In this document: positions 1 to 64,000 of the stretch, in pieces
Layout: every line of letters begins with the position of its first letter
Position numbering within the stretch: the stretch's first letter is position 1
Program-made: the position numbers and the translations under genes
Source of the DNA: Planctomycetota bacterium
GTDB taxonomy: Bacteria; Planctomycetota; UBA1135; UBA2386
Assembly: GCA_965223545.1 (NCBI GenBank)
Contig: OZ245006.1
Location: forward strand, 3,488,001-3,552,000
Direction of reading: 5' to 3'
Length of the DNA: 64,000 nt
The notes under the pieces: model-generated
Database searches by the model: none
The model's input: only the letters and a program-made list of their open reading frames with translations
Told to the model about the DNA's origin: nothing

Positions 1-1997
1 TCGCCATCGATCCCAACGACCCGCGGGTGCTGCTGGCGGCGACGACCGGCGGGTTGCGCCGCACCGCGGACGGGGGCACCACCTGGACGCTGGTCCACGC
101 GGCCGACACGATGGACGTGCGCTTCCATCCGACCGACTCGAGTCGAGCGATCGCCGGTACCGGCACGGGCACCGCGTTGTTCTCCGGCGACGGCGGTCGC
201 ACGTGGCAGCCGGCGGCGGGCATCGGCCGCGCCGTCCGCGTCGAGCTGCGCTACTGGGCAGGCAACCCGAACGTGGTCTACGCCGCGGTCAGCAACGCCG
301 GCCGGATCCGGGTCTACCGCTCGAACGACGGCGGACAGACCTACGGCTTGCGCACGACGAGCACGGCGGAGTCGACCTACTCGCGTTACAACAACGTGCT
401 GTGGGTGGACCCGACCAACGACCAGCGGCTGTTCGTCGGCGGCGTACGCATCTCGCGCAGCACCAACGGGGGCCAGAGCTTCACCCAAACGGTGAACGGC
501 GGCTACTACGACTACCACGTCTTGGTCGAACACCCCGCGTTCAACGGCACGACCAACCGCACGCTGTTCTCTGGTAGCGACGGCGGAGTGCATCGCCTGG
601 CGGACGTCGCGCAGTCGTCGCCAGCGTGGCGCGAGCTGAACAACAACCTCGGCATCAACCAGTTCTACGGCGCCGCCATCAATCCGATCAGCGACGTGAT
701 CGTCGGCGGCACGCAAGACCAGGGCAACCTGCGCGACACCGGCGGCACCGAGAGCTGGGTCCGCCCCATCTTCGGCGATGGTGGCTTCGTCGCCACCGAT
801 CCGACCGACGCGCGCTATTTCTGGGCGGAGACCCAAAACCTGTCGCTGTATCGCAGCAGCAACGGCGGCGGCAGCTTCTCGTTCTTCGGCAGCGGCATCT
901 CGGAGCCCGACCCCAACTTCGTTTCTCCGATCGTTCTCGATCCCAGCGATCCGCGGCGGCTGTACGCGGGCGGCGCGCGGCTGTGGCGCACGACGAACGC
1001 CAAGGGCAGCAACCCGGCCTGGAGCTCGATCAAGGTCGCGGCGACGTGCACGACGAGGACCGCCGCCGCCACTCCATCGCACTTCGCCCTCGATCCGCCG
1101 TGCAACATCTCCGCCATCGCGGTGGCGCCCAGCGACCCCCGGCGCCTCTACGTCGGGCACAACGACGGCCAGCTGTGGACCACCGGCAACGGGCTCGACA
1201 ACCAGCCGCTCTGGACGCGCATCGACCGCGGGTTGCCCGATCGCTGGGTCGGCCGCATCACCGTCGATCCGGCGGATGCGCGCCGCGTGTACGTCGCCAT
1301 GATGGGCTACGCCCCCGACAACGTCTGGCGCAGCACCGACGCGGGTCAATCGTGGCAACGCATCAGTGGCGGCACCGGTGGTGCTCTGCCGGCAGCGCCA
1401 GTGAGCGGTCTCACCGTGCATCCGCAGACGCCCGGTCTGCTGTTCGCGGGCACCGACGTGGGCGTCTTCGTCACCGCCGATGACGGGACCAGCTGGCAAG
1501 CGATCGCCGGCGGTCCAGGCACGGTCTCGGTCGAAGAGTTGGTCTGGCGCGATGCCCGCACCCTCATGGCGGTGACGCACGGCAGGGGGATCTTCACCGG
1601 CACGCTCGACGGAGGGTCGGTGCGCGGCGTCGGCGCAGGCTGCGGCCAAACCCCTCCCACCCTGTCTGCCACGCCGCCGCGCTTGGGCTTGACGCAGTCC
1701 TACTCCGCGAACGGCGCGCCGCCGAGCAGCGCGACTCGGCTGCTGGTCGCGGCGGGGCCGGCGATGCCTACACCGGTCGGTACCTGCACCCTGTGGCCCG
1801 ACCTCGCGACACTCGTGGACCTGGACGGAGGCATCAGCACGGCCACTGGAACTTGGAGCACCGGTGTGGCCCTGCCGCCGGACCCGACCTTCTTGGGCCT
1901 GGTGCTGACGGCGCAGGCGGCGTTCGCAGCACCTGGTGGACCCGCGCTGGGAGCGGCCGAGGTCAGCAATGGCGTCGAGATGACCTTGGGGTTCTGA
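1..1997 (+). CDS. BNR/VPS10-like beta-propeller secreted protein (GH74/sortilin-like), 5'-partial, with a C-terminal ~125 aa accessory domain
   Basis: Many Asp-box repeats (RTADGGTTW, RSNDGGQTY, RSTNGGQSF, RSTDAGQSW, TADDGTSW); GGTQDQG and THGRGIF motifs; frame open at the window start. Confidence 0.8.
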   Translation, partial: AIDPNDPRVLLAATTGGLRRTADGGTTWTLVHAADTMDVRFHPTDSSRAIAGTGTGTALFSGDGGRTWQPAAGIGRAVRVELRYWAGNPNVVYAAVSNAGRIRVYRSNDGGQTYGLRTTSTAESTYSRYNNVLWVDPTNDQRLFVGGVRISRSTNGGQSFTQTVNGGYYDYHVLVEHPAFNGTTNRTLFSGSDGGVHRLADVAQSSPAWRELNNNLGINQFYGAAINPISDVIVGGTQDQGNLRDTGGTESWVRPIFGDGGFVATDPTDARYFWAETQNLSLYRSSNGGGSFSFFGSGISEPDPNFVSPIVLDPSDPRRLYAGGARLWRTTNAKGSNPAWSSIKVAATCTTRTAAATPSHFALDPPCNISAIAVAPSDPRRLYVGHNDGQLWTTGNGLDNQPLWTRIDRGLPDRWVGRITVDPADARRVYVAMMGYAPDNVWRSTDAGQSWQRISGGTGGALPAAPVSGLTVHPQTPGLLFAGTDVGVFVTADDGTSWQAIAGGPGTVSVEELVWRDARTLMAVTHGRGIFTGTLDGGSVRGVGAGCGQTPPTLSATPPRLGLTQSYSANGAPPSSATRLLVAAGPAMPTPVGTCTLWPDLATLVDLDGGISTATGTWSTGVALPPDPTFLGLVLTAQAAFAAPGGPALGAAEVSNGVEMTLGF

Positions 1998-2004
1998 TGG
2001 CGGC

Positions 2005-2793
2005 ATGAACGCCCGCCAAACGCTCGCCGGCTGCCTGCTCGGCGTGCTCCTCGCGACCGCCTGCCAAACACGACCCGGAATCCTGGTGCCCGCCGCACCG
2101 CAGCGACCGACGTTTTCGTCCGATCCGAAGACGACGGTCGAGGGTTCTGCCGAACTCGAAGCGGGCGTGGCCTTCGACCCCGGGGATCGCTTCTCCGCCC
2201 CGGCGCTGATCAAGTGGGGTGTGTCGCCGACAGCGGAGCTGTTTGCCGGCTTCTCCCCGTACGAACGCGTGATCCAGGATGGCGACGATCCGGATGGCAT
2301 CGGCGATCTGTTGATCGGCACCAAGCACCAGCTGTTGGCGGAGACCGAGAGCCAGCCCGCGGTCGCCGTCTTGGTGCAGACCAAGCTGCCGACCGCACGC
2401 AGCGGTCAGCTGGGCACCGGCGAGATCGACTTCGCCGCCGCCGCCACCGCCAGCAAGACGTTCGACGACTTCACCGGCGTCGCCTACTACCAGCTCGGCG
2501 TGCTCGGCCAACCCGGCGCCGCGGACACCGAGATCGAGCACGGCTTGGCGGCTGCGCTCTCGGTGCCTTTGTGGGACCCGCGCTGGACCGGCTTCGGCGA
2601 GACCGCGCTGCGCATCCGACCGGAGACCGACATGGAAATGGCGGTGCTCACCGGCGGCCTGAACTACGCGATCGACGAGGGCATGATCTTCGACGCTGCC
2701 CTCGCGGTCGGCCTCGACGACGACAGCCCCGACTTGGTGCTGCTGTTCGGCGTGACCTACAACTTCGGCCGCTGGACACCGGTTACACCATAG
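2005..2793 (+). CDS. Outer-membrane beta-barrel 'transporter' family protein (Phenol_MetA_deg-like)
   Basis: Lipobox-like LLATAC; PTFSSDPKTTVEGSAELEAG, GIGDLLIGTK and KLPTA motifs; C-terminal GVTYNF beta strand. Confidence 0.65.
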   Translation: MNARQTLAGCLLGVLLATACQTRPGILVPAAPQRPTFSSDPKTTVEGSAELEAGVAFDPGDRFSAPALIKWGVSPTAELFAGFSPYERVIQDGDDPDGIGDLLIGTKHQLLAETESQPAVAVLVQTKLPTARSGQLGTGEIDFAAAATASKTFDDFTGVAYYQLGVLGQPGAADTEIEHGLAAALSVPLWDPRWTGFGETALRIRPETDMEMAVLTGGLNYAIDEGMIFDAALAVGLDDDSPDLVLLFGVTYNFGRWTPVTP

Positions 2794-2794
2794 G

Positions 2795-3730
2795 TTGGCG
2801 ACCACCGACGCGCTGACGGCATACCTCGCGCCGCAGGGCCGCCTCACCGAGTTGCTCGCCGAGCTGGGGTCCGACCGAGTGCTCGAGGTGCACGACCACT
2901 TGGTGTTGGCGCGCGGAGCACCGGTCCGCGTCGCGTGGGTGCGCAACATCTGGCACGACCCGGTGCGCATCTCGTTCGCCTCGATCAACGACGCGGCGCG
3001 GGCACTGCGGGACCTGCAGCGCAATTGGGTGGGATACTCGACCGCCCATCACCGCCGCGCGGCCTTGATCCAAAGCAAGCTGCCACACGTTTCGGCAAAG
3101 CCGCTGGTGTTTCCCGCACCCCCGCCATCGGCTCCCCTCGGGTCGTGGACCCTCCTCGGGCGCGACACCCTGCTCGCCTCGACCCGCTGCAGCAGCGCGT
3201 TTCCCAACGGTGAGGTCCGCTTCGTCGAGGATCGGCGGGGCCCGCCCAACCGCGCCTATCTCAAGCTGTGGGAAGCCCTGACGCTGCTCGGGCAGCGGCC
3301 CAGCGCCGGCCAGCACTGCGTCGACCTCGGCGCCGCGCCGGGTGGCTGGACCTGGGTCTTGCAGTCGCTCGGCGCGCGCGTCACGGCCATCGACAAGGCT
3401 GCATTGGACGCGGACGTCGCCGCCCTGCCCGGCGTCGAGCAACAACGGCAGAGCGCGTTTGCCGTTCCACCCGACTCGTTGGGCACGGTCGACTGGCTGG
3501 TCGCCGACATTGCGTGCTACCCCGAGCGCTTGCTGCGCCTGGTGCACCGCTGGCGCGAGGCGGGCACCTGCGACCGCTTCGTCTGCACCCTCAAGTTCCA
3601 GGGGGCAACCGACCACGAGGTCACCCGACGTTTCGCCGCTATCCCGCGCAGTGCGCTGCACCACCTGAGCCACAACAAACACGAGCTCACCTGGACGCTA
3701 CTGCCCGAGGAAGAGAGGGCGGGGGCTTGA
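2795..3730 (+). CDS. SAM-dependent RNA 2'-O-methyltransferase, RlmM/FtsJ-like
   Basis: PPNRAYLKLWEAL, VDLGAAPGGWT, DWLVADIACYP, CTLKF and HNKHELT motifs. Confidence 0.8.
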   Translation: MATTDALTAYLAPQGRLTELLAELGSDRVLEVHDHLVLARGAPVRVAWVRNIWHDPVRISFASINDAARALRDLQRNWVGYSTAHHRRAALIQSKLPHVSAKPLVFPAPPPSAPLGSWTLLGRDTLLASTRCSSAFPNGEVRFVEDRRGPPNRAYLKLWEALTLLGQRPSAGQHCVDLGAAPGGWTWVLQSLGARVTAIDKAALDADVAALPGVEQQRQSAFAVPPDSLGTVDWLVADIACYPERLLRLVHRWREAGTCDRFVCTLKFQGATDHEVTRRFAAIPRSALHHLSHNKHELTWTLLPEEERAGA

Positions 3731-3746
3731 CGGCCTCGCTGCCCTG

Positions 3747-5705
3747 TCAACGACCCTGGCCCGTGGGTCGCGCAGCGGGTTTGGAGGACTGCAAGACCAA
3801 GTGCTGGCCCGCCACCGCGCGCGTCGTCTCGGCGTGACCCGAGGGCCACTCCACCCGGACGTCCACGGCCGATCGCGCGCCGATGCCGAAGTGCAGCGGC
3901 AGGACCGAGCTCGAGAAGCGCCCGGTCGTCCCCAAGCACTGTTGGGTCAGCTGCCAGTCCCCGTCGCGCACCGTCACCCGCGCGCCGCGAGCCTGTCGGT
4001 TGCCGGGCGGACCCTGCAGTGTGACCGCGATCGATGCTCCTCCGCTGGTGTCGTTGCGCCATAGGACGTAGGGGCCGACGCCGTACGGACGCGGACCGTG
4101 CCCGTTGGTGCTGAACAAGTCGAGGTCGCCGTCGCGGTCGAAATCGAACGCCAAGATGGTCGCCGCCCGCCCACTCGTCGGGCCCGCCAACCCGACCTTG
4201 TCGGTGACCTCGACGAACGTGCCGTCGCCGAGGTTCTCGTAGGCGACGTTGGCGGCATTGCGGTGCACGGCCCCGCCGTTCACGACGTAGAGATCCAAGT
4301 CGCCGTCGTTGTCGAGATCCGCGAACACACCATCCGTCCCGTAGCCGGCATCGCCGACGCCCGCCGACGCCGTCACGTCGACGAGAACCCCGTCGCGGTT
4401 CTCCAACAGCCGGTTGTGGAAGCCGTCGCCGCCTCGAGGACGTTCGGGAGGACGCTCCTGATCGAGCAACTCCAGCCCCCCGGTCGCGCGCAGCTCGCCG
4501 CCGACCAAGCCCATTACGACCTGCCCGACGATCTCCACGACGAGCGCACCTTCGTCATTGCGCCACAGGTAGACCCCGACGTCGGTCTCGGCATCGACCT
4601 GCGGATCGCCGGCCAGCGCCGGATCGCCCACATCGACGACCACCGGCAGTGAGTCGACGCGGCGCCGCTCGCCGCCCAACCGCAACCGGTGCGGCCGCCG
4701 GCGCTCGGCGACGTACAGATCGAGGGTGATCGCGCCTTCCGCCCGGCAACGAAATCCGTAATCCGTTCCGCGGCGATGCACCGGGTAGTGCATGGCCAGG
4801 GTCCCATCGACGACCTCGGCGCCACGAGGTGCGAGCTGGGGCCCGATCACCTGATAGACGTCGGTGTCTCCGTCATTGTCGTAGTCGCCGAGCACGAGCG
4901 AAGAGACTGCCCAGTCGGCACGCAGCCCGAGTGCCGAGGAGACATCGACGAGCTCGCCCTGGTCACCGCGGCGATACGCCTTTCCCGCGTCCTTGCCCAC
5001 GGCCGAGGTGAGGTAGACCGGCTCGCTGCCGGCTGCGAGTTGAGCCGCCACGACACTTTCGGCCCGCACGCGATGCCAGCCGACTGCCGCTCCGGCGTCG
5101 ACGAAGTTCGCTGCTCGCCGCAGCGCAATGCGCCCGCCCTGTCCGGCCTCGACTTGCGTCGTCAAGAGCAGATCGACGAGGCCGTCCCCGTCGACGTCGG
5201 CCGGACAGGCGTGGCGCCCGCGCCCATCGGCATGCGCCAACGTCTCGTTCAGCTGGATCGGCTCGAACGTCCCATCGCCGGCGTTGCGATACGCCCGGTT
5301 CGGTCGACCACCGCGCCCGCGGTTGCCTCCGGTCGACAACAGCAAGTCGAGCCAGCCGTCATCGTCGAGGTCGAACCAGGTGATGCCGTGCGTGTCCCCG
5401 CGCGGAAAGCGGCCGGCGTGTTGCTCGGCGAAGGAACCGTCGCCGAGGTTGCGGTAGAGGGCCGCTTCCGGCTCGTGATTGCTGATCATCAAGTCGGGCC
5501 AACCGTCCTGGTCGTAGTCGGCCGCAGCCACCGCATAGCTGCGGGCGATCCGCGCCAAGCCGGCTTGGTCGGTCACATCGCGAAAAACCCACGCACGCGA
5601 GCACAGCGGTGAAGCAGCCGCGACTGGCGGCGCCTGCGATCGCCCCACTCCGGCCATGGCGACGACCCCAACGACGCAGACGATGGTGCATGAACGAGAC
5701 TTCAT
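3747..5705 (-). CDS. CRTAC1 / FG-GAP repeat protein with C-terminal ASPIC-UnbV domain
   Basis: Repeated DYDQDGWPDL / DLDDDGWLDL / DYDNDGDTDV / DFDRDGDLDL motifs; LHFGIG...VRVEWPSG; start moved to MKSRSC (5705), which is followed by a signal peptide. Confidence 0.85.
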   Translation of the reverse strand: MKSRSCTIVCVVGVVAMAGVGRSQAPPVAAASPLCSRAWVFRDVTDQAGLARIARSYAVAAADYDQDGWPDLMISNHEPEAALYRNLGDGSFAEQHAGRFPRGDTHGITWFDLDDDGWLDLLLSTGGNRGRGGRPNRAYRNAGDGTFEPIQLNETLAHADGRGRHACPADVDGDGLVDLLLTTQVEAGQGGRIALRRAANFVDAGAAVGWHRVRAESVVAAQLAAGSEPVYLTSAVGKDAGKAYRRGDQGELVDVSSALGLRADWAVSSLVLGDYDNDGDTDVYQVIGPQLAPRGAEVVDGTLAMHYPVHRRGTDYGFRCRAEGAITLDLYVAERRRPHRLRLGGERRRVDSLPVVVDVGDPALAGDPQVDAETDVGVYLWRNDEGALVVEIVGQVVMGLVGGELRATGGLELLDQERPPERPRGGDGFHNRLLENRDGVLVDVTASAGVGDAGYGTDGVFADLDNDGDLDLYVVNGGAVHRNAANVAYENLGDGTFVEVTDKVGLAGPTSGRAATILAFDFDRDGDLDLFSTNGHGPRPYGVGPYVLWRNDTSGGASIAVTLQGPPGNRQARGARVTVRDGDWQLTQQCLGTTGRFSSSVLPLHFGIGARSAVDVRVEWPSGHAETTRAVAGQHLVLQSSKPAARPTGQGR

Positions 5706-5793
5706 CGATCCCCACCCGGGAGCCAGAAAACTACTCTGCCTTCGTTCCCCCGAGTGCACCACGCCGTCCCGCCATTTTCCTGACCGGTACGGC

Positions 5794-5816
5794 GGTACGG
5801 AGCCTGGCTCCGTACC
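5794..5816. repeat. Short perfect palindrome GGTACGGAGCC-T-GGCTCCGTACC
   Basis: 11-bp arms around a 1-nt centre, intergenic; core is 14/16 identical to the outer end of the 8826-8917 palindrome. Confidence 0.8.
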
Positions 5817-5833
5817 CACCACCTGGCGCGGGT

Positions 5834-7600
5834 TCACTGGCTTGTGGGTCGGACCTCAACTTGGTGTGCGCCGCGGGTCGGTTCGGGGCCCCGCAGCTCT
5901 GCGACGAGGTCCATGCCTCCTTCCGCGAGGGGGAGCGCGTCGATCCGGGCGGCGCGTTGCCCCGGTCGCAGGGGGAGGCGGCGTTCTGCATCGCCGCAGT
6001 GCACGGCCAGCTCCGTTCCCTCGGCCACGGGCGCGAAGCGAAGGTCGAGTTGGTAGCTCCCGGCGCGGGCGACGCGCAGCCGCCACCGGCCGCGGTCGTG
6101 CCGGCGGTTGCTGACGCGCCAATCCTGCCGCGTCAGCACGACCACCGGCACGTCCATGCCAATGACGATTCGCGGTGGGCCGGCGGGGCGAGTTTGCGTG
6201 ACGTCGGTGAACCACGCGCGATAGGCCGCACGCAGGCGAGCCACGGTGGCGGGCAGGTCACCCGCCAAGTCGCGCTGTTCGTAGGGGTCGGTCTGCAGAT
6301 CGTAGAGCTCGAAGGGCGCGCCGGGCTCGGGCTGCTGGCGGCCGAAACCGCTCGGCCGCACCAGCTTCCAGCGCGGACCAATCACGGCAATGTGGTGCTC
6401 GGCGTGCGGGCGGTCGCCGCGGTGCGCCTGGATGAAGATGTGCCGGGGCGGCAGCGGCGCGCCATCGCGCAGCGCCGGTAGCAAGCTGACCCCATCGAGC
6501 CGCAAGCGGGATGGCGGCGCGACGCCGCATGCGTCGAGGATCGTCGGCGCGATGTCGATGTAAGCCCCCACGGCCGAACGCACCGGACCGGCGGGCAGCG
6601 CCGCCGGCCAGCGAGCGAACAGGGGAGAGCGCACACCACCTTCCCAGACCTCGGTCTTCATTCCCCGGTAGCCAGCGACGTAGCGGCGGCCGTTGGGCCC
6701 GTTGTCGACCATGAACAGCACCAAGGTGTCGGCGGCGACGCCGAGGGCGTCCAGCCGCGCCAACAGACGACCGACGTTCTCGTCGATGTTCTCGATCATC
6801 GCGAAGATCCGCGCCCGGCGATCGACGTCGGCCGCCGCGGGCAGCGCGTGCCCGGCGTCCTGCGGGAAGCGCGCGTTCTCGAGCGCGCGCTCGCGATAGG
6901 CGGAATAGAGCGACTCCGGAACGTCGTCGAACGGGCCGTGCGGACAGTTCGGCGCGACGTAGGCGAAGAACGGCCGGCGGCGCTGCACTTGGCGCTCGAT
7001 CCAGTCTCCCGCTCGATCGAAGTAGACGTCGGTGCAATACCCCTCGGTCGGCGTCGGCTCACCGTTGTGGAACAGGACCGCATCGGTGTAGCGGCCTTCG
7101 GCGCCCGCCGGATCGGAAGACTGGCCGATGCCCCCGCCGCGGTGCACCCACGCCTCTTCGAAGCCCTGGTCGATCGACCGCATCGGCGGACAGTCGCCCA
7201 GATGCCATTTGCCGAAAATGCCGGTCGCCCAGCCGGCGCCGCGCAGGAGCTCGGCGACGGTGATCTCGCCGGGGTCCATCATCGCCCGGCCGATGTAGGT
7301 GTCGACGACGCGAGTGCGGTAGTGATACCGACCGGTCATCAGGCCGGCACGGGTCGGCGCGCACACCGGGCATACGTAGAAGCGCGACAAGCGCGTGCCG
7401 TCGGCAGCCAGCGCATCCAGGTTCGGCGTGCGCAACACCGGATTGCCGTGCACTCCGAAGTCGCCGTAGCCCTGGTCGTCCGTCATGATCAACACGACGT
7501 TCGGGCGTGCCGCCGGTGGCTGGCATTCGACCGCATGCAACAACGGCAAGGGGAGAGCCGGAGGAACCGACGAGAGAGCCACCAACGCGATCGCGAACAT
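5834..7600 (-). CDS. Arylsulfatase (Cys-type formylglycine-dependent)
   Basis: PNVVLIMTDDQG, CAPTRAGLMTGR (CxPxR), GKWHLG, DNGP, ELYDLQTDPYE; signal peptide. Confidence 0.95.
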   Translation of the reverse strand: MFAIALVALSSVPPALPLPLLHAVECQPPAARPNVVLIMTDDQGYGDFGVHGNPVLRTPNLDALAADGTRLSRFYVCPVCAPTRAGLMTGRYHYRTRVVDTYIGRAMMDPGEITVAELLRGAGWATGIFGKWHLGDCPPMRSIDQGFEEAWVHRGGGIGQSSDPAGAEGRYTDAVLFHNGEPTPTEGYCTDVYFDRAGDWIERQVQRRRPFFAYVAPNCPHGPFDDVPESLYSAYRERALENARFPQDAGHALPAAADVDRRARIFAMIENIDENVGRLLARLDALGVAADTLVLFMVDNGPNGRRYVAGYRGMKTEVWEGGVRSPLFARWPAALPAGPVRSAVGAYIDIAPTILDACGVAPPSRLRLDGVSLLPALRDGAPLPPRHIFIQAHRGDRPHAEHHIAVIGPRWKLVRPSGFGRQQPEPGAPFELYDLQTDPYEQRDLAGDLPATVARLRAAYRAWFTDVTQTRPAGPPRIVIGMDVPVVVLTRQDWRVSNRRHDRGRWRLRVARAGSYQLDLRFAPVAEGTELAVHCGDAERRLPLRPGQRAARIDALPLAEGGMDLVAELRGPEPTRGAHQVEVRPTSQ

Positions 7601-7636
7601 CCCGCGCCGATCATACGCGACCGACGCGCAGCGCCT

Positions 7637-8785
7637 TCACCGCGACAGGGCGACGACCACGGCACTCACCGGCGGTTCGCACGCACCCTCGACGCTCACC
7701 CGCACGCCGTGTTGCGCCAGCTGCCGAAACGGGCTGCCGTCCGCGTCGAGCGCAACGGCCGGATGGCTCGGCCGCAAACCGAAGCGCAGCGCCTGTCGCT
7801 GCGCGCGCTCGTCCTGCAAGAACTGCAAGAACGCGCGCGCCCCGCGCCGCGCATCATCGCCACTCCACGGCACGTCGAGGACGCAGTACGGATGGTCGAC
7901 CCACAGGTTGGCCGCGGGGTACTGCACCGACAGCGGGCCCCAGCGGTCCGCCGCTGCGCGGATCGATTCGATCGCCAAGCTCTCGAAGGTCAGGATGGCA
8001 TCGTACGCGCTCGGACCGCGCTGCAGCATCGCCCGCGTCAGCGCCGCCGTGCTCGGTGCCAGCTCCGCACGCGGACTCCAGCGCTCACAGCGCGCCGCTC
8101 GCCAAATCGTCTCCGCCGCGACCAGATCTTGCTCGGTGAGCGCGGTGGTGCGACCCAACCCCGCGTGCACCATCAACAACCTGGCGATCAGTCCTCCGTC
8201 GGCGCGCGCCGGATCGGCGTACCCGAACTTGAACCGCCCCCACTCGGTGGAGCTCTTCGCCATGGCCGCCAGGTCGACCGGCGCATCCGCCAGCGCCGCC
8301 CGGCGGGCCTCCCAAATCACCAGCACCACAACCGACTGCGCCAAGTAGCCGGACTCGAGCACGAGCTCGGTGCCGTGCCGTTTGCGCCAGGCTCGCTCGA
8401 GCGAGGCGCGATACACGCTGCTGCTGGGCGCCCAAACGTGGATCGGCTCGTCCCCCGGTCCGGCCAACACTTGCTCTGCCGCCACCAACGACCCGTCTTC
8501 GACCAGGTCGATGCGAAGCTCCGCTCCCGCGGCGGACGCCTCGAACGCGCGCGCGGCCCAGTTCATCCATGCGGACTTGCCGCTGCCCATCGCGATGCGT
8601 AACACCGTCGCGCGCGTGCCGATCCGCTCGACTGGAGGAGCGACTGGCTCCACAGCATCCCGCGGTGTCGCCCTCCCCGCCGGCACCCCCGGCGCCATCC
8701 ACAGGAAGACGTTGGCCGCGACGAGCAACAACAACGCGATGACGACGATCGCACCGACACCACGCGCTGGATGGGGATCTGCCAT
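7637..8785 (-). CDS. Membrane-anchored extracellular solute-binding-like protein (SBP_bac_11 type), no VWA domain
   Basis: N-terminal TM; GSGKSAW, HVWAPSS, FKFGYADP, DHPYCV, FGLRP motifs; paralogous to the N-terminal part of the upstream SBP-VWA gene. Confidence 0.75.
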   Translation of the reverse strand: MADPHPARGVGAIVVIALLLLVAANVFLWMAPGVPAGRATPRDAVEPVAPPVERIGTRATVLRIAMGSGKSAWMNWAARAFEASAAGAELRIDLVEDGSLVAAEQVLAGPGDEPIHVWAPSSSVYRASLERAWRKRHGTELVLESGYLAQSVVVLVIWEARRAALADAPVDLAAMAKSSTEWGRFKFGYADPARADGGLIARLLMVHAGLGRTTALTEQDLVAAETIWRAARCERWSPRAELAPSTAALTRAMLQRGPSAYDAILTFESLAIESIRAAADRWGPLSVQYPAANLWVDHPYCVLDVPWSGDDARRGARAFLQFLQDERAQRQALRFGLRPSHPAVALDADGSPFRQLAQHGVRVSVEGACEPPVSAVVVALSR

Positions 8786-8825
8786 TGCCGCATCGAGGGT
8801 ACGGTGTCAGCCAAGCGTTCGCGCG

Positions 8826-8917
8826 GAACGTACGGAGTCAGGCTCGATTTTCTCGCTTGGCGGCGGTGCTTCCGCACCGCCGCCAAGCGAGAAAATCGAG
8901 CCTGACTCCGTACGTTC
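8826..8917. repeat. Perfect long inverted repeat (44-bp arms, 4-nt TTCC loop); REP/REPIN- or MITE-like
   Basis: 8826-8869 GAACGTACGGAGTCAGGCTCGATTTTCTCGCTTGGCGGCGGTGC is the exact reverse complement of 8874-8917. Confidence 0.95.
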
Positions 8918-10586
8918 AGAAGAGGGTGGAGATGTCGCGGAAGACCGCGCGGATCGTGTCCACCGAGCCGGTGTAGCTGCGTCCGCGGCTGACGTCGGCG
9001 ATCTTGTCGACCACGACGCGGTCCACGTCGTTGCCGTAGGCGATGGCGAAGATGCGGACCTCGTCGGTGCCGCGCGCCGCCTGCAGGTGTTCCACCAGCG
9101 GTGCCAGCTGCATCTGGCTGTTGCGGTCGGCGCCGTCGGAGAGCGCGACCACCGCGGTCGTGCGGCCGGTGGCCGCCCGCCCCTGCAGATGGTCGTGGGC
9201 CGAGGCCAGGGCGTCGTACAACGCCGTGCCGCCGTCGGCCTCCAGGCCGCGCAGGTGCGCGAGCAGCGCCGGCCGGGCGTCGCCGACCCGCTGGTCGCGG
9301 GCCAGCCATCGCAACTCGTCGCTGAACTGCAAGAACGACACCCGATCTTCCTCGCCGAGCAGCTGTAGCAGCTGCTCGACGCCGCGCTTGGCCTCGTGCA
9401 GGCGCGCGCCCTTCATGCTGCCCGACGTATCGAACACCAGCACCACGTCGCTGTGCTTCTTGTGCTTTGCCCACAGCGACTGCCCGGCGCGCAGCACGTC
9501 GATCGAAGGCATCGGCAGCGACGCCTGCGGCTGGCGCGCGTCGACGCCGTGCGCACCGTCCAGCGGTGGCTCGAAGCCCACCGCTGGATGCACCGGGCGG
9601 AAGCCGAGCTGCATCGCGGCGCGCTGCTCCTTCTCCGACAGCAGGTGCTCGACGTACAGCTGCGCGGCCTCGCGATGTGCCGCGGTGACCCACTCGCGTT
9701 GCACGACTCCGCACGGATGGTCGCTCCAATACGTGCCATCGCGCGGGTAGATGGCGACGACCGGATGCGGCAGATCGACCGTCGCCGCGCGCTGCGCGCA
9801 GGAGACGACGGTGTGCTCGAAGACCACCGCGGCGCTCAGCGACGTCGGCCCGCCGCGCGCGAACGCGTCGCCGAACACTCCACCGTCGCTGCCGTAGTGC
9901 ACCACGGTGCGCTCGAGGCGCGCCAGCAGCGCGCCCACGTCGCCGTTGCTCAGGTCGTCGACGCGCAGCGGTCGATCGCCGCCCAGTGCCGCGTGCGCCA
10001 CGGCGAGCACGGTCAACATCCCGCTGTCGCTGTGCTCGGGGTGGGCGTGGCCGAAGCGAAAGGAACCCCACTTCCCGCCCGTTGACGCGGTCCACGCCGC
10101 CGGCTCGCTCGAGCGCACCACCGCGGCCCAATCGGCGCCACCGCCGCCGAACGCGGCCGCGCAGGGCTGCCAGGTGGCAACCACCAGCGGCGACACCAGG
10201 AGGGACTCGGAGCGGGGCACCAGCTCGTCGCCGCCGGCGTCCACCGCGCGCGCATTGGCCAGCGCGAGCCCCATCGCCGAGGTCGGGCTGAGCAGGTGGG
10301 CCCGCAGCTCGCCGTCCCCGACCGCGACCCCGAGGTCGACCGACGGCAGCGCCTCGGTCTCGACCACCACGGAGTCACCGCTTGCGGTACGCGGCTGACC
10401 CGCCGCGAAGCGCGCGGTGGCACCGGCGATCCAGGCCGCCTTGTCGGTGCTGTGGGCAAAGACCAGCGTCACCGGCTCTTGCGCACCGGCGAGCGCGAGC
10501 GGCCCACCGAGCAAACCAGCGGCAATCGCGATGCGCCGGGCCGCCGCAAGCGCGGCGGCCCAGCGCCCGCCCCTGGGGAGGGTCAC
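8916..10586 (-). CDS. Solute-binding domain + von Willebrand factor A (VWA) protein
   Basis: SBP part (HSTDKAAW, FRFGHAHPEHSDSG, IYPRDGTYWSDHP, LGFRP); MIDAS motifs FDTSGSM, GGTALYDA, LSDGAD, IFAIAYG; GTG start approximate. Confidence 0.85.
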   Translation of the reverse strand: MTLPRGGRWAAALAAARRIAIAAGLLGGPLALAGAQEPVTLVFAHSTDKAAWIAGATARFAAGQPRTASGDSVVVETEALPSVDLGVAVGDGELRAHLLSPTSAMGLALANARAVDAGGDELVPRSESLLVSPLVVATWQPCAAAFGGGGADWAAVVRSSEPAAWTASTGGKWGSFRFGHAHPEHSDSGMLTVLAVAHAALGGDRPLRVDDLSNGDVGALLARLERTVVHYGSDGGVFGDAFARGGPTSLSAAVVFEHTVVSCAQRAATVDLPHPVVAIYPRDGTYWSDHPCGVVQREWVTAAHREAAQLYVEHLLSEKEQRAAMQLGFRPVHPAVGFEPPLDGAHGVDARQPQASLPMPSIDVLRAGQSLWAKHKKHSDVVLVFDTSGSMKGARLHEAKRGVEQLLQLLGEEDRVSFLQFSDELRWLARDQRVGDARPALLAHLRGLEADGGTALYDALASAHDHLQGRAATGRTTAVVALSDGADRNSQMQLAPLVEHLQAARGTDEVRIFAIAYGNDVDRVVVDKIADVSRGRSYTGSVDTIRAVFRDISTLF

Positions 10587-10731
10587 GGACACGCGCTGGA
10601 TCTTGAGCCCGCCGGCGGCTCGGCGAAACCCCGGATTCTCGCGGAGATGTTGTTTCCGCTCGCACCAGGACCTATCGCGGGCAGAATCCGGAGTCCCGAA
10701 CGGCTCCCCCCCTCGCTCTCGAGAGAAACCG

Positions 10732-11487
10732 ATGCACAAGCCCCTGACCGGCGCCCACGGCGGCGTCCTCGTCCCCCTGGTGGTCCTCGCCGTCGCCGTC
10801 CTCGGCGGCCTCTACTTCTTCAGCGACGTGTTCCGCACCAAAGTGCAGGCCACGGCCCGCGATCTCAGCGAGTGGACACCGGAGAACATCGCCGCCGATC
10901 CGGTCGGCTATCTCGACTTCTGCGAGACCGAGACGAAGAAGACGCAGACCAAGCTCGAAGCGAGCCGCATCTCGGTGGCGCAGCGGCGCGCCCAGCTGGT
11001 CGGCATGAAGGAGAAACACGAGACCACGCTGACGAACGGCAGCAAGGCTCTCGAGGAGTTGAAGACGGCCTACCGCGCCGCGGAGACCGCCGGCCAATGG
11101 CCGCTGAGCTGGGCGGGACGCTCGCTCGACCAAGAGAAGGCCAAGCTGCAGATCGTCGAGCTGCACCGCGAAGTCCAGAGCAAGAAAGGGCTCATCGAGA
11201 AGGTCGACAACGGCCTGAAGAGCCTCGATGCGCAGGTCAGCAAGCTGCAACAGGCGAAGGCGACCTGCGAGAAGCAGCTGGCCGAGATCCAGACCAGCCG
11301 CGAGATGCTCAAGGTCGAGGAGATCACGCAAGACCTGACCGAGCAGCTGATCGACATGAAGGGCGTGCTGGCGTCGACGACCGCCCTGATCGTCGACGAA
11401 GACACCGGCCCGCTCGGCCTCGAAGAGGCCGCCGAGACCGTCGCCTCACAGGTCGACGACGCCGAGTTCGCCGAGATCATGAAGTAG
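10732..11487 (+). CDS. Single-TM long coiled-coil protein, PspA/IM30-like
   Basis: ATG at 10732 after GAGAGA; TM VLVPLVVLAVAVLGGLYFFS; heptad-rich K/E/Q helices; acidic tail VDDAEFAEIMK. The PspA resemblance is by architecture only. Confidence 0.55.
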   Translation: MHKPLTGAHGGVLVPLVVLAVAVLGGLYFFSDVFRTKVQATARDLSEWTPENIAADPVGYLDFCETETKKTQTKLEASRISVAQRRAQLVGMKEKHETTLTNGSKALEELKTAYRAAETAGQWPLSWAGRSLDQEKAKLQIVELHREVQSKKGLIEKVDNGLKSLDAQVSKLQQAKATCEKQLAEIQTSREMLKVEEITQDLTEQLIDMKGVLASTTALIVDEDTGPLGLEEAAETVASQVDDAEFAEIMK

Positions 11488-11494
11488 CCGGTCG

Positions 11495-12325
11495 ATGGCC
11501 TGGGTCCCCGTCTCGACCGTCGCGGTCTGCGCGGTGGCCTGTGTGCTCGCCGCCGAGTTCGCCGGCGGCCTGCGCGAGCGCCGGCCGTCGAGCCTGCTGT
11601 GGCTGCTGATCGCCGCGGTGACGTTCTGCGTCGCCGTCGCGCTGACGAGGGGTCGCGCGCCGGCCGCGGACCTGCAGCGCTGGATCGCCATCGGCGCACC
11701 CCTGACCGCCGCGGCGGTTTGCCTGTGGTTCGCCCGCGCGCACGGCGTGCGCCGCCAACCCCTCGGCAGCGTGGTCAGCGGAGTGCTGGCGCTGTCGCTC
11801 GGAAGCCTCGCCGTATTCGGGTTGGGCGGGACACCATCCCCCGACGCGACGGTCAGCGCCGCCGAGACCGACACCAGCCGCAACATCGACGACCAGGTGA
11901 CCCGGCTCGGCAGTCGCCGGCGGGCGCTCGAGCTGCGGCTCACGCGCGACATTCCGCAGTTTCGACGCAAGCTGCGCGAGGACGCGAGCACGGCGCGCAA
12001 CGAGCTGCAAACGGCCGGCGCCGCCAATCGCGAGCGCCTGCGGGAAGAGCTCCGCGAGGTCGCCAAGCTGATGCTGGCAGTGGACCGCGAGGAGAGCGAC
12101 GCGCGCGAGCTGACGACCCGCATCGGGCAGGAGATCCGCCGGCTCGAACGCCTGCGAACGTCAAGACAAGTCCTCGCCGACGACACCGCCCTCGTCGCCG
12201 AGCTCGATGCGATCTGGCAGCGGGCCGGTCAGCAGCTCAGCCAGCCGATCGACGACCGCCTCGGAACCGGCGCGATCGCCGACGCGGAAATCGAGGCCAA
12301 GCTCGACGAACTCATCCGACCGTAG
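11495..12325 (+). CDS. Membrane protein with ~4 TM helices and a C-terminal coiled coil
   Basis: Four hydrophobic segments followed by an R/E/L-rich helical region; 7 bp downstream of the previous gene. Confidence 0.7.
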   Translation: MAWVPVSTVAVCAVACVLAAEFAGGLRERRPSSLLWLLIAAVTFCVAVALTRGRAPAADLQRWIAIGAPLTAAAVCLWFARAHGVRRQPLGSVVSGVLALSLGSLAVFGLGGTPSPDATVSAAETDTSRNIDDQVTRLGSRRRALELRLTRDIPQFRRKLREDASTARNELQTAGAANRERLREELREVAKLMLAVDREESDARELTTRIGQEIRRLERLRTSRQVLADDTALVAELDAIWQRAGQQLSQPIDDRLGTGAIADAEIEAKLDELIRP

Positions 12326-12353
12326 GGCACGCCGCACATTCCCGGCAGCCCGC

Positions 12354-12387
12354 GGACTGGGGGGACTGAAAGGACTGGGGACTGAAA
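12354..12387. repeat. Short tandem duplication GGACTGGGG(GG)ACTGAAA x2
   Basis: Visible directly in the intergenic sequence. Confidence 0.7.
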
Positions 12388-12392
12388 GTCGG

Positions 12393-12493
12393 GGGCCCGG
12401 CTCGCCGCGCGGCGCCGTGCAGTGACGGGCCGAGTCGGAATGCGAAGAGGAGGAAGGGATGACCGGCCCCGGAGCTGGCGGCGAGCCGGGCCC
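12393..12493. repeat. 16-bp perfect inverted repeat with 69-nt spacer
   Basis: GGGCCCGGCTCGCCGC (12393-12408) and GCGGCGAGCCGGGCCC (12478-12493). Confidence 0.75.
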
Positions 12494-12776
12494 ACCGTGA
12501 TCGGTCGATTCGCGCCGCGAACAAATCTCGCGTCGCTCACCAGCACCAATAGGCCACACCAGCAACGTGCTTCCATGCGTGGTTTTCCGCATTCCGTCCG
12601 TCGCCACGCCTGAGGCCATCGCCCGGCACGTCCCCATCGGGGGTCGATCCCGGTGCGGACGGAGCGATAGCATGGAGTTCCATCCTCTGCCCCGGCTTTC
12701 TACGGCCCACTGGTCGACGCGCGTCGTAGCGCGCCGATCGTGCAGGCCGCCGCGGTAGACGTATGCGAGCGCGGCC

Positions 12777-13181
12777 GTGTCCACGATTGCTCCGCCAAAG
12801 ATCATCTTGTTCTGCGACGACGACCCCGCGATCCGGCAGGTGAGCGGAATCGTCCTGCGGCACGCCGGCTACCGAGTGATCCCGGCCGCCGATGGAGCAG
12901 CGGCGCTGGCGGCGGCGGCGAACGAGGCGCGGATCGACCTCGCCATCGTCGACGTGATCCTGCCGGATGCGGACGGCCGCGGGCTCATCCACCAACTGCG
13001 GCAGAGCCACCCCGACCTGCGCACCTTGCTCGCTTCGGGGCTGCGCGAAGCGGCGGTCTCGGACCCGCGCGAAGCCGCGGACGCACCTGCCGGCACGGCC
13101 GGCGAAACGCCCATTCTCTACAAGCCGTTCGCGGCGCACGAGCTGTTGGCCGCGGTCCGCCAGGCGCTGGCGTCGACCTGA
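12777..13181 (+). CDS. Single-domain response regulator (CheY-like receiver)
   Basis: ILFCDDD acidic pocket, DLAIVDVILPDADG (phospho-Asp), LASG, YKPF. Confidence 0.9.
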   Translation: MSTIAPPKIILFCDDDPAIRQVSGIVLRHAGYRVIPAADGAAALAAAANEARIDLAIVDVILPDADGRGLIHQLRQSHPDLRTLLASGLREAAVSDPREAADAPAGTAGETPILYKPFAAHELLAAVRQALAST

Positions 13182-13341
13182 AGGACCGGTGGTCCGAACG
13201 GGCCGCGCTCAGTGTCGACAAACACGACACCGCGCCGCGCGCAAGCCCGAGTCGAGCCCGGAGGCGACAGCTGCCGACAAGACCATGGGAAGAACCGCGG
13301 TCGTCCGCGCTTCACGGACACTGCCGAGCCTCGCGCTGAAC

Positions 13342-14112
13342 ATGGACATCTTGACGGTCTTGGGCCTGCTGATCGCGCTCGCCGCGATCGTCGGTGGGCA
13401 GCTGCTCGAGGGGGGACATGTCGGCTCGCTCCTGCAGACCGCGGCGTTCCTCATCGTCATCGTCGGCTCGCTCGGCGCCACCATGGTCGCCACCCCGACA
13501 CAAGACCTGCGCGGCGCGGCCCTGGCGCTGCGCGACGTGCTGATCCCGCCGCGCCACGACTTCCGCGCCATGCTCGAGAAGATCCTGTCGCTGGCGACGC
13601 TGGCCCGCCGTGAGGGGTTGCTGGCGCTCGAGTCGTACATCACGAGCACCAAGCAGCACCCGTTCTTGGTCAAGTGCCTGATGCTGGCCATCGATGGCAG
13701 CAGCTCGGAAGTGATCCGCGAGACCGTCGAAACCGACATGGCCATCGACGAAGAGAACAAGCGGGCCGCGGCGCGCTTCTGGGAGACCTGGGGCTCGATC
13801 TGTCCAACCGTCGGTGTGCTCGGCGCGGTCATCGGCCTAATCCACGTCATGGAGAACATCGGCTCCCCCGACGAGCTCGGGCCGGGCATCGCCGTCGCCT
13901 TCGTCGCCACGGTGTATGGAGTCGGCTTCGCCAACCTCGTCTGCCTGCCGCTCGCCTTCAAGCTGAAGCGACAGATCGAGCGCGACCAACAGATCAAGAG
14001 CATGGTGCTCGAGGGCGTGGTCGCCATCCAGTCCGGCGTGGCGCCGGGCGCGCTGCGCACCCGCCTGTCGGCGTATCTCGGTTCGACTACCGACGCCAAC
14101 CGAAAGGCGTGA
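13342..14112 (+). CDS. motA: MotA/PomA-type ion-driven motor stator subunit
   Basis: MDILTVLGLLIA, EGGHVGSLLQ, LARREGLLALE, CPTVGVLGAVIGLIHVM, GIAVAFVATVYG, ANLVCLP. Confidence 0.9.
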   Translation: MDILTVLGLLIALAAIVGGQLLEGGHVGSLLQTAAFLIVIVGSLGATMVATPTQDLRGAALALRDVLIPPRHDFRAMLEKILSLATLARREGLLALESYITSTKQHPFLVKCLMLAIDGSSSEVIRETVETDMAIDEENKRAAARFWETWGSICPTVGVLGAVIGLIHVMENIGSPDELGPGIAVAFVATVYGVGFANLVCLPLAFKLKRQIERDQQIKSMVLEGVVAIQSGVAPGALRTRLSAYLGSTTDANRKA

Positions 14113-14117
14113 CGCCG

Positions 14118-14843
14118 ATGCTGCGCCGCGCACGCCGACTGGAAGACGGCACCGATCCCAATCGGTGGATGATCAGCTACGCGGACATGATCACGCTGCT
14201 GTTCGTCGTCTTCGTCATCCTGTACGCGCAGAGCGAAGTCAACGTCCGCAAGGCCGAGCAGCTCCGTCGCAGCCTCGCCTTCGCGCTCAACACCGCCGGC
14301 AAGGGCAAGACCTACCACGACGGTCTGCACGAGCGCGGCGATGTCGGCGGCGACCTGCTCGAGGACGCTCTGCTGCTGACCGCGCAGAAGGGTCCGATGA
14401 TGGAGTTCCTGCGACAGTCGCTGCCCCGCGAATTCGAGGAGATCACCGGCCGCTCGATCAAGCTCGACGTGACCAACGACACGGTGTCGTTCTCCGCCCC
14501 GCTCGGCGCGTTCTTCATGCCTGGCAGCCGGCGCCTGCGCCCCGAGGTGCGGCCGTGGTTGTCGGAGCTCGTCGCGCAGTCCTACAAGTTCGCCTCCAAC
14601 ATCCGCATCCACGTCGCGGGACCGCGTCTCCGCATCGCGACGAGGACCGACGGCTCACCGCTCGAAGCGCGCCATCTGTGCCTCGAGCGACTGGCGCACC
14701 TGCAAGACCTGGTCGGCTGGACGAGCACGGTGATGCACGACCACGTCACGACGCAGTTCGCGTACACGGGGGCGCCGTCCACCGTCGAACAGTGGGAGGA
14801 CGACGCGGTCCTGACGTTGTACTTCGCCAACTCGGGCGCGTGA
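14118..14843 (+). CDS. motB: MotB-like stator subunit with a degenerate OmpA-like periplasmic domain
   Basis: RWMISYADMITLLFVVFVILYA TM with the conserved proton-carrying Asp; FMPGSRRLRPE resembles the start of an OmpA-like domain; directly after motA. Confidence 0.8.
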   Translation: MLRRARRLEDGTDPNRWMISYADMITLLFVVFVILYAQSEVNVRKAEQLRRSLAFALNTAGKGKTYHDGLHERGDVGGDLLEDALLLTAQKGPMMEFLRQSLPREFEEITGRSIKLDVTNDTVSFSAPLGAFFMPGSRRLRPEVRPWLSELVAQSYKFASNIRIHVAGPRLRIATRTDGSPLEARHLCLERLAHLQDLVGWTSTVMHDHVTTQFAYTGAPSTVEQWEDDAVLTLYFANSGA

Positions 14844-14867
14844 CGAAAGCCTGCGCCGGACGCCGGG

Positions 14868-15950
14868 TCACTGCACGCTCAGCGCACCGAACGCCCTCTC
14901 GACCGGCGCGGTCGTCGACGTGAACAGCACCGTGTTGGCAGATGCGGTTGCCGACCGGCCACTGAGAACTTGGTTCTGATACTCCGCGATCCAGCGGGCC
15001 GCCGCACTGTCGGTGGTGCCGGGCGCAAAGGCGATGAGCACGTCATCGTCAGCCCAAGTGCAGTTGTACCAGTGGAAGTGGCTCTCGATGCGCACCGTGG
15101 TCGACGTCAGCACCGGCAAGGTCATCCGGATCATGTGGCCCACGGGACCGATCGGCGCGGCCGTGATCGCCGTGGTGTTGCGGGAGGCGCGCACCTTGAA
15201 GGCCAGACCGGCATCGGCCCGGTCGGAGCCGACGAACGAGCAGCCCGACAGCACGTTGCCGCGAACGCCGGCGAGCACCAGCGGGCCGGCAGCCAGCGCC
15301 GAGCCCTTGCCGACGATGACCGACACGTCACCCACCGCGGTTGCCGGCACAGCGCCGATCCGCGCCACGATCTGGTTGCGCGTCGCCTGCACGACCGCGG
15401 CGCTCGCCGACTCGCCGGCCAAGAAGACACAGTTGTTGCCGACCAACGGATCGAACCCGCTGCCGCGGATCACGATCAGATCGCCTTCGGCGCCGCTGAG
15501 CGGCGACACCGAGGCGATGCGCAGGATGCCGCGGAAGTCGAGCGCCAGTCCCTGGCTGGCGCGGATCACGCCGGTCGCCGGGTCGAACGGCAGGGCCTGG
15601 GCGTAGAACCTGCCGACCACTCTGCCCGGCACCATGAGGCCGAAGGCGGCGCTGCCGGTCGCATCGGCGACCAGGTTCACCTGCGCACCCGGCGCCACCA
15701 GCAGTCGGCAGCCGCCGGGCAGTAGGACGCTGGTGCGGTTCGCCCCGAGCAGCAACGCCACCGGCTTGCCGGGCAGGGCGTTGCGCACGCGGAAGTCGAG
15801 GCGGTGAGCGGTGCCGACGATCGTGTCCACCACCGACAACGTCGCCGAGCAGCGCGAGCCGAAAGACTGGACGCCGACCGGCAGAGTGGTCGCCGACTGG
15901 GCGACCAAAGATGTCGCGAGCAAGAGGCCCGCCAATGCGCGAGGGTTCAT
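14868..15950 (-). CDS. Secreted protein with an N-terminal accessory domain and an IPT/TIG domain
   Basis: Signal peptide MNPRALAGLLLATSLVAQ; IASVSPLSGAEGDLIVIRGSGF (IPT/TIG); GGAG upstream of the start. Confidence 0.75.
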   Translation of the reverse strand: MNPRALAGLLLATSLVAQSATTLPVGVQSFGSRCSATLSVVDTIVGTAHRLDFRVRNALPGKPVALLLGANRTSVLLPGGCRLLVAPGAQVNLVADATGSAAFGLMVPGRVVGRFYAQALPFDPATGVIRASQGLALDFRGILRIASVSPLSGAEGDLIVIRGSGFDPLVGNNCVFLAGESASAAVVQATRNQIVARIGAVPATAVGDVSVIVGKGSALAAGPLVLAGVRGNVLSGCSFVGSDRADAGLAFKVRASRNTTAITAAPIGPVGHMIRMTLPVLTSTTVRIESHFHWYNCTWADDDVLIAFAPGTTDSAAARWIAEYQNQVLSGRSATASANTVLFTSTTAPVERAFGALSVQ

Positions 15951-16069
15951 CGCGTTCTCCTTTGCGTTTGTGTCCGCCGCAGTGCGAGACTCCGGCATTC
16001 ACCGGAACGCGAAGGAGAGGGCGCGCCCCAGGCAGAAAAACACCCGCCGAGCCAGCCCCAAGGCCGACG

Positions 16070-17251
16070 TCACGCGTCACCGAGCAAGCCGCGGCCGATG
16101 ATCACCTTCTGGATCATCGAAGTGCCCTCGTAGATCCGCAGCCCCATGACGTCGCGGAGCAGTCGCTCTACCGGGTACTCCGTCGAGTAGCCGCGGCCAC
16201 CGTGCAGCAGCACGGCTTGGTCGGCAGCGCGGGCGGCGGCTTCGGTGGCATACAGCTTGGCGGCAGCGAGATCGGTGGGCTGTTCGCGCCCCTCCCCGCG
16301 CGCGACGGCACAGCGATAGACCAGCTGGCGCGCTGCCGCGAGCTCGACGGCCATGTCGGCGACGCGCTCCTGCACCATCTGGAAGCGGCCGATCGGCGCG
16401 CCGAACTGCTGGCGGCTGCGAGCGAAATCGACGGTCGCGGCCAGCGCGGCGCGGTGGATCCCCAGCGCGCCCGCGGCGACCGAGAGCCGGCCGGCGTTGA
16501 GCGCGCGCATCGCCACGCCGAAGCCACGGCCGACCTCACCGACCACCGCGTCGCCGGGCACTTCGACGCCACGCAACGCGATGTGGGCATGGTCCGAACC
16601 GCGGTGGCCGAGCTCGACCCCCGGCATCGCGGAGCGCTCGATGCCGGTTGCGTCCATCGGCAACAAGAACGCGGTGATGCCGTTGCGACCCAGGGCGGGA
16701 TCGACCGTCGCGAACAGCAAACCGACGTCGGCGACGCCGCCGTTGGTGATCCAGACCTTGTCGCCCTCGAGCCGGTAGCCGCCGCCAACCGGCGTCGCGA
16801 CGGCACGCAGCGAGGCCGGGTCCGAGCCGGCTTCCGGCTCGGTCAGACAGAAGCAGCCGATGGCCCGACCGCCGATCAACGCCGGCAGCCACCGCTCGCG
16901 CTGCGCGGCGTTGGCATCGCGCGCCAGCGCCTGCCCGACCAGCCCGGCCTGTACCGCGAGGAATCCGCGCGCATTGCCGCACACGGCACCGATCTCCTCG
17001 TGCGCGACGACCAGCTGCAGGGGCGACCAGTCGCCGCCGCCCGCCGCCGCCGGCAAGCCACCACCGATCATGCCCGCCGCTGCCAAGTCGTCGACGGTCT
17101 GCCGGCGGAACTCGAAGTCCTCATCCACGCGCCGCGCGTGCGGTTGCAGCACGTCCCGCGCGAACGCGCGCACCGCGAGTGCATGCTGGCGCAGCTCCGG
17201 ACTCAGGTCGGCGTCGGGGAACGCCAGGGTGTCCTGCAGCGCGGACGTCAT
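16070..17251 (-). CDS. Acyl-CoA dehydrogenase
   Basis: FCLTEPEAGSD, GDKVWITNG, RQQFGAPIGRFQ, HGGRGY, IYEGTSMIQ. Confidence 0.95.
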   Translation of the reverse strand: MTSALQDTLAFPDADLSPELRQHALAVRAFARDVLQPHARRVDEDFEFRRQTVDDLAAAGMIGGGLPAAAGGGDWSPLQLVVAHEEIGAVCGNARGFLAVQAGLVGQALARDANAAQRERWLPALIGGRAIGCFCLTEPEAGSDPASLRAVATPVGGGYRLEGDKVWITNGGVADVGLLFATVDPALGRNGITAFLLPMDATGIERSAMPGVELGHRGSDHAHIALRGVEVPGDAVVGEVGRGFGVAMRALNAGRLSVAAGALGIHRAALAATVDFARSRQQFGAPIGRFQMVQERVADMAVELAAARQLVYRCAVARGEGREQPTDLAAAKLYATEAAARAADQAVLLHGGRGYSTEYPVERLLRDVMGLRIYEGTSMIQKVIIGRGLLGDA

Positions 17252-18045
17252 CGGCCGGTGAACCGCGGCTCGCGCTTCTCGCGCCACGCGGAATAGAACT
17301 CGCGGTGGTCTTGCGCCCGCAGCAACAGCGCCTGGGCCTGCGCCTCCTGCTCGATCGCCGACTCGAGATCCATGCCGGCCTCGTTGACCAGCATCTTCTT
17401 GGTCATCGCCAACGCCAACCGCGGCCCCTGCGCCAAGCGCCGCGCCAGCTGCATCGCCTCGTCCATCAGCGCGGCGGCGGGCACGACGCGGTTGGCCAAC
17501 CCGATGCGCAGACTCTCCTGCGCGTCGATCTTGTCACCGAGCATCAACAACTCGGCCGCACGGCCCGCGCCGACGACCCGCGGCAGGAGATGGGCGGCCC
17601 CCATGTCGGCGCCAGTGAGCCCCACCTTGGTGAACAGGAAGGCGAACTTCGCGTGCTCGGACAACACCCGCAGGTCGCTCGCCAGCGCCAACACCGAACC
17701 GGCGCCCGCCGCGATGCCGTTGACGGCGGCAACGATCGGCTTCGACAGGCGGCGCATGTTGCGCACCACCGCGCCCGTCATCCGCGTGAACGCGAGAGTC
17801 TCGTGCACATCGCGCTCGAACAGCTTGGCGATGATGTCCTCGACGTTGCCGCCGCTGCAAAACCCCTTGCCGGCTCCGGTCAGCACGACCGCGCCCACCG
17901 CCGGGTCGTGCTCCAGCTCGGCGAACAGCCGCTCGAGCTGCCCGTAGATCTCGAACGTCAGCGAGTTGAGCGACTCGGGACGGTTGAGGGTCAGCACGCA
18001 GACGCCGTCATCGTGCCGTTCGAAGAGAAAGTCGTATTCGCTCAT
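17248..18045 (-). CDS. Enoyl-CoA hydratase/isomerase family protein
   Basis: LTLNRPESLNSL, FCSGGNV, AAVNGIAAGAG, GADMGA, EKREPRF; overlaps both neighbours. Confidence 0.95.
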   Translation of the reverse strand: MSEYDFLFERHDDGVCVLTLNRPESLNSLTFEIYGQLERLFAELEHDPAVGAVVLTGAGKGFCSGGNVEDIIAKLFERDVHETLAFTRMTGAVVRNMRRLSKPIVAAVNGIAAGAGSVLALASDLRVLSEHAKFAFLFTKVGLTGADMGAAHLLPRVVGAGRAAELLMLGDKIDAQESLRIGLANRVVPAAALMDEAMQLARRLAQGPRLALAMTKKMLVNEAGMDLESAIEQEAQAQALLLRAQDHREFYSAWREKREPRFTGR

Positions 18046-18818
18046 CACGCCTCGATCAAAGCCGGTGGCATCGCATCCAGAGTGTAGATGCCGCCGCTGC
18101 GCACGGCACATTCGGGATCCGCCAGCTCGACGACGACACGCGCGACCTCGTCCGGCTGGATCAAGCGCCCGCACGCGTTGAGCGCACCGTAGCGGGCGAG
18201 CACGGCGGCCTCGTCGTGACGCCCCCGGGCGGCGATTTCGCGCGCGGCCTGGCGGGTGATGTCTGTGTCGACGAACCCGGGGCAGACCGCGTGCACGCGG
18301 ATCGGCGTGGCCGCCAGCTCGACCGCCAGCGCGCGGGTCAGGCCGACCATCGCGTGCTTGGCCGCGGTGTAGCCCGTGACCATGGGATACCCCACCAAAC
18401 CGGCGGTGGAGGCCAGCTGGATCAACACCCCGCCGCGGTCGCGCATCTCCCCGACGAGCGCCCGCGCCAGACGAAACGGTGCCGCGACGTGCAGATCGAG
18501 GACTTCCGCCAGCTGCGCATCCGTGGTGTCCTCGATCTTGGCCGACGGCGCGGTGCCCGCGTTGTTGACCAAGACCGCCACCGGCCCGAGCGCCTCGCGC
18601 GCCGCGGCCAGCACGCGGTCCGGCGCAGCCGGATCGCGCAGATCCTCCGCCACCCACGCCGCGGCTCGGCCGGCAGCCTGCAGCTCCTCGACGCGCGCCC
18701 GCAGTGCATCGGCCGAACGGGCGGCCAGCGCCACCGGCCACCCCGCCCGCGCCATGGCCTGCGCGATGGACCAACCGATGCCGCGAGAGCCGCCGGTGAT
18801 CAGCGCACAGCCGTTCAT
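18045..18818 (-). CDS. SDR family oxidoreductase
   Basis: TGGSRGIG, VNNAG, YTAAK, VCPGFVDT. Confidence 0.95.
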   Translation of the reverse strand: MNGCALITGGSRGIGWSIAQAMARAGWPVALAARSADALRARVEELQAAGRAAAWVAEDLRDPAAPDRVLAAAREALGPVAVLVNNAGTAPSAKIEDTTDAQLAEVLDLHVAAPFRLARALVGEMRDRGGVLIQLASTAGLVGYPMVTGYTAAKHAMVGLTRALAVELAATPIRVHAVCPGFVDTDITRQAAREIAARGRHDEAAVLARYGALNACGRLIQPDEVARVVVELADPECAVRSGGIYTLDAMPPALIEA

Positions 18819-19009
18819 TCCCGGAGGTTACCGCAGACCGAGGGAGACCCCTCGCGAGAATGCGCAAGCGCTTCTGACCGCCGCACTATCCGTTGGTGGT
18901 GAGGTCCTCGGCGCGGCATGATCGACGATGGCCACCCCGCCGCGGTCGAAACGCGAAATCTCACCGCTCGGTCAGCGTTTCTCCCTCTCGCCTTCTCCAG
19001 GAGCCTTCA

Positions 19010-20116
19010 ATGAACCGGTCTATCGCTTCAGCCAGCCTCTGCATCGCCGCCATGGCCGTCGCCTGCGGTGAGACGAACTCCCCGGATCCCGGCACTCCGG
19101 CGGGCACGCCGGCGGCCCAGCAGAACAACGCCGGCGGCCAGGCATCCGGCGCCGTGCAAGGCGCTGGTTCACAGGATCCCGCCCCGAGCGGCGGCTCCGT
19201 GAAGATCGACATGAACTTCGTCAAGTTGATGTTCGGCGACTACCCCGAGGCCAAGGGCCGCAACCGCACGACCCCACAGAAGGTCGCCCTGGGTCGCAAG
19301 CTGTACCACGAAGAGCGCCTGTCGCGGAACAACGACATCTCGTGCGCGACCTGCCACGACCTGAGCAATTTCGGGCAGGACGGCAAGCCCACTTCGCCGG
19401 GCACCGGAGGCCTGGCCGGCAAGCGCAACACGCCGACCAACTTCAACGCCTGGCGACAGTTCGCCCAGTTTTGGGATTACCGCGCGGACACCATCGAGGA
19501 CCAGGCGACCATGCCGATCCTCACCGCCAACGAACACGGCCTGAAGGACGACGCCGAGATCGTCTCGATCCTGTCGGGAATCGAGGACTACGGGCCGCTG
19601 TTCAAGGAGGCATTCCCGCGCGATGAGAACCCGATCACAGGCGACAACGTCCGCGCCGCGCTGGGCGCGTTCCAACGCAAGCTCAACACGCGCTCGCGGT
19701 GGGACGACTTCGTCGAGGGCGACGAAAACGCGCTCACCGACGAAGAGAAGCGCGGGTTCCTCGCCTTCAAGGACGCGACCTGCCACTCGTGCCACATGAC
19801 GCGGTTGCTCGGCGGCACGATCCCGCAGAAGCTGGGGCTCATCCGACCGATCGAGTCGGCCGACAAGGGGCGCGCCGAAGTCACCGGGGTGAAGACCGAC
19901 GAGCTGCTGTTCAAGGTGCCGCCGCTGCTCAACATCACCGAGACCGGGCCCTACTGGCACGACGGCTCGATCGAGTCGCTCGAAGAGGTGGTGCGCCTGA
20001 TGGTCAAGCACCAGGTCACCGTCCCCGTCAGCGAGGACCAGATCCAGGCGATCATGGCCTTCCTCGGCGCGCTGACTGGCGAACTCGAGGATCCCTCGGT
20101 CATCGAGGGGAGCTGA
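19010..20116 (+). CDS. Di-heme cytochrome c peroxidase (CcpA/MauG family), lipoprotein
   Basis: Lipobox AVAC; CATCH and CHSCH heme motifs; RNTPT, QFWD, FKVPPLLN, PYWHDG. Confidence 0.92.
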   Translation: MNRSIASASLCIAAMAVACGETNSPDPGTPAGTPAAQQNNAGGQASGAVQGAGSQDPAPSGGSVKIDMNFVKLMFGDYPEAKGRNRTTPQKVALGRKLYHEERLSRNNDISCATCHDLSNFGQDGKPTSPGTGGLAGKRNTPTNFNAWRQFAQFWDYRADTIEDQATMPILTANEHGLKDDAEIVSILSGIEDYGPLFKEAFPRDENPITGDNVRAALGAFQRKLNTRSRWDDFVEGDENALTDEEKRGFLAFKDATCHSCHMTRLLGGTIPQKLGLIRPIESADKGRAEVTGVKTDELLFKVPPLLNITETGPYWHDGSIESLEEVVRLMVKHQVTVPVSEDQIQAIMAFLGALTGELEDPSVIEGS

Positions 20117-20200
20117 TCGCGCGCGGCATCGCCGGGCGGCGCCCGCTCTGCTACGGCTGCGCCGTGGAGTGACCGCCGAGCTCGAGGCGATCCTTCTGGG

Positions 20201-20365
20201 CTACTTCTTCTTCTCGTTGTGCACCGTGTGGCGGCGCAGGCGAGGGCAGTACTTCTTGAGCTCCAGCTTGGGCGTGCCGGGCTTCTTGCGGATGGTGTAG
20301 TTGCGCTCACCGGTCTCGCTGCAGACCAGGTGAACGATCTCTTTCTTTTTCTTCGGCTTCGCCAT
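20201..20365 (-). CDS. rpmG: 50S ribosomal protein L33
   Basis: [28 protein letters not shown]...[21 protein letters not shown]. Confidence 0.95.
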
Positions 20366-20465
20366 CGCAGAGGTCGCTCCGCTGAAATCGGGCGCCAAAG
20401 GCTAGCGAGGGAAAGGGCCGGATCAAGGCCACGCCCCGTTTCGGGGGGCGAGAAAGCGGTACAAG

Positions 20466-20498
20466 GGAAAGGCCCGGCGTTGGGGGGCCGGGCCTTCC
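20466..20498 (-). terminator. Possible intrinsic terminator between the hypothetical gene and rpmG
   Basis: 10-bp stem AAGGCCCGGC/GCCGGGCCTT followed on the minus strand by a short pyrimidine run. Confidence 0.4.
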
Positions 20499-20532
20499 AG
20501 GGGGGTTGTGCCACGGGACACTTGACTCGTGA

Positions 20533-21387
20533 TCACCCCTTCGCCGAATTCATCGGCGCCGGCGGGTTCTCAACCTGAGGCACTCTCCCCGGCCACCACG
20601 GAAAGAAGGTCTCCGGGCCCGGCGACCCCGGCAGCGGTGGACAGCCCAGCCGCCGGGCGTGCTCCGCGGCGGCGCGGATCTCGACCGCCACAGCGCCCCG
20701 GATCGCCCACGCCAGGTAGCGCAGGTCGGCGCAGCGCACCCCGCGCACCAAGCGGCGGAGCGTATCGGCGCGGTATCGCCCGCCGTGGCCACCGACCAGG
20801 TACTCCTGCGCCGCCCACCGGCGGGCCGCGTGGGGGGCCTCGCGGTGCAGGAGTGCCCGCGCGTCCAGTTCGGCCACCGGGCGGTTGCCGGCTGCCCGCT
20901 CGGCACGCCAGAGAGCGGCGAGCAAGCGAGCGGCCAGCGAAGCGCGCACGGGGTCGCCCCGGGCGCGCAGCACCAGCCCCTCGACCTGCCCGGCGTGGCC
21001 GAGGTCCAGGACCCCGGGCTCGGTGAGAAGCTCGGTCAGCTGAGTGGCATCCGCCGGGTGGCGGCCGATCTCGGCGAGAATCGAGCCGACCAGGGCCGAC
21101 AGCACCCGCCGATCCCCGCGCGCGCCGGCCTCGCGGAGGGCCGCACGCAGGGGTGTGCGAAATCTGAGTTGCGCCGCCGACGCCCCGGAGGACTGCCCGA
21201 CCAGCCCGTCGGCCGGCGAAAGGCCCGCTCCGGCGTCCAGAGGCTGCCAGGCCCGGGCGCCGCGGTGATCCGACACGGCGGCACTGCCGGACCCGGCCCG
21301 CGCTGCGGACCGCGCCGTAGCGGCCTCCAGCCCGAACCACAGCACCACGACGCCCAGGATCCCCGCCCACCAACGCCAAGCCCGCAT
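20533..21387 (-). CDS. Hypothetical exported/membrane-anchored helical protein
   Basis: N-terminal hydrophobic segment (WWAGILGVVVLWFGL), Ala/Arg/Leu-rich helices; fills the gap between real genes. Confidence 0.5.
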   Translation of the reverse strand: MRAWRWWAGILGVVVLWFGLEAATARSAARAGSGSAAVSDHRGARAWQPLDAGAGLSPADGLVGQSSGASAAQLRFRTPLRAALREAGARGDRRVLSALVGSILAEIGRHPADATQLTELLTEPGVLDLGHAGQVEGLVLRARGDPVRASLAARLLAALWRAERAAGNRPVAELDARALLHREAPHAARRWAAQEYLVGGHGGRYRADTLRRLVRGVRCADLRYLAWAIRGAVAVEIRAAAEHARRLGCPPLPGSPGPETFFPWWPGRVPQVENPPAPMNSAKG

Positions 21388-21561
21388 CTTCGATCACTCC
21401 GCGCCTTGTGCCGAGCCCACCGCCAACTCGCCATGGAGTGGCGGCGAACCCGCGGTCGGTTACGCCGCGATGGCACCGCCCGGTGCAGACACAGCCCCAC
21501 GGTGATGAGAACGCGTAGATCGAAACGCCGATGCAGAGTATGCCACCACACTCGTCACCCC

Positions 21562-24318
21562 ATGCCACGCCTCCCGAGATCGATCAGCTTCGGCGTCTTT
21601 GCCACGGCCCTCTCGATCATCCTGCTGCAGATCGCGCTGACCCGCATCTTCGCCGTGATGATGTGGCACCACCTCACCTACATGGTGGTGTCGATCGCGC
21701 TGTTGGGCTTCGGCGCCGCCGGCAGCCTGCTCACGGCGATGCGCGCCGCGGAGGACCCCCGGTCGCCGGTGCGAAGGCTGACGGTCTACACGGCCGGTTA
21801 CGGGGTCGCGGTCCTGATCGCGTTCTTCCTGTTGCGCACCATCGAAGTCGACTGCTTCGCGCTGTGGACCGACAAACGCAACCTGCTGGCCCTGCTCCTC
21901 GTCTACGCCATCACCACCGCACCGTTCCTGCTCGGCGGCATGGCACTGGGCCTGGCGCTCACCCGCTACGTCCAGCACGTCAACCGGCTGTACTTCGTCG
22001 ACTTGGTCGGCTCCGGCTTGGGCGGCGCGATCAGCGTGTGGCTGCTCGGCCAGCTGTCGGCGTCCACGACGGTCGTCCTCGCCGCGGCGATCGGGCTGGC
22101 CGCGGCCGCCGCCTTCGGCGCGACCGCGAGTGGTCCGCTGCGCTGGGGCAGCCGGGCCACGGCCGCGCTGGGCGCCATCGCGTTCTTGATCTCCAGCGGC
22201 TTCGGCCAAGGACTCGGCCTCCCGCATCTCGAGTGGCACCCGCCGTTCGCGGCCGGCAAGGACTTCGCCGGCGAAGAGGACGATCCCGAGCTCGTGCGCC
22301 TGCCCTCGGCGACCGCCGAGGTCGAGGTCGGTCGGCCGATCGCAAACCTGCCGATGCTGGGCGGCGACATCGGCTACTCGGCGATTCGCCAGATCGAGAT
22401 GCGCAACGTCGGCCAGGACGGGACCGCGCCGACGTTCTTGTTCCGCGACGCCGGCCAACTCGAGCGCTTCGACTTTCTCACCGCGGTGCAAGCGGCCTCG
22501 GCCTACGTCGCCGCGGAGGCCGCTGGTATGCGCGATCCCCGCGCCCTGGTCATCGGCGTCGGCGGCGGCATCGACGTGATGATCGCGCTGCTCTGCGGTG
22601 CGCGCCACGTCACCGCCGTCGAGCTCAACACCGCGATGATCGAGGCGGTGACCGAGCGGTTTGCAGACTACCTCGACCACTTGTTCACCCCGGGCGCCCA
22701 CACGTACAGCGACCGCATCCAGCTGGTCAACAGCGAGGGGCGCTCGTTCATGCGCAGCCGCGACGATCGCTACGACGTGATTCAGATGAGCGGCGTGGAC
22801 TCGTTCACCGCGCTCAGCACCGGCGCGTACACGCTGTCGGAGAGCTATCTGTACACCGTCGAGGCCGTCACCGAGTTCTACGAGCACCTGGAGGACGGCG
22901 GCTACATCAGCTACTCGCGATTCATCCTCCAACACCCCAAAAAGCCGCGCGAGACTCTCCGTCTCGCCAACATCGCACGTCAGGCACTGGCCGAGCTCGG
23001 GGTTGCCGATCCCGCACGGCAGATCGCGGTGTTCCAAGGGCGCAGCTGGGCTTCGACGATGATCAAACGCGGCGCCTTCACGCGCGCCGAGATCGACGCC
23101 CTGCAGGAGTTCGGCCGGCGCGAGGGTTTCTTGGGCCTGGTGTTCGATCCGCTGCTCGACGACGGGGTGCCGGCCAAGCCGGCGCTGGATTCCGTCGACT
23201 TGAGCAAGCTGCTCGACGACGCGACGCTCGACAGCGTGCTCGAACACAACGCTCCCGGGTCGTCCGCCGAGCAGCGCCGCCCCTGGATCGAGCCCCTGCT
23301 CGCCGCCTATCGCGTCCTGCTGCGAGAGGGCCGGGCACAGGCCGACTCCACACTCGCGACGACTGCCGAGACCACGCCCGAGCTGGCCGGGGCCGCGCGC
23401 CGGGCGCTGGCCCAGCTGCAGGCGCAAAGCCGGCCACCGGTCGAGGCGTTCGCGGCGACGGCGGAGATCTTCCGCTCGGTGCTGACCAGCGGCGAAGCCG
23501 ACCGCGCCGCCTTCCTGCGCTCGTACCCGTACGACCTGTCGCCCTGCACGGACGACACCCCGTTCTTCTTCAACTACTACAAGTACGGCGCGCTCTTGGC
23601 ACCGCTCGAGGCCGACGCCACCAACTCGGTCTACACGACCGACGTGCCGATCGGCCACGTCGTGCTGCTGGCCTCGCTGACCCAGGTCCTGGTGCTGGCC
23701 GTGGTGCTGATCTTCCTCCCGCTGCGCAGACTCAGCCGCGCCGGCATCCGCACCGCCGGCAGTTGGCGCTACTTCTGTTACTTCGCCGCCCTCGGCGCGG
23801 GCTTCATGTTCGTCGAGATCGTGGTCATGCAGAAGATGGTCATCTTTCTCGGTCACCCCACGTACGCGCTCTCCGTGGTACTGGCGGCTCTGCTGGTCGC
23901 TGCCGGGACCGGCTCGCTGGTCGCCGGCCGGATCCACGTGCTCTCCCGCCGCAACCTCATCCGCCTGGGCGCGGCCATCGTCGCCGCGATCGCAGCCACG
24001 TGCGCGTTCCAGACCTGGGGTCTCGATCCACTGCTGGGGCTCCCCCTACCGGTGCGGATCGGCATCGCCGTCGCCGCGCAGCTGCCGGTCGGCATCGCCC
24101 TCGGCATGGCGTTTCCCACCGGCATGCGCGTGGTCGAGCAGAACTGCCCGCAGCTGCTGCCGTGGTGCTGGGCGATCAACGGCTTCTTGTCGGTGTTCTC
24201 GGCCGTGTTCGTGATCGTGCTCAGCATGATCGTCGGCTTCACCGTGGCGCTGCTGAGCGCTGCGCTGATCTACGCGGCCGGCTTCGCAGTGATGCCGGCG
24301 GCGCGCACTGCGAGCTGA
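21562..24318 (+). CDS. Multi-pass membrane protein with a spermidine-synthase-like SAM-binding domain
   Basis: SIALLGFGAAG, LYFVDLVGSGLG, LVIGVGGGID, AVELN, EGRSF, LSESYLYTVEA, TDDTPFF, GAGFMFVE, GHPTYAL, WAING. Confidence 0.85.
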   Translation: MPRLPRSISFGVFATALSIILLQIALTRIFAVMMWHHLTYMVVSIALLGFGAAGSLLTAMRAAEDPRSPVRRLTVYTAGYGVAVLIAFFLLRTIEVDCFALWTDKRNLLALLLVYAITTAPFLLGGMALGLALTRYVQHVNRLYFVDLVGSGLGGAISVWLLGQLSASTTVVLAAAIGLAAAAAFGATASGPLRWGSRATAALGAIAFLISSGFGQGLGLPHLEWHPPFAAGKDFAGEEDDPELVRLPSATAEVEVGRPIANLPMLGGDIGYSAIRQIEMRNVGQDGTAPTFLFRDAGQLERFDFLTAVQAASAYVAAEAAGMRDPRALVIGVGGGIDVMIALLCGARHVTAVELNTAMIEAVTERFADYLDHLFTPGAHTYSDRIQLVNSEGRSFMRSRDDRYDVIQMSGVDSFTALSTGAYTLSESYLYTVEAVTEFYEHLEDGGYISYSRFILQHPKKPRETLRLANIARQALAELGVADPARQIAVFQGRSWASTMIKRGAFTRAEIDALQEFGRREGFLGLVFDPLLDDGVPAKPALDSVDLSKLLDDATLDSVLEHNAPGSSAEQRRPWIEPLLAAYRVLLREGRAQADSTLATTAETTPELAGAARRALAQLQAQSRPPVEAFAATAEIFRSVLTSGEADRAAFLRSYPYDLSPCTDDTPFFFNYYKYGALLAPLEADATNSVYTTDVPIGHVVLLASLTQVLVLAVVLIFLPLRRLSRAGIRTAGSWRYFCYFAALGAGFMFVEIVVMQKMVIFLGHPTYALSVVLAALLVAAGTGSLVAGRIHVLSRRNLIRLGAAIVAAIAATCAFQTWGLDPLLGLPLPVRIGIAVAAQLPVGIALGMAFPTGMRVVEQNCPQLLPWCWAINGFLSVFSAVFVIVLSMIVGFTVALLSAALIYAAGFAVMPAARTAS

Positions 24319-24359
24319 GCGCGGCCGGGGGCATTGTCTCTCCGATCCAGGAGGCACTG

Positions 24360-26066
24360 TCAGCGCGTCTCGGCGCGGCGGGCGCGGCGTCGTGCATCAC
24401 CATCGCCGAGCACCAGTGCCACCGGCGTACCGTTCTCGTCCAGCTCGAACGAGACTCGCCAAGCCGTTCGGCGGCGCACGTTGTAGTCGACGAACGAGAC
24501 CGCGCTCTCCGGGCGCGCGACGCGCGGCGGGTCGGCCTCCAGGATTCGGATGGAGCCGACCTCGTCGTCGCCGAAGCAGTACTCGATCCGCCGCACTCCG
24601 CGCTCGCCCACCAAGGTCAGCACGATCGCGATCTCCCCGAACCGGTGCGCACCGGGCAGCGCGCGAATCTCCCGCACGTCGCCGATGGCGTTCTGCCACC
24701 GCTGCAACAGTCCGCGGTGGCGGGCCGCGAAGTGATCGATCGGCGCGTGGCGGTCGGTGAGCGCGTGCAGCGGCGCGAGGTCGCCGTCGACCGCTGCGCG
24801 CATGGCGTCACGACTCTGCAGCTGTAGCTCGGCCAACCGCGCAGTCTGCTCGTCCCGCACCGGGTGCAGCAAGCCGCACGCCGCGGCATCGCGCGAAGAG
24901 AGCTGCAACGCGCCATCGCTCGCCGCGACCTCGACCGTGGCGCCATCCGGCAGGACCCAGCTCCCGCCGTACGCGGCCAAGGCGGGCGGCGACAGTGAGA
25001 TGATCTGCGGCAGGGCAGTGACGGGCTCGTCGAAGACGAGCTGCTCGACGTCCGGGCTGACATCGAACGCGTAGACATCGGCATGGTTGCCGGCGACCAC
25101 GATGGTGACCCGCTGGTCGGGATAGTGGCGGAAGTCGGCCGAAAAGACGTCGTTGCTGCCGTTGTGCGAAATGCGAGGTCGAGCGCCGTCTCGCACGACG
25201 CAACCGTAGCCGATGTGCACACCGGGCCGCACGGTCGCGTGGTGGGCTGTCATCGCCTGCAAGCTCGGCGCGTCCAGCACCCGGCCCCCATCAAGGACCG
25301 CGCCCCATCGCGCCAAGTCGACCACCGTGGCCATCACCCCGCCTGCACCGATCAGCCCCCAGCCGATCGGCCCGGCGTCCAGCAGCGTTCCGGTGTCTGT
25401 CCCCTCGATATAGCCGTGCGCCAGTCGGCCCGGCTCCCATTCGGGGAGATGCATGCCGGTGTCGTGCATGCCGGCGGGCTGCCAGAGCGCGCGCCGCAGG
25501 TACTGCTCGAACGAGACCCCGGCGACCCGCTCGACGACGGCCGCCAACAAGCCGTAGCCGATGTTGGAGTAGCCAAACCCACTGCCCGGCGCGAACGCGA
25601 GCTCGGTGCGCGCGGCCCGCCGCACGAAGTCCGCCACATCGGTCGCCGCCTCGACGTGGCTCGCCGCCTCCGGCAAGCCCGAGGTGTGACTCAGCAACTG
25701 GTGCAGCGTCACTTCCGCCAATCGCCCTTCCAGCTCGGTCAGGTGGCGGCCGACCGGGTCGGTGGTCGCGATCTTGCCTTCCATCTGCAGCGCGAGCACC
25801 GCCGCCGCGGTGAAGTGCTTGGTGATCGAGCCGAGGGGAAACACGGTGTCCGCTGTGACTTGCCGGTCGCGACTTCGCACCGCCAGCCCGTAGCCGCGGG
25901 CGAACTCGACCTCGCCGTCGCGAGCGACGGCGACCGCGCCGGAGAAACCGAGTGCGGCCAAGCGTGAGAGATGACCGTCGAGCCGCTGGGTCAGCGCCTC
26001 CGCGGTCTCACCCTGAGGAACCGGCGGCGCACAGCATGCCACGGCGACGAGCAAACAGACGTTCAT
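24360..26066 (-). CDS. Serine hydrolase, beta-lactamase class C / PBP family
   Basis: GSITK (SxxK), LLSHTSG, YSNIGY, HNG; signal peptide. Confidence 0.9.
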   Translation of the reverse strand: MNVCLLVAVACCAPPVPQGETAEALTQRLDGHLSRLAALGFSGAVAVARDGEVEFARGYGLAVRSRDRQVTADTVFPLGSITKHFTAAAVLALQMEGKIATTDPVGRHLTELEGRLAEVTLHQLLSHTSGLPEAASHVEAATDVADFVRRAARTELAFAPGSGFGYSNIGYGLLAAVVERVAGVSFEQYLRRALWQPAGMHDTGMHLPEWEPGRLAHGYIEGTDTGTLLDAGPIGWGLIGAGGVMATVVDLARWGAVLDGGRVLDAPSLQAMTAHHATVRPGVHIGYGCVVRDGARPRISHNGSNDVFSADFRHYPDQRVTIVVAGNHADVYAFDVSPDVEQLVFDEPVTALPQIISLSPPALAAYGGSWVLPDGATVEVAASDGALQLSSRDAAACGLLHPVRDEQTARLAELQLQSRDAMRAAVDGDLAPLHALTDRHAPIDHFAARHRGLLQRWQNAIGDVREIRALPGAHRFGEIAIVLTLVGERGVRRIEYCFGDDEVGSIRILEADPPRVARPESAVSFVDYNVRRRTAWRVSFELDENGTPVALVLGDGDARRRARRAETR

Positions 26067-26131
26067 GCAACGCCCAGGTGCCGCCGCGGCGGGATTCACC
26101 GCCGGAATCGACAAATTGCCGCGACTCCGCC

Positions 26132-26365
26132 GTTGCCGCCGCGCAAGGATTCTCGGCCCCGGACGTCTCAGCGCGGCCACGGCCGCAACCAAACTCGGAT
26201 GCCGCTCTCGCCGGAGCGGGTTGGAAGGTCTGACACATCCGCCGCCGCGCTGAGCGCAGACGCCAGTGTTGTTTTGGAGCGTCCGGGAGTTGCGGTACCG
26301 AAGTCCTGACGACAGCGGGCCCTTCGGAAAGGTTGTCGCCGCGCAAGGATTCTCGGCCCCGGACG
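26132..26365. repeat. 34-bp direct repeat pair, 200 bp apart
   Basis: GTTG(C/T)CGCCGCGCAAGGATTCTCGGCCCCGGACG at 26132-26165 and 26332-26365 (1 mismatch). Confidence 0.85.
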
Positions 26366-26366
26366 C

Positions 26367-27416
26367 TCAGTGGCCGCCGCGGTGCGCAACCAGCGCGCTG
26401 TTGGCGTTCCACGCCGAGAAGCGCACGTGCTCGACGTCGCTGAAGCCCGCCTCGCGCAACCACTCGATGGTCTCGCCGATCGCATGGTTGCGGCCTTCGG
26501 AAGTCGCCACTCGTTGCACCAAGTTGATCAGCGTCGGCCAACGCGGCGAAGTCCGGCCATCGTCCAGGAACTGAGCCTGCACGATCAGGCGTCCGCCCGG
26601 GTTGACGAAGCCGTGGCAACGACGCAACAGATCACGCGACCGCGCGGGCCCCAGCATGTGAAGCGTGTTCGACAAGAAGACAGCATCGAAGCCGTGCGAG
26701 GGCTCGTACTGCAGCGCGTCGGCGACCACGAACTCCACCGAGTCGGTCATCCCACGGGCCCCGACCAGGCGTCGCGCGTCGGCAATCGGGCGCTCGAGGT
26801 CGAGCAGCGTCGCCCGGATCTCGGGGAAGCGCTCGAGGATCGCGAGCGCGTAGGTCCCGGGTCCACAGCCCAGGTCGAGCAGCGTCGAGATTCCGGCAAA
26901 GTCCAAGTGGTCGACGAACTCCACGCCGCGGGAGCGCGCGTGCGCATCCATCGCATCCGTCATGCGGGCGACCAACGGATTGTCCCCACCACCGTCTTCG
27001 ACGAGCGACCCCGGCGGCCGACCGGTGCGCTGCGCGGTAGCCAGAGCAAACAACGGCCCGGTGAGCACGTGCATGAAGTCGAGCCACTCGCCGACGTAGT
27101 TGGCGGAGCGGGCATCGCCGAGGCAGGCCAACAGATCTTCGTGCCCGCGGTACTGGTCGCCGCGCTTGTGCAGCAGCCCGAGGGCGACGGCCGCATCCAC
27201 GATGGCGCGCAGCGTCTCCCGGTCACCGCCGACCGCGGGGGCCAACTGAGCGAAGTCTCGCGGCCCGCCGGCGAGCACTCGGAAGACGCCGAGCTCGTGC
27301 ATCGCCAGCAAGACCGCCGACTCGAAGAAGCTCTGCGCGCTCTCCAGAGTCGCGACCTGCGCTTTGACGTCCTTCAGCGCGGGCCGCACGAAACCGGCGA
27401 GGCGATCGGCTACCAT
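26367..27416 (-). CDS. O-methyltransferase (dimerisation + Methyltransf_2 domains)
   Basis: ELGVFRVL N-terminal domain, LLDLGCGPG, SNTLH, PGGRL, WLREAGF. Confidence 0.88.
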   Translation of the reverse strand: MVADRLAGFVRPALKDVKAQVATLESAQSFFESAVLLAMHELGVFRVLAGGPRDFAQLAPAVGGDRETLRAIVDAAVALGLLHKRGDQYRGHEDLLACLGDARSANYVGEWLDFMHVLTGPLFALATAQRTGRPPGSLVEDGGGDNPLVARMTDAMDAHARSRGVEFVDHLDFAGISTLLDLGCGPGTYALAILERFPEIRATLLDLERPIADARRLVGARGMTDSVEFVVADALQYEPSHGFDAVFLSNTLHMLGPARSRDLLRRCHGFVNPGGRLIVQAQFLDDGRTSPRWPTLINLVQRVATSEGRNHAIGETIEWLREAGFSDVEHVRFSAWNANSALVAHRGGH

Positions 27417-27463
27417 GGCATGGTTCTCGGCGTCGGCCACACGAGCCAACGCGGGATGCCGGG

Positions 27464-27988
27464 TTATACACCGAAACCGACGGTGGGTTCCTCGGAAGCA
27501 CGTGGTCGTCGCTCGGCGCGCGCCGCCTCGAGCTCGAGCAAGGCGCGCTTGATCGCCAGCCCGCCGGCATAGCCGGTCAGCGCGCCGTCGGCACCGATCA
27601 CGCGGTGGCAAGGCACGATGATCGCGATGGGGTTGCGGCCATTCGCGGCGCCGACCGCGCGCGCCGCGCCAACGGCGCCGATGGCGCGCGCGAGGGCGCC
27701 ATAGGTCGACGTGCGGCCGTACGGGATGCGCTGCAGGGCGCGCCAGACGCGCGCTTGGAACGGCGTGCCGCGCGGCGCGAGCGGCACGTCGAACTGCGCG
27801 CGCTCTCCCGCCAGGTACTCGCGCAGCTGGCGCCGCACGCGGGCCAAGCTCGATGGGGATCGCTGCCACCGCGCGGCCTGTTGCCGGCTGCCGAGCTCAT
27901 CGGTGAACTCGAGCTCTACCAGCCCGTCGTTGTCTACGGCTGCCCGCATCACACCGAGTCGCGTCTCGAACAAGTCGTATCGAATCAT
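27464..27988 (-). CDS. ogt: Methylated-DNA--protein-cysteine S-methyltransferase
   Basis: GTPFQARVW, IPYG, ARAVGAA, NPIAIIVPCHRVIG, GYAGG. Confidence 0.95.
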   Translation of the reverse strand: MIRYDLFETRLGVMRAAVDNDGLVELEFTDELGSRQQAARWQRSPSSLARVRRQLREYLAGERAQFDVPLAPRGTPFQARVWRALQRIPYGRTSTYGALARAIGAVGAARAVGAANGRNPIAIIVPCHRVIGADGALTGYAGGLAIKRALLELEAARAERRPRASEEPTVGFGV

Positions 27989-28090
27989 GGCGCCAGTCGA
28001 GCGGGGAGCGGCAGGCGGTGCCGGCGGAATACGGACCCCCATTTCACGCTGAGGGCACGACACCAACGCATTGCCACTAATGTGACGCCC

Positions 28091-29566
28091 ATGCACCGCC
28101 CAACTTCCAGCGCCCGATTCGCCTGCGCGCTCGCCGTTTGCGCCGCCACCATCGAAGCCCAGACCACGGACTGGTCACAGTTCCTCGGCAGCGACGTGTC
28201 CGCGCGGGGCGAAGGCGCGCAAACGCTGTCGTTCGACCGCGATAACGACCTACTCTACCGGGTCGCGATCCCGCCCGGCGAGTCGTCGCCGTGCGTGATC
28301 GGCGACCACATCTTCCTCACCGGAGTCGACGATGGTCAGCTCGTGATGTTCGCGCTCGACCGCGAGACCGGCCGCGAGCTCTGGCGGCACGCGGTTCCTG
28401 GCCCGAAGAGCTTCGACTTCATGCACCCCGACGCCGGGGTCGCGATGCCGACGGCGTGCAGCAACGGCCAGCGCGTGTTCTTCTACTTCCCGAGCTACGG
28501 GCTCATCGCCCGAACGATGGACGGCGAGTTGGCTTGGGAGAAGCAGCTGCCCGACCCGGCCGCCAACTTCGGCATCGGTAGCTCGCCGCGGCTGTGGAAG
28601 GACACTCTGTTCTTGCTGCGCGACGGCTGTCCGGACGGCAAGTTCTACGCCCTCGACGAGGAGACCGGGGAGGAACGGTGGTCCCTGCCACGGCTGGCGT
28701 TCCGCGACAGCCACGCGACACCGTTCATCTGGGAGAACGCGCAGCGCACCGAGCTCGTCCTCGCCAGCACCGGCACCGTGGTGGCGTACGATCCGACCAA
28801 CGGTGACGAGCTGTGGCGCGTCGAAGGCTTGACCCCGCTGGTCTGCACCACCCCCACCGCCAGCAGGGATCGGCTCTACTTCGCCGGGTGGTCGACGATC
28901 TCCGCCGCCGGGCCCGACCGCTTGCTGGCCGGGATGGAAACGCCACTGGAGCTGACCCAGGAAGAGCGCGACGACCCGGCGAAGATGTTCGCCCGCGTCG
29001 ACGCCAACGACGACGGCAAGATCGTGGCGGACGAGATCCCACCGGGCCGCGCGCGGACGGCCTTCGACTTCCTCGACCAGAATGGCGACGGCGGCATCAG
29101 CGTCGACGAGTGGACCGGACTGATGCGCTTGCCGGTGATGGGCAAGAACCTGCTGGTGTCGATCAAGCCGGGAGGCGAGGGCAACGTCACCGACACCCAC
29201 GTCGAGTGGGAAGTCAAGCGCGGCATCCCGTACGTCTCCTCCCCGCTGCTGTACGACGGCCGCATCTACATGACGAAGGCCGGCGGCATCCTCAGCTGCA
29301 TCGACGCCGAGACCGGAGATCCGCGCTTCCGGCGCGCGCGACTCGACGACCACAGCGAGTACTACGCGACGCCGATCGGGGTCGACGGACACGTTGTCAT
29401 CTGCGCCAGCGGCGGGACGGTGTTCGTCCTCGAGGCGGCGGACGAGCTCAAGGTCGTGCGCGCCGTCGACTTTGGCGAACGCATCTTCGCCACCCCGGCC
29501 ATCGCTCGAGGGCGGGTGTACTTGCGCACGCAGAAGGCGCTGTACGCGTTCGGCCAAGGCGGCTAG
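28091..29566 (+). CDS. PQQ-like beta-propeller protein with an inserted EF-hand pair
   Basis: DWSQFLG, SSP, ALDRETGRELW, YVSSPL, YATP; DANDDGKIVADE and DQNGDGGISVDE. Confidence 0.85.
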   Translation: MHRPTSSARFACALAVCAATIEAQTTDWSQFLGSDVSARGEGAQTLSFDRDNDLLYRVAIPPGESSPCVIGDHIFLTGVDDGQLVMFALDRETGRELWRHAVPGPKSFDFMHPDAGVAMPTACSNGQRVFFYFPSYGLIARTMDGELAWEKQLPDPAANFGIGSSPRLWKDTLFLLRDGCPDGKFYALDEETGEERWSLPRLAFRDSHATPFIWENAQRTELVLASTGTVVAYDPTNGDELWRVEGLTPLVCTTPTASRDRLYFAGWSTISAAGPDRLLAGMETPLELTQEERDDPAKMFARVDANDDGKIVADEIPPGRARTAFDFLDQNGDGGISVDEWTGLMRLPVMGKNLLVSIKPGGEGNVTDTHVEWEVKRGIPYVSSPLLYDGRIYMTKAGGILSCIDAETGDPRFRRARLDDHSEYYATPIGVDGHVVICASGGTVFVLEAADELKVVRAVDFGERIFATPAIARGRVYLRTQKALYAFGQGG

Positions 29567-29586
29567 GGGCTACGAGTCGGTCCCCG

Positions 29587-31965
29587 TCAGCGCGGGGCGA
29601 TCCGCAGCTCCACCGGCTGGACGCCACTTCGAGTGACGATGAGCTGTTGCGAGACATCACCGGCGAGGACACCGCCGCCGACGGTCACGGTGAACGACCC
29701 CGCCGGTAGCCACCAAGTCTCCTCCGCCAACACCACGCCACCGCCCGCGGCTTCACCGCCGAAGTTGGGGTGCGGCACGAGAAGGTGCGACCACTCGACG
29801 ACCTCGCCCGCATCGTCTTCCACCGACAGCCGGACCACCGAGCGCGGTGGCCACTGCCTCGGGCCGATCAGTCTGACGCGCGTCTCGTTCCCCGCGACCG
29901 GCTGAATGGTGCGCTGCAGCGACTCACCCACCTCCAGCACGAACTCCACCCGCTGGGAGAGACTGCCGACGAGACGGATCAGCGCGTCGTAGCGTCCCGG
30001 CGAAAGGCGCGTCAGGTCCACGTGCTCACCGGCGATGGACTCCGACCGCACCGTCCGCCCGTCGCGGCGCAGCCAGACGCCGCCCTCGGCGGGCGCGCCG
30101 TCCGGCGAGTCCTCGAACACCAATCGGATCGAGGCGGCGGGTTGCAGCTGCAGGACCCCGACGTCGCGCTCGGCGCCCGCCACCAGCTGCAGACCGCCGC
30201 GCTCGAGTAGTGGGGCGCCGGCAACGTCGACGCGCACGCGATAGACACCGGCCGGCACTGGACCGAACGTGAAGCGACCGCCGGCATCCGCGAGCTGCAT
30301 CCACAATCCCGAGTCATCATCGGCGCCGAAACCGATCTCGGCGCCGGCCGCCGGCGTGCCGTCGGCCGCCAAGACCAGGCCGCGAAGGCTCGCGTTGGCG
30401 CGGCGATGCGCGGGCACGACCAGCTCGAGCGCGGGCCCCGCGGCACGCACGCGATCGACCTTCAACGACGGCTGGCGTGGTCGAGCGCGCGGGTCGATGA
30501 CGGTGATGTCGTAGTGTTCCGGGCCGAGGCCGCGCACCTCGAACGCACCGTCCGCCGCGGAGACGGCGTAGCGGCGCCGGGTCCGCTCCCCGGGCTCTGT
30601 CTCGATGACGCTGACCTCGAGCCCCCCGACCGCCGCACCGCCCTCGTCGCGCAGCACGCCGCGCAGACTGTGCGGCGACTCCAACACCGGATCCCAACGG
30701 CCGGCGGCATCGACGGCGACCGAGAGTCTGTGGGCCGCCCGTCCGAACCCGTCGTGCACGGCTTCGAGCTCGACCGGGCCAGGGGTGATCCCGAGCAGCC
30801 GGTAGTTACCCGCGACATCGGTCTTGGCGGTCCACACGTCGACCGCGCCGCGCGCTCGTACGGTCGCGCCCTCGACCACCCGGCCCTCGGACACGACGGT
30901 GCCCCGCAGCGATCCTCCGCGGCGGAGCACGAACTCGCGCACGACCTCGCCGCCCGGCTCGAGCCGGATCCGGTCTCGCCATGGCGCGAACGCCAACGAG
31001 CGCACCACGACGTCGTGCTCACCACCGGGGATCCCGCGCAGTGCGAAGGAGCCGTCGGCATCGACCCCGACCGAGAACAGCGTGGGTCGATTGCCCCAAC
31101 GCCCGTCCTCGAGTTCGACCGAGTCGATCTGCGGCTGCCCGACCGAGACGCGAGCGCCGGGCACCGGCTGCCCGTCTCGGTCGACGACGCGACCGCGCAG
31201 CGCGCCCGCCCCTGCGCCGAGCTCCAGCTCGACCTCGACCGTCTCGCCGGCCGCACTCTCGATCAAATGCCGCAGCGACGGCGCATGCCGTTCGTGCACG
31301 GCCCCGACGCACACGCCGATGCTCGCCGTCTCCAGCTCGAAACGGCCACCCGCACCGCTCTCGGCGATCACCGCACCGTAGTGCGTGGACATCTCGGAGC
31401 TGAAGTAGATGCCGGCGCCGACGACCGGCGTGCCATCGCCGAGCACGACGCGCCCGCGCACGGTCAAACCACGCTCGATCTGCAGGGTCGCGCGCGTCGT
31501 CTCCCCTCCCGCAATCGCTACGTCTTGCCAGCCGCCGATCAGGGCGTGGGCCGACCATGCGCCGGGCGGGACTCCCTCGAAGAGCGCCGTCCCATCGGCC
31601 CCGGTTCGGGCCAAACGGCGCTGCCGATGGCCTCCACTCCGCGACACGCGCACCAGCTCGACGGCGACGCCCGGCACCGCTCGGCCGGTGGCTGCACGCT
31701 CGACGCGCAGAGACAACCCACCATCCGTGGCAAGCCCCTCTTCGACCACCGTTCTGGCGCGCTCGTCGTTCGCAGCCGTGACCGCCGGCGGCGGCGTGTC
31801 TCGAACGATCTCGCCACCGACCAGCCCCTCGGCTGGCACAGGTACGCGTGCACGCTCACCACCTGCTGCCAACGGAGCGGTGGGCCCCGGCGCGCGCGTC
31901 AGCAGCCAGCCCACCGACGAGAACACCGCGAGACCGATGATCGAGATCCAAGCTCCACGCCGCAT
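29587..31965 (-). CDS. Membrane-anchored protein with tandem carboxypeptidase-regulatory-like (Ig-like) domains
   Basis: N-terminal TM; repeated G-rV-vD-dG-PV-GA-V and TD-dG-F-l-G-pG motifs. Confidence 0.8.
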
Positions 31966-32060
31966 CGGCGCAAAGCTACGCAGACCGGAGCCCAGGGTTC
32001 CATGCGCCAACGCTCGGACGACCGTTGTCCGGCGCTCACCGCCCCGGCTACTGTCGGCGC

Positions 32061-33671
32061 ATGACCGAGGTCATCTCCTCCAGGATCAAGACCGGTTCGG
32101 CCGAGTTCGCCGCCAACCGCGCCCACCACTTGGCAGAGATCGAGCGCGTGCGCGCCGAGGTCGAGACGGTCAAGCGAGGCGGCTCGGAGCGGGCCGTCGA
32201 GCGCCACCGCGCCCGCGGGAAGATGCTGCCGCGCGAGCGCGTCGACCGCATCCTCGACCCTGGCAGCGCCTTCTTGGAGCTGTCGCCATTGGCAGCGCAC
32301 GGCCTGTACGGCGGCGACGCGCCCGGCGCAGGCCTGGTCACCGGCATCGGAACGGTCGCCGGTCGAGAGATGATGCTGGTGGCCAACGACGCCACCGTGA
32401 AGGGCGGCACCTACTTCCCGATGACGGTGAAGAAGCACGTCCGCGCGCAGGACATCGCGCTGCAGAACCACTTGCCGTGCATCTACCTGGTCGATTCGGG
32501 CGGCGCGTTCCTGCCGCTGCAGGACGAGGTGTTCCCCGACCGCGATCACTTCGGCCGCATCTTCTTCAATCAGGCGCGCATGTCGGCTGCGGGGATCCCG
32601 CAGATCGCGGTCGTGCTCGGCTCGTGCACCGCAGGTGGCGCCTACGTGCCGGCGATGAGCGACGAGTCGATCATCGTCAAGGACAACGGCACGATCTTCT
32701 TGGGCGGGCCACCGTTGGTCAAAGCAGCCACCGGCGAAGTCGTCGACGCCGAGGAGCTCGGCGGCGCGGACGTGCACACCCGCCTGTCGGGAGTCGCCGA
32801 CCACTTCGCCCGCGACGAAGAGCACGCCCTGGAGCTGTGTCGCAGCATCGCCGGACACCTGCACACCCGACCCGCGCACCCTATCACGCTGCAGGCCGCC
32901 GAGGACCCGCTCTACGACCCGGCCGAGATCCCCGGTGTTCTGCCGGTCGACGCGCGGCAGCCGTTCGATGTCCGCGAGGTGATCGCGCGGCTCGTCGACG
33001 GCAGCCGGATGCACGAGTTCAAGGCACGCTACGGCGAGACGCTCGTCTGTGGCATGGCGCACATCCACGGCATCCCGGTCGGCATCTTGGCCAACAACGG
33101 GATCCTCTTCTCGGAAAGCTCGCTGAAGGGAGCCCACTTCGTCGAGCTCTGTGCGCAGCGCAAGATCCCACTGCTGTTCCTGCAGAACATCGTCGGCTTC
33201 ATGGTCGGCAAGAAGTACGAGAACGGCGGCATCGCCAAGGACGGTGCCAAGCTCGTGCAGGCCGTGGCTACCGCACAGGTGCCGAAGATCACCGTGCTGG
33301 TCGGCGGCTCGTTCGGCGCCGGCAACTACGGGATGTGCGGCCGCGCCTACGAACCCCGATTCCTGTTCATGTGGCCGAACGCCCGGATCTCGGTGATGGG
33401 CGGCGAGCAGGCTGCCAGCGTGCTCGTGCAGGTCAAACGGGATCAGCTGGAGAAAGCCGGGGAAGCGCTGTCCGCCGACGACGAAGCTGCGATCCGCACT
33501 CCCATCCTCGAGAAGTACGAGACCGAGGGGCACCCGTTGCACTCGACGGCGCGGCTGTGGGACGACGGCATTCTCGACCCGCGCGACACGCGGGACGCGC
33601 TCGGGTTGGCGCTTGCCGCGACGCTCAACGCGCCGGTCGGCGACTATCGGGCGCCGGTGTTCCGCATGTAG
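32061..33671 (+). CDS. Acyl-CoA carboxylase carboxyltransferase subunit (3-methylcrotonyl-CoA carboxylase beta, LiuB/MccB-like)
   Basis: [61 protein letters not shown]. Confidence 0.95.
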
Positions 33672-33699
33672 CCGAGACCCACGCGCGCCGAGCGGCCGC

Positions 33700-35232
33700 T
33701 TACTGGCGCAACACCGCCGCGACCTGGTCTGCGATCACTTCGTAACCGGCGTCGTTGCAGTGGCCGTCCGGCACGAACAGCTCGTCGCGCTGCCGCTCGC
33801 GCAACAGCTCCTCGAAGACCGATCCCAACCGCACGCGCTCGGCACCATGAGCACCGGCGACGCGGTCGACGATTTCTTCGACGACCGGCAACCGCAGCGG
33901 ATAGTCGAGCAACACCAGTCGTGCCCCCGCCGCCTGCACGAGGGCCGCAACGCGCTGCAGATGGCGCTCCAGAACGAGGCCATAGCCGGCGGCACGGTTG
34001 TCGGCGCGGTGCCAGAGACCGCGGAGCTCGGCGCGACGCTCCGCCGACGGCGCGAACTCGTCGACCGCTGCTTCGTATTCCTCCGCCGTCACCCGCAGCA
34101 ACGGCAACAGCCCGACCAACGCGCCGTCCATGCCGTCCAGGCAGGCAGCCTCGACGCTCCAGGCCAAGCGATCCTGCGCCGGCTTGCCGGGCGCCATGCA
34201 CAATCCGCGGAGCAGCACGGCGCGCGTGCGGGCATCCTCCGCGTCTGCCAGTGCAGCACGCACCAGCGCTTCGAGCCGCTGCCAGTGTGCCGGCTCGAGC
34301 CGTAGGTCCTGCAGCCGGCGCCAGATCGCCGCGTTGGTCGGCGACTCGGCGATACGTGCGCAGGCCCACTCGAACTCTTCATCGAAGCCAGGATCGTCGG
34401 GGCCGAGCGAGCGCGCGGTGCGAAACAGGCTCTCGTCCGCCGGGCGGGCCCCTTCGGGCAGAGGACCAGGCGCAAAGCGGTACTCGCGCCGCATCCAGTC
34501 CGCTTGTAGGTAGAGGTCTTCGCCATCGCGGCGCAGGGTGGCCCGGCGCTCTACACCGTTCGGAAACTTGACCGCCAAGCCGTCGCCGTCGCGACGCCAG
34601 GTCATGTGATAGCCGCCGATGGCGAATCGTCCGGTGGCCTCGATCCAAAGCTCGGTACCGGTCTCGGGCTCGTGCCAGCGGCCGGCGAACTCCGCTGCGG
34701 TGGCCGCATCGTCGCGCCACCACTGCTGCATCAAGGCCAGCATCCGACCGGTCCGCCAGACGATCGGAAACTCCGCGTCGCTGTCCCCGGCGTCCTCCAG
34801 CTCCGCGTCGGTGACTTCGCCCGGTAGACTCCACGCGTCGTTGGTGCCGACGAGCACGCAGACGACATCGGGCCGGTGCTGCGCCAACTGCCGGGGCAGG
34901 GCCAGCAGTAGCTCGCGCGAGTTGCGGCCGGCACGTCCCGCGTTGACCACGCGCCACTCGCCGCCCCGAGCGGCATTGAGACGCGCCTCGAGCTGCGCGG
35001 GGTAGGCCTGCTCCTGCCCCGAAGCACCGACGCCGTAGGTGTTGGAGTCGCCGACGCAGAGGACGATCGCAGCACTGTCCGCGCCGACCGGCTGCTCGCG
35101 GCCACCACCCCACCACACCGCGAACGAAATTGCCTGCAACGCCAGCTCGAACACGAGCAGGGCGGCCACCACACCGAAGACGATGCCGAGAAGCGGCCTC
35201 GAGGAGGTCTTGCGTCGCGCAGCCGGCACCAT
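33700..35232 (-). CDS. SGNH/GDSL hydrolase with N-terminal TM and a large internal insertion
   Basis: CVGDSNTYG (block I), NAGRAG (II), GTND (III), DGHCN (V). Confidence 0.85.
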
Positions 35233-35301
35233 TCGGCCGACCAGCTTAGCTGGCCATGGATCGCGCTTGAAACGACCAGCGCAATCGCACAAAGAGGCAC
35301 C

Positions 35302-35709
35302 GTGACCACCCCCCCAGCCGACGCGACTCCGGCGTTGTCCGCCGAAGAACGCCAGCGGCTGCAGCGCATCGCCGAGCGCCTGGCGATCCCCCGACTGCGC
35401 CGCCACGTCCTGCTCTGCGCCGACCAGACCGTCCCCAAGTGCTGTGACCGGGAGTCGTCCCTGGAGTCGTGGTCGTACCTGAAGAAGCGCCTCGCCGAAC
35501 TCGGCCTCAGCGACGCCGGCGGAACCTTCCGCACCAAGGCCAACTGCCTGCGCATCTGCTCCGAGGGCCCGATCGCGGTGGTCTACCCGGAGGGCACCTG
35601 GTACGCCCGCTGCACCCCCGCTGCCATCGAGCGGATCATCCAGGAGCACCTCATCGGCGGCCGGCCGGTGCGGGAGCTGATGATCGAAGAACGGCCGCTG
35701 GGGCACTGA
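35302..35709 (+). CDS. Thioredoxin-like [2Fe-2S] ferredoxin
   Basis: [43 protein letters not shown]. Confidence 0.92.
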
Positions 35710-35978
35710 GCCGGCGCCGGAAAGCGGCGCGACGGTCACTTTTCTGGAAAACCGCGAAACGCGGACGCACCCCTGACACCAGTAGGGGTGAGACGACACC
35801 CGTGGCCTGCCTGCCTCGCCCCGGGTGCCAACCGCCGCGGGGGGGTTGGAGGAGACGAGGGTGGGTTTTCGTTTTTCTCCTCCGCTTCCCCCGGCGGTTC
35901 TCGCCTCTCCACTGCCTTCTGTTCGTGGCCGGCCCGGTTCCGGCGAAGAATGGAGGACTAGGGATCCAGGACAGAGTC

Positions 35979-36019
35979 GGCGGTGGCCCCCTCAACTGGG
36001 GAGCCACCGCCAGTTTTTT
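35979..36019 (+). terminator. Rho-independent terminator
   Basis: GGCGGTGGC...GCCACCGCC stem followed by AGTTTTTT. Confidence 0.8.
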
Positions 36020-36077
36020 GTCCAGCCGGACCGCGCGCAGTTTGGGTGCCCCTCGGCCAGCCCATACGCTCCGCCGC

Positions 36078-36605
36078 GTGCGCGGCCTCATCATCCGACT
36101 GCTGTTCGTCCCGACGCTGCTCTACAACCTGCTGCTGGCGGGGCTGCTGCCCTCGCGGCGCTGGTGGGACACGGTCGAGCCGCACGTGATCCTGGGGGCC
36201 CTGCCGTTGCCGTGGCTGGTCGACGACATGGCGCGCGCCGGCGTGCGCGCAGTCGTCAACACGTGCGTCGAGTACGGTGGCCCCGAGAAGGGCTACGCCC
36301 GGCACGACATCGCGCAGCTGCGGACGCCCACCCTCGATTTCACCCCGCCCACTCTGGCCGACATCGAGCGCGCCGTGGGCTACATCCAAGCGCACGTCGA
36401 GGCCAAGGAGACTGTCTACGTGCACTGCAAGGCGGGGCGTGGCCGCAGCGCGACCGTGGTGCTGTGCTGGCTGGTCGCGCACCGCGGCATGCAGCCGAGG
36501 CAGGCGCAGGCAGCGCTGGAGGCGGTGCGCCCGCACGTCAACCACGGTCTGTGGCAGCGCGCGGTGGTGCAGGAGTTCGCGGCGAAACACGCGGCCCCGG
36601 CGTAG
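36078..36605 (+). CDS. PTPMT1-like dual-specificity phosphatase (putative phosphatidylglycerophosphatase)
   Basis: LFVPTLLYN, WWD, ILGALP, DFTPP, VYVHCKAGRGRSAT. Confidence 0.88.
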   Translation: MRGLIIRLLFVPTLLYNLLLAGLLPSRRWWDTVEPHVILGALPLPWLVDDMARAGVRAVVNTCVEYGGPEKGYARHDIAQLRTPTLDFTPPTLADIERAVGYIQAHVEAKETVYVHCKAGRGRSATVVLCWLVAHRGMQPRQAQAALEAVRPHVNHGLWQRAVVQEFAAKHAAPA

Positions 36606-38784
36606 TCGCTCCGAGGAACGACTCGACCAACACCGGCAGCAGCCAGAGGTCCGCGATCAGCGCGGTGAGGACCACGGCCGTGAGCAGGACGCCCACATCT
36701 TGGGTCGACCGCAGGTCCGTCGGCAGGTAGCTCAGCGCGCCGGCCGCCATGATCACCGAAGTGACCAGCAGGGCCCGGCCGGTGCACCGCAGCGTGCGCA
36801 GCAAGACCGTGCGAACCGGAGCGCCGGGATCGGCGCGCTGCTCCTGGCGAAACCGCGTCAAGACGTGAATGCTGTCATCGACGGCGAGGCCGAGCCCGAG
36901 GCAGTAGATCATCACGATGCCGACGCGCACCGGAATATCGAGCCAACCCGTGAGCCCGAGGGCGACGGTGATCGGCAGGACGTTGGGGAGCATCGATACC
37001 AGCCCGAGACGCCACGAGCGGTAGATCACGCTGACGAAGACGGTGATCGCCAGCAATGACACCGCGAAGCTCTGCAGCAGCGTGACGATGATCAGCCGCG
37101 AGCTCTGGTGGGCCATGAGGGTGTAGCTCACCGCCTCGGCACGGATCACGGCCGCGTGTGGCCGAGCCGCTTCGGTGACGCGCTGCTCGAGCTCGAGGAA
37201 CCGCTGGGTGCCGAGATCGCCGGTGCGAAACGTCAGACGCCCGTTGCGCATGTCACGGTCCACCAAGTGACCGGGGAACTCATCGCCGAGAGCGCGGAGG
37301 ATGCGCACCGCCGCGGTGACCGAGTCCGCATCCAGCGACCGTTCCGGGCCCGCGATCTCGCGCAGCCAATCGACATAGCTGTGGGCGGTCGTTACCCCCG
37401 GCTCCTCGATCAGGGCGGCGCGCAGCGCGTCGACCGCGGCGACGGCTTCGGCGGAGGCGAGATCGCCCTCCAGCTGCACCGTGAAGTGGAGCGGCCCGGT
37501 GAAGTGCTCGCCAAACCAGTGCACCGCGGCGACAGCGGGATCGTCGGCCGGCAGCTCCTCCAGCCAACGCGACTCGACCCGGATCCGCGACGCGCCCCAG
37601 ACCGATGCCGCCACTACCACGACCGCAACCAGCAGGGTGAGCCGCCGCCGCCCGTAGCTGACGCGGTCGAACACGTTCTCCAGCACCGGCGCGGCGGCGC
37701 GGCGCACCGGCCACCATGCCAACCCCAGCGGCATCAGCAGCATCACGGTCAGCCAGGTGACGCCGACCGCCATGCTAGCTTTGAGGGCGAACTCCCGCAC
37801 CGACTCGTGGCGGGCGACCAAGAGCGACAAGAAGCCGAGCGCGGTGGTGAACGAGGTGTGGAAACAAGCCACCCCGACATGGCGGAGCATGTCGACGATC
37901 GCGGCGCTGCGGTCGCGGTAGGCGCGCATTCCGACTTCGAAGCGGTGCAACATGTGCACGGCATCGCACAGGCCGAGAATCGTGATCAGGCCGGGGATCG
38001 CCACGTCGAGGACGGTGATCGACAAGCCCAGCGCGGCCATCAGGCCGAGATCCAGGGTGATCGCCACCAACACGACCAGCAGCGGAAGCAGCACACCGCG
38101 CACCGAGCGGAACAGCAGGGGCGCCAACAGGGCGAACAACAGCAGCTCGAGCAAGGCGCTGTCTCGCATCGAGCTCAACATCAGATCGCCGAGAGTGCGC
38201 TCCACGGGTGCCGAGCCCAGCATCCGCACGGTGGCCTCGTCGCCGATCACGCGTGCCAACAGCGTCTCGACGTCGTGCAGCAGCTCGGCCTCGCGGACCG
38301 CCGGTTGGGCTTTGATCAACACCACCGTCGAGCGGCCGTCCACCGACAGCAATGTGCGATGCAGGATCGGGTGCCGCGCCACGACATCGGCTACCGTGCC
38401 ATCGCCGATCAAGCTGGCGACCGTGGTGGGGATCGGCACGCCGAGCACACGCTCCAAGACGCGCACCGATGCCAGCGACTCGACCGCGCCGACGCTGCGC
38501 AGACCGAGCAGATCCTGCTCGACCTCGGCGAGGCGCGAGAGCTCGGCGACGCGCAGGGGGCTTGGCCACGTCAGCGAGACGATCAGGTCGACCCCTGGCG
38601 GCGGCAGCCGCTCGTGGAACGACGCGACGCGCTGGCGCTGGTCGGCATCACCTTCGATCAAGGGCTCGATCGAGAAGTCCAGCCGGGAGTGCGGCAGCCA
38701 CGCGACGGCCACGACGACGACTGCCACCGCGAGCGCCGTCAACGGGGCGCGTAGGGCCAGGACCAGCTCGGCGAACCTCTGCAC
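36538..38784 (-). CDS. MMPL/RND family transporter
   Basis: Two 6-TM halves; CDAVHML, TSFTTALGFLSL, PNVLP, GLAVDDSIH, GRALLVTS, LLPVL. Confidence 0.9.
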   Translation of the reverse strand: MQRFAELVLALRAPLTALAVAVVVVAVAWLPHSRLDFSIEPLIEGDADQRQRVASFHERLPPPGVDLIVSLTWPSPLRVAELSRLAEVEQDLLGLRSVGAVESLASVRVLERVLGVPIPTTVASLIGDGTVADVVARHPILHRTLLSVDGRSTVVLIKAQPAVREAELLHDVETLLARVIGDEATVRMLGSAPVERTLGDLMLSSMRDSALLELLLFALLAPLLFRSVRGVLLPLLVVLVAITLDLGLMAALGLSITVLDVAIPGLITILGLCDAVHMLHRFEVGMRAYRDRSAAIVDMLRHVGVACFHTSFTTALGFLSLLVARHESVREFALKASMAVGVTWLTVMLLMPLGLAWWPVRRAAAPVLENVFDRVSYGRRRLTLLVAVVVVAASVWGASRIRVESRWLEELPADDPAVAAVHWFGEHFTGPLHFTVQLEGDLASAEAVAAVDALRAALIEEPGVTTAHSYVDWLREIAGPERSLDADSVTAAVRILRALGDEFPGHLVDRDMRNGRLTFRTGDLGTQRFLELEQRVTEAARPHAAVIRAEAVSYTLMAHQSSRLIIVTLLQSFAVSLLAITVFVSVIYRSWRLGLVSMLPNVLPITVALGLTGWLDIPVRVGIVMIYCLGLGLAVDDSIHVLTRFRQEQRADPGAPVRTVLLRTLRCTGRALLVTSVIMAAGALSYLPTDLRSTQDVGVLLTAVVLTALIADLWLLPVLVESFLGATTPGPRVSPRTPAPPRAATDRG

Positions 38785-38966
38785 GCGTTCCGTCTCTAGC
38801 AGGCCGCGCTCCGTTTCTCATCTGCGTTCTGGGGTCGCGGTTCCCGTGTTCGGCAGAACCCATCGCATGGCGCCGCCGTCGATTCGCTCAACAGACGGCG
38901 CGCCGATGCCCGAAGGTTGGTCGAACGAAGCGCCGCGGTGCCGTGGAAACCCACAGGGAGAACGTC

Positions 38967-39941
38967 TTGTCGAAACTGGCCACAGTCCTGGCGGCCGGTG
39001 CGATTCTGATCGCAGCCTGCCGGGATCCCGGCCCGCCCCCGCCCGGGGTGCGCATCGACGAGGCGCACCGCGACCCCGAGCCGGTGCCGTTGCTGGCGGC
39101 GACGGGGGAGCAGCCAGCGGCGGAGCTCGACCCGCGCGCGGGCCACCCGGGCGGCCTCGCCGCCGCGCCGCCAGGTGGTGCCGGTCGGCAGACCACCGCC
39201 GAGGCGCTCCCGCGCCAGTCGTTGCCCGTGCGCATCGGCCCGCTGTGCCAGGCGTTGATCGGCGACCTGTTGGAGCGGGCGTTCGAAGCGCACGACCAGC
39301 GCTGGGATCTGGTCTGGCTCAAGAGCACCGATCGCGGTGCGCTCGACGAGGTCGGTGCCGATCGCTGCCCCGCGGCGGTCGTCGCTCTGCCGCTGGCGCC
39401 CGTCGATCACGCGCGCGGCCTCACCGCGCACCTGCTCGGCGCGCAAGTCGCCGTGGTCGCGGTGACCGACGAGAGCGGTCTCAACGGCCTCACCGAGCCG
39501 CAGCTGCGGCTGGCCTGCACCGGCCGCGCGCGGGAGTGGAACGAGATCGCCTATCAACGCGGCGAGATCCAGCTGTGCAGCGGCCCGGTCGACGTCGAGT
39601 ACAACGCCCTCACAGGCCTCCTTCTCCCCGGAGCAACGATCTTCAGCGGCACCCGGCGGGCGCGCAGCACGCACGCGCTGCTCGAACGCGTCAAGGGCGA
39701 CCCGCTGGCGCTCGCCATCACCTCGCTGGCGGCGGTGCGGTCCACCGCGGGCGTCCGCGCGGTTGCCGTGCAAGGCATCGACGCCGCGCCACGGCATGTC
39801 GCCGCTGGCCGCTACCCGTTCGTGCGCCGGCTGTCGTTCGCGCACGCCGCGCGGCCGCTGCCGGGCGTGCGGGCATTGCTCGAGTACGCGACGTCGGAGA
39901 CCGGCCGTGCGGTTCTGAGCGCGCGGGTGACCACCCCCTGA
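38967..39941 (+). CDS. Lipoprotein with a PBP/PstS-like substrate-binding domain
   Basis: AGGGAG RBS + TTG start; lipobox LIAAC; AVVAV...LT..QLR...TG...W; GRYPFVRRL; LLEYATSETGR. Confidence 0.7.
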   Translation: MSKLATVLAAGAILIAACRDPGPPPPGVRIDEAHRDPEPVPLLAATGEQPAAELDPRAGHPGGLAAAPPGGAGRQTTAEALPRQSLPVRIGPLCQALIGDLLERAFEAHDQRWDLVWLKSTDRGALDEVGADRCPAAVVALPLAPVDHARGLTAHLLGAQVAVVAVTDESGLNGLTEPQLRLACTGRAREWNEIAYQRGEIQLCSGPVDVEYNALTGLLLPGATIFSGTRRARSTHALLERVKGDPLALAITSLAAVRSTAGVRAVAVQGIDAAPRHVAAGRYPFVRRLSFAHAARPLPGVRALLEYATSETGRAVLSARVTTP

Positions 39942-40009
39942 GCAGCGCGCGAACCCTCGCGCGTCACTCTTGCGCCGACTCGGTGGCGGCCCTTGCATGG
40001 ACCCCCGCC

Positions 40010-41689
40010 ATGCGCATTCGTCGCCTCACCGCGCACCTGTTGCTCTCGAGCACCGCGCTGCTCGCCTCCTCGTTCCTCGCGATCGCCCCGGCTCAGGCCT
40101 CGCCCGACACACCGGCGACCCCGACCACCGCCCAGCAAGAACCGCTGCTCGACGTGCTCGCCGCGCTCCAACGCCGCCGCGATGAGCTGGCCGCTGCCGA
40201 GCAGGAGCGATCGACGATCACCGATGAGGAGCGCCGGGCGGCCGCGAATGCCAAGGTGACGGAGCTCGAGAGCCAAGTCCTCGAACTCGAACGGCGCTTC
40301 GATGCGCTCGCCTCGGGCGTCGATGGCAGCGCGTTCGTCAAGACCACGCCGGATGACACGACTCTTGCGCAGGAGCTCGAGACGGTGCTGTTGCCACTCG
40401 TGCAGAAGCTCAAGGCGGCCACGAAAGAGCCACGCGAGATCGAGCATCTCAAACAAGAGGAGACTCGCGCCATCGAGAACCGGGACCTCGCCAAGCTAGC
40501 CATGGACCGGTTGGCGCAGCGCATGCGCGAAACGCGCAGCGAGCCGCTGCAGGCCGAGCTGCGCAGTCGGATCGAGACCTGGCGATCGCGCTACCAGGAA
40601 AACGACCAAACCGCGCGCGTGGCCCGGCTGGAGTACGATCGCCGCCTGGAGAACCAACGGCCGTTCCTCGAAGTTGCGGGCGAAGCCGCCGACGACTTCT
40701 TCCAAACGCGAGGACTCAACTTGCTGTTGGCGGCCGGCGCCTTCGTCGCTGCGCTGATCAGTCTACGGATGGTCGGGCGCGCGCTGCGGCGCGTCACTCG
40801 GCGAAAACGACAATCGGTGTACCGCCGCGCACTGGAGGTGCTGTGGAACACGATCACGGTCCTGGCCGCCTTCTTGGCGATGATGGCCGTCCTCTACTTC
40901 GCCAACGACTGGTTGGTCTTGCTGCTGGTGCTGATCTTCTTGGGCGGCCTCGGCTGGGCCAGCATCCAGCTCCTGCCCAAGATGTTCGAACAGGTGCGCG
41001 TGCTGCTCAACCTGGGTGGCATCCGCGAAGGCGAGCGCATGCTGTGGGAGGGTGTCCCTTATCAGATTGCTCATCTCGGAATGTACACCCAGCTGGAGAA
41101 CCCGGATCTCAGCAGCGGCGTGCTGCGCATTCCGATCCGCGACTTGATCGACAAGCACTCGCGGCCAATCGCGGCCGGCGAGCGCTGGTTTCCCTGCCGC
41201 GCGGGAGATTGGGTCTTGCTGGCCGACGACACGCGTGCGCGAGTCGAGATCCAGACCCCCGAGTTCATCCAGCTGCGGTTGCCCGGCGGGGGACCGAAGA
41301 CCTACGCGACCCCCGACTTCCTGGCCTTGGCGCCCAAGAACCTGTCCGGGGGGTTTCGCATCGAGCTGGTGTTCGGCGTCGACTACTCCCACCAGGCGAT
41401 CTGCACGACGGAGATCCCCAAGGCGATGCTGGCGCGCCTGCGGCGCGACTTGCCCGGCGTCGTGCCGGAGTCGGCCACCAAGAGCCTCACCGTCGAATTC
41501 ATGGCAGCCGCCGCATCGTCCCTGGATTACGAGATCCAGGCCGATTTCGACGGCTCGGTGGCCGAGCTGTACGAGCGCATCCAGTTCTCCTTGTCGCGCA
41601 TCTTGGTCGACGCCTGCAACGAGCACGGCTGGGTGATCCCCTTCCAGCAGTTGACCGTGCACCGAGCGATCACCGCGGCGGCCGAGTGA
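40010..41689 (+). CDS. MscS-like mechanosensitive channel family protein with a periplasmic coiled coil
   Basis: Signal peptide, coiled coil, 3 TMs, LLNLGGIREGER, WFPCRAGDWV, QTPEFIQL, FGVDYSHQ, SSLDY, IPFQQLTVH. Confidence 0.8.
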   Translation: MRIRRLTAHLLLSSTALLASSFLAIAPAQASPDTPATPTTAQQEPLLDVLAALQRRRDELAAAEQERSTITDEERRAAANAKVTELESQVLELERRFDALASGVDGSAFVKTTPDDTTLAQELETVLLPLVQKLKAATKEPREIEHLKQEETRAIENRDLAKLAMDRLAQRMRETRSEPLQAELRSRIETWRSRYQENDQTARVARLEYDRRLENQRPFLEVAGEAADDFFQTRGLNLLLAAGAFVAALISLRMVGRALRRVTRRKRQSVYRRALEVLWNTITVLAAFLAMMAVLYFANDWLVLLLVLIFLGGLGWASIQLLPKMFEQVRVLLNLGGIREGERMLWEGVPYQIAHLGMYTQLENPDLSSGVLRIPIRDLIDKHSRPIAAGERWFPCRAGDWVLLADDTRARVEIQTPEFIQLRLPGGGPKTYATPDFLALAPKNLSGGFRIELVFGVDYSHQAICTTEIPKAMLARLRRDLPGVVPESATKSLTVEFMAAAASSLDYEIQADFDGSVAELYERIQFSLSRILVDACNEHGWVIPFQQLTVHRAITAAAE

Positions 41690-41791
41690 CCCGCCGGCGC
41701 GACCTCCAAAGTCGGGCCGCAGGCGTTATTGTTAGTGGTGTCTGCAGTCCCACGTCTGCCCGCGTCCTCGAAACTCCTCAAGGGTCGTTGC

Positions 41792-42784
41792 ATGTTCGTC
41801 CGCTCTCTGATCCCGGCGCTGACTCTGCTCGCGACGGCGGCCCCCGGCACCGCACAGCGCGGTGACCCGCTGCCGCAGGTCGAGCTCGAAGGTTTCAGCC
41901 AGACGCCCGCCACGTCGCTCGATGACTATCGCGGACGGCTGCTGTTGCTCGAGTACTTCGCCTATTGGTGACGCCCGTGCGCCGCCTCGGTGCCGCACCT
42001 CAACGAACTCGAAGCCGAGTTCGGGAGCCGCGGGCTGAGCGTCGTCGGCGTGACCGGCGAGACCAAAGAAAAGACCGAGCCGTGGATCGAGAAGCACAAG
42101 GTGGGCTTCGCCTATGCGTACGACCCGGACAAGGCCCTGTTTCGCGGCCTCCGGCTGCGCGCCTATCCGAGCGCCGTGCTCGTCAGCCCGCGGGGCGAAG
42201 TGGTGTGGAAGGGCCACCCGATGGCGCTGACCAACAGCGAGATCGATCAACACCTGCGTTTCGCCTCGCGCATTCCCGTCGAGACCCGCGCCAAGATGCG
42301 CAGCTGGCCGGCGGCGGCGGCGAGCGTCGTCAAGCTGGTCGACAAGAACAAGCTCGCCAAGGCCCTCGACGAGGCCGAGGAGCTGGCGGCGGCGGACCCG
42401 GCGACGCCGGGAGTCGTCGACGACCTCACCGCGTACGTCGATGGCGTGCTCGGCGACTGCCGGGGCGCGCGAGACGCCGGCGATTTCTTGACTGCCTTGG
42501 AGACCGCGGAGGACTTCGACAAGGCTCTATCGGGGCATGCGCGCGGCGTCGCGTTCCAGGAGATCGTCAAGGAGATCCGCGGCGACAAGACCGCCGGTGC
42601 CGCGATCAAGACGCAGAAGAAGCTGCTCAAGCTCGGCGCCCTCATCGAGCAGACCTCCGCGAGCAAGCTGCCCGGACTGATCAAGACCCTCGACAAGATC
42701 GAAGGCGAGTACCGCGGCACCTTTGTCGGCAAACAGGCGCGCGCGCTGCTGACCCGAGCCAACCGCAAGCTGGTCCGCGGGTAG
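41792..42784 (+). CDS. Secreted TlpA/thioredoxin-like redoxin with a UxxC active site (probable selenoprotein; in-frame TGA at 41969-41971) and a C-terminal helical domain
   Basis: ORFs 41729-41971 and 41990-42784 are in the same frame and read SLDDYRGRLLLLEYFAYW-[TGA]-RPCAASVPHLNEL...GLSVVGV...AYPSAVLVSPRGEVVW. Confidence 0.85.
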
Positions 42785-42791
42785 CGGCCGG

Positions 42792-43673
42792 ATGGCGGCC
42801 GCCCTCGCCCTGCTCGCCGCCTACGCCACCCTGCACGGTGGCGCCGTGCTCTACACGTGGCGGCGCTGCGCGCAACGCGAGCCGTTCTGGCGCCACGCGC
42901 GCCGGCGGTCCGCCGTCTTGGCGCCGCTCAACGCCCTGATCTACGCGTGCTCCGCGCTGCCCGACCGCAGCGTCCACGCCGCCGCGTCAGTCCCCGGCGT
43001 GCGGGGACTGCGCGCTGGTTGGCGCATCGCGAAAGAAGAGGGCACCGCCCTCCTCGAGCGCGACGCGATCCGCCCGCCGGCCTGGACCAACGACGCCAAG
43101 ATCGCGGCCTTCCACGAGCGCGGTTGGCACCCGTACTACTTGCTCTGGCACGGGGACGTCCTGCCATCCGCGCAAGCGACCTGCCCGCGCACGGTGGAGC
43201 TACTGAGCGGCCTACCGCAGGTGCGCGGCGCGATGTTCGCAGTGCTGCGCCCCGGCGCCAGGCTCGAGCCGCACACCGATCCGTTCGCCGGCACCCTCCG
43301 CTGCCACGTCGGCCTGGGCATCCCGGCCGGAGCGGCCTGCTGGCTCGAGGTCGACGGCCAACGCCACACGTGGACCGAAGGCGAAGCGCTCGTCTTCGAC
43401 GAGACCTATCTGCACAGCGCCGCCAACCACACCAGCGATGCGCGGCTGGTGCTGCTGTGCGACGTGGAGCGACCGCTGCGCTACCGCTGGGCCACGGCCC
43501 TTCAGCGCGCGGCCCGCGCGCTGCTGATGAGCGTGGTCGCGGTGCAGAACGAGCCCGGCGACCCGGTGGGTTGGCCGGCGCGATTGGCGGGTCTGCTCGC
43601 CGGACCGCGCCGCGCAGGCGACCCGCGCCGTCAGCCCGCGCCCGCCTCCAACACCAAGTCCCGCGCGTCGTAG
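42792..43673 (+). CDS. Aspartyl/asparaginyl beta-hydroxylase family, LpxO-like Fe(II)/2OG dioxygenase
   Basis: APLNALIYACS, CPRTVELL, AMFAVL, HTDPFAGTLRCHVGL, FDETYLH, RLVLLCDVERP. Confidence 0.85.
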   Translation: MAAALALLAAYATLHGGAVLYTWRRCAQREPFWRHARRRSAVLAPLNALIYACSALPDRSVHAAASVPGVRGLRAGWRIAKEEGTALLERDAIRPPAWTNDAKIAAFHERGWHPYYLLWHGDVLPSAQATCPRTVELLSGLPQVRGAMFAVLRPGARLEPHTDPFAGTLRCHVGLGIPAGAACWLEVDGQRHTWTEGEALVFDETYLHSAANHTSDARLVLLCDVERPLRYRWATALQRAARALLMSVVAVQNEPGDPVGWPARLAGLLAGPRRAGDPRRQPAPASNTKSRAS

Positions 43674-44431
43674 ACCGGTCCCTGCTGGCACGACCGCGAG
43701 TACGGCCAACCGCCGTTGCGCTCGGCCACGACCTCCACCGTGCAGCCGTTGCACACCCCGTAGCCGCACGCCATCACGTTCTCCAAGCTCAGGTAGCAGC
43801 GCATGCCCGCGTCGGCGCAGAGCGCGGCCACGGCGTGCATCATCGGGTCGGGCCCGCAACAGAACACGGTGTCGTCCGTCGCGACGTCACCCGCGTCGAG
43901 GCGCGCGCGCAGCAAATCCGTGACCAGACCACGCATTCCATGGCTGCCATCGTCGGTCGCGGTCCATGTGCGGGCCAGGCCGTCGAAGTCGTCCAAACCG
44001 GCCAGTGCCTCCCGGTTGCGGCCACCGAACAACAGCCGCACCGGAGGCGACCCGGCGCGGCGGCGCTCGCGTGCCAACAACAAGAACGGCGCCGTGCCGA
44101 CGCCCCCGGCAACACACACCGGATCGCCCGCGTCCACGGCAAAACCGCGACCGAGCGGACCGGTCAGCCACACCCCGTCCCCAGGCGCGCACTCCACCAG
44201 TGCCCGCGTCCCGGGCCCGACGACTTTGAGCAGAAAGCTGCCGAACGAGCCGTCCTCGCCGATGTCGTACAGCGAGAACGGCCGCGGCATCAGCACCGGC
44301 CAGCGGACGTCCGTGCGCAGCATGTAGAACTGGCCTGCGCTGGTCGGCGGAATCGGCCCCTCGACCTCTAGCGCCCAGCTATCGCCGCCCAGCGCGCGCA
44401 CGCGCCGTACCTCGTGCCGAGCGGTCTGCAT
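43631..44431 (-). CDS. pyrK: Dihydroorotate dehydrogenase electron-transfer subunit
   Basis: GQFYML, RPFS, GPLGRGF, AGGVGTAP, TDDGSHG, CGPDPMM, MACGYGVCNGC, C..GPV. Confidence 0.88.
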   Translation of the reverse strand: MQTARHEVRRVRALGGDSWALEVEGPIPPTSAGQFYMLRTDVRWPVLMPRPFSLYDIGEDGSFGSFLLKVVGPGTRALVECAPGDGVWLTGPLGRGFAVDAGDPVCVAGGVGTAPFLLLARERRRAGSPPVRLLFGGRNREALAGLDDFDGLARTWTATDDGSHGMRGLVTDLLRARLDAGDVATDDTVFCCGPDPMMHAVAALCADAGMRCYLSLENVMACGYGVCNGCTVEVVAERNGGWPYSRSCQQGPVYDARDLVLEAGAG

Positions 44432-44484
44432 CGCCACCAGAGTATGGCGCCGGGGTTCGGCCACCGCCATACTTCCGCGCCCGG

Positions 44485-45090
44485 ATGCCTGAGCTCACCA
44501 CCTGGATCGCGGTCCCGTTGCTCGGCGGGTTGATCGGCTACGTCACCAACCGGATCGCGGTGAAGATGATCTTCCGGCCGATCCGGCCGGTGTCGGTGCT
44601 GGGGCTCAAGGTCCAGGGATTGATCGGGCGGCGCCAGCGCGAGCTGGCCGAGAGCATCGGCCGCGTCGTCGGCGACCACTTGGTACAGGCCAAGGACGTG
44701 ACCGCGGCGTTCGACCGCATCGACTTGGAGAGCCTGTTCGGCGACGTGCTGGACCACGGGCTGGCCCCCAAGCTCGAGGAGTTCAAGAGCCTGCCCCTGA
44801 TCGGGGGGTTTCTCACCGAGCAGCGCATCGGCGAGATTCGCGACGGCATCGTCAAGCGTGTCCTCGCCCACAAGAAGACGATCCTCGAGAAGCTCGAAGA
44901 AGCCGTCGACGAGGGCTTGGACGTGCGCGAGATGGTGACCGCCAAGGTCGCCGCCTTCCCGGTCGAGAAGCTCGAGACCCTGGTGCTGGACGTCGCCTCC
45001 CGCGAGCTGCGGGCCATCGAGGTGCTCGGCGCGGTGCTGGGGGTCTTGATCGGAATCGGGCAAGTGCTGTTGATTGGCTTCTTGACCTGA
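44485..45090 (+). CDS. DUF445 family membrane protein
   Basis: GGLIGYVTNRIAVKMIFRP, QGLI, ELRAIEVLGAVLGVLIG. Confidence 0.9.
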   Translation: MPELTTWIAVPLLGGLIGYVTNRIAVKMIFRPIRPVSVLGLKVQGLIGRRQRELAESIGRVVGDHLVQAKDVTAAFDRIDLESLFGDVLDHGLAPKLEEFKSLPLIGGFLTEQRIGEIRDGIVKRVLAHKKTILEKLEEAVDEGLDVREMVTAKVAAFPVEKLETLVLDVASRELRAIEVLGAVLGVLIGIGQVLLIGFLT

Positions 45091-45217
45091 TCCACCAATG
45101 GTACGGAGGGCTGGCGATGCCCAGGCCACCGCGACGCCCCAATTCGTCACCGGGAGTGACTCCCGGCGCCAGCCGTCCTAGAGGTCAGCCGACCGAGTCC
45201 CGTTGAACGCGCCACCA

Positions 45218-46420
45218 ATGACTCTCGCCCGCACGACCTCCGCCCTTCTCGGCGCCGCGCTCGCCGCGGCCCCCGCGGCCCAGCCACTCCTGCCCAACTC
45301 GCACGACGGCCTCATGCCGTTTCGGTCACCGCAGCAGAACGTCGAAGCCCCGCAGGACCTGTTCCGCGATCTCCAGCTGATGGTCAGCCTGGTGGAGAAC
45401 CCCGGAGAGTACGAGGTTCACTTCGACGAGGACGGCCGGGAGGTCTGCACCAACCCGATCTGGCAGCGCACCCGCGAGATCATCAAGGGCAAGATGTTCA
45501 ACATGGCGGCGCTGTTCGGCATCGTGCTGCGCGACTCCCGCCACACCAACGACCGCAAGCTGGCCGCGTACGGCACTTTCTACGTCGACAAGGTGAGCGA
45601 CATCTTCGAGCTCATCGCCTTCCTGCCCGGCGAGCCGGCGCGCGAGATCCGCGAGCCGGCCTTTCGCCGCGCGATCGGCTTCCTGCGCGTGCACTGGCCG
45701 CAGGACCAGGAGGTCGACCCCGAGGCGCCGGTCGATCCGGACTACCCGACGCCGCCGCTCTATCGCCTGGACGCCGGACCGTTCTTGGCGCTGCTCGACC
45801 TCGACGACCCGCGCGACCAAGCCCAGGGCTTGTGGTTCTTGAAGGAGCTGTGCGTGATCCGACCGGACACCGCGGGGGTGCTCCTCGGCCACGCCGAGCC
45901 GCGCTTGCGGCGCCTGCTGCAGTCTGACGACCGCATCGTCCATGCCGAAGCGCGAGAGTTCCTGCACTGGGCGGATCCGAAACACCGCGAGCCGCCGCCC
46001 GCGGATGCCGGCGCCGAGGTGTTGATGCAGTGGCTGGACGCCGTGATGTACGACGTGTTCCCGCCGATTCGGCGCGTCAACAAGGGGCGCGTCGATCTGT
46101 ATCCCAGCGACGATCTGACGCGAATCATCGCGGACGGTCAGGAGGCCCTGCGTGGCCAAGCGCTCGGCCGACCGACGTCGGGCCAGCGCCGCGACGGCAC
46201 GCCCTTTCGTGGCTTCAAACTCCAGCGCCTCCCCGCGCCACTCGACAAACTGAGGCTGCCGCTCGACTGCGTGATCCTCTCGATCTCCGGCACTTCGGTC
46301 GCGACCGGCGAGGACATCCTCACCGCGATCGAGGCCCGACTGCGACACGGCAAGAGCTTGCAGGTCGAGTATCAGCTCGGCGAACGCGTGCACATGATGG
46401 AGTACCACGTGCAGCCCTGA
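45218..46420 (+). CDS. Secreted hypothetical protein (HEAT-like helices and a possible C-terminal PDZ-like domain)
   Basis: Signal peptide; helical repeats; C-terminal GFKL...LDKLRL..DCVILSISG..V resembles PDZ. Confidence 0.6.
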   Translation: MTLARTTSALLGAALAAAPAAQPLLPNSHDGLMPFRSPQQNVEAPQDLFRDLQLMVSLVENPGEYEVHFDEDGREVCTNPIWQRTREIIKGKMFNMAALFGIVLRDSRHTNDRKLAAYGTFYVDKVSDIFELIAFLPGEPAREIREPAFRRAIGFLRVHWPQDQEVDPEAPVDPDYPTPPLYRLDAGPFLALLDLDDPRDQAQGLWFLKELCVIRPDTAGVLLGHAEPRLRRLLQSDDRIVHAEAREFLHWADPKHREPPPADAGAEVLMQWLDAVMYDVFPPIRRVNKGRVDLYPSDDLTRIIADGQEALRGQALGRPTSGQRRDGTPFRGFKLQRLPAPLDKLRLPLDCVILSISGTSVATGEDILTAIEARLRHGKSLQVEYQLGERVHMMEYHVQP

Positions 46421-46455
46421 CGACTCGGGTTACTGCCTTCTTCGCTCGGCTTCCG

Positions 46456-47847
46456 TCAGGAACCAATCACGGCCGCAACCGCGTCGGATATGACGACACC
46501 CAACACGGGCCTCTGCGGATCGGGAACGACCGCCTGTTGGAAGAAGTGCGCGCCGATCAAAGACTGCGCCACTGGGACTTGAAGCTGGAGCGTCGCGGAC
46601 GCGCCGACACCTGTCACCGGTACGGCCCCATCCATGCTGACCCTGAGCCAGCAACCAGACAGGCCGAGGACACCCAAATCAAACGGTAGCGGCCCAAGAG
46701 AGCTGACGGTGTTGCTGGTACCGAACAGCAGCACCGCTTGGCTCAAGGGCAACCGCTGCATCTGCAGACTCACCGACAGCCCCAAGCGCGGCGGGCGATC
46801 GGCACTCAGAGTCGGCACCCCCAAGCTACCCGCACATCCGCGGCCGAAGGTGAGGAACGAGCCCGACTGCGCCAGCGCTACCGTGTGGTCGCGGCCGGCG
46901 GCGATTGCCGCGTAGGTCAAGCCGGGCGACAGCCCGGTCACGCTCAGCTGGCGGAGCCCGTTCTCGCCCCAAGCGACCACCGATCCATCGCTCCGGCGCG
47001 CAAGCGAATGATCGTCCGAGGCAGCCACTTCGACGTAGACCAGTCCGGGCGGCAGGGCAGGCACGTTGATTTGGCCGAACGAGTTGTCGCCCCAGCCGAC
47101 CACCGCGCCGTCGCTGCGCAGCGCTACCGAGTGGTCCCGGCCCGCGGCGACGTCGGCGTAGCTGACACCGGGCGGCAGCGACGGCACGACCGGGATCCTC
47201 GTCGGACTACCCCACTCGACCACCGATCCATCGCTCCGGCACGCAACAGTGTGATTCGCACCGGCAGCGACTCCGACGTACCTGTGTCCCCGCGGCAACA
47301 ATGGCACCAACGCCTGTGAGGCACGACCCCATACGATCACCGAGCCGTCGCTGCGCAGCGCGACGCTGTGCCGCTGGCCAGCACCGACGTCGGTGTAGGT
47401 GAGTCCGGGCGGCAGGGCCGGCACGTTGGTCTCGCCGTTCCAATTGGCGCCCCACGCAACCACGACACCATCGCTGCGCAGCGCTACGGCGTGGGATTCG
47501 TAGGCGGCCACCTTGACGTGAGGGGCCCCGGGCGGAGCCGGGGGCACGTCGGTCTCGCCGTTCCAATTCGACCCCCACGCGACCAACACACCGTCGCTCT
47601 GCAGCGCCACGGTGAAATCTCGGCCCGCCGCGACATCGACGTAGCCGCCCCCGGCCGGCAGCGGCGGCACGTTGGTCTGACCGGACCAATTGCTACCCCA
47701 GCCAACAACCGAGCCATCGCTCCGCAGCGCGATTGTGTGGTACTCACCGGCGGCGAGCTCCGCGTACGCAAGGCCGAGCGGCGCCGGCGGCACGGCGATC
47801 TGGCCCAGAGAGTGTGCCCCCCTTCCACCGGCTGCCGATCCCGGCAT
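46456..47847 (-). CDS. RCC1/BLIP-II repeat protein with a C-terminal accessory domain; probably 5'-truncated
   Basis: About 8 repeats of ~40 aa (VAAG..HSVALRSDGSVV.WG.N..GQ.NVP.LPPG); begins mid-repeat and has no signal peptide. Confidence 0.8.
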   Translation of the reverse strand: MPGSAAGGRGAHSLGQIAVPPAPLGLAYAELAAGEYHTIALRSDGSVVGWGSNWSGQTNVPPLPAGGGYVDVAAGRDFTVALQSDGVLVAWGSNWNGETDVPPAPPGAPHVKVAAYESHAVALRSDGVVVAWGANWNGETNVPALPPGLTYTDVGAGQRHSVALRSDGSVIVWGRASQALVPLLPRGHRYVGVAAGANHTVACRSDGSVVEWGSPTRIPVVPSLPPGVSYADVAAGRDHSVALRSDGAVVGWGDNSFGQINVPALPPGLVYVEVAASDDHSLARRSDGSVVAWGENGLRQLSVTGLSPGLTYAAIAAGRDHTVALAQSGSFLTFGRGCAGSLGVPTLSADRPPRLGLSVSLQMQRLPLSQAVLLFGTSNTVSSLGPLPFDLGVLGLSGCWLRVSMDGAVPVTGVGASATLQLQVPVAQSLIGAHFFQQAVVPDPQRPVLGVVISDAVAAVIGS

Positions 47848-47858
47848 CCTAGTGGGAT

Positions 47859-50423
47859 ATGGCCAAGCTACCCGTCATCGGCGCTCTGCTCCTGCTGATC
47901 GGTCTGGCAGCATGGCTGCTCACCTCGGACCGCGGCGCCGCGCCCGTGCTGGCCCCGGGCGACCACCCGACCGACAGCGCCGCAAACGCAAGGGCCAACG
48001 CCGCGGCGACGAAGGCAACCGCGATCGAAACGGCCGTAGAGCCGACGCGGACACCCTCCGCCGCCGGCGCCGAGCGCACCGCGGTCGAGCCGGCCGGCGC
48101 GGCCACCGACGGGTTATTGGTGCACTGCGTCACCGATGGCGAGACCCCGGTCGGCGGCGCTCGACTCTGGTACGTGCGCGAGGCGGATGCGTCCACGCGG
48201 CAGCGGTTTCGCAACCTCGACGAAATCGATGCGCTGATCGCCGAGCACGGCCAAGAGGTCGTCGCGCGCGCCGACGGCACGGCGCACGTCTCGGTCGCGG
48301 AGCACGGCAATACGCTACTCATGGCGACCTCCGGAGAGCTGTGGGGCTCGATGTCCGTCAACGCGGGGCACGAAGATCCGGTGACGCTGGTGATGGACAT
48401 CGACCACACGCTGCGCGTGCGCGTCGTCGGCGCCGCCGGCGAGCCCGTCGGTGGCGTGCCGGTGGCGATCGAGCAGCGGCACCGCGACTGGCAGTTCGCA
48501 CAACGCCACGCGGAGACGGCAGCCGGCGACGGAATCGCCGTCTTCCGGCACGCGCAGCGCACCGTGCGCGAAATCGAGGACCGCTCCTATGCAGCCGTGG
48601 TCGAGGCGGCGCTCGAACCGGTACCCGCGCACGCGCTGGAGCCGGCAGCCCTGCCGGCCGAACCGGTGACGCTGCGACTGCCGCCACACGGCGCCGTCGA
48701 GGTGCGCGTCATCGACACCGATGGCGATCCGTTCATCGGCCGCGCCACGGCCGAGCTCGGCGTGATCCGCGCCGGCGAGGCACAGCGGTTGTCACCGTTC
48801 GGCGGAGTCCGGCGCCGCTACCAGAAAGAGCAGGTCGACGGCGGACGAGTCCGCTTCGCGGTCGTGGCGCTGGGCGCCGAGCTCGACCTCGGTATCCGCC
48901 GCGGCAGCTCTCGGATCGCCAACCGAACGTTTGCGCCGGGCCCAATGCGGCCCGGCGAGACCGTCGTGCTCGAAGCGCGGCTCGGCAGTGACCACCCCGT
49001 CCTGCAGCTCCGCGCGATCGATCAAGCCGGCCATCCGATCGGCGAGACCGCGCTGAACGTCCGCGTGCAGTCCGAAGGGCTGCACTTGACGACCAACCTC
49101 GACACCGCCGTGCGCACCGCGACCGACGGGACGTTCCACGTCGACATCGCCGCCGACTGGATCGAGGGTTCGACGCGGCTGCTGCAGGTGGCCAAGGGCA
49201 GCGTCGACGACCCCGAGCTGCGCGGCGAGGTCGACCTGTCGCGGCAGATCGGCACGGGCCCACACGACCTCGGCACCGTCACCCTGGCTGCTCCGCCGCT
49301 GTTCGCCGGCGGTCGCGTCGTCGACATCCACGGCAACCCGATCGCCGGAGCAAGATTGCTGCTCCGGCGCCGAGTCGAGGACCAAAGCTGGTGGAACCAC
49401 GTCCACGAGTTCGACCATCGGAGCGACCAACGCGGCGAGTTCGCGATCCGCGAAGCGATTGCCGGCGCCGAGTTCACGCTGGGGGCCGCGGCAGCCACCG
49501 CGGTCACGCCGATGCAAACCTTCGAGCCGGGCGCCGACGGGCTCGTGCTGGAGGTCCAGGAAGGCGGCACGATCGCGGGCCGGCTCCTGGTCGACGACTC
49601 CATCCCGACCAATGTGCTCTACGCCAACCTGAAGGCCCGCGAAGGGGTCAGCCTGGACCACTTGCAGTACCACGAGCACCGTCGACAGATCGGCGACGAC
49701 GGCGAGTTCGCGGTTTCTCGCCTGCTGCCCGGATCCTACGACCTTCGCATCGAAGCCGACGGGCTCGACGAGCCGCTCGAGACCATCGAGAACGTCGTCG
49801 TGCCAGCCGGCCAAGCGGCCCAGGACGCGAGGTTGACGATCGATCTGCGCGGCGCGCTGCACCACCACCACGTCACCGTCTCCGGCATCGAGGGGCGGGT
49901 GCAAGGACAGCTGCTCTACGGCCCCACGGGGACCAAGCCGTCACACACCCGACACTTCTGGAAGCCCGAGATCGACCTCGTCACGCGCTTCGCCGCCTTC
50001 GATCTCGTGCTCATGGTCACCGGGCGACGCACCGAAACGCGCACAGCGGTTTCCGGCAGGATCGAGATCGAGATGCGCGCCGGCATCCGCGTCCGGATCG
50101 CCTTGCAGGGCGACGCCGCGTTGCCAACTCCGCCGTTGCACGTGAAGGCCGTGCTCGTGCCCGAAGGCAATCAGCCCGGCGGAATCGACTTCGGCGCCGA
50201 CGCGTTCGACGAGCGTCGCTCCATCGTGGTCCGGGTCGTCAAGCCGGGCCCGGCAAACGTTTACTGGGTTCTCGAACGCCGTAGTCCCCAACACTCGATG
50301 GCGACGTCGATGAAGTCGGAGCCGCTGCAGACCGCAGAGGTGGCCGACACGGATGCGGTGCAAGAAGTCCGCGTGACGCTGACCGAGGCCGAGCTGGAAC
50401 GGCTGCTGCAACAGCTGCGTTGA
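47859..50423 (+). CDS. Membrane-anchored protein with carboxypeptidase-regulatory-like domains
   Basis: N-terminal TM; GRVVDIHGNPIAGA, SDQRGEF, DDGEFAVSRLLPGSYDL. Confidence 0.75.
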   Translation: MAKLPVIGALLLLIGLAAWLLTSDRGAAPVLAPGDHPTDSAANARANAAATKATAIETAVEPTRTPSAAGAERTAVEPAGAATDGLLVHCVTDGETPVGGARLWYVREADASTRQRFRNLDEIDALIAEHGQEVVARADGTAHVSVAEHGNTLLMATSGELWGSMSVNAGHEDPVTLVMDIDHTLRVRVVGAAGEPVGGVPVAIEQRHRDWQFAQRHAETAAGDGIAVFRHAQRTVREIEDRSYAAVVEAALEPVPAHALEPAALPAEPVTLRLPPHGAVEVRVIDTDGDPFIGRATAELGVIRAGEAQRLSPFGGVRRRYQKEQVDGGRVRFAVVALGAELDLGIRRGSSRIANRTFAPGPMRPGETVVLEARLGSDHPVLQLRAIDQAGHPIGETALNVRVQSEGLHLTTNLDTAVRTATDGTFHVDIAADWIEGSTRLLQVAKGSVDDPELRGEVDLSRQIGTGPHDLGTVTLAAPPLFAGGRVVDIHGNPIAGARLLLRRRVEDQSWWNHVHEFDHRSDQRGEFAIREAIAGAEFTLGAAAATAVTPMQTFEPGADGLVLEVQEGGTIAGRLLVDDSIPTNVLYANLKAREGVSLDHLQYHEHRRQIGDDGEFAVSRLLPGSYDLRIEADGLDEPLETIENVVVPAGQAAQDARLTIDLRGALHHHHVTVSGIEGRVQGQLLYGPTGTKPSHTRHFWKPEIDLVTRFAAFDLVLMVTGRRTETRTAVSGRIEIEMRAGIRVRIALQGDAALPTPPLHVKAVLVPEGNQPGGIDFGADAFDERRSIVVRVVKPGPANVYWVLERRSPQHSMATSMKSEPLQTAEVADTDAVQEVRVTLTEAELERLLQQLR

Positions 50424-50430
50424 GGTCATC

Positions 50431-52317
50431 GTGACGCTGCTGCGACTGGAGGACATCACCAAGAGCTTCGGCGCCGAGCCGATCCTCGCCGGCGTATCGA
50501 TGCGGGTCGAGTCGGGCGACCGCATCGGCGTCATCGGCGACAACGGCGCCGGCAAGACGACCCTCATCAAGATCCTCGCCGGCAGGGACGAAGCCGACCA
50601 CGGCACGCGCCACGTGAGCCGCGACGTGCGCGTGGCGTACGGTGCACAGATCCCCGAGCTGTCGGCTGGCACGACGGTCCTCGACTTCGTGCTGCGCGGC
50701 GACGGCAGCCACGACGCGCTGGAAGCCGAGGTGCGCGCGATGGAGGCGGCCCTGGCGGACCGGCCCGAAGACACACGCTTGCTCGAGGACTACGGCCACC
50801 TGCAGGGCGCGTTCGAGGCGGGCGGTGGCTACCAGCGCCGGCCGCTGTGCGAGAAGGTGCTGGGCGGCATCGGCTTCACCACCGCCGATCTCGGCAAAGA
50901 CGTCGGCGTGCTGTCGGGGGGCGAGAAGTCGCGCGCCGTGTTGTGCGCCTTGATGACGACACCGGCCGACGTGCTGATTCTGGACGAGCCGACCAACCAC
51001 CTCGACCTCGAGGGCATCGCGTTCCTCGAGAGCCACCTCCGCCGCTACCCAGGGGCCACTGTCGTCGTCAGCCACGACCGTCACTTTCTCGACCAAGTCG
51101 CCACTTCTATCATCGATGTCGATGCCGGCGAGGCGCACCGTTTCAAGGGCAACTACTCGGCGTACCGCACGCAGCGCGACGAACGCCTCCTCGCACAAGC
51201 CCGCGCCTTCAAGAGCCAGCAGGCGCTGATCGAGAAGGAGATGGAGTACATCCGGCGCAACATGGGCAGCCGGATGACGGCGCAGGCCAAGGGCCGCCTC
51301 AAGCGGCTGGAGCGGATCGAGCGCCTGACCAAGCCGCGCGAGTACGAGAACCGGTTCCGGCTCGAGCTGCGCGGGGGGCGCGGCCTCCCCGGCCAAGCCG
51401 TGCTCGAGGTCGAGGACCTCGGCGCCGGCCTGCCCGACGGACGCGTTCTGTTTCGCAACGCGCGCTTTCGCCTGGTGTACGGCGAGACCCTCGGCATCCT
51501 CGGCCGCAACGGCGCCGGCAAGACCACTCTGCTGCGCATCCTCGCCGGGCACCGGTCGCCGGAACACGGCATCGTCGAACGCGCACCCGGGGTGCGCGCC
51601 GGCTACTTCAGTCAGGAGATGCACGAGCTGCCGACCGACGGCACCGTGCTGGATGCAATGCGACGGGTCGAGGCCGACACCGTCACCGAGAAAGAGCTGC
51701 GCGACCACCTGGCGCTGTTCTGGTTCCGCGGAGACGAGGTCGACCTGCCGGTGGCCGGCTTGTCGGGCGGCGAGAAGCGCCGGCTGTCGCTTGCTCTCTT
51801 GGTTCGCGGCGACCACGACTTCCTGTGTTTCGACGAACCCACCAACCACCTCGACATCACCATGCGCGAGGGGCTGGAACACGCGTTGCGCGGCTATCCC
51901 GGAGGAGCGCTCGTCGTCAGCCACGACCGCGCGTTTCTCGAAGCCGTCACCGACCGCGTGCTGTGGGTCGAGGATGGCGCGGTCGAGGTCTACGACGGCG
52001 GTCTGGAACAGTGCCTGCGCCGGCGCGCGGCGCGGGCGACCAGCGCCTCCCGCCCGCGGGGCGGAGAGGCCGCCAGCAAGGCCGAACCCCCGACGCCGAC
52101 CAAGCCGAGCCCCGGCAAGATCCGCAACCCGATGCTGTTCGAAAAGCTCGAGCAGGAGATCTTTGCCCTCGAGGAGCAGCTCGAGGCGGTCAAGACGCGC
52201 ATGACCGAGCCGGAGAGCTATCGCGACCCCGACGCCATGCGCGCGCTCCAGCATGAGCAAACGGCCTGCGAGGCCAAGCTCGCCGACGCCTACCAGCGTT
52301 GGGAGAATTGGGACTGA
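50431..52317 (+). CDS. ABC-F family ATPase (Uup/YdiF-like)
   Basis: Two ABC domains (GDNGAGKTT, LSGGE, LDEPTNHLD, SHDR; GRNGAGKTT, LSGGE, DEPTNHLD), no TM segments, C-terminal coiled coil. Confidence 0.95.
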   Translation: MTLLRLEDITKSFGAEPILAGVSMRVESGDRIGVIGDNGAGKTTLIKILAGRDEADHGTRHVSRDVRVAYGAQIPELSAGTTVLDFVLRGDGSHDALEAEVRAMEAALADRPEDTRLLEDYGHLQGAFEAGGGYQRRPLCEKVLGGIGFTTADLGKDVGVLSGGEKSRAVLCALMTTPADVLILDEPTNHLDLEGIAFLESHLRRYPGATVVVSHDRHFLDQVATSIIDVDAGEAHRFKGNYSAYRTQRDERLLAQARAFKSQQALIEKEMEYIRRNMGSRMTAQAKGRLKRLERIERLTKPREYENRFRLELRGGRGLPGQAVLEVEDLGAGLPDGRVLFRNARFRLVYGETLGILGRNGAGKTTLLRILAGHRSPEHGIVERAPGVRAGYFSQEMHELPTDGTVLDAMRRVEADTVTEKELRDHLALFWFRGDEVDLPVAGLSGGEKRRLSLALLVRGDHDFLCFDEPTNHLDITMREGLEHALRGYPGGALVVSHDRAFLEAVTDRVLWVEDGAVEVYDGGLEQCLRRRAARATSASRPRGGEAASKAEPPTPTKPSPGKIRNPMLFEKLEQEIFALEEQLEAVKTRMTEPESYRDPDAMRALQHEQTACEAKLADAYQRWENWD

Positions 52318-52421
52318 GGCCGGACTCCGGCCAGTAGACGGGAGAAACCGACTTTCTTGCCGCACACCGTCGCTCGGTGGCAACGCATTGGCCACGTACC
52401 CGAAGCCGCGTGCCGCAAACG

Positions 52422-52967
52422 ATGAGTGTCCCCCGCCTTCGCCCGCCAGGAACCGCCGCATCCGGTCTGAAGGTTCACCGCGGACCACGTGGACCGCTCG
52501 TCCTGATTGCCGCGCTCGGGCTCGCGCCGCCCGCCACCGGCCAGTCCGTGCCGGAGATCGGGCTGGTCACGGCCCCGCGGTTCCTGCCCACTTTGCACGG
52601 CTCGTTCTGTGGCCCGCTGTCGTGCACACCGCACGGGTTCGAACTGCGCCCCGGCGGCTCGCACATTCTGTCGCATTTCGGCGCACCGGGCTCGCTGTTC
52701 TGCCTGATGGTGGGTCAGCGCGTGACCTGCACGACGATTCGGGGCATCGGAAACGCACTCACCATCGCCGATCCCATCGCCCTGGCCGCCGGCAGCACCG
52801 GCGCGACCGCAGTGGGCATCCCGTGCGGCCTCGGCCCGGCGCCCGTCACCATCGCGGTGCCCGCTGGCCTGCCGCCGGGGACCGTCTTGCGCTTCCAGGC
52901 GATCGGCATCGCCGGCACGGGCGCAGTGGCCTTCGGCCCGACGCTCGAAGGCAGCACCGCGCGGTGA
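52422..52967 (+). CDS. Small secreted Cys-containing protein
   Basis: Signal-like LVLIAALGLAPPATGQ; body resembles the accessory domain of neighbouring secreted proteins; start uncertain. Confidence 0.6.
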   Translation: MSVPRLRPPGTAASGLKVHRGPRGPLVLIAALGLAPPATGQSVPEIGLVTAPRFLPTLHGSFCGPLSCTPHGFELRPGGSHILSHFGAPGSLFCLMVGQRVTCTTIRGIGNALTIADPIALAAGSTGATAVGIPCGLGPAPVTIAVPAGLPPGTVLRFQAIGIAGTGAVAFGPTLEGSTAR

Positions 52968-53012
52968 CGCGCGCCGACACCAACTCTCTCCCCCCCACGA
53001 CCCCAGCAACCG

Positions 53013-54122
53013 ATGTCCATCGCACCCACCGCCGCAGCCCTCCTGATCACCGCCACCCTGCTGCCCTCCGCGACGGCACAGCGCACGCTCGTCGTCGCCA
53101 GCAGCGGCGGGGCTCCGTTCACCGAAATCCAGGACGCGGTCAACGCCGCCACTTCGGGTGACGTGGTCCTCGTGCGACCGGGGATCTACTCCTTCTTCGT
53201 CATCGACCGCAGAGGTGTCCACATCCTCGCCGACGCCGGCGCCATCGTCCGGCCCGGTCGGCTCAGCGCGTTCTCGGTGAGCAACCTCGGCGCGGGCGAA
53301 GACGTCGTCATCGCCGGACTGACGACCGAGGGCGCCGCCCTCGTCAGCGCGTTCCAGAACCGCGGGCGCGTGCTGTTCGAAGACCTCTCCCTGCCCGGCG
53401 TCCACGTCGGCGTCGCCGACTGCGACTCCTTCGCCGCCCATCGCCTCGCCGCCGGCTCGGTGTCCGTCGAGTCCAGCAACGCAGCCCTGGCGCGCTGTGA
53501 CCTCGGCGGTGGCCCCCTGCACGCGCTCGACGTGCACGACTCGAACGTCTCCTTTGCCCACGGCAGCTGCGGCTCGGCGGCGACCTCCGTCCTGTCCCGC
53601 GCCGGCATCCGGCACGACGGCGGCACCCTGGTCGTCACCGGCGATGCCAACACGGTGATCCGCTTCACGTCGGCGCCCGCCAACGGGTCCGCGCCGGCCG
53701 TGCAGACGCTGTCCGGCACGTTCACCGTGGCGCCGACCGTCCGCCTGCTACCGGCAGGGAGCGCCCCCGCGGTGGAAATCGCCGGGGGGCAGGCTCGGTT
53801 TGCGCCGGTGCCAGCACTCGAGGCGCGGGTCGCCAGCGGCCAGCTGAGCACCCGGTTGGACGCGCCCGGCGCGAGCTTCGCGGCCCTCGCCGCCGGCTTT
53901 GCCGCGAGCCCGCCAATTCCGCTCGGGGTCGCGGGCACCCTGTGGCTCGACCCCACCACCGCGATGCTGCTCGCGGTCGGCCCGGTCACCGCCGGCCAAC
54001 AACTCCTGATGCTCTCGGTACCGCCGCTGCCACTCGCCGCCCACATCACGCTGCAGGCGGCCGCGGTGCTGCCGACCAACCTGGCGCTGTCATCACCGGT
54101 GACCCTCACGGTGCGCCGCTGA
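53013..54122 (+). CDS. Secreted beta-helix-like protein with a C-terminal accessory domain
   Basis: Signal peptide; FTEIQDAVNAATSGDVVLVRPGIY is a typical beta-helix N-cap motif. Confidence 0.75.
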   Translation: MSIAPTAAALLITATLLPSATAQRTLVVASSGGAPFTEIQDAVNAATSGDVVLVRPGIYSFFVIDRRGVHILADAGAIVRPGRLSAFSVSNLGAGEDVVIAGLTTEGAALVSAFQNRGRVLFEDLSLPGVHVGVADCDSFAAHRLAAGSVSVESSNAALARCDLGGGPLHALDVHDSNVSFAHGSCGSAATSVLSRAGIRHDGGTLVVTGDANTVIRFTSAPANGSAPAVQTLSGTFTVAPTVRLLPAGSAPAVEIAGGQARFAPVPALEARVASGQLSTRLDAPGASFAALAAGFAASPPIPLGVAGTLWLDPTTAMLLAVGPVTAGQQLLMLSVPPLPLAAHITLQAAAVLPTNLALSSPVTLTVRR

Positions 54123-55086
54123 GCGGCGGCAGCTCCAACCGACAGACCAGCCCCTGCCCGCCGACGCAGACTACGCGGCCGGGCTCGAGGAGCGCGACAT
54201 CGCACAGCTCGGCGCGGTGCCGATAGTGCACAGCAAACGTGCGGCCGCCATCGGTGGTTGCGTACGCCAGCCCATCCATGGTGACCACCAAGCCTGTCCG
54301 GTGGTCGGCGAACGTGGCGGAATTCGGCTTGCCGGGGACCTTTCCACGCGACTGCCAAGTCAGCCCGCGGTCCTCGGACGCCAACAGTTGGCCATCACCG
54401 GCGACGACGAACACGGGGCCCGCCGCGGTGGGCGCCAAGTGGCGCAACCACGCCGTCGAACCACTCGCGACGCGGTGCCAGCTGCGGCCGCCGTCGGTGG
54501 TGCGCAGCAGCAATCCGCCGTCCCCGCACGCCAGACCGACTTCGCGGTCGAGCATGCGTACATCGCGCAGGTTGCGCCCGCTCTCCACCTCGGTGGCCGA
54601 GGTCTCGACGCGGTGCCAGCGGTGGCCGCCATCGCCGGTTCGCAACAGCAGCGGGCCATCCTCGGCGCCGGCGATCAAGCCGATGCGCTCGTCGGCGAAA
54701 TGCACCGCCGCGAGCCAAGCGGCACCGCACGGGAGCTCGACCGACTGCCAGGTCGCGCCTCCGTCGTTGGTCCGGAGCAGAGTACCGCGCAACCCACACG
54801 CGAAGCCGAGCTCACGGCCGGCGAAGTGCACGTCGTACAAGCGCGCGTGCACGGCCGGCATGTCGGGGACGGCGAACGTCCGCCCGCCGTCGGTGGTCCG
54901 CCAGAGCACGGCCGGGTCTCGTTCGCGACCGCCGCCGGCGACGACGAAACGCTGCGCGTCCACGCCATGCGCGGCGAGCAGCAGCGCCGGGGACGGAGTG
55001 GTCAGCGCACCCGCCGTCCAGGCTGCATCCGGACTGGCACAGGTCGGGAACAGCAAGAGCAGAGTCGCGAACGAGACCGGGCGCAT
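54106..55086 (-). CDS. YCF48-related / BNR beta-propeller protein
   Basis: Repeats TTDGGRTF, TNDGGATW, TGDGGHRW, TTDGGRSW, SEDRGLTW; G..CG..G.LL. Confidence 0.85.
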   Translation of the reverse strand: MRPVSFATLLLLFPTCASPDAAWTAGALTTPSPALLLAAHGVDAQRFVVAGGGRERDPAVLWRTTDGGRTFAVPDMPAVHARLYDVHFAGRELGFACGLRGTLLRTNDGGATWQSVELPCGAAWLAAVHFADERIGLIAGAEDGPLLLRTGDGGHRWHRVETSATEVESGRNLRDVRMLDREVGLACGDGGLLLRTTDGGRSWHRVASGSTAWLRHLAPTAAGPVFVVAGDGQLLASEDRGLTWQSRGKVPGKPNSATFADHRTGLVVTMDGLAYATTDGGRTFAVHYRHRAELCDVALLEPGRVVCVGGQGLVCRLELPPLSGAP

Positions 55087-55146
55087 GGTCGGCGAGGACG
55101 CCGGCGGGCTGCCTCGCGTTAGCGCGCGCTCGGGCAAGAGCAGCCC

Positions 55147-57357
55147 CTACTCTGCTTCCGCACCGGCGTTGCGCACCGAGCGACACGCGGCGACAACGGC
55201 GATCGCGTCGTAGTCGACAGCACCCTCGAGGTGATCGTGGATCGGGCGCAACCGGTCCGCACCGACCACGTCCATCGCCGCCTCGATCCGCCGCACGGAC
55301 GCGGCGTCCACCCAGCGCGATGGATCCCCGATGCCCTCGGCGCGCACGTAGTCGAGCAAGTGGCGACGCACGGTAGACGCCTTGAGCTCCAACTCGGTGG
55401 CGACCTCTTCGACCGACATGCCGCGCTCGAACAACGCCGCCGAGGCAGCCGGCCCGGACCGGCGCGCGCGTGGCGCCTTCGGCGCGGGCAGCGGCGCTGG
55501 TGGCGGCGGCGAATCGCCGAGCTCGACGTCCACGGCCAGACCGTGCTCGCCGGCGTACTCGCCGATGGCGTCGAGGAACACCCGCGCGTAGTCCTGCGCT
55601 TTCTTGACGCCGACCCCGCGCATCGCGAGGAAGCCCTCGACGGTCGTCGGCCGGTAGCGGGCGAACGCGCGCAACGAAGCGTCACCGAACACGACGTACG
55701 GCGGCACTCCCGCGGCGCGCGCCAGCGACGCCCGCAGCCGGCGCAACGCCTCGAACAGCCCGCGATCGACGCCTTCCCACGACTCGGCTGCCCCCTTGGT
55801 ACGCGCCCGCGGCCGCTCTTCGACCGGTCGCGTCAGCTGCACTTGCGCCTCGCCGCGCAAGAGCTCCGCTCCCGCCGCGGTGACGCGGAGGACGTTGTAA
55901 TCCCCGACGCGCGCCAGGTGGCCCTGACTGACGAGCTGGCCGATCCAATCGAGGATCGCCTTCTTGGAGAAGTCGCTGAGCAGGCCGTACGTCGACAGCT
56001 CGTCGTGGCGGTTCTGACCGATGCGCTGGTCCTTCGATCCCTTGAGCACCAGCGCGGTGTACTCGGCGCCGAACCGCTGGTCCTGCCGCAACACGCTGGA
56101 CAGGATCTTCTGGCCGATCACCAAGCTGTCGTCGACCAACGCCACGGCGCCGTCGCAGACGTCGCACTGATCGCCACAGTCGCGTTCGAGCTCCTGACCG
56201 AAGTGCCGGACCAGCGCGCGGTGGCGGCAGATCGCGCCGTTGCAGTAGTCGGTCATCGCGCGCAGGTTGGCGAGCGCGCCGGCCTGCGCCTCGCCCGGGC
56301 TGTCGAGCAGCATGCGCTGCCAGGTGTGCGCGTCGCTGCCCGAGTGAAACAGCACGCATTCGGCCTCGAGTCCGTCCCGGCCGGCGCGGCCACTCTCCTG
56401 CTGGTAGTTCTCCAGCGACTTCGGCATGCCGGCGTGCACCACGAACCGAACGTCCGGCTTGTCGATGCCCATGCCGAACGCAACCGTCGCGACGATGATC
56501 CGCACCCGGTCGGCGACGAACGCGTCCTGGTTGGCCTGCCGGTCCTGGTCGGTCATCCCGGCGTGGTAGGGCGCCGCCGAGAAGCCGGCCTCGACCAGCT
56601 GATCGCTCAGCCGTTCGACCTGCTTGCGCGAAATCGCGTAGACGATCCCGGCCTCGTCGGGATGGCGCGCAACCACCTCGCGCACCTGCGCGAGGATGCC
56701 GTCCCGGCGATGCACGCGATAGCTCAGGTTGGGGCGGTCGAAGCTGCCGACCAGCACCTCGGCATCGTCCAGTCCGAGCTGATCGGCGATGTCTTGGCGC
56801 ACGCGCTCGGTCGCCGTCGCCGTGTAAGCGTGCACCGCGACCCCCGGGCAGCGCTGTTTCAGCGTGCCCAGCTCGCGGTAGTGCGGCCGAAAATCGTGTC
56901 CCCACGTGCTCACGCAGTGGGCCTCGTCGACGGCGAAGAACGCGACGTCGACCTCGGCGAGCAGCTCCAGCAGGCCGCCGTCGGAGACCAGCCGTTCCGG
57001 CGCGACGTAGACCAGGTCGAGCTCGCCGGCGCGGAGCGCGCGGAACACCGCCATGCGCTCGCCGCCGGTCTGCATGCTGTTGAGGCAGGCGGCGGAGACG
57101 CCGTTGGCCCGCAGCGCGTCGACCTGGTCCTTCATCAGGGACAGCAGCGGCGAGACCACGACCGCCACCCCCTCCATGCACAGCGCCGGCACCTGAAAGC
57201 ACAGCGACTTGCCGCCGCCCGTCGGCAGGACCACCAGTGAATCGCGGCCCTCGAAGACCGCGGTCATGGCCTCCAACTGCAGCGGCCGAAAGCTGTCGTA
57301 GCCCCAGTGCTCGCGGAGGGTGGCCGCGAGGATCGTCTGCGTATCGCCGGTCGCCAT
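55147..57357 (-). CDS. recQ: ATP-dependent DNA helicase RecQ (helicase, Zn, RQC, HRDC, HTH domains)
   Basis: [61 protein letters not shown]. Confidence 0.97.
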
Positions 57358-57450
57358 GGTCCCTCAGCTCCCGGGGTAGGTTAGCGCGGCGGAAGCTCGA
57401 GGTCTCGAACCGAACCGGTGGGCGCGGGTAGCATCCGGCGGAGTACCACC

Positions 57451-58359
57451 GTGTCCAGCATCGATCCAGAGGGCGTCACCGGCGATCACCGCATCGTCCT
57501 CGCCGACAACTTGCGGTTCTTGGCCGGCGTGCCCGATGCCAGCATCGACCTGATCTACATCGATCCGCCGTTCAACACCGGCAAGCGGCAGGTGCGGCAT
57601 CGAACGCGTTCGGTCCGCGACGACGCCGGCCGACACCGGGGCTTCGGCGGACAGCGATACCGCACCGTGGAGCTCGGCTCGTCCGGGTACGACGACGCGT
57701 TCGACGACTTCCAAGAGTTCTTGGCACCGCGCCTGCACCACGCCCACCGCGTCCTCGCGCCGCACGGCAGTCTGTTCCTCCACATCGACTATCGCGAGGT
57801 GCATTACTGCAAGGTCGCTCTCGACCGCATTTTCGGCCGTGCCTCGTTCATGAACGAAATCATCTGGGCCTACGACTACGGAGCCCGGACCAAGAAGCGC
57901 TGGTCGGCCAAGCACGACAACATCCTCTGGTACGCGAAGGACCCGACGAAATACCGGTTCGATTTCGACGCCATGGACCGCATTCCGTACATGGCTCCCG
58001 GCTTGGTCGGCGCCGAGAAGGCCGCCCGCGGCAAGACGCCCACCGACGTTTGGTGGCACACCATCGTCGCGCCCAGCGGCAAGGAGCGCACCGGCTACGC
58101 GACGCAGAAGCCGCTGGGTGTCCTGCAGCGCATCATCAAGGTGCACTCGCAGCGGGGAGACCTGGTGCTCGATTTCTTCGCCGGCAGCGGCACGACGGGA
58201 GAGGCCGCCGCGCTGAATGGCCGGCGGTTCTGGCTGGTCGACTCCAACCCCGAGGCGGTGGAGATCATGCGGCGCCGCCTCGCGCGCTTCGCGCCGCGCG
58301 TCGAGACCGCGGACCCGCCGGCGGCCTCCGGCGAGGCAGAAAATGCCGGCCGGCAGTGA
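57451..58359 (+). CDS. Site-specific DNA methyltransferase (N6-A/N4-C, beta class), orphan
   Basis: IYIDPPF catalytic motif precedes LDFFAGSGTTG SAM motif; YATQKP. Confidence 0.92.
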   Translation: MSSIDPEGVTGDHRIVLADNLRFLAGVPDASIDLIYIDPPFNTGKRQVRHRTRSVRDDAGRHRGFGGQRYRTVELGSSGYDDAFDDFQEFLAPRLHHAHRVLAPHGSLFLHIDYREVHYCKVALDRIFGRASFMNEIIWAYDYGARTKKRWSAKHDNILWYAKDPTKYRFDFDAMDRIPYMAPGLVGAEKAARGKTPTDVWWHTIVAPSGKERTGYATQKPLGVLQRIIKVHSQRGDLVLDFFAGSGTTGEAAALNGRRFWLVDSNPEAVEIMRRRLARFAPRVETADPPAASGEAENAGRQ

Positions 58360-58395
58360 ATCCGCGCGCCCACCGCGGTTAGCCGGGGCTCGACG

Positions 58396-59034
58396 ATGTC
58401 CGTGAGCACCGCGGAACGACCGCTCGCCCTACGCCTCTTCGCCGGCGCAGACGCCCTTCGCATCGAGCCGAACGCCCACCACCCCGCCCTCGACGACTTC
58501 TTGCGGCGGGTCGGCGCGGAGGCCATCACCGTGCTGCCGCTGCTCGACCTCGCCTGCTCCGAGAACCAACTCGAGGCGCACCGCAAGAAGCCGCGGCAAC
58601 GGCTGCGCAAGCTCGGCGCCGGCGAGTGGCACGCCGCCGAGATCGAAGTGACGGCCGATCGCGTCGTGCCCGCCGTCTACGCCCTCGACCTGCCCCACGA
58701 CCGGGCTCGCACCATCGGTGCACGGCTCGGAGTCTCCGACTTCTACCGGGCCCGCGTCGCGACGCCGGTCGAGGTGCTATCGGTCGAAGCCGGCGGCCAC
58801 CCCACCGATTGGCACAAGCTGCGCAGCGGTGCGATGCATGGCATTCGCGACATGGTGCGCGTGCTGCGCGCGGGACCGGTCAGCGGGGCGCCGCGATGGC
58901 GAAGCCGATGCTCCTCGCCGCCCTCGCGGCAGGTGCTGTCACCTGCGCCGCCGCGGCGGTGGGTGTGCTCCCCGGCGCCGAGGACCGCAGCCGCGCAGCC
59001 GCCGGCTTGCGCTTTCTGTTGCATCCCGTGGTGA
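58396..59034 (+). CDS. Hypothetical protein (weak DUF3293-like); may be frameshifted into the next ORF
   Basis: Protein-like until ~58905, then a low-complexity tail overlapping the next ORF. Confidence 0.45.
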   Translation: MSVSTAERPLALRLFAGADALRIEPNAHHPALDDFLRRVGAEAITVLPLLDLACSENQLEAHRKKPRQRLRKLGAGEWHAAEIEVTADRVVPAVYALDLPHDRARTIGARLGVSDFYRARVATPVEVLSVEAGGHPTDWHKLRSGAMHGIRDMVRVLRAGPVSGAPRWRSRCSSPPSRQVLSPAPPRRWVCSPAPRTAAAQPPACAFCCIPW

Positions 59035-59552
59035 TCCCCGCGCTCTGTCTGGCCCTCCACGTGCGATTGCGGTGCCGGCCAACGGCGCAAGCCGACCATC
59101 GATGGCAGCGGATCGCGCACCCGTTGTTGGGGACCTGGCTGGTCGCGCTCATCGCGGTCGGCCTGCTGGTCGCGGCGCGCCACATGGTGACCGGCGAGCT
59201 GCGGGTGGCGGAGTGGCTGGACGACGCGACCTTCCAAGGGCTGCTGGTGCTCTGGTTCATCACTCCGTTCGCCTGGAGCCGCAGCGCGGCCGCGGCGGCA
59301 AGCGCCGGCCTCGACAGCGCGCTGACCATGATCGTGTCCCTGGTCGTGCTCAAGGTGACGGTGGCATTGACCGGAATCGTCAGCAAGATCGTGTGGAAGA
59401 TCGTCGACTCGATCGTGCCGGTGGAGATTCCCGAGCTCGTGCGCGGGCTGTTCGACGTGGCACTGGCGGTCGGCGCGCAGCTCACCCTGTTCGTCGCCGT
59501 GCTCGGCTTCAGCTGGATGAAGGCCAGAGAGCAAGCTCGTACGGCGATGTGA
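58896..59552 (+). CDS. Hypothetical multi-TM membrane protein (or the C-terminal part of a frameshifted gene)
   Basis: About 6 hydrophobic helices. Confidence 0.6.
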   Translation: MAKPMLLAALAAGAVTCAAAAVGVLPGAEDRSRAAAGLRFLLHPVVIPALCLALHVRLRCRPTAQADHRWQRIAHPLLGTWLVALIAVGLLVAARHMVTGELRVAEWLDDATFQGLLVLWFITPFAWSRSAAAAASAGLDSALTMIVSLVVLKVTVALTGIVSKIVWKIVDSIVPVEIPELVRGLFDVALAVGAQLTLFVAVLGFSWMKAREQARTAM

Positions 59553-59616
59553 CCCCTCGAGCCGACTGACATTGACCTCGTCAGCGGGTGGACCGCGGAG
59601 TACGGTCGCCGTAACC

Positions 59617-61035
59617 ATGCTGCGCCCTGTCTCGCTCATCCTGGCAGGTCTGCTCGCCGCCTGCACGGTCGGACCCGACTACGTCCCTCCCCAACCGGAG
59701 GTCCCGGCCTCGTGGCACGAGCCGCTCTTCGAGGGCGCCTCGACCGAGGACTTCGCGGCAACCGAGTGGTGGAGCCAGCTCGAGGACGACACGTTGACCG
59801 CGCTCATCCGACGCGGCGTCGAGAACAGCCCGACGCTGGCGCAGGCGTTCGCGCGCGTGCTGCAGAGCCACGCGGTCCGCGGCCAGGTCGCTGGCGCTTT
59901 CGTCCCCGACGTCGACGCGCAGGGCAGCTACTCGCGATCGCGCAGCAGCGAGACCCTGCTCGGCGTGCCGGTGCAGGACAGCAGCACCTGGAATGTCGGC
60001 CTGACCATGTTTTGGGAGATCGACCTGTTCGGCCGGCTCCGCCGCTCGCTCGAGTCGGCGGATGCCGCGCTGCAGGCCGACGTCGAGCTGTATCGCGACG
60101 TGCTGACCTCGCTGCAGGCGGAGATCGCCACCGCGTACGTCCGCGTCCGCACTCTGCAACGCCGCCTTCAGCTGGCCCAGGCCAACGTCACCTCGCAGAC
60201 CGCCAGCCGGGATCTCGCACAGGCACGCTTCGAGACCGAAGTCGCGCCGGAGCTCGACGTGGTGCAAGGCGCATCCAACCTGGCCAACACCGAGGCACAG
60301 CTGCCGCTGCTGCGGCTCGCACTCGCGCAAACCAGACACCGGCTGGCGACCCTGCTCGGCCTGCACGCCGAGCAGCTGCCGGCGCAGATCGGCGAACCCG
60401 CGCCGATTCCGACGCCGCCGCAGCAGATCGCGATCGGTTTGCCCACCGAGCTGCTGCGGCGGCGGCCCGACGTGCGCGCCGCCGAGCGCGTTCTGGCGGC
60501 CCAGTTCGCCCAGATCGGCGTCGCCGAGGCGTTGCGCTACCCGCAGATCAGTCTGCTCGGCAGCATCGGCCTCGCCAGCCCGCAGCTCGACCAGCTCGCG
60601 CGGCGCGACAGCCGCACGTTCTCGATCCAACCAGGCCTCGCCTGGAACTTGTTCGACGGTGGCCGGGTCCGCGGCGCCGTCGCCGAGCGGGAGGCGCTCG
60701 CGCAGGAGGCACGGCTGCGCTTCGCCAACACCGTGCTGTTGGCCAACGAAGAGGTCGAGGGCGCGATCGCCGCCTTCCGCGAGCAGCGCGTGCGCAGCGA
60801 CGCGCTGCGCCGCGTGGTCGACGCCTCGCGGCGCGCCTCCGAGCTGGCGCAGCAGCTCTACCGCGACGGCCTCAGCGACTTTCAAAACGTGCTCGACGCC
60901 CAACGCACCCTGTTTGCGGCCGAGGACGCCCTGGCGCAGAGCCAAGGCGACCAGGCCGAAGCCGCGATCCAGCTGTTCCGCGCCCTCGGCGGCGGCTGGA
61001 CCCCACCAGAGACACAAACCGGAGATCAACCGTGA
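59617..61035 (+). CDS. Efflux outer-membrane factor (TolC/NodT/OprM family lipoprotein)
   Basis: LAACTVGPDY, WW..L.D..L, WEIDLFG, LLRRRPDVRAAE, LFRALGGGW. Confidence 0.95.
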   Translation: MLRPVSLILAGLLAACTVGPDYVPPQPEVPASWHEPLFEGASTEDFAATEWWSQLEDDTLTALIRRGVENSPTLAQAFARVLQSHAVRGQVAGAFVPDVDAQGSYSRSRSSETLLGVPVQDSSTWNVGLTMFWEIDLFGRLRRSLESADAALQADVELYRDVLTSLQAEIATAYVRVRTLQRRLQLAQANVTSQTASRDLAQARFETEVAPELDVVQGASNLANTEAQLPLLRLALAQTRHRLATLLGLHAEQLPAQIGEPAPIPTPPQQIAIGLPTELLRRRPDVRAAERVLAAQFAQIGVAEALRYPQISLLGSIGLASPQLDQLARRDSRTFSIQPGLAWNLFDGGRVRGAVAEREALAQEARLRFANTVLLANEEVEGAIAAFREQRVRSDALRRVVDASRRASELAQQLYRDGLSDFQNVLDAQRTLFAAEDALAQSQGDQAEAAIQLFRALGGGWTPPETQTGDQP

Positions 61036-62678
61036 GCACCGCCAAAGAACGCGCCACGGCGCTGTCCGTCCTGCTGCTCGCCGCCGCGTGTGACGAACCG
61101 GTGGCCGAAGCCGAAGTCCTGCCACCGCGGGCAGTGGTCGCCGTCGAGCAGCGCATCGTCGACCTGGCCCGTAGCACGCGCGTGGCGGGGACCACCGTGG
61201 CCTGGAAGGAAGAGCATCTGTCCTTCGAGCTCGCCGGCCGCGTGACTTGGGTCATCGAGCCGGAGACCACGGTCCGCGGCCCCAGCGTCGGCGACGACTA
61301 CGAGCGCGGCAACGACGGCCAAGTCATCGCCCGCATCGACCCCGAGCGCTACGAGAGCGCCCTGACAACCGCAAAGGCGGCGATGGCCTCGGCACGGGCA
61401 CAGCTCGCCTCGACGCGCGAGCAGCTCGAGCAAGTGCTGCCCAAGCAACGGGCACAGGCACAGGCCGAGCTCGAACGCAGCGAGTCGAACTTGGCGCGCA
61501 TGGAGAGCGCGCTGGAACGCAACGCGGTGGCGCCGACCGTCGTCACCGACGCGCGCGCCGCTTATCAATCGGCGGCGGCCGCCGTCGAGCGCATCGACGG
61601 CGAGCTCGCTTCGCTGAAGAGTCAGATCGACGGCCTCCAGGCGCAGGTCGACCAAGCCGAGCAGGCAGTGCACCGCGCCGAGCTCGACCTGCGCGACACC
61701 GAGCTGCGGGCACCGTTCGACGGCCGCATCACCGAAGTCGCGCTGGTGCCCGGCGCGCTGGTGCAGCCCGGCGCGCCGGTCGCCCAGCTGGTGATGATGG
61801 ACCCGGTCAAGATCGAGGTCACGGTGTCCAGCGAGACCGATCGTCAGCTGCGCACCAAGGACATGGTGACGATCCACACCGCCGACGGGACCGCGCTGCC
61901 CGCCGGTGTCTACCAGCGCGGATCGACCACCGACACGGCGACGCGCACGGTGCAGCTGACCCTGATGGCGCGCAACCCGACGGTCGGAGAACGCATCGAC
62001 GACGCGGTGCCGGTCGAAGACGTGATGCCCCTGATCGAGTTTCAGACCGAAGATGGACCCCGCTGGTTCGTCGAGCGGCGTTGTATCCACCAGGATGCAT
62101 CGGGCCACTACGTGTGGCGCGCCACCGAGCCGCGCGGCCGCCGGCTCACCGGCATTCCGATCGCGGTCGAGCGCTACGATCTCCAGCTGGGGCCGGCACG
62201 CCGCAACTTCGTCGGTCTGTACCACTTCGCCGAGGTGACAGAGACCGACGACCTCGAACGCCTGCTCGAGGGCGCTCCCGGCATCAGCGTCGACCGCTTG
62301 ATGATCGCGGTCGGCGCGCCCGACGACTTCGCCGGCGGCGACGTCGTCGTGCTCGACAAGCGGTGGGTTCTGCGCCCCGGCGACGTCGTCGACGTGCAGC
62401 TCGAGCCCGAGGCACACCCGCCGGGAGTGTTCGTGCCGGCCTCCGCGATCGTCCGCGACGGGGAGCGCGCGTTCGTCTACGTCGTGGAACCCGATGGATC
62501 GCAGGGCATCCTGCGACGGACCGAAGTCGCGCTCGGCGCCGGCACCGGCGCGCTGCTCCGCATCGGCGACCGACCGGTCGCCGGCGGCCACCCGATCGTC
62601 GCCACCGGCACCCACGTGCTGCGCGACGGGAGCGCGGTCCAGATCTCGACGTTGCAGGACGTGCAGGCCGACGGATGA
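61032..62678 (+). CDS. RND efflux periplasmic adaptor (MFP) with a long coiled coil
   Basis: GTG start overlaps the OMF stop; lipobox LAAAC; SFELAGRV, LRAPFDGRI, VPASAI, GTHVLRDG. Confidence 0.88.
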   Translation: MSTAKERATALSVLLLAAACDEPVAEAEVLPPRAVVAVEQRIVDLARSTRVAGTTVAWKEEHLSFELAGRVTWVIEPETTVRGPSVGDDYERGNDGQVIARIDPERYESALTTAKAAMASARAQLASTREQLEQVLPKQRAQAQAELERSESNLARMESALERNAVAPTVVTDARAAYQSAAAAVERIDGELASLKSQIDGLQAQVDQAEQAVHRAELDLRDTELRAPFDGRITEVALVPGALVQPGAPVAQLVMMDPVKIEVTVSSETDRQLRTKDMVTIHTADGTALPAGVYQRGSTTDTATRTVQLTLMARNPTVGERIDDAVPVEDVMPLIEFQTEDGPRWFVERRCIHQDASGHYVWRATEPRGRRLTGIPIAVERYDLQLGPARRNFVGLYHFAEVTETDDLERLLEGAPGISVDRLMIAVGAPDDFAGGDVVVLDKRWVLRPGDVVDVQLEPEAHPPGVFVPASAIVRDGERAFVYVVEPDGSQGILRRTEVALGAGTGALLRIGDRPVAGGHPIVATGTHVLRDGSAVQISTLQDVQADG

Positions 62679-64000
62679 GGATCCCCGCCTTCGCCCTGCG
62701 CAACCGGGTCACCGTCAGCGTCGCCGTCGCGATGCTGTGCGCGTGGGGAGTGATGTCATTCTCGAGCTCGCCGCGGCGCGAGACGCCGGAGTTCACCATC
62801 CGCGTCTGCGTGGTCACGACGCTGTGGCCTGGAGCCACGGTCGAGAAGGTCGAGCAGCTGGTCGCCGACCCGCTGGAGGAAGCCGTCGCGTCGATCGACG
62901 AGGTCGATCGCATCGATACCGACGTCCGCCCCGGTCAAGCGGTGATTCGCGTGACGATCGACGATCAAACCCCGGCGGACGCGATCGCGAACCTCTGGGA
63001 CGAAGTCCGCGCCGAGGTCGCCAAGGTTGCACTGCCCACCGCGGAGGGCTGCCGTGATCCGATCGTCAACTCCAACTTCGGCGACACCGCTGTGTGGCTG
63101 CTCGCGGTACACCAGGACAGCGCGGCCGCTGCGGTCCATCGCTACGACGCCCGACAGCTCGAAGTCTTCGCCGAGATGGTGCGCGACGATCTCAAGCTGG
63201 TCGACGGCGTGGCGGACGCCCAGCTGTGGGGCGTGCAGCGCGAGACGATCTACCTGGAGAGCGACCCGCGCAGCTGGTCGAAGCTCGGGCTCACGGTGGA
63301 TGGGCTCGCCGCGCGGCTGGCGCAGCGCAACATCGTCACCAGCGGCGGCACGATGCACCTCGCCGAAGGACAGGTGACCCTGAAGCCGACCGGCGACTAC
63401 TCGACGGTCGATCAGATCCGCGATCTGGTCACCGGCTACGACGCCAACGGCAACCCGATCCGGCTGCGCGACGTCGGCATCCACGTCCGCCGCGCGTTCG
63501 AGGAGCCGAGTCCGATGCGCGCGCGCTACACGTCGCTCGACTCCGACGATGGCGCCGACGGCGTCGCCGCAGTGGTGATCGCCGTCACCATGAAGTCGGG
63601 GCACAACGTCGTCGAGCTCGGCGAGCGGCTCACGGTCGCCACCGAGCGCTCGCGGCTGACACGGCTGCCGGCCGACGTGCGCACTCGGCTCGTGATCGAC
63701 ACGCCGACAAAGGTGCGTGACACCATCGACACGTTCGTCGTCAACCTGGGCCAGTCCATCGGACTCGTGCTGCTCGTCGCCGTCCTGCTGATCGGCGTGC
63801 GCATCGCCGTGATCATGGCGGCGGCGATCCCGGTGGTGATGCTCGGCACGTTCGCGCTGATGAGACTGTTCGATGTCGAGCTCGAGCAGATCTCGATCGC
63901 CGCGCTGATCATCGCGCTGGGCATGCTCGTCGACAACGCGATCGAGGTCGCCGACAACGTGCACCGCCTGCTCGGCGAGGGCATGCCGCGCCGCAAGGCG
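62675..64000 (+). CDS. RND efflux permease (AcrB/AcrD/AcrF family), 3'-partial
   Basis: ATGA overlap with the MFP; PRRETPEFTI, WPGATVEKVEQLVADPLEE, ALIIALGMLVDNAI; runs off the window, so absent from the ORF track. Confidence 0.93.
   Translation, partial: MRIPAFALRNRVTVSVAVAMLCAWGVMSFSSSPRRETPEFTIRVCVVTTLWPGATVEKVEQLVADPLEEAVASIDEVDRIDTDVRPGQAVIRVTIDDQTPADAIANLWDEVRAEVAKVALPTAEGCRDPIVNSNFGDTAVWLLAVHQDSAAAAVHRYDARQLEVFAEMVRDDLKLVDGVADAQLWGVQRETIYLESDPRSWSKLGLTVDGLAARLAQRNIVTSGGTMHLAEGQVTLKPTGDYSTVDQIRDLVTGYDANGNPIRLRDVGIHVRRAFEEPSPMRARYTSLDSDDGADGVAAVVIAVTMKSGHNVVELGERLTVATERSRLTRLPADVRTRLVIDTPTKVRDTIDTFVVNLGQSIGLVLLVAVLLIGVRIAVIMAAAIPVVMLGTFALMRLFDVELEQISIAALIIALGMLVDNAIEVADNVHRLLGEGMPRRKA

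Follow-up and report, generated by a model that had tools for sequence, protein, structure and literature searches.

A probable selenocysteine codon in a predicted exported TlpA-like protein of Planctomycetota and a candidate non-canonical recoding signal

In the stretch of planctomycetal DNA analysed here (64,000 nucleotides, hereafter the window), an ORF tool calls two pieces, at 41,729-41,971 and 41,990-42,784, and the question raised by this locus is whether these are two genes, one broken gene, or one gene that is read through a stop codon. With respect to the DNA itself the answer is plain: both pieces lie in a single reading frame and are connected through a TGA. From 41,792 to 42,784 of the plus strand, a frame of 330 codons ending in TAG, backed by full-length homologues, contains a single in-frame stop, the TGA at 41,969-41,971 (residue 60, context YFAYW-U-RPC). 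In the homologue alignment this codon takes the place of the first Cys in WCxxC and is position 1 of U-R-P-C, likely Sec60, and the TGC at 41,978-41,980 codes for Cys63, likely the resolving cysteine, with a Cys in the same column, in an Ala-Cys-Pro context, in homologue L013. The earlier note on this DNA had proposed one frame whose sole interruption is a TGA at the nucleophilic Cys, and translation and homologue alignment agree with it; that standard annotation would split the gene holds as well, given that two ORFs are called and that the protein collection contains the 264-aa downstream piece alone (entry P0002). The Pfam AhpC-TSA match (E = 1.2e-18) covers residues 24-139 and crosses the TGA, GC3 is 0.83 upstream of it versus 0.90 downstream, and a putative Shine-Dalgarno-like AAGGG lies 7 nt upstream of the ATG (41,780-41,784, plus strand). 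The promoter search gave no match, and one terminator-like site was found on the opposite strand, at chance level.

Upstream of the gene (window 40,016-41,689) is a gene for a 550-aa membrane protein which by eye resembles a small mechanosensitive channel and which has no Pfam match, and 7 nt past the stop codon an Asp/Asn beta-hydroxylase gene begins (window 42,792-43,673). These two flanking genes are not kept beside the homologues, and neighbour clustering over 75 loci revealed no conserved gene neighbours, so that gene order offers no pointer to a substrate.

Conservation of the TGA codon within the family

By a search with alignment A1, 126 of 151 genomes of the class and 119 of 301 genomes of the phylum were found to contain the family. 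After removal of 12 duplicates and of 8 loci without the motif from the 143 loci examined, the active-site codon of the remaining 123 distinct loci is TGA in 93, TGC in 23 and TGT in 7 cases, and in no case TAA or TAG, a tally which does not give frequencies since Cys loci were fetched on purpose. Cys stands in the TGA column, as the earlier note had anticipated for homologues. TGA counts within search matches are not equivalent to active-site counts because the TGA of one genome (G360) is terminal, and a recoded active site considered for three phylum matches with an inner TAG or TAA (L192-L194) was rejected, their stops being terminal too. Among the homologues, L020, L023, L026 and L036 carry an extra C-terminal C-x2-C-x6/7-C-x2-H tail resembling a small metal-binding finger, and L102, L107, L110, L194, L201, L203, L209 and L210 have lost the motif entirely or its first catalytic residue; these eight still match the family profile and are possibly redox-inactive paralogues.

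With one exception, UGA is kept in relatives using Sec and Cys is found where the machinery is missing. The gene selA is present in 60 of 61 relatives, the exception being G025 (73% complete), which has the TGA without a selA match. Six of 60 chosen genomes of the phylum have no selA match; the active-site codon is TGC or TGT in the five loci that were fetched from them (L195, L198, L199, L205 and L211), and the sixth genome has a family match without an internal stop. In a FastTree phylogeny of 125 rows, calculated after masking of the catalytic column, 18 Sec/Cys changes were counted, and at least 11 exchanges within this one family are forced by well-supported branches; the changes are counted irrespective of their direction, long branches come together at two points of the tree, and for the P rows the Cys state is read from protein letters and not from codons. 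Sec-to-Cys changes are called rare outside FdhA and SelD in PMC13188914.

A nonsense mutation, a sequencing error or two separate genes would each be in keeping with the two ORFs obtained by standard gene calling, and also with the database matches: among the best 150 of 1.84 billion representatives, 100 with this single domain architecture were sorted, and 44 of these begin after the TGA, the other 56 being full-length and mostly carrying Cys. However, matches beginning after the active site are the pattern of a split Sec gene, the TGA is kept in 93 distinct loci down to approximately 21-41% protein identity and is never exchanged for TAA or TAG, and a split would cut the thioredoxin fold of the structure model at its active site. 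Furthermore, the TGA, for which the earlier note had wanted confirmation from reads, is carried unchanged by assembled contigs of sequencing runs, which here take the place of raw reads: a Logan contig of run X1, possibly the source sample, covers the whole stretch at depth 8, and one of run X4, a second sample of the same study, covers 41,600-42,822 at depth 390, both with 0 differences, and an assembly error is therefore unlikely. A 151-nt contig of run X5 from another study matches as well and ends 24 nt past the TGA, less than the 31 nt of the bridging rule of the tool. The chance that the TGA reflects any of these three causes is considered negligible.

Selenocysteine machinery and further selenoproteins of the genome

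The genome (G000; 8.1 Mb, 70% G + C, 91% complete) contains all four components that the earlier note had named for Sec insertion, i.e. selA (E = 1e-114), selB (over cut-off), selD (with an in-frame TGA of its own) and one tRNA-Sec (74 bits), the Rfam model RF01852 supporting only the call at C1:7952888. It had also named a tRNA-Cys with a UCA anticodon as an alternative decoder, and at the default stringency of ARAGORN the tRNA-Sec is the sole tRNA with this anticodon; a looser run yields additional UCA calls among noise calls numbering in the hundreds. Since TGA is the main stop codon of the genome (2384 of 3069 scored ORF ends), there is no general reassignment of TGA. The acceptor stem of the tRNA-Sec (L006:1501-1600) has by eye seven pairs, with G opposite G at the eighth position. 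At 59,198-59,287 of the window, ARAGORN reports a 90-nt tRNA-Trp(CCA), possibly a spurious call within GC-rich coding sequence, and a normal 77-nt tRNA-Trp is encoded elsewhere.

Instead of Sec, Cys or Trp might be inserted at the UGA by a suppressor or near-cognate tRNA. tRNAs that read UGA as Cys have been described from other phyla, the ARAGORN calls for this genome include three tRNA-Cys and two tRNA-Trp, and the gene is devoid of a canonical SECIS (see below), all of which would suit such a readthrough. Against it, however, stand the default ARAGORN result, the Cys codon carried by the genomes without selA, and the active-site column itself, where none of the listed full-length homologues has a Trp. 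This reading therefore appears very improbable, and from the sequence comparisons the TGA is, with high confidence, predicted to be decoded as selenocysteine and the gene to encode a real selenoprotein. A systematic mis-annotation would thereby be corrected, since only a catalytically dead fragment is stored for a gene that occurs in most genomes of one class of Planctomycetota and in about 40% of those sampled in the phylum.

The gene is accompanied by 29 further TGA codons in 28 genes in which a family HMM spans the TGA, resulting in at least 29 genes with 30 TGA codons when it is included (loci L042-L081). The further Sec types comprise TlpA, Trx, BCP/Prx, AhpD, MsrA, deiodinase-like, SelW-like, ArsC, HMA, DUF3179, DsbD, SelD and FdhA. 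This number was obtained by a codon-model scan and subsequent HMM scans of 60 hand-picked candidates and is a lower bound with some weak matches; most of the last 20 of the 60 TGA candidates, and several others, turned out to be ordinary gene junctions. The review PMC13188914 gives 57-63 as the published upper bound of selenoproteins and states that aerobic bacteria rarely keep them, a statement with which at least 29 selenoprotein genes next to four COX1-family genes in one genome sit awkwardly.

Seven more probable Sec codons, several of them with strong hairpins, are located in proteins without a selenoprotein family model, namely L051, L052, L062, L071, L074, L081 and L091 (C1:3793782, minus strand; 492917, plus; 3168601, plus; 6151628, plus; 1762082, minus; 2993927, plus; and 3622532, minus, respectively). 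Their contexts are UPSC (in a carboxypeptidase-regulatory-like domain), NWUC (in an FG-GAP protein), GUTU (with two TGAs), GCTU, GGGU, GYTU and WLUMC. In addition, L067 (C1:716357, minus strand) has a TGA in a nucleotidyltransferase-like domain (AVCG-U-FAV), which may be a nonsense change or an odd selenoprotein.

Candidate recoding signals downstream of the TGA

Canonical hairpins were searched for with our own coding of the bSECIS rules given in PMC13188914, i.e. an apical loop 16-37 nt from the UGA, a G at loop position 1 or 2, a stem of at least 4 bp and an energy of at most -7.5 kcal/mol. This test is passed by 27 of the 29 other Sec codons of the genome, where synonymous shuffles would lead one to expect 12.2. 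Their loops, such as GGUC, AGUU and GUC, mostly lie at a distance of 18-26 nt from the UGA. The test is also passed by 19 of 74 family genes (7.5 expected); for the gene at 41,792-42,784 it yields no hairpin. According to PMC13326102, 87.4% of BSepDB entries have a canonical SECIS.

What is found in this gene is a long stem-loop at 41,986-42,039 (plus strand; +18 to +71, the U of UGA being +1), a candidate non-canonical SECIS suggested by pair probabilities (0.73-1.0), shuffles, covariation and slide controls. Its lower helix (41,986-41,996 with 42,030-42,039) starts 14-15 nt after the UGA, its upper helix of 8 bp (42,004-42,011 with 42,016-42,023) is closed by the apical loop AAGC (42,012-42,015), 40 nt after the UGA, and the upper hairpin is matched by none of 500 synonymous shuffles. 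As in the bSECIS model (Fig. 2A legend of PMC13188914), it is a stem-loop in coding sequence just 3' of the UGA; unlike in that model, where the loop lies 16-37 nt from the UGA, it has its more distant apical loop, no G in the first two loop positions, and two helices around a large internal loop, spanning about 54 nt.

Across the family, mean z of the segment +16 to +75 against synonymous shuffles is -3.05 in 29 discovery genes, -2.05 in 45 held-out genes and -1.69 in 18 genes from elsewhere in the phylum, versus about +0.2 to +0.35 in the next segment downstream. On repetition, held-out TGA genes gave -1.97 versus -0.42 for 28 Cys genes, with a nominal p of 4e-5, kin not being independent; most of the Cys controls belong to a subclade farther away. 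Among MFE folds, the lower helix is present in those of 18 of 45 TGA genes versus 0 of 28 Cys genes, its pair 19-70 ranking 4 of 2556 by MI-APC. The Gly codon at +64 to +66 is GGA or GGG in 29 of 45 held-out genes versus 24% gene-wide, a preference somewhat seen in the Cys controls too (9 of 26 versus 19%), and at pair 42-49 the Leu codon CTT goes with AAG and CTC with GAG (10/5 versus 2/13). In alignment A4, from the rows of which the structure was derived, 75% of cells are paired versus 30-53% on sliding, and 9 of 16 pairs change on both sides.

Other results are less marked. Upper-helix pairing is largely driven by the amino acids (5.89 of 8 pairs observed versus 5.59 expected in held-out genes), upper-helix pairs reach modest MI-APC ranks (32 of 2556 at best, and 1191 for pair 42-49), and only 17-18 of the 45 held-out genes fold into either helix. 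RNAalifold found no consensus structure for +1 to +54 or +1 to +75 on either alignment, and the conclusion of there being no SECIS at all, initially drawn from this, was dropped after the shuffle tests had shown excess structure. A search against Rfam gave no relevant match. A covariance model built from A4 was rejected as a separator of Sec from Cys loci, with 72 and 63 bits for the Cys loci L198 and L196 and 58-83 bits for TGA loci; it fails because sequence is scored along with structure.

The long stem-loop is taken as a real structure under selection, as indicated by these comparisons, and we lean slightly towards its being a functional SECIS. Sec insertion might, on the other hand, depend on an ordinary short hairpin near the UGA, either the CUCG hairpin proximal to it or a G-U loop forming transiently at +22/23. 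In that case the long stem-loop would be a by-product of protein constraint or act in mRNA stability or pausing. The proximal hairpin, at +9 to +30, has an energy of -12.1 kcal/mol which is reached by 4.4% of synonymous shuffles, G22-U23 is located where the canonical loops of the genome sit (spacing mostly 18-23), and both the 19 family genes passing the canonical rule and the negative RNAalifold result are in line with such a signal. However, there is no excess of structure in the family segments +4 to +45 (mean z +0.11/-0.29) and +13 to +48 (+0.03/-0.20), the loop of the proximal hairpin lacks a leading G and lies 14 nt from the UGA, the best hairpin is at a spacing of 38-41 in 36 of the 70 family genes having one, and the long fold is depleted in Cys genes. 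A proximal signal is thus considered rather unlikely.

If the long stem-loop is the signal, the family may, as a more tentative extension, use throughout the phylum a second structural class of bacterial SECIS, consisting of two helices with an apical loop about 40 nt from the UGA and without a leading G, alongside short hairpins with GGUC or AGUU loops in the same cell. Either SelB would then have to bind in a second mode, or the internal loop would have to be recognised, or an accessory factor would be needed. Such a class might account for some of the 12.6% of catalogued bacterial selenoprotein genes that lack a canonical SECIS. No description of a distal bacterial SECIS was found in the literature searched, which lay mostly outside subscription papers and supplements. 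In any case, the stem-loop offers a concrete candidate, amenable to mutation, for a non-canonical bacterial SECIS; PMC13188914 and PMC13326102 name such elements as an open problem. It comes with 27 canonical elements of the same genome as an internal control and with natural Cys versions.

Protein architecture, proposed function and relation to known systems

The structure model of the full protein has a pLDDT of 93.5. Residues 1-21 (41,792-41,854, plus strand) form a predicted cleavable signal peptide without lipobox, as judged by a heuristic n/h-region test and by low pLDDT of residues 1-20; of the 28 homologues that have a Met in range, 26 also pass this test, none with a lipobox, and the mature chain is without a hydrophobic helix. 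Export of the protein is therefore predicted with considerable confidence. Residues 22-159 (41,855-42,268, plus strand) make up a thioredoxin-fold domain of TlpA/ResA type, for which the Pfam models AhpC-TSA (PF00578), Redoxin (PF08534) and Thioredoxin_8 (PF13905) pass their cut-offs across the TGA and for which the best fold matches are DsbE-like 3gl3 (Z 20.4, rmsd 1.8, 135 residues aligned) and ResA 2f9s (Z 18.1). Pro126 (42,167-42,169, plus strand), at the cis-proline position of thioredoxins, is invariant in 36 of 36 rows of A1, and the family consensus of the active site in this alignment is W-U/C-G-P-C. The W-C-G-P-C type is the reducing motif of thioredoxin. ResA presumably has a Glu three residues after the second Cys; here residue 66 is Val, and this Glu is missing.

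The thioredoxin domain is followed by nine helices that form an all-helical C-terminal domain (residues 160-330; 42,269-42,781, plus strand), charged, basic (pI 9.3) and weakly TPR-like, with a pLDDT of 96.5 when folded alone. Foldseek found no match to it at E <= 0.001, the best having a Z of about 10 (at most 10.3) over 66 residues of the last three helices, and profile searches gave weak matches to CpoB (E = 0.005), YbgF (0.02), BamD (0.02) and consensus TPR proteins, with TPR weakly detected in a few members. The domain is best called TPR-like, and its lack of a clear family does not show a new fold. The exported 330-aa protein with TlpA fold and helical tail that the earlier note had outlined is thus supported by the predicted signal peptide, the fold matches and the model; of its tail of about 160 aa, the helical nature stands, and the length is corrected to about 170 aa.

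On these grounds the single gene with its likely Sec codon probably encodes a periplasmic U-x-x-C thioredoxin-fold enzyme predicted to reduce disulfides of the envelope. In the proposed sequence of events, the coding-sequence stem-loop at +18 to +71 would recruit SelB-GTP-Sec-tRNA, in place of the short G-loop hairpin of the other selenoproteins of the genome, and the protein would be exported and its signal peptide cleaved. The selenolate of Sec60 would then attack a disulfide or sulfenic acid of a client and Cys63 would resolve the mixed bond, the reductase direction being a reasonably probable assignment from motif and model. The Se-S bond might be reduced again by DsbD, a putative donor with about as much for it as against it; the only DsbD of the genome (L048; C1:4307002-4307631, minus strand) is a single DsbD_TM gene which leads into a U-V-N-C thioredoxin domain and is itself likely a selenoprotein. 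The helical domain, finally, might bind or hold client proteins, a putative role which we put forward with some reserve. The U-V-N-C codon of DsbD has a strong canonical hairpin, and a Sec-to-Sec electron relay in the envelope is possible.

The selenoprotein could also act as an envelope chaperedoxin, combining holdase activity with redox protection like CnoX/YbbN, or as a factor in peroxide repair, and not as a dedicated disulfide reductase. The succession of a thioredoxin domain and a helical, weakly TPR-like domain parallels the Trx-TPR layout of YbbN/CnoX (PMC10998233), and eight fetched homologues have lost the motif and yet keep homology, which suggests a scaffold role independent of redox activity. 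On the other hand, no CnoX/YbbN structure is among the listed fold or profile matches, the thioredoxin domain is of TlpA type, and a signal peptide is predicted here, whereas CnoX works with GroEL and DnaK. We regard such a role as unlikely and the envelope reductase as the preferred reading.

With respect to known systems, the protein shares with the ResA/TlpA/DsbE (CcmG) reductases (PDB 1su9, 1jfu, 3gl3) the fold (Z 15-20, rmsd 1.8-2.7), the predicted export, the W-x-x-x-C site and Pro126. It differs from them by Sec in place of Cys, by a predicted cleavable signal in place of a membrane anchor, by scores far off the NCBIfam cut-offs for ResA, TlpA and DsbE (58/170, 50/230 and 24/123 bits) and by the absence of cytochrome-c maturation genes beside the gene. 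CnoX/YbbN chaperedoxins are cytoplasmic and without export signal. Like these, the protein has a thioredoxin-fold domain in its N-terminal part and a helical, repeat-like domain behind it; unlike these, its domain is of TlpA type with Sec, it has a predicted signal peptide, and no CnoX match is among the listed results. NCBIfam NF041054 (ResA-like WAxxUGC) likewise describes an exported-type ResA-like (seleno)protein of similar length and matches over the thioredoxin domain (E = 2e-10), but with 40 bits versus a cut-off of 300, a UGC and not a UxxC motif, and a match ending at residue 168.

Selenoproteins with a UxxC thioredoxin fold, a known class as the earlier note had said, are catalogued in Table 1 of PMC13188914 as Prx-like thiol:disulfide oxidoreductase (PF00578), thiol-disulfide isomerase-like (cd02966) and Redoxin family protein (PF08534). 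The protein resembles them by matches to PF00578 and PF08534 over cut-off and by Sec in first position of the CxxC site; it differs by its signal peptide and 170-aa helical domain, an architecture not named among the entries in the accessible part of that table. No description of this architecture was found in the literature searched, a partial coverage to which the content of BSepDB and S9 Table of PMC4807772 are external, and members of the family may be filed in BSepDB under a generic name. Among earlier sources, deep-Sep is PMC12013277, and selenoproteins in Planctomycetes were noted before in PMC4807772. The selenoprotein class as such is known; what is new is the architecture, its spread and, above all, the atypical recoding signal.
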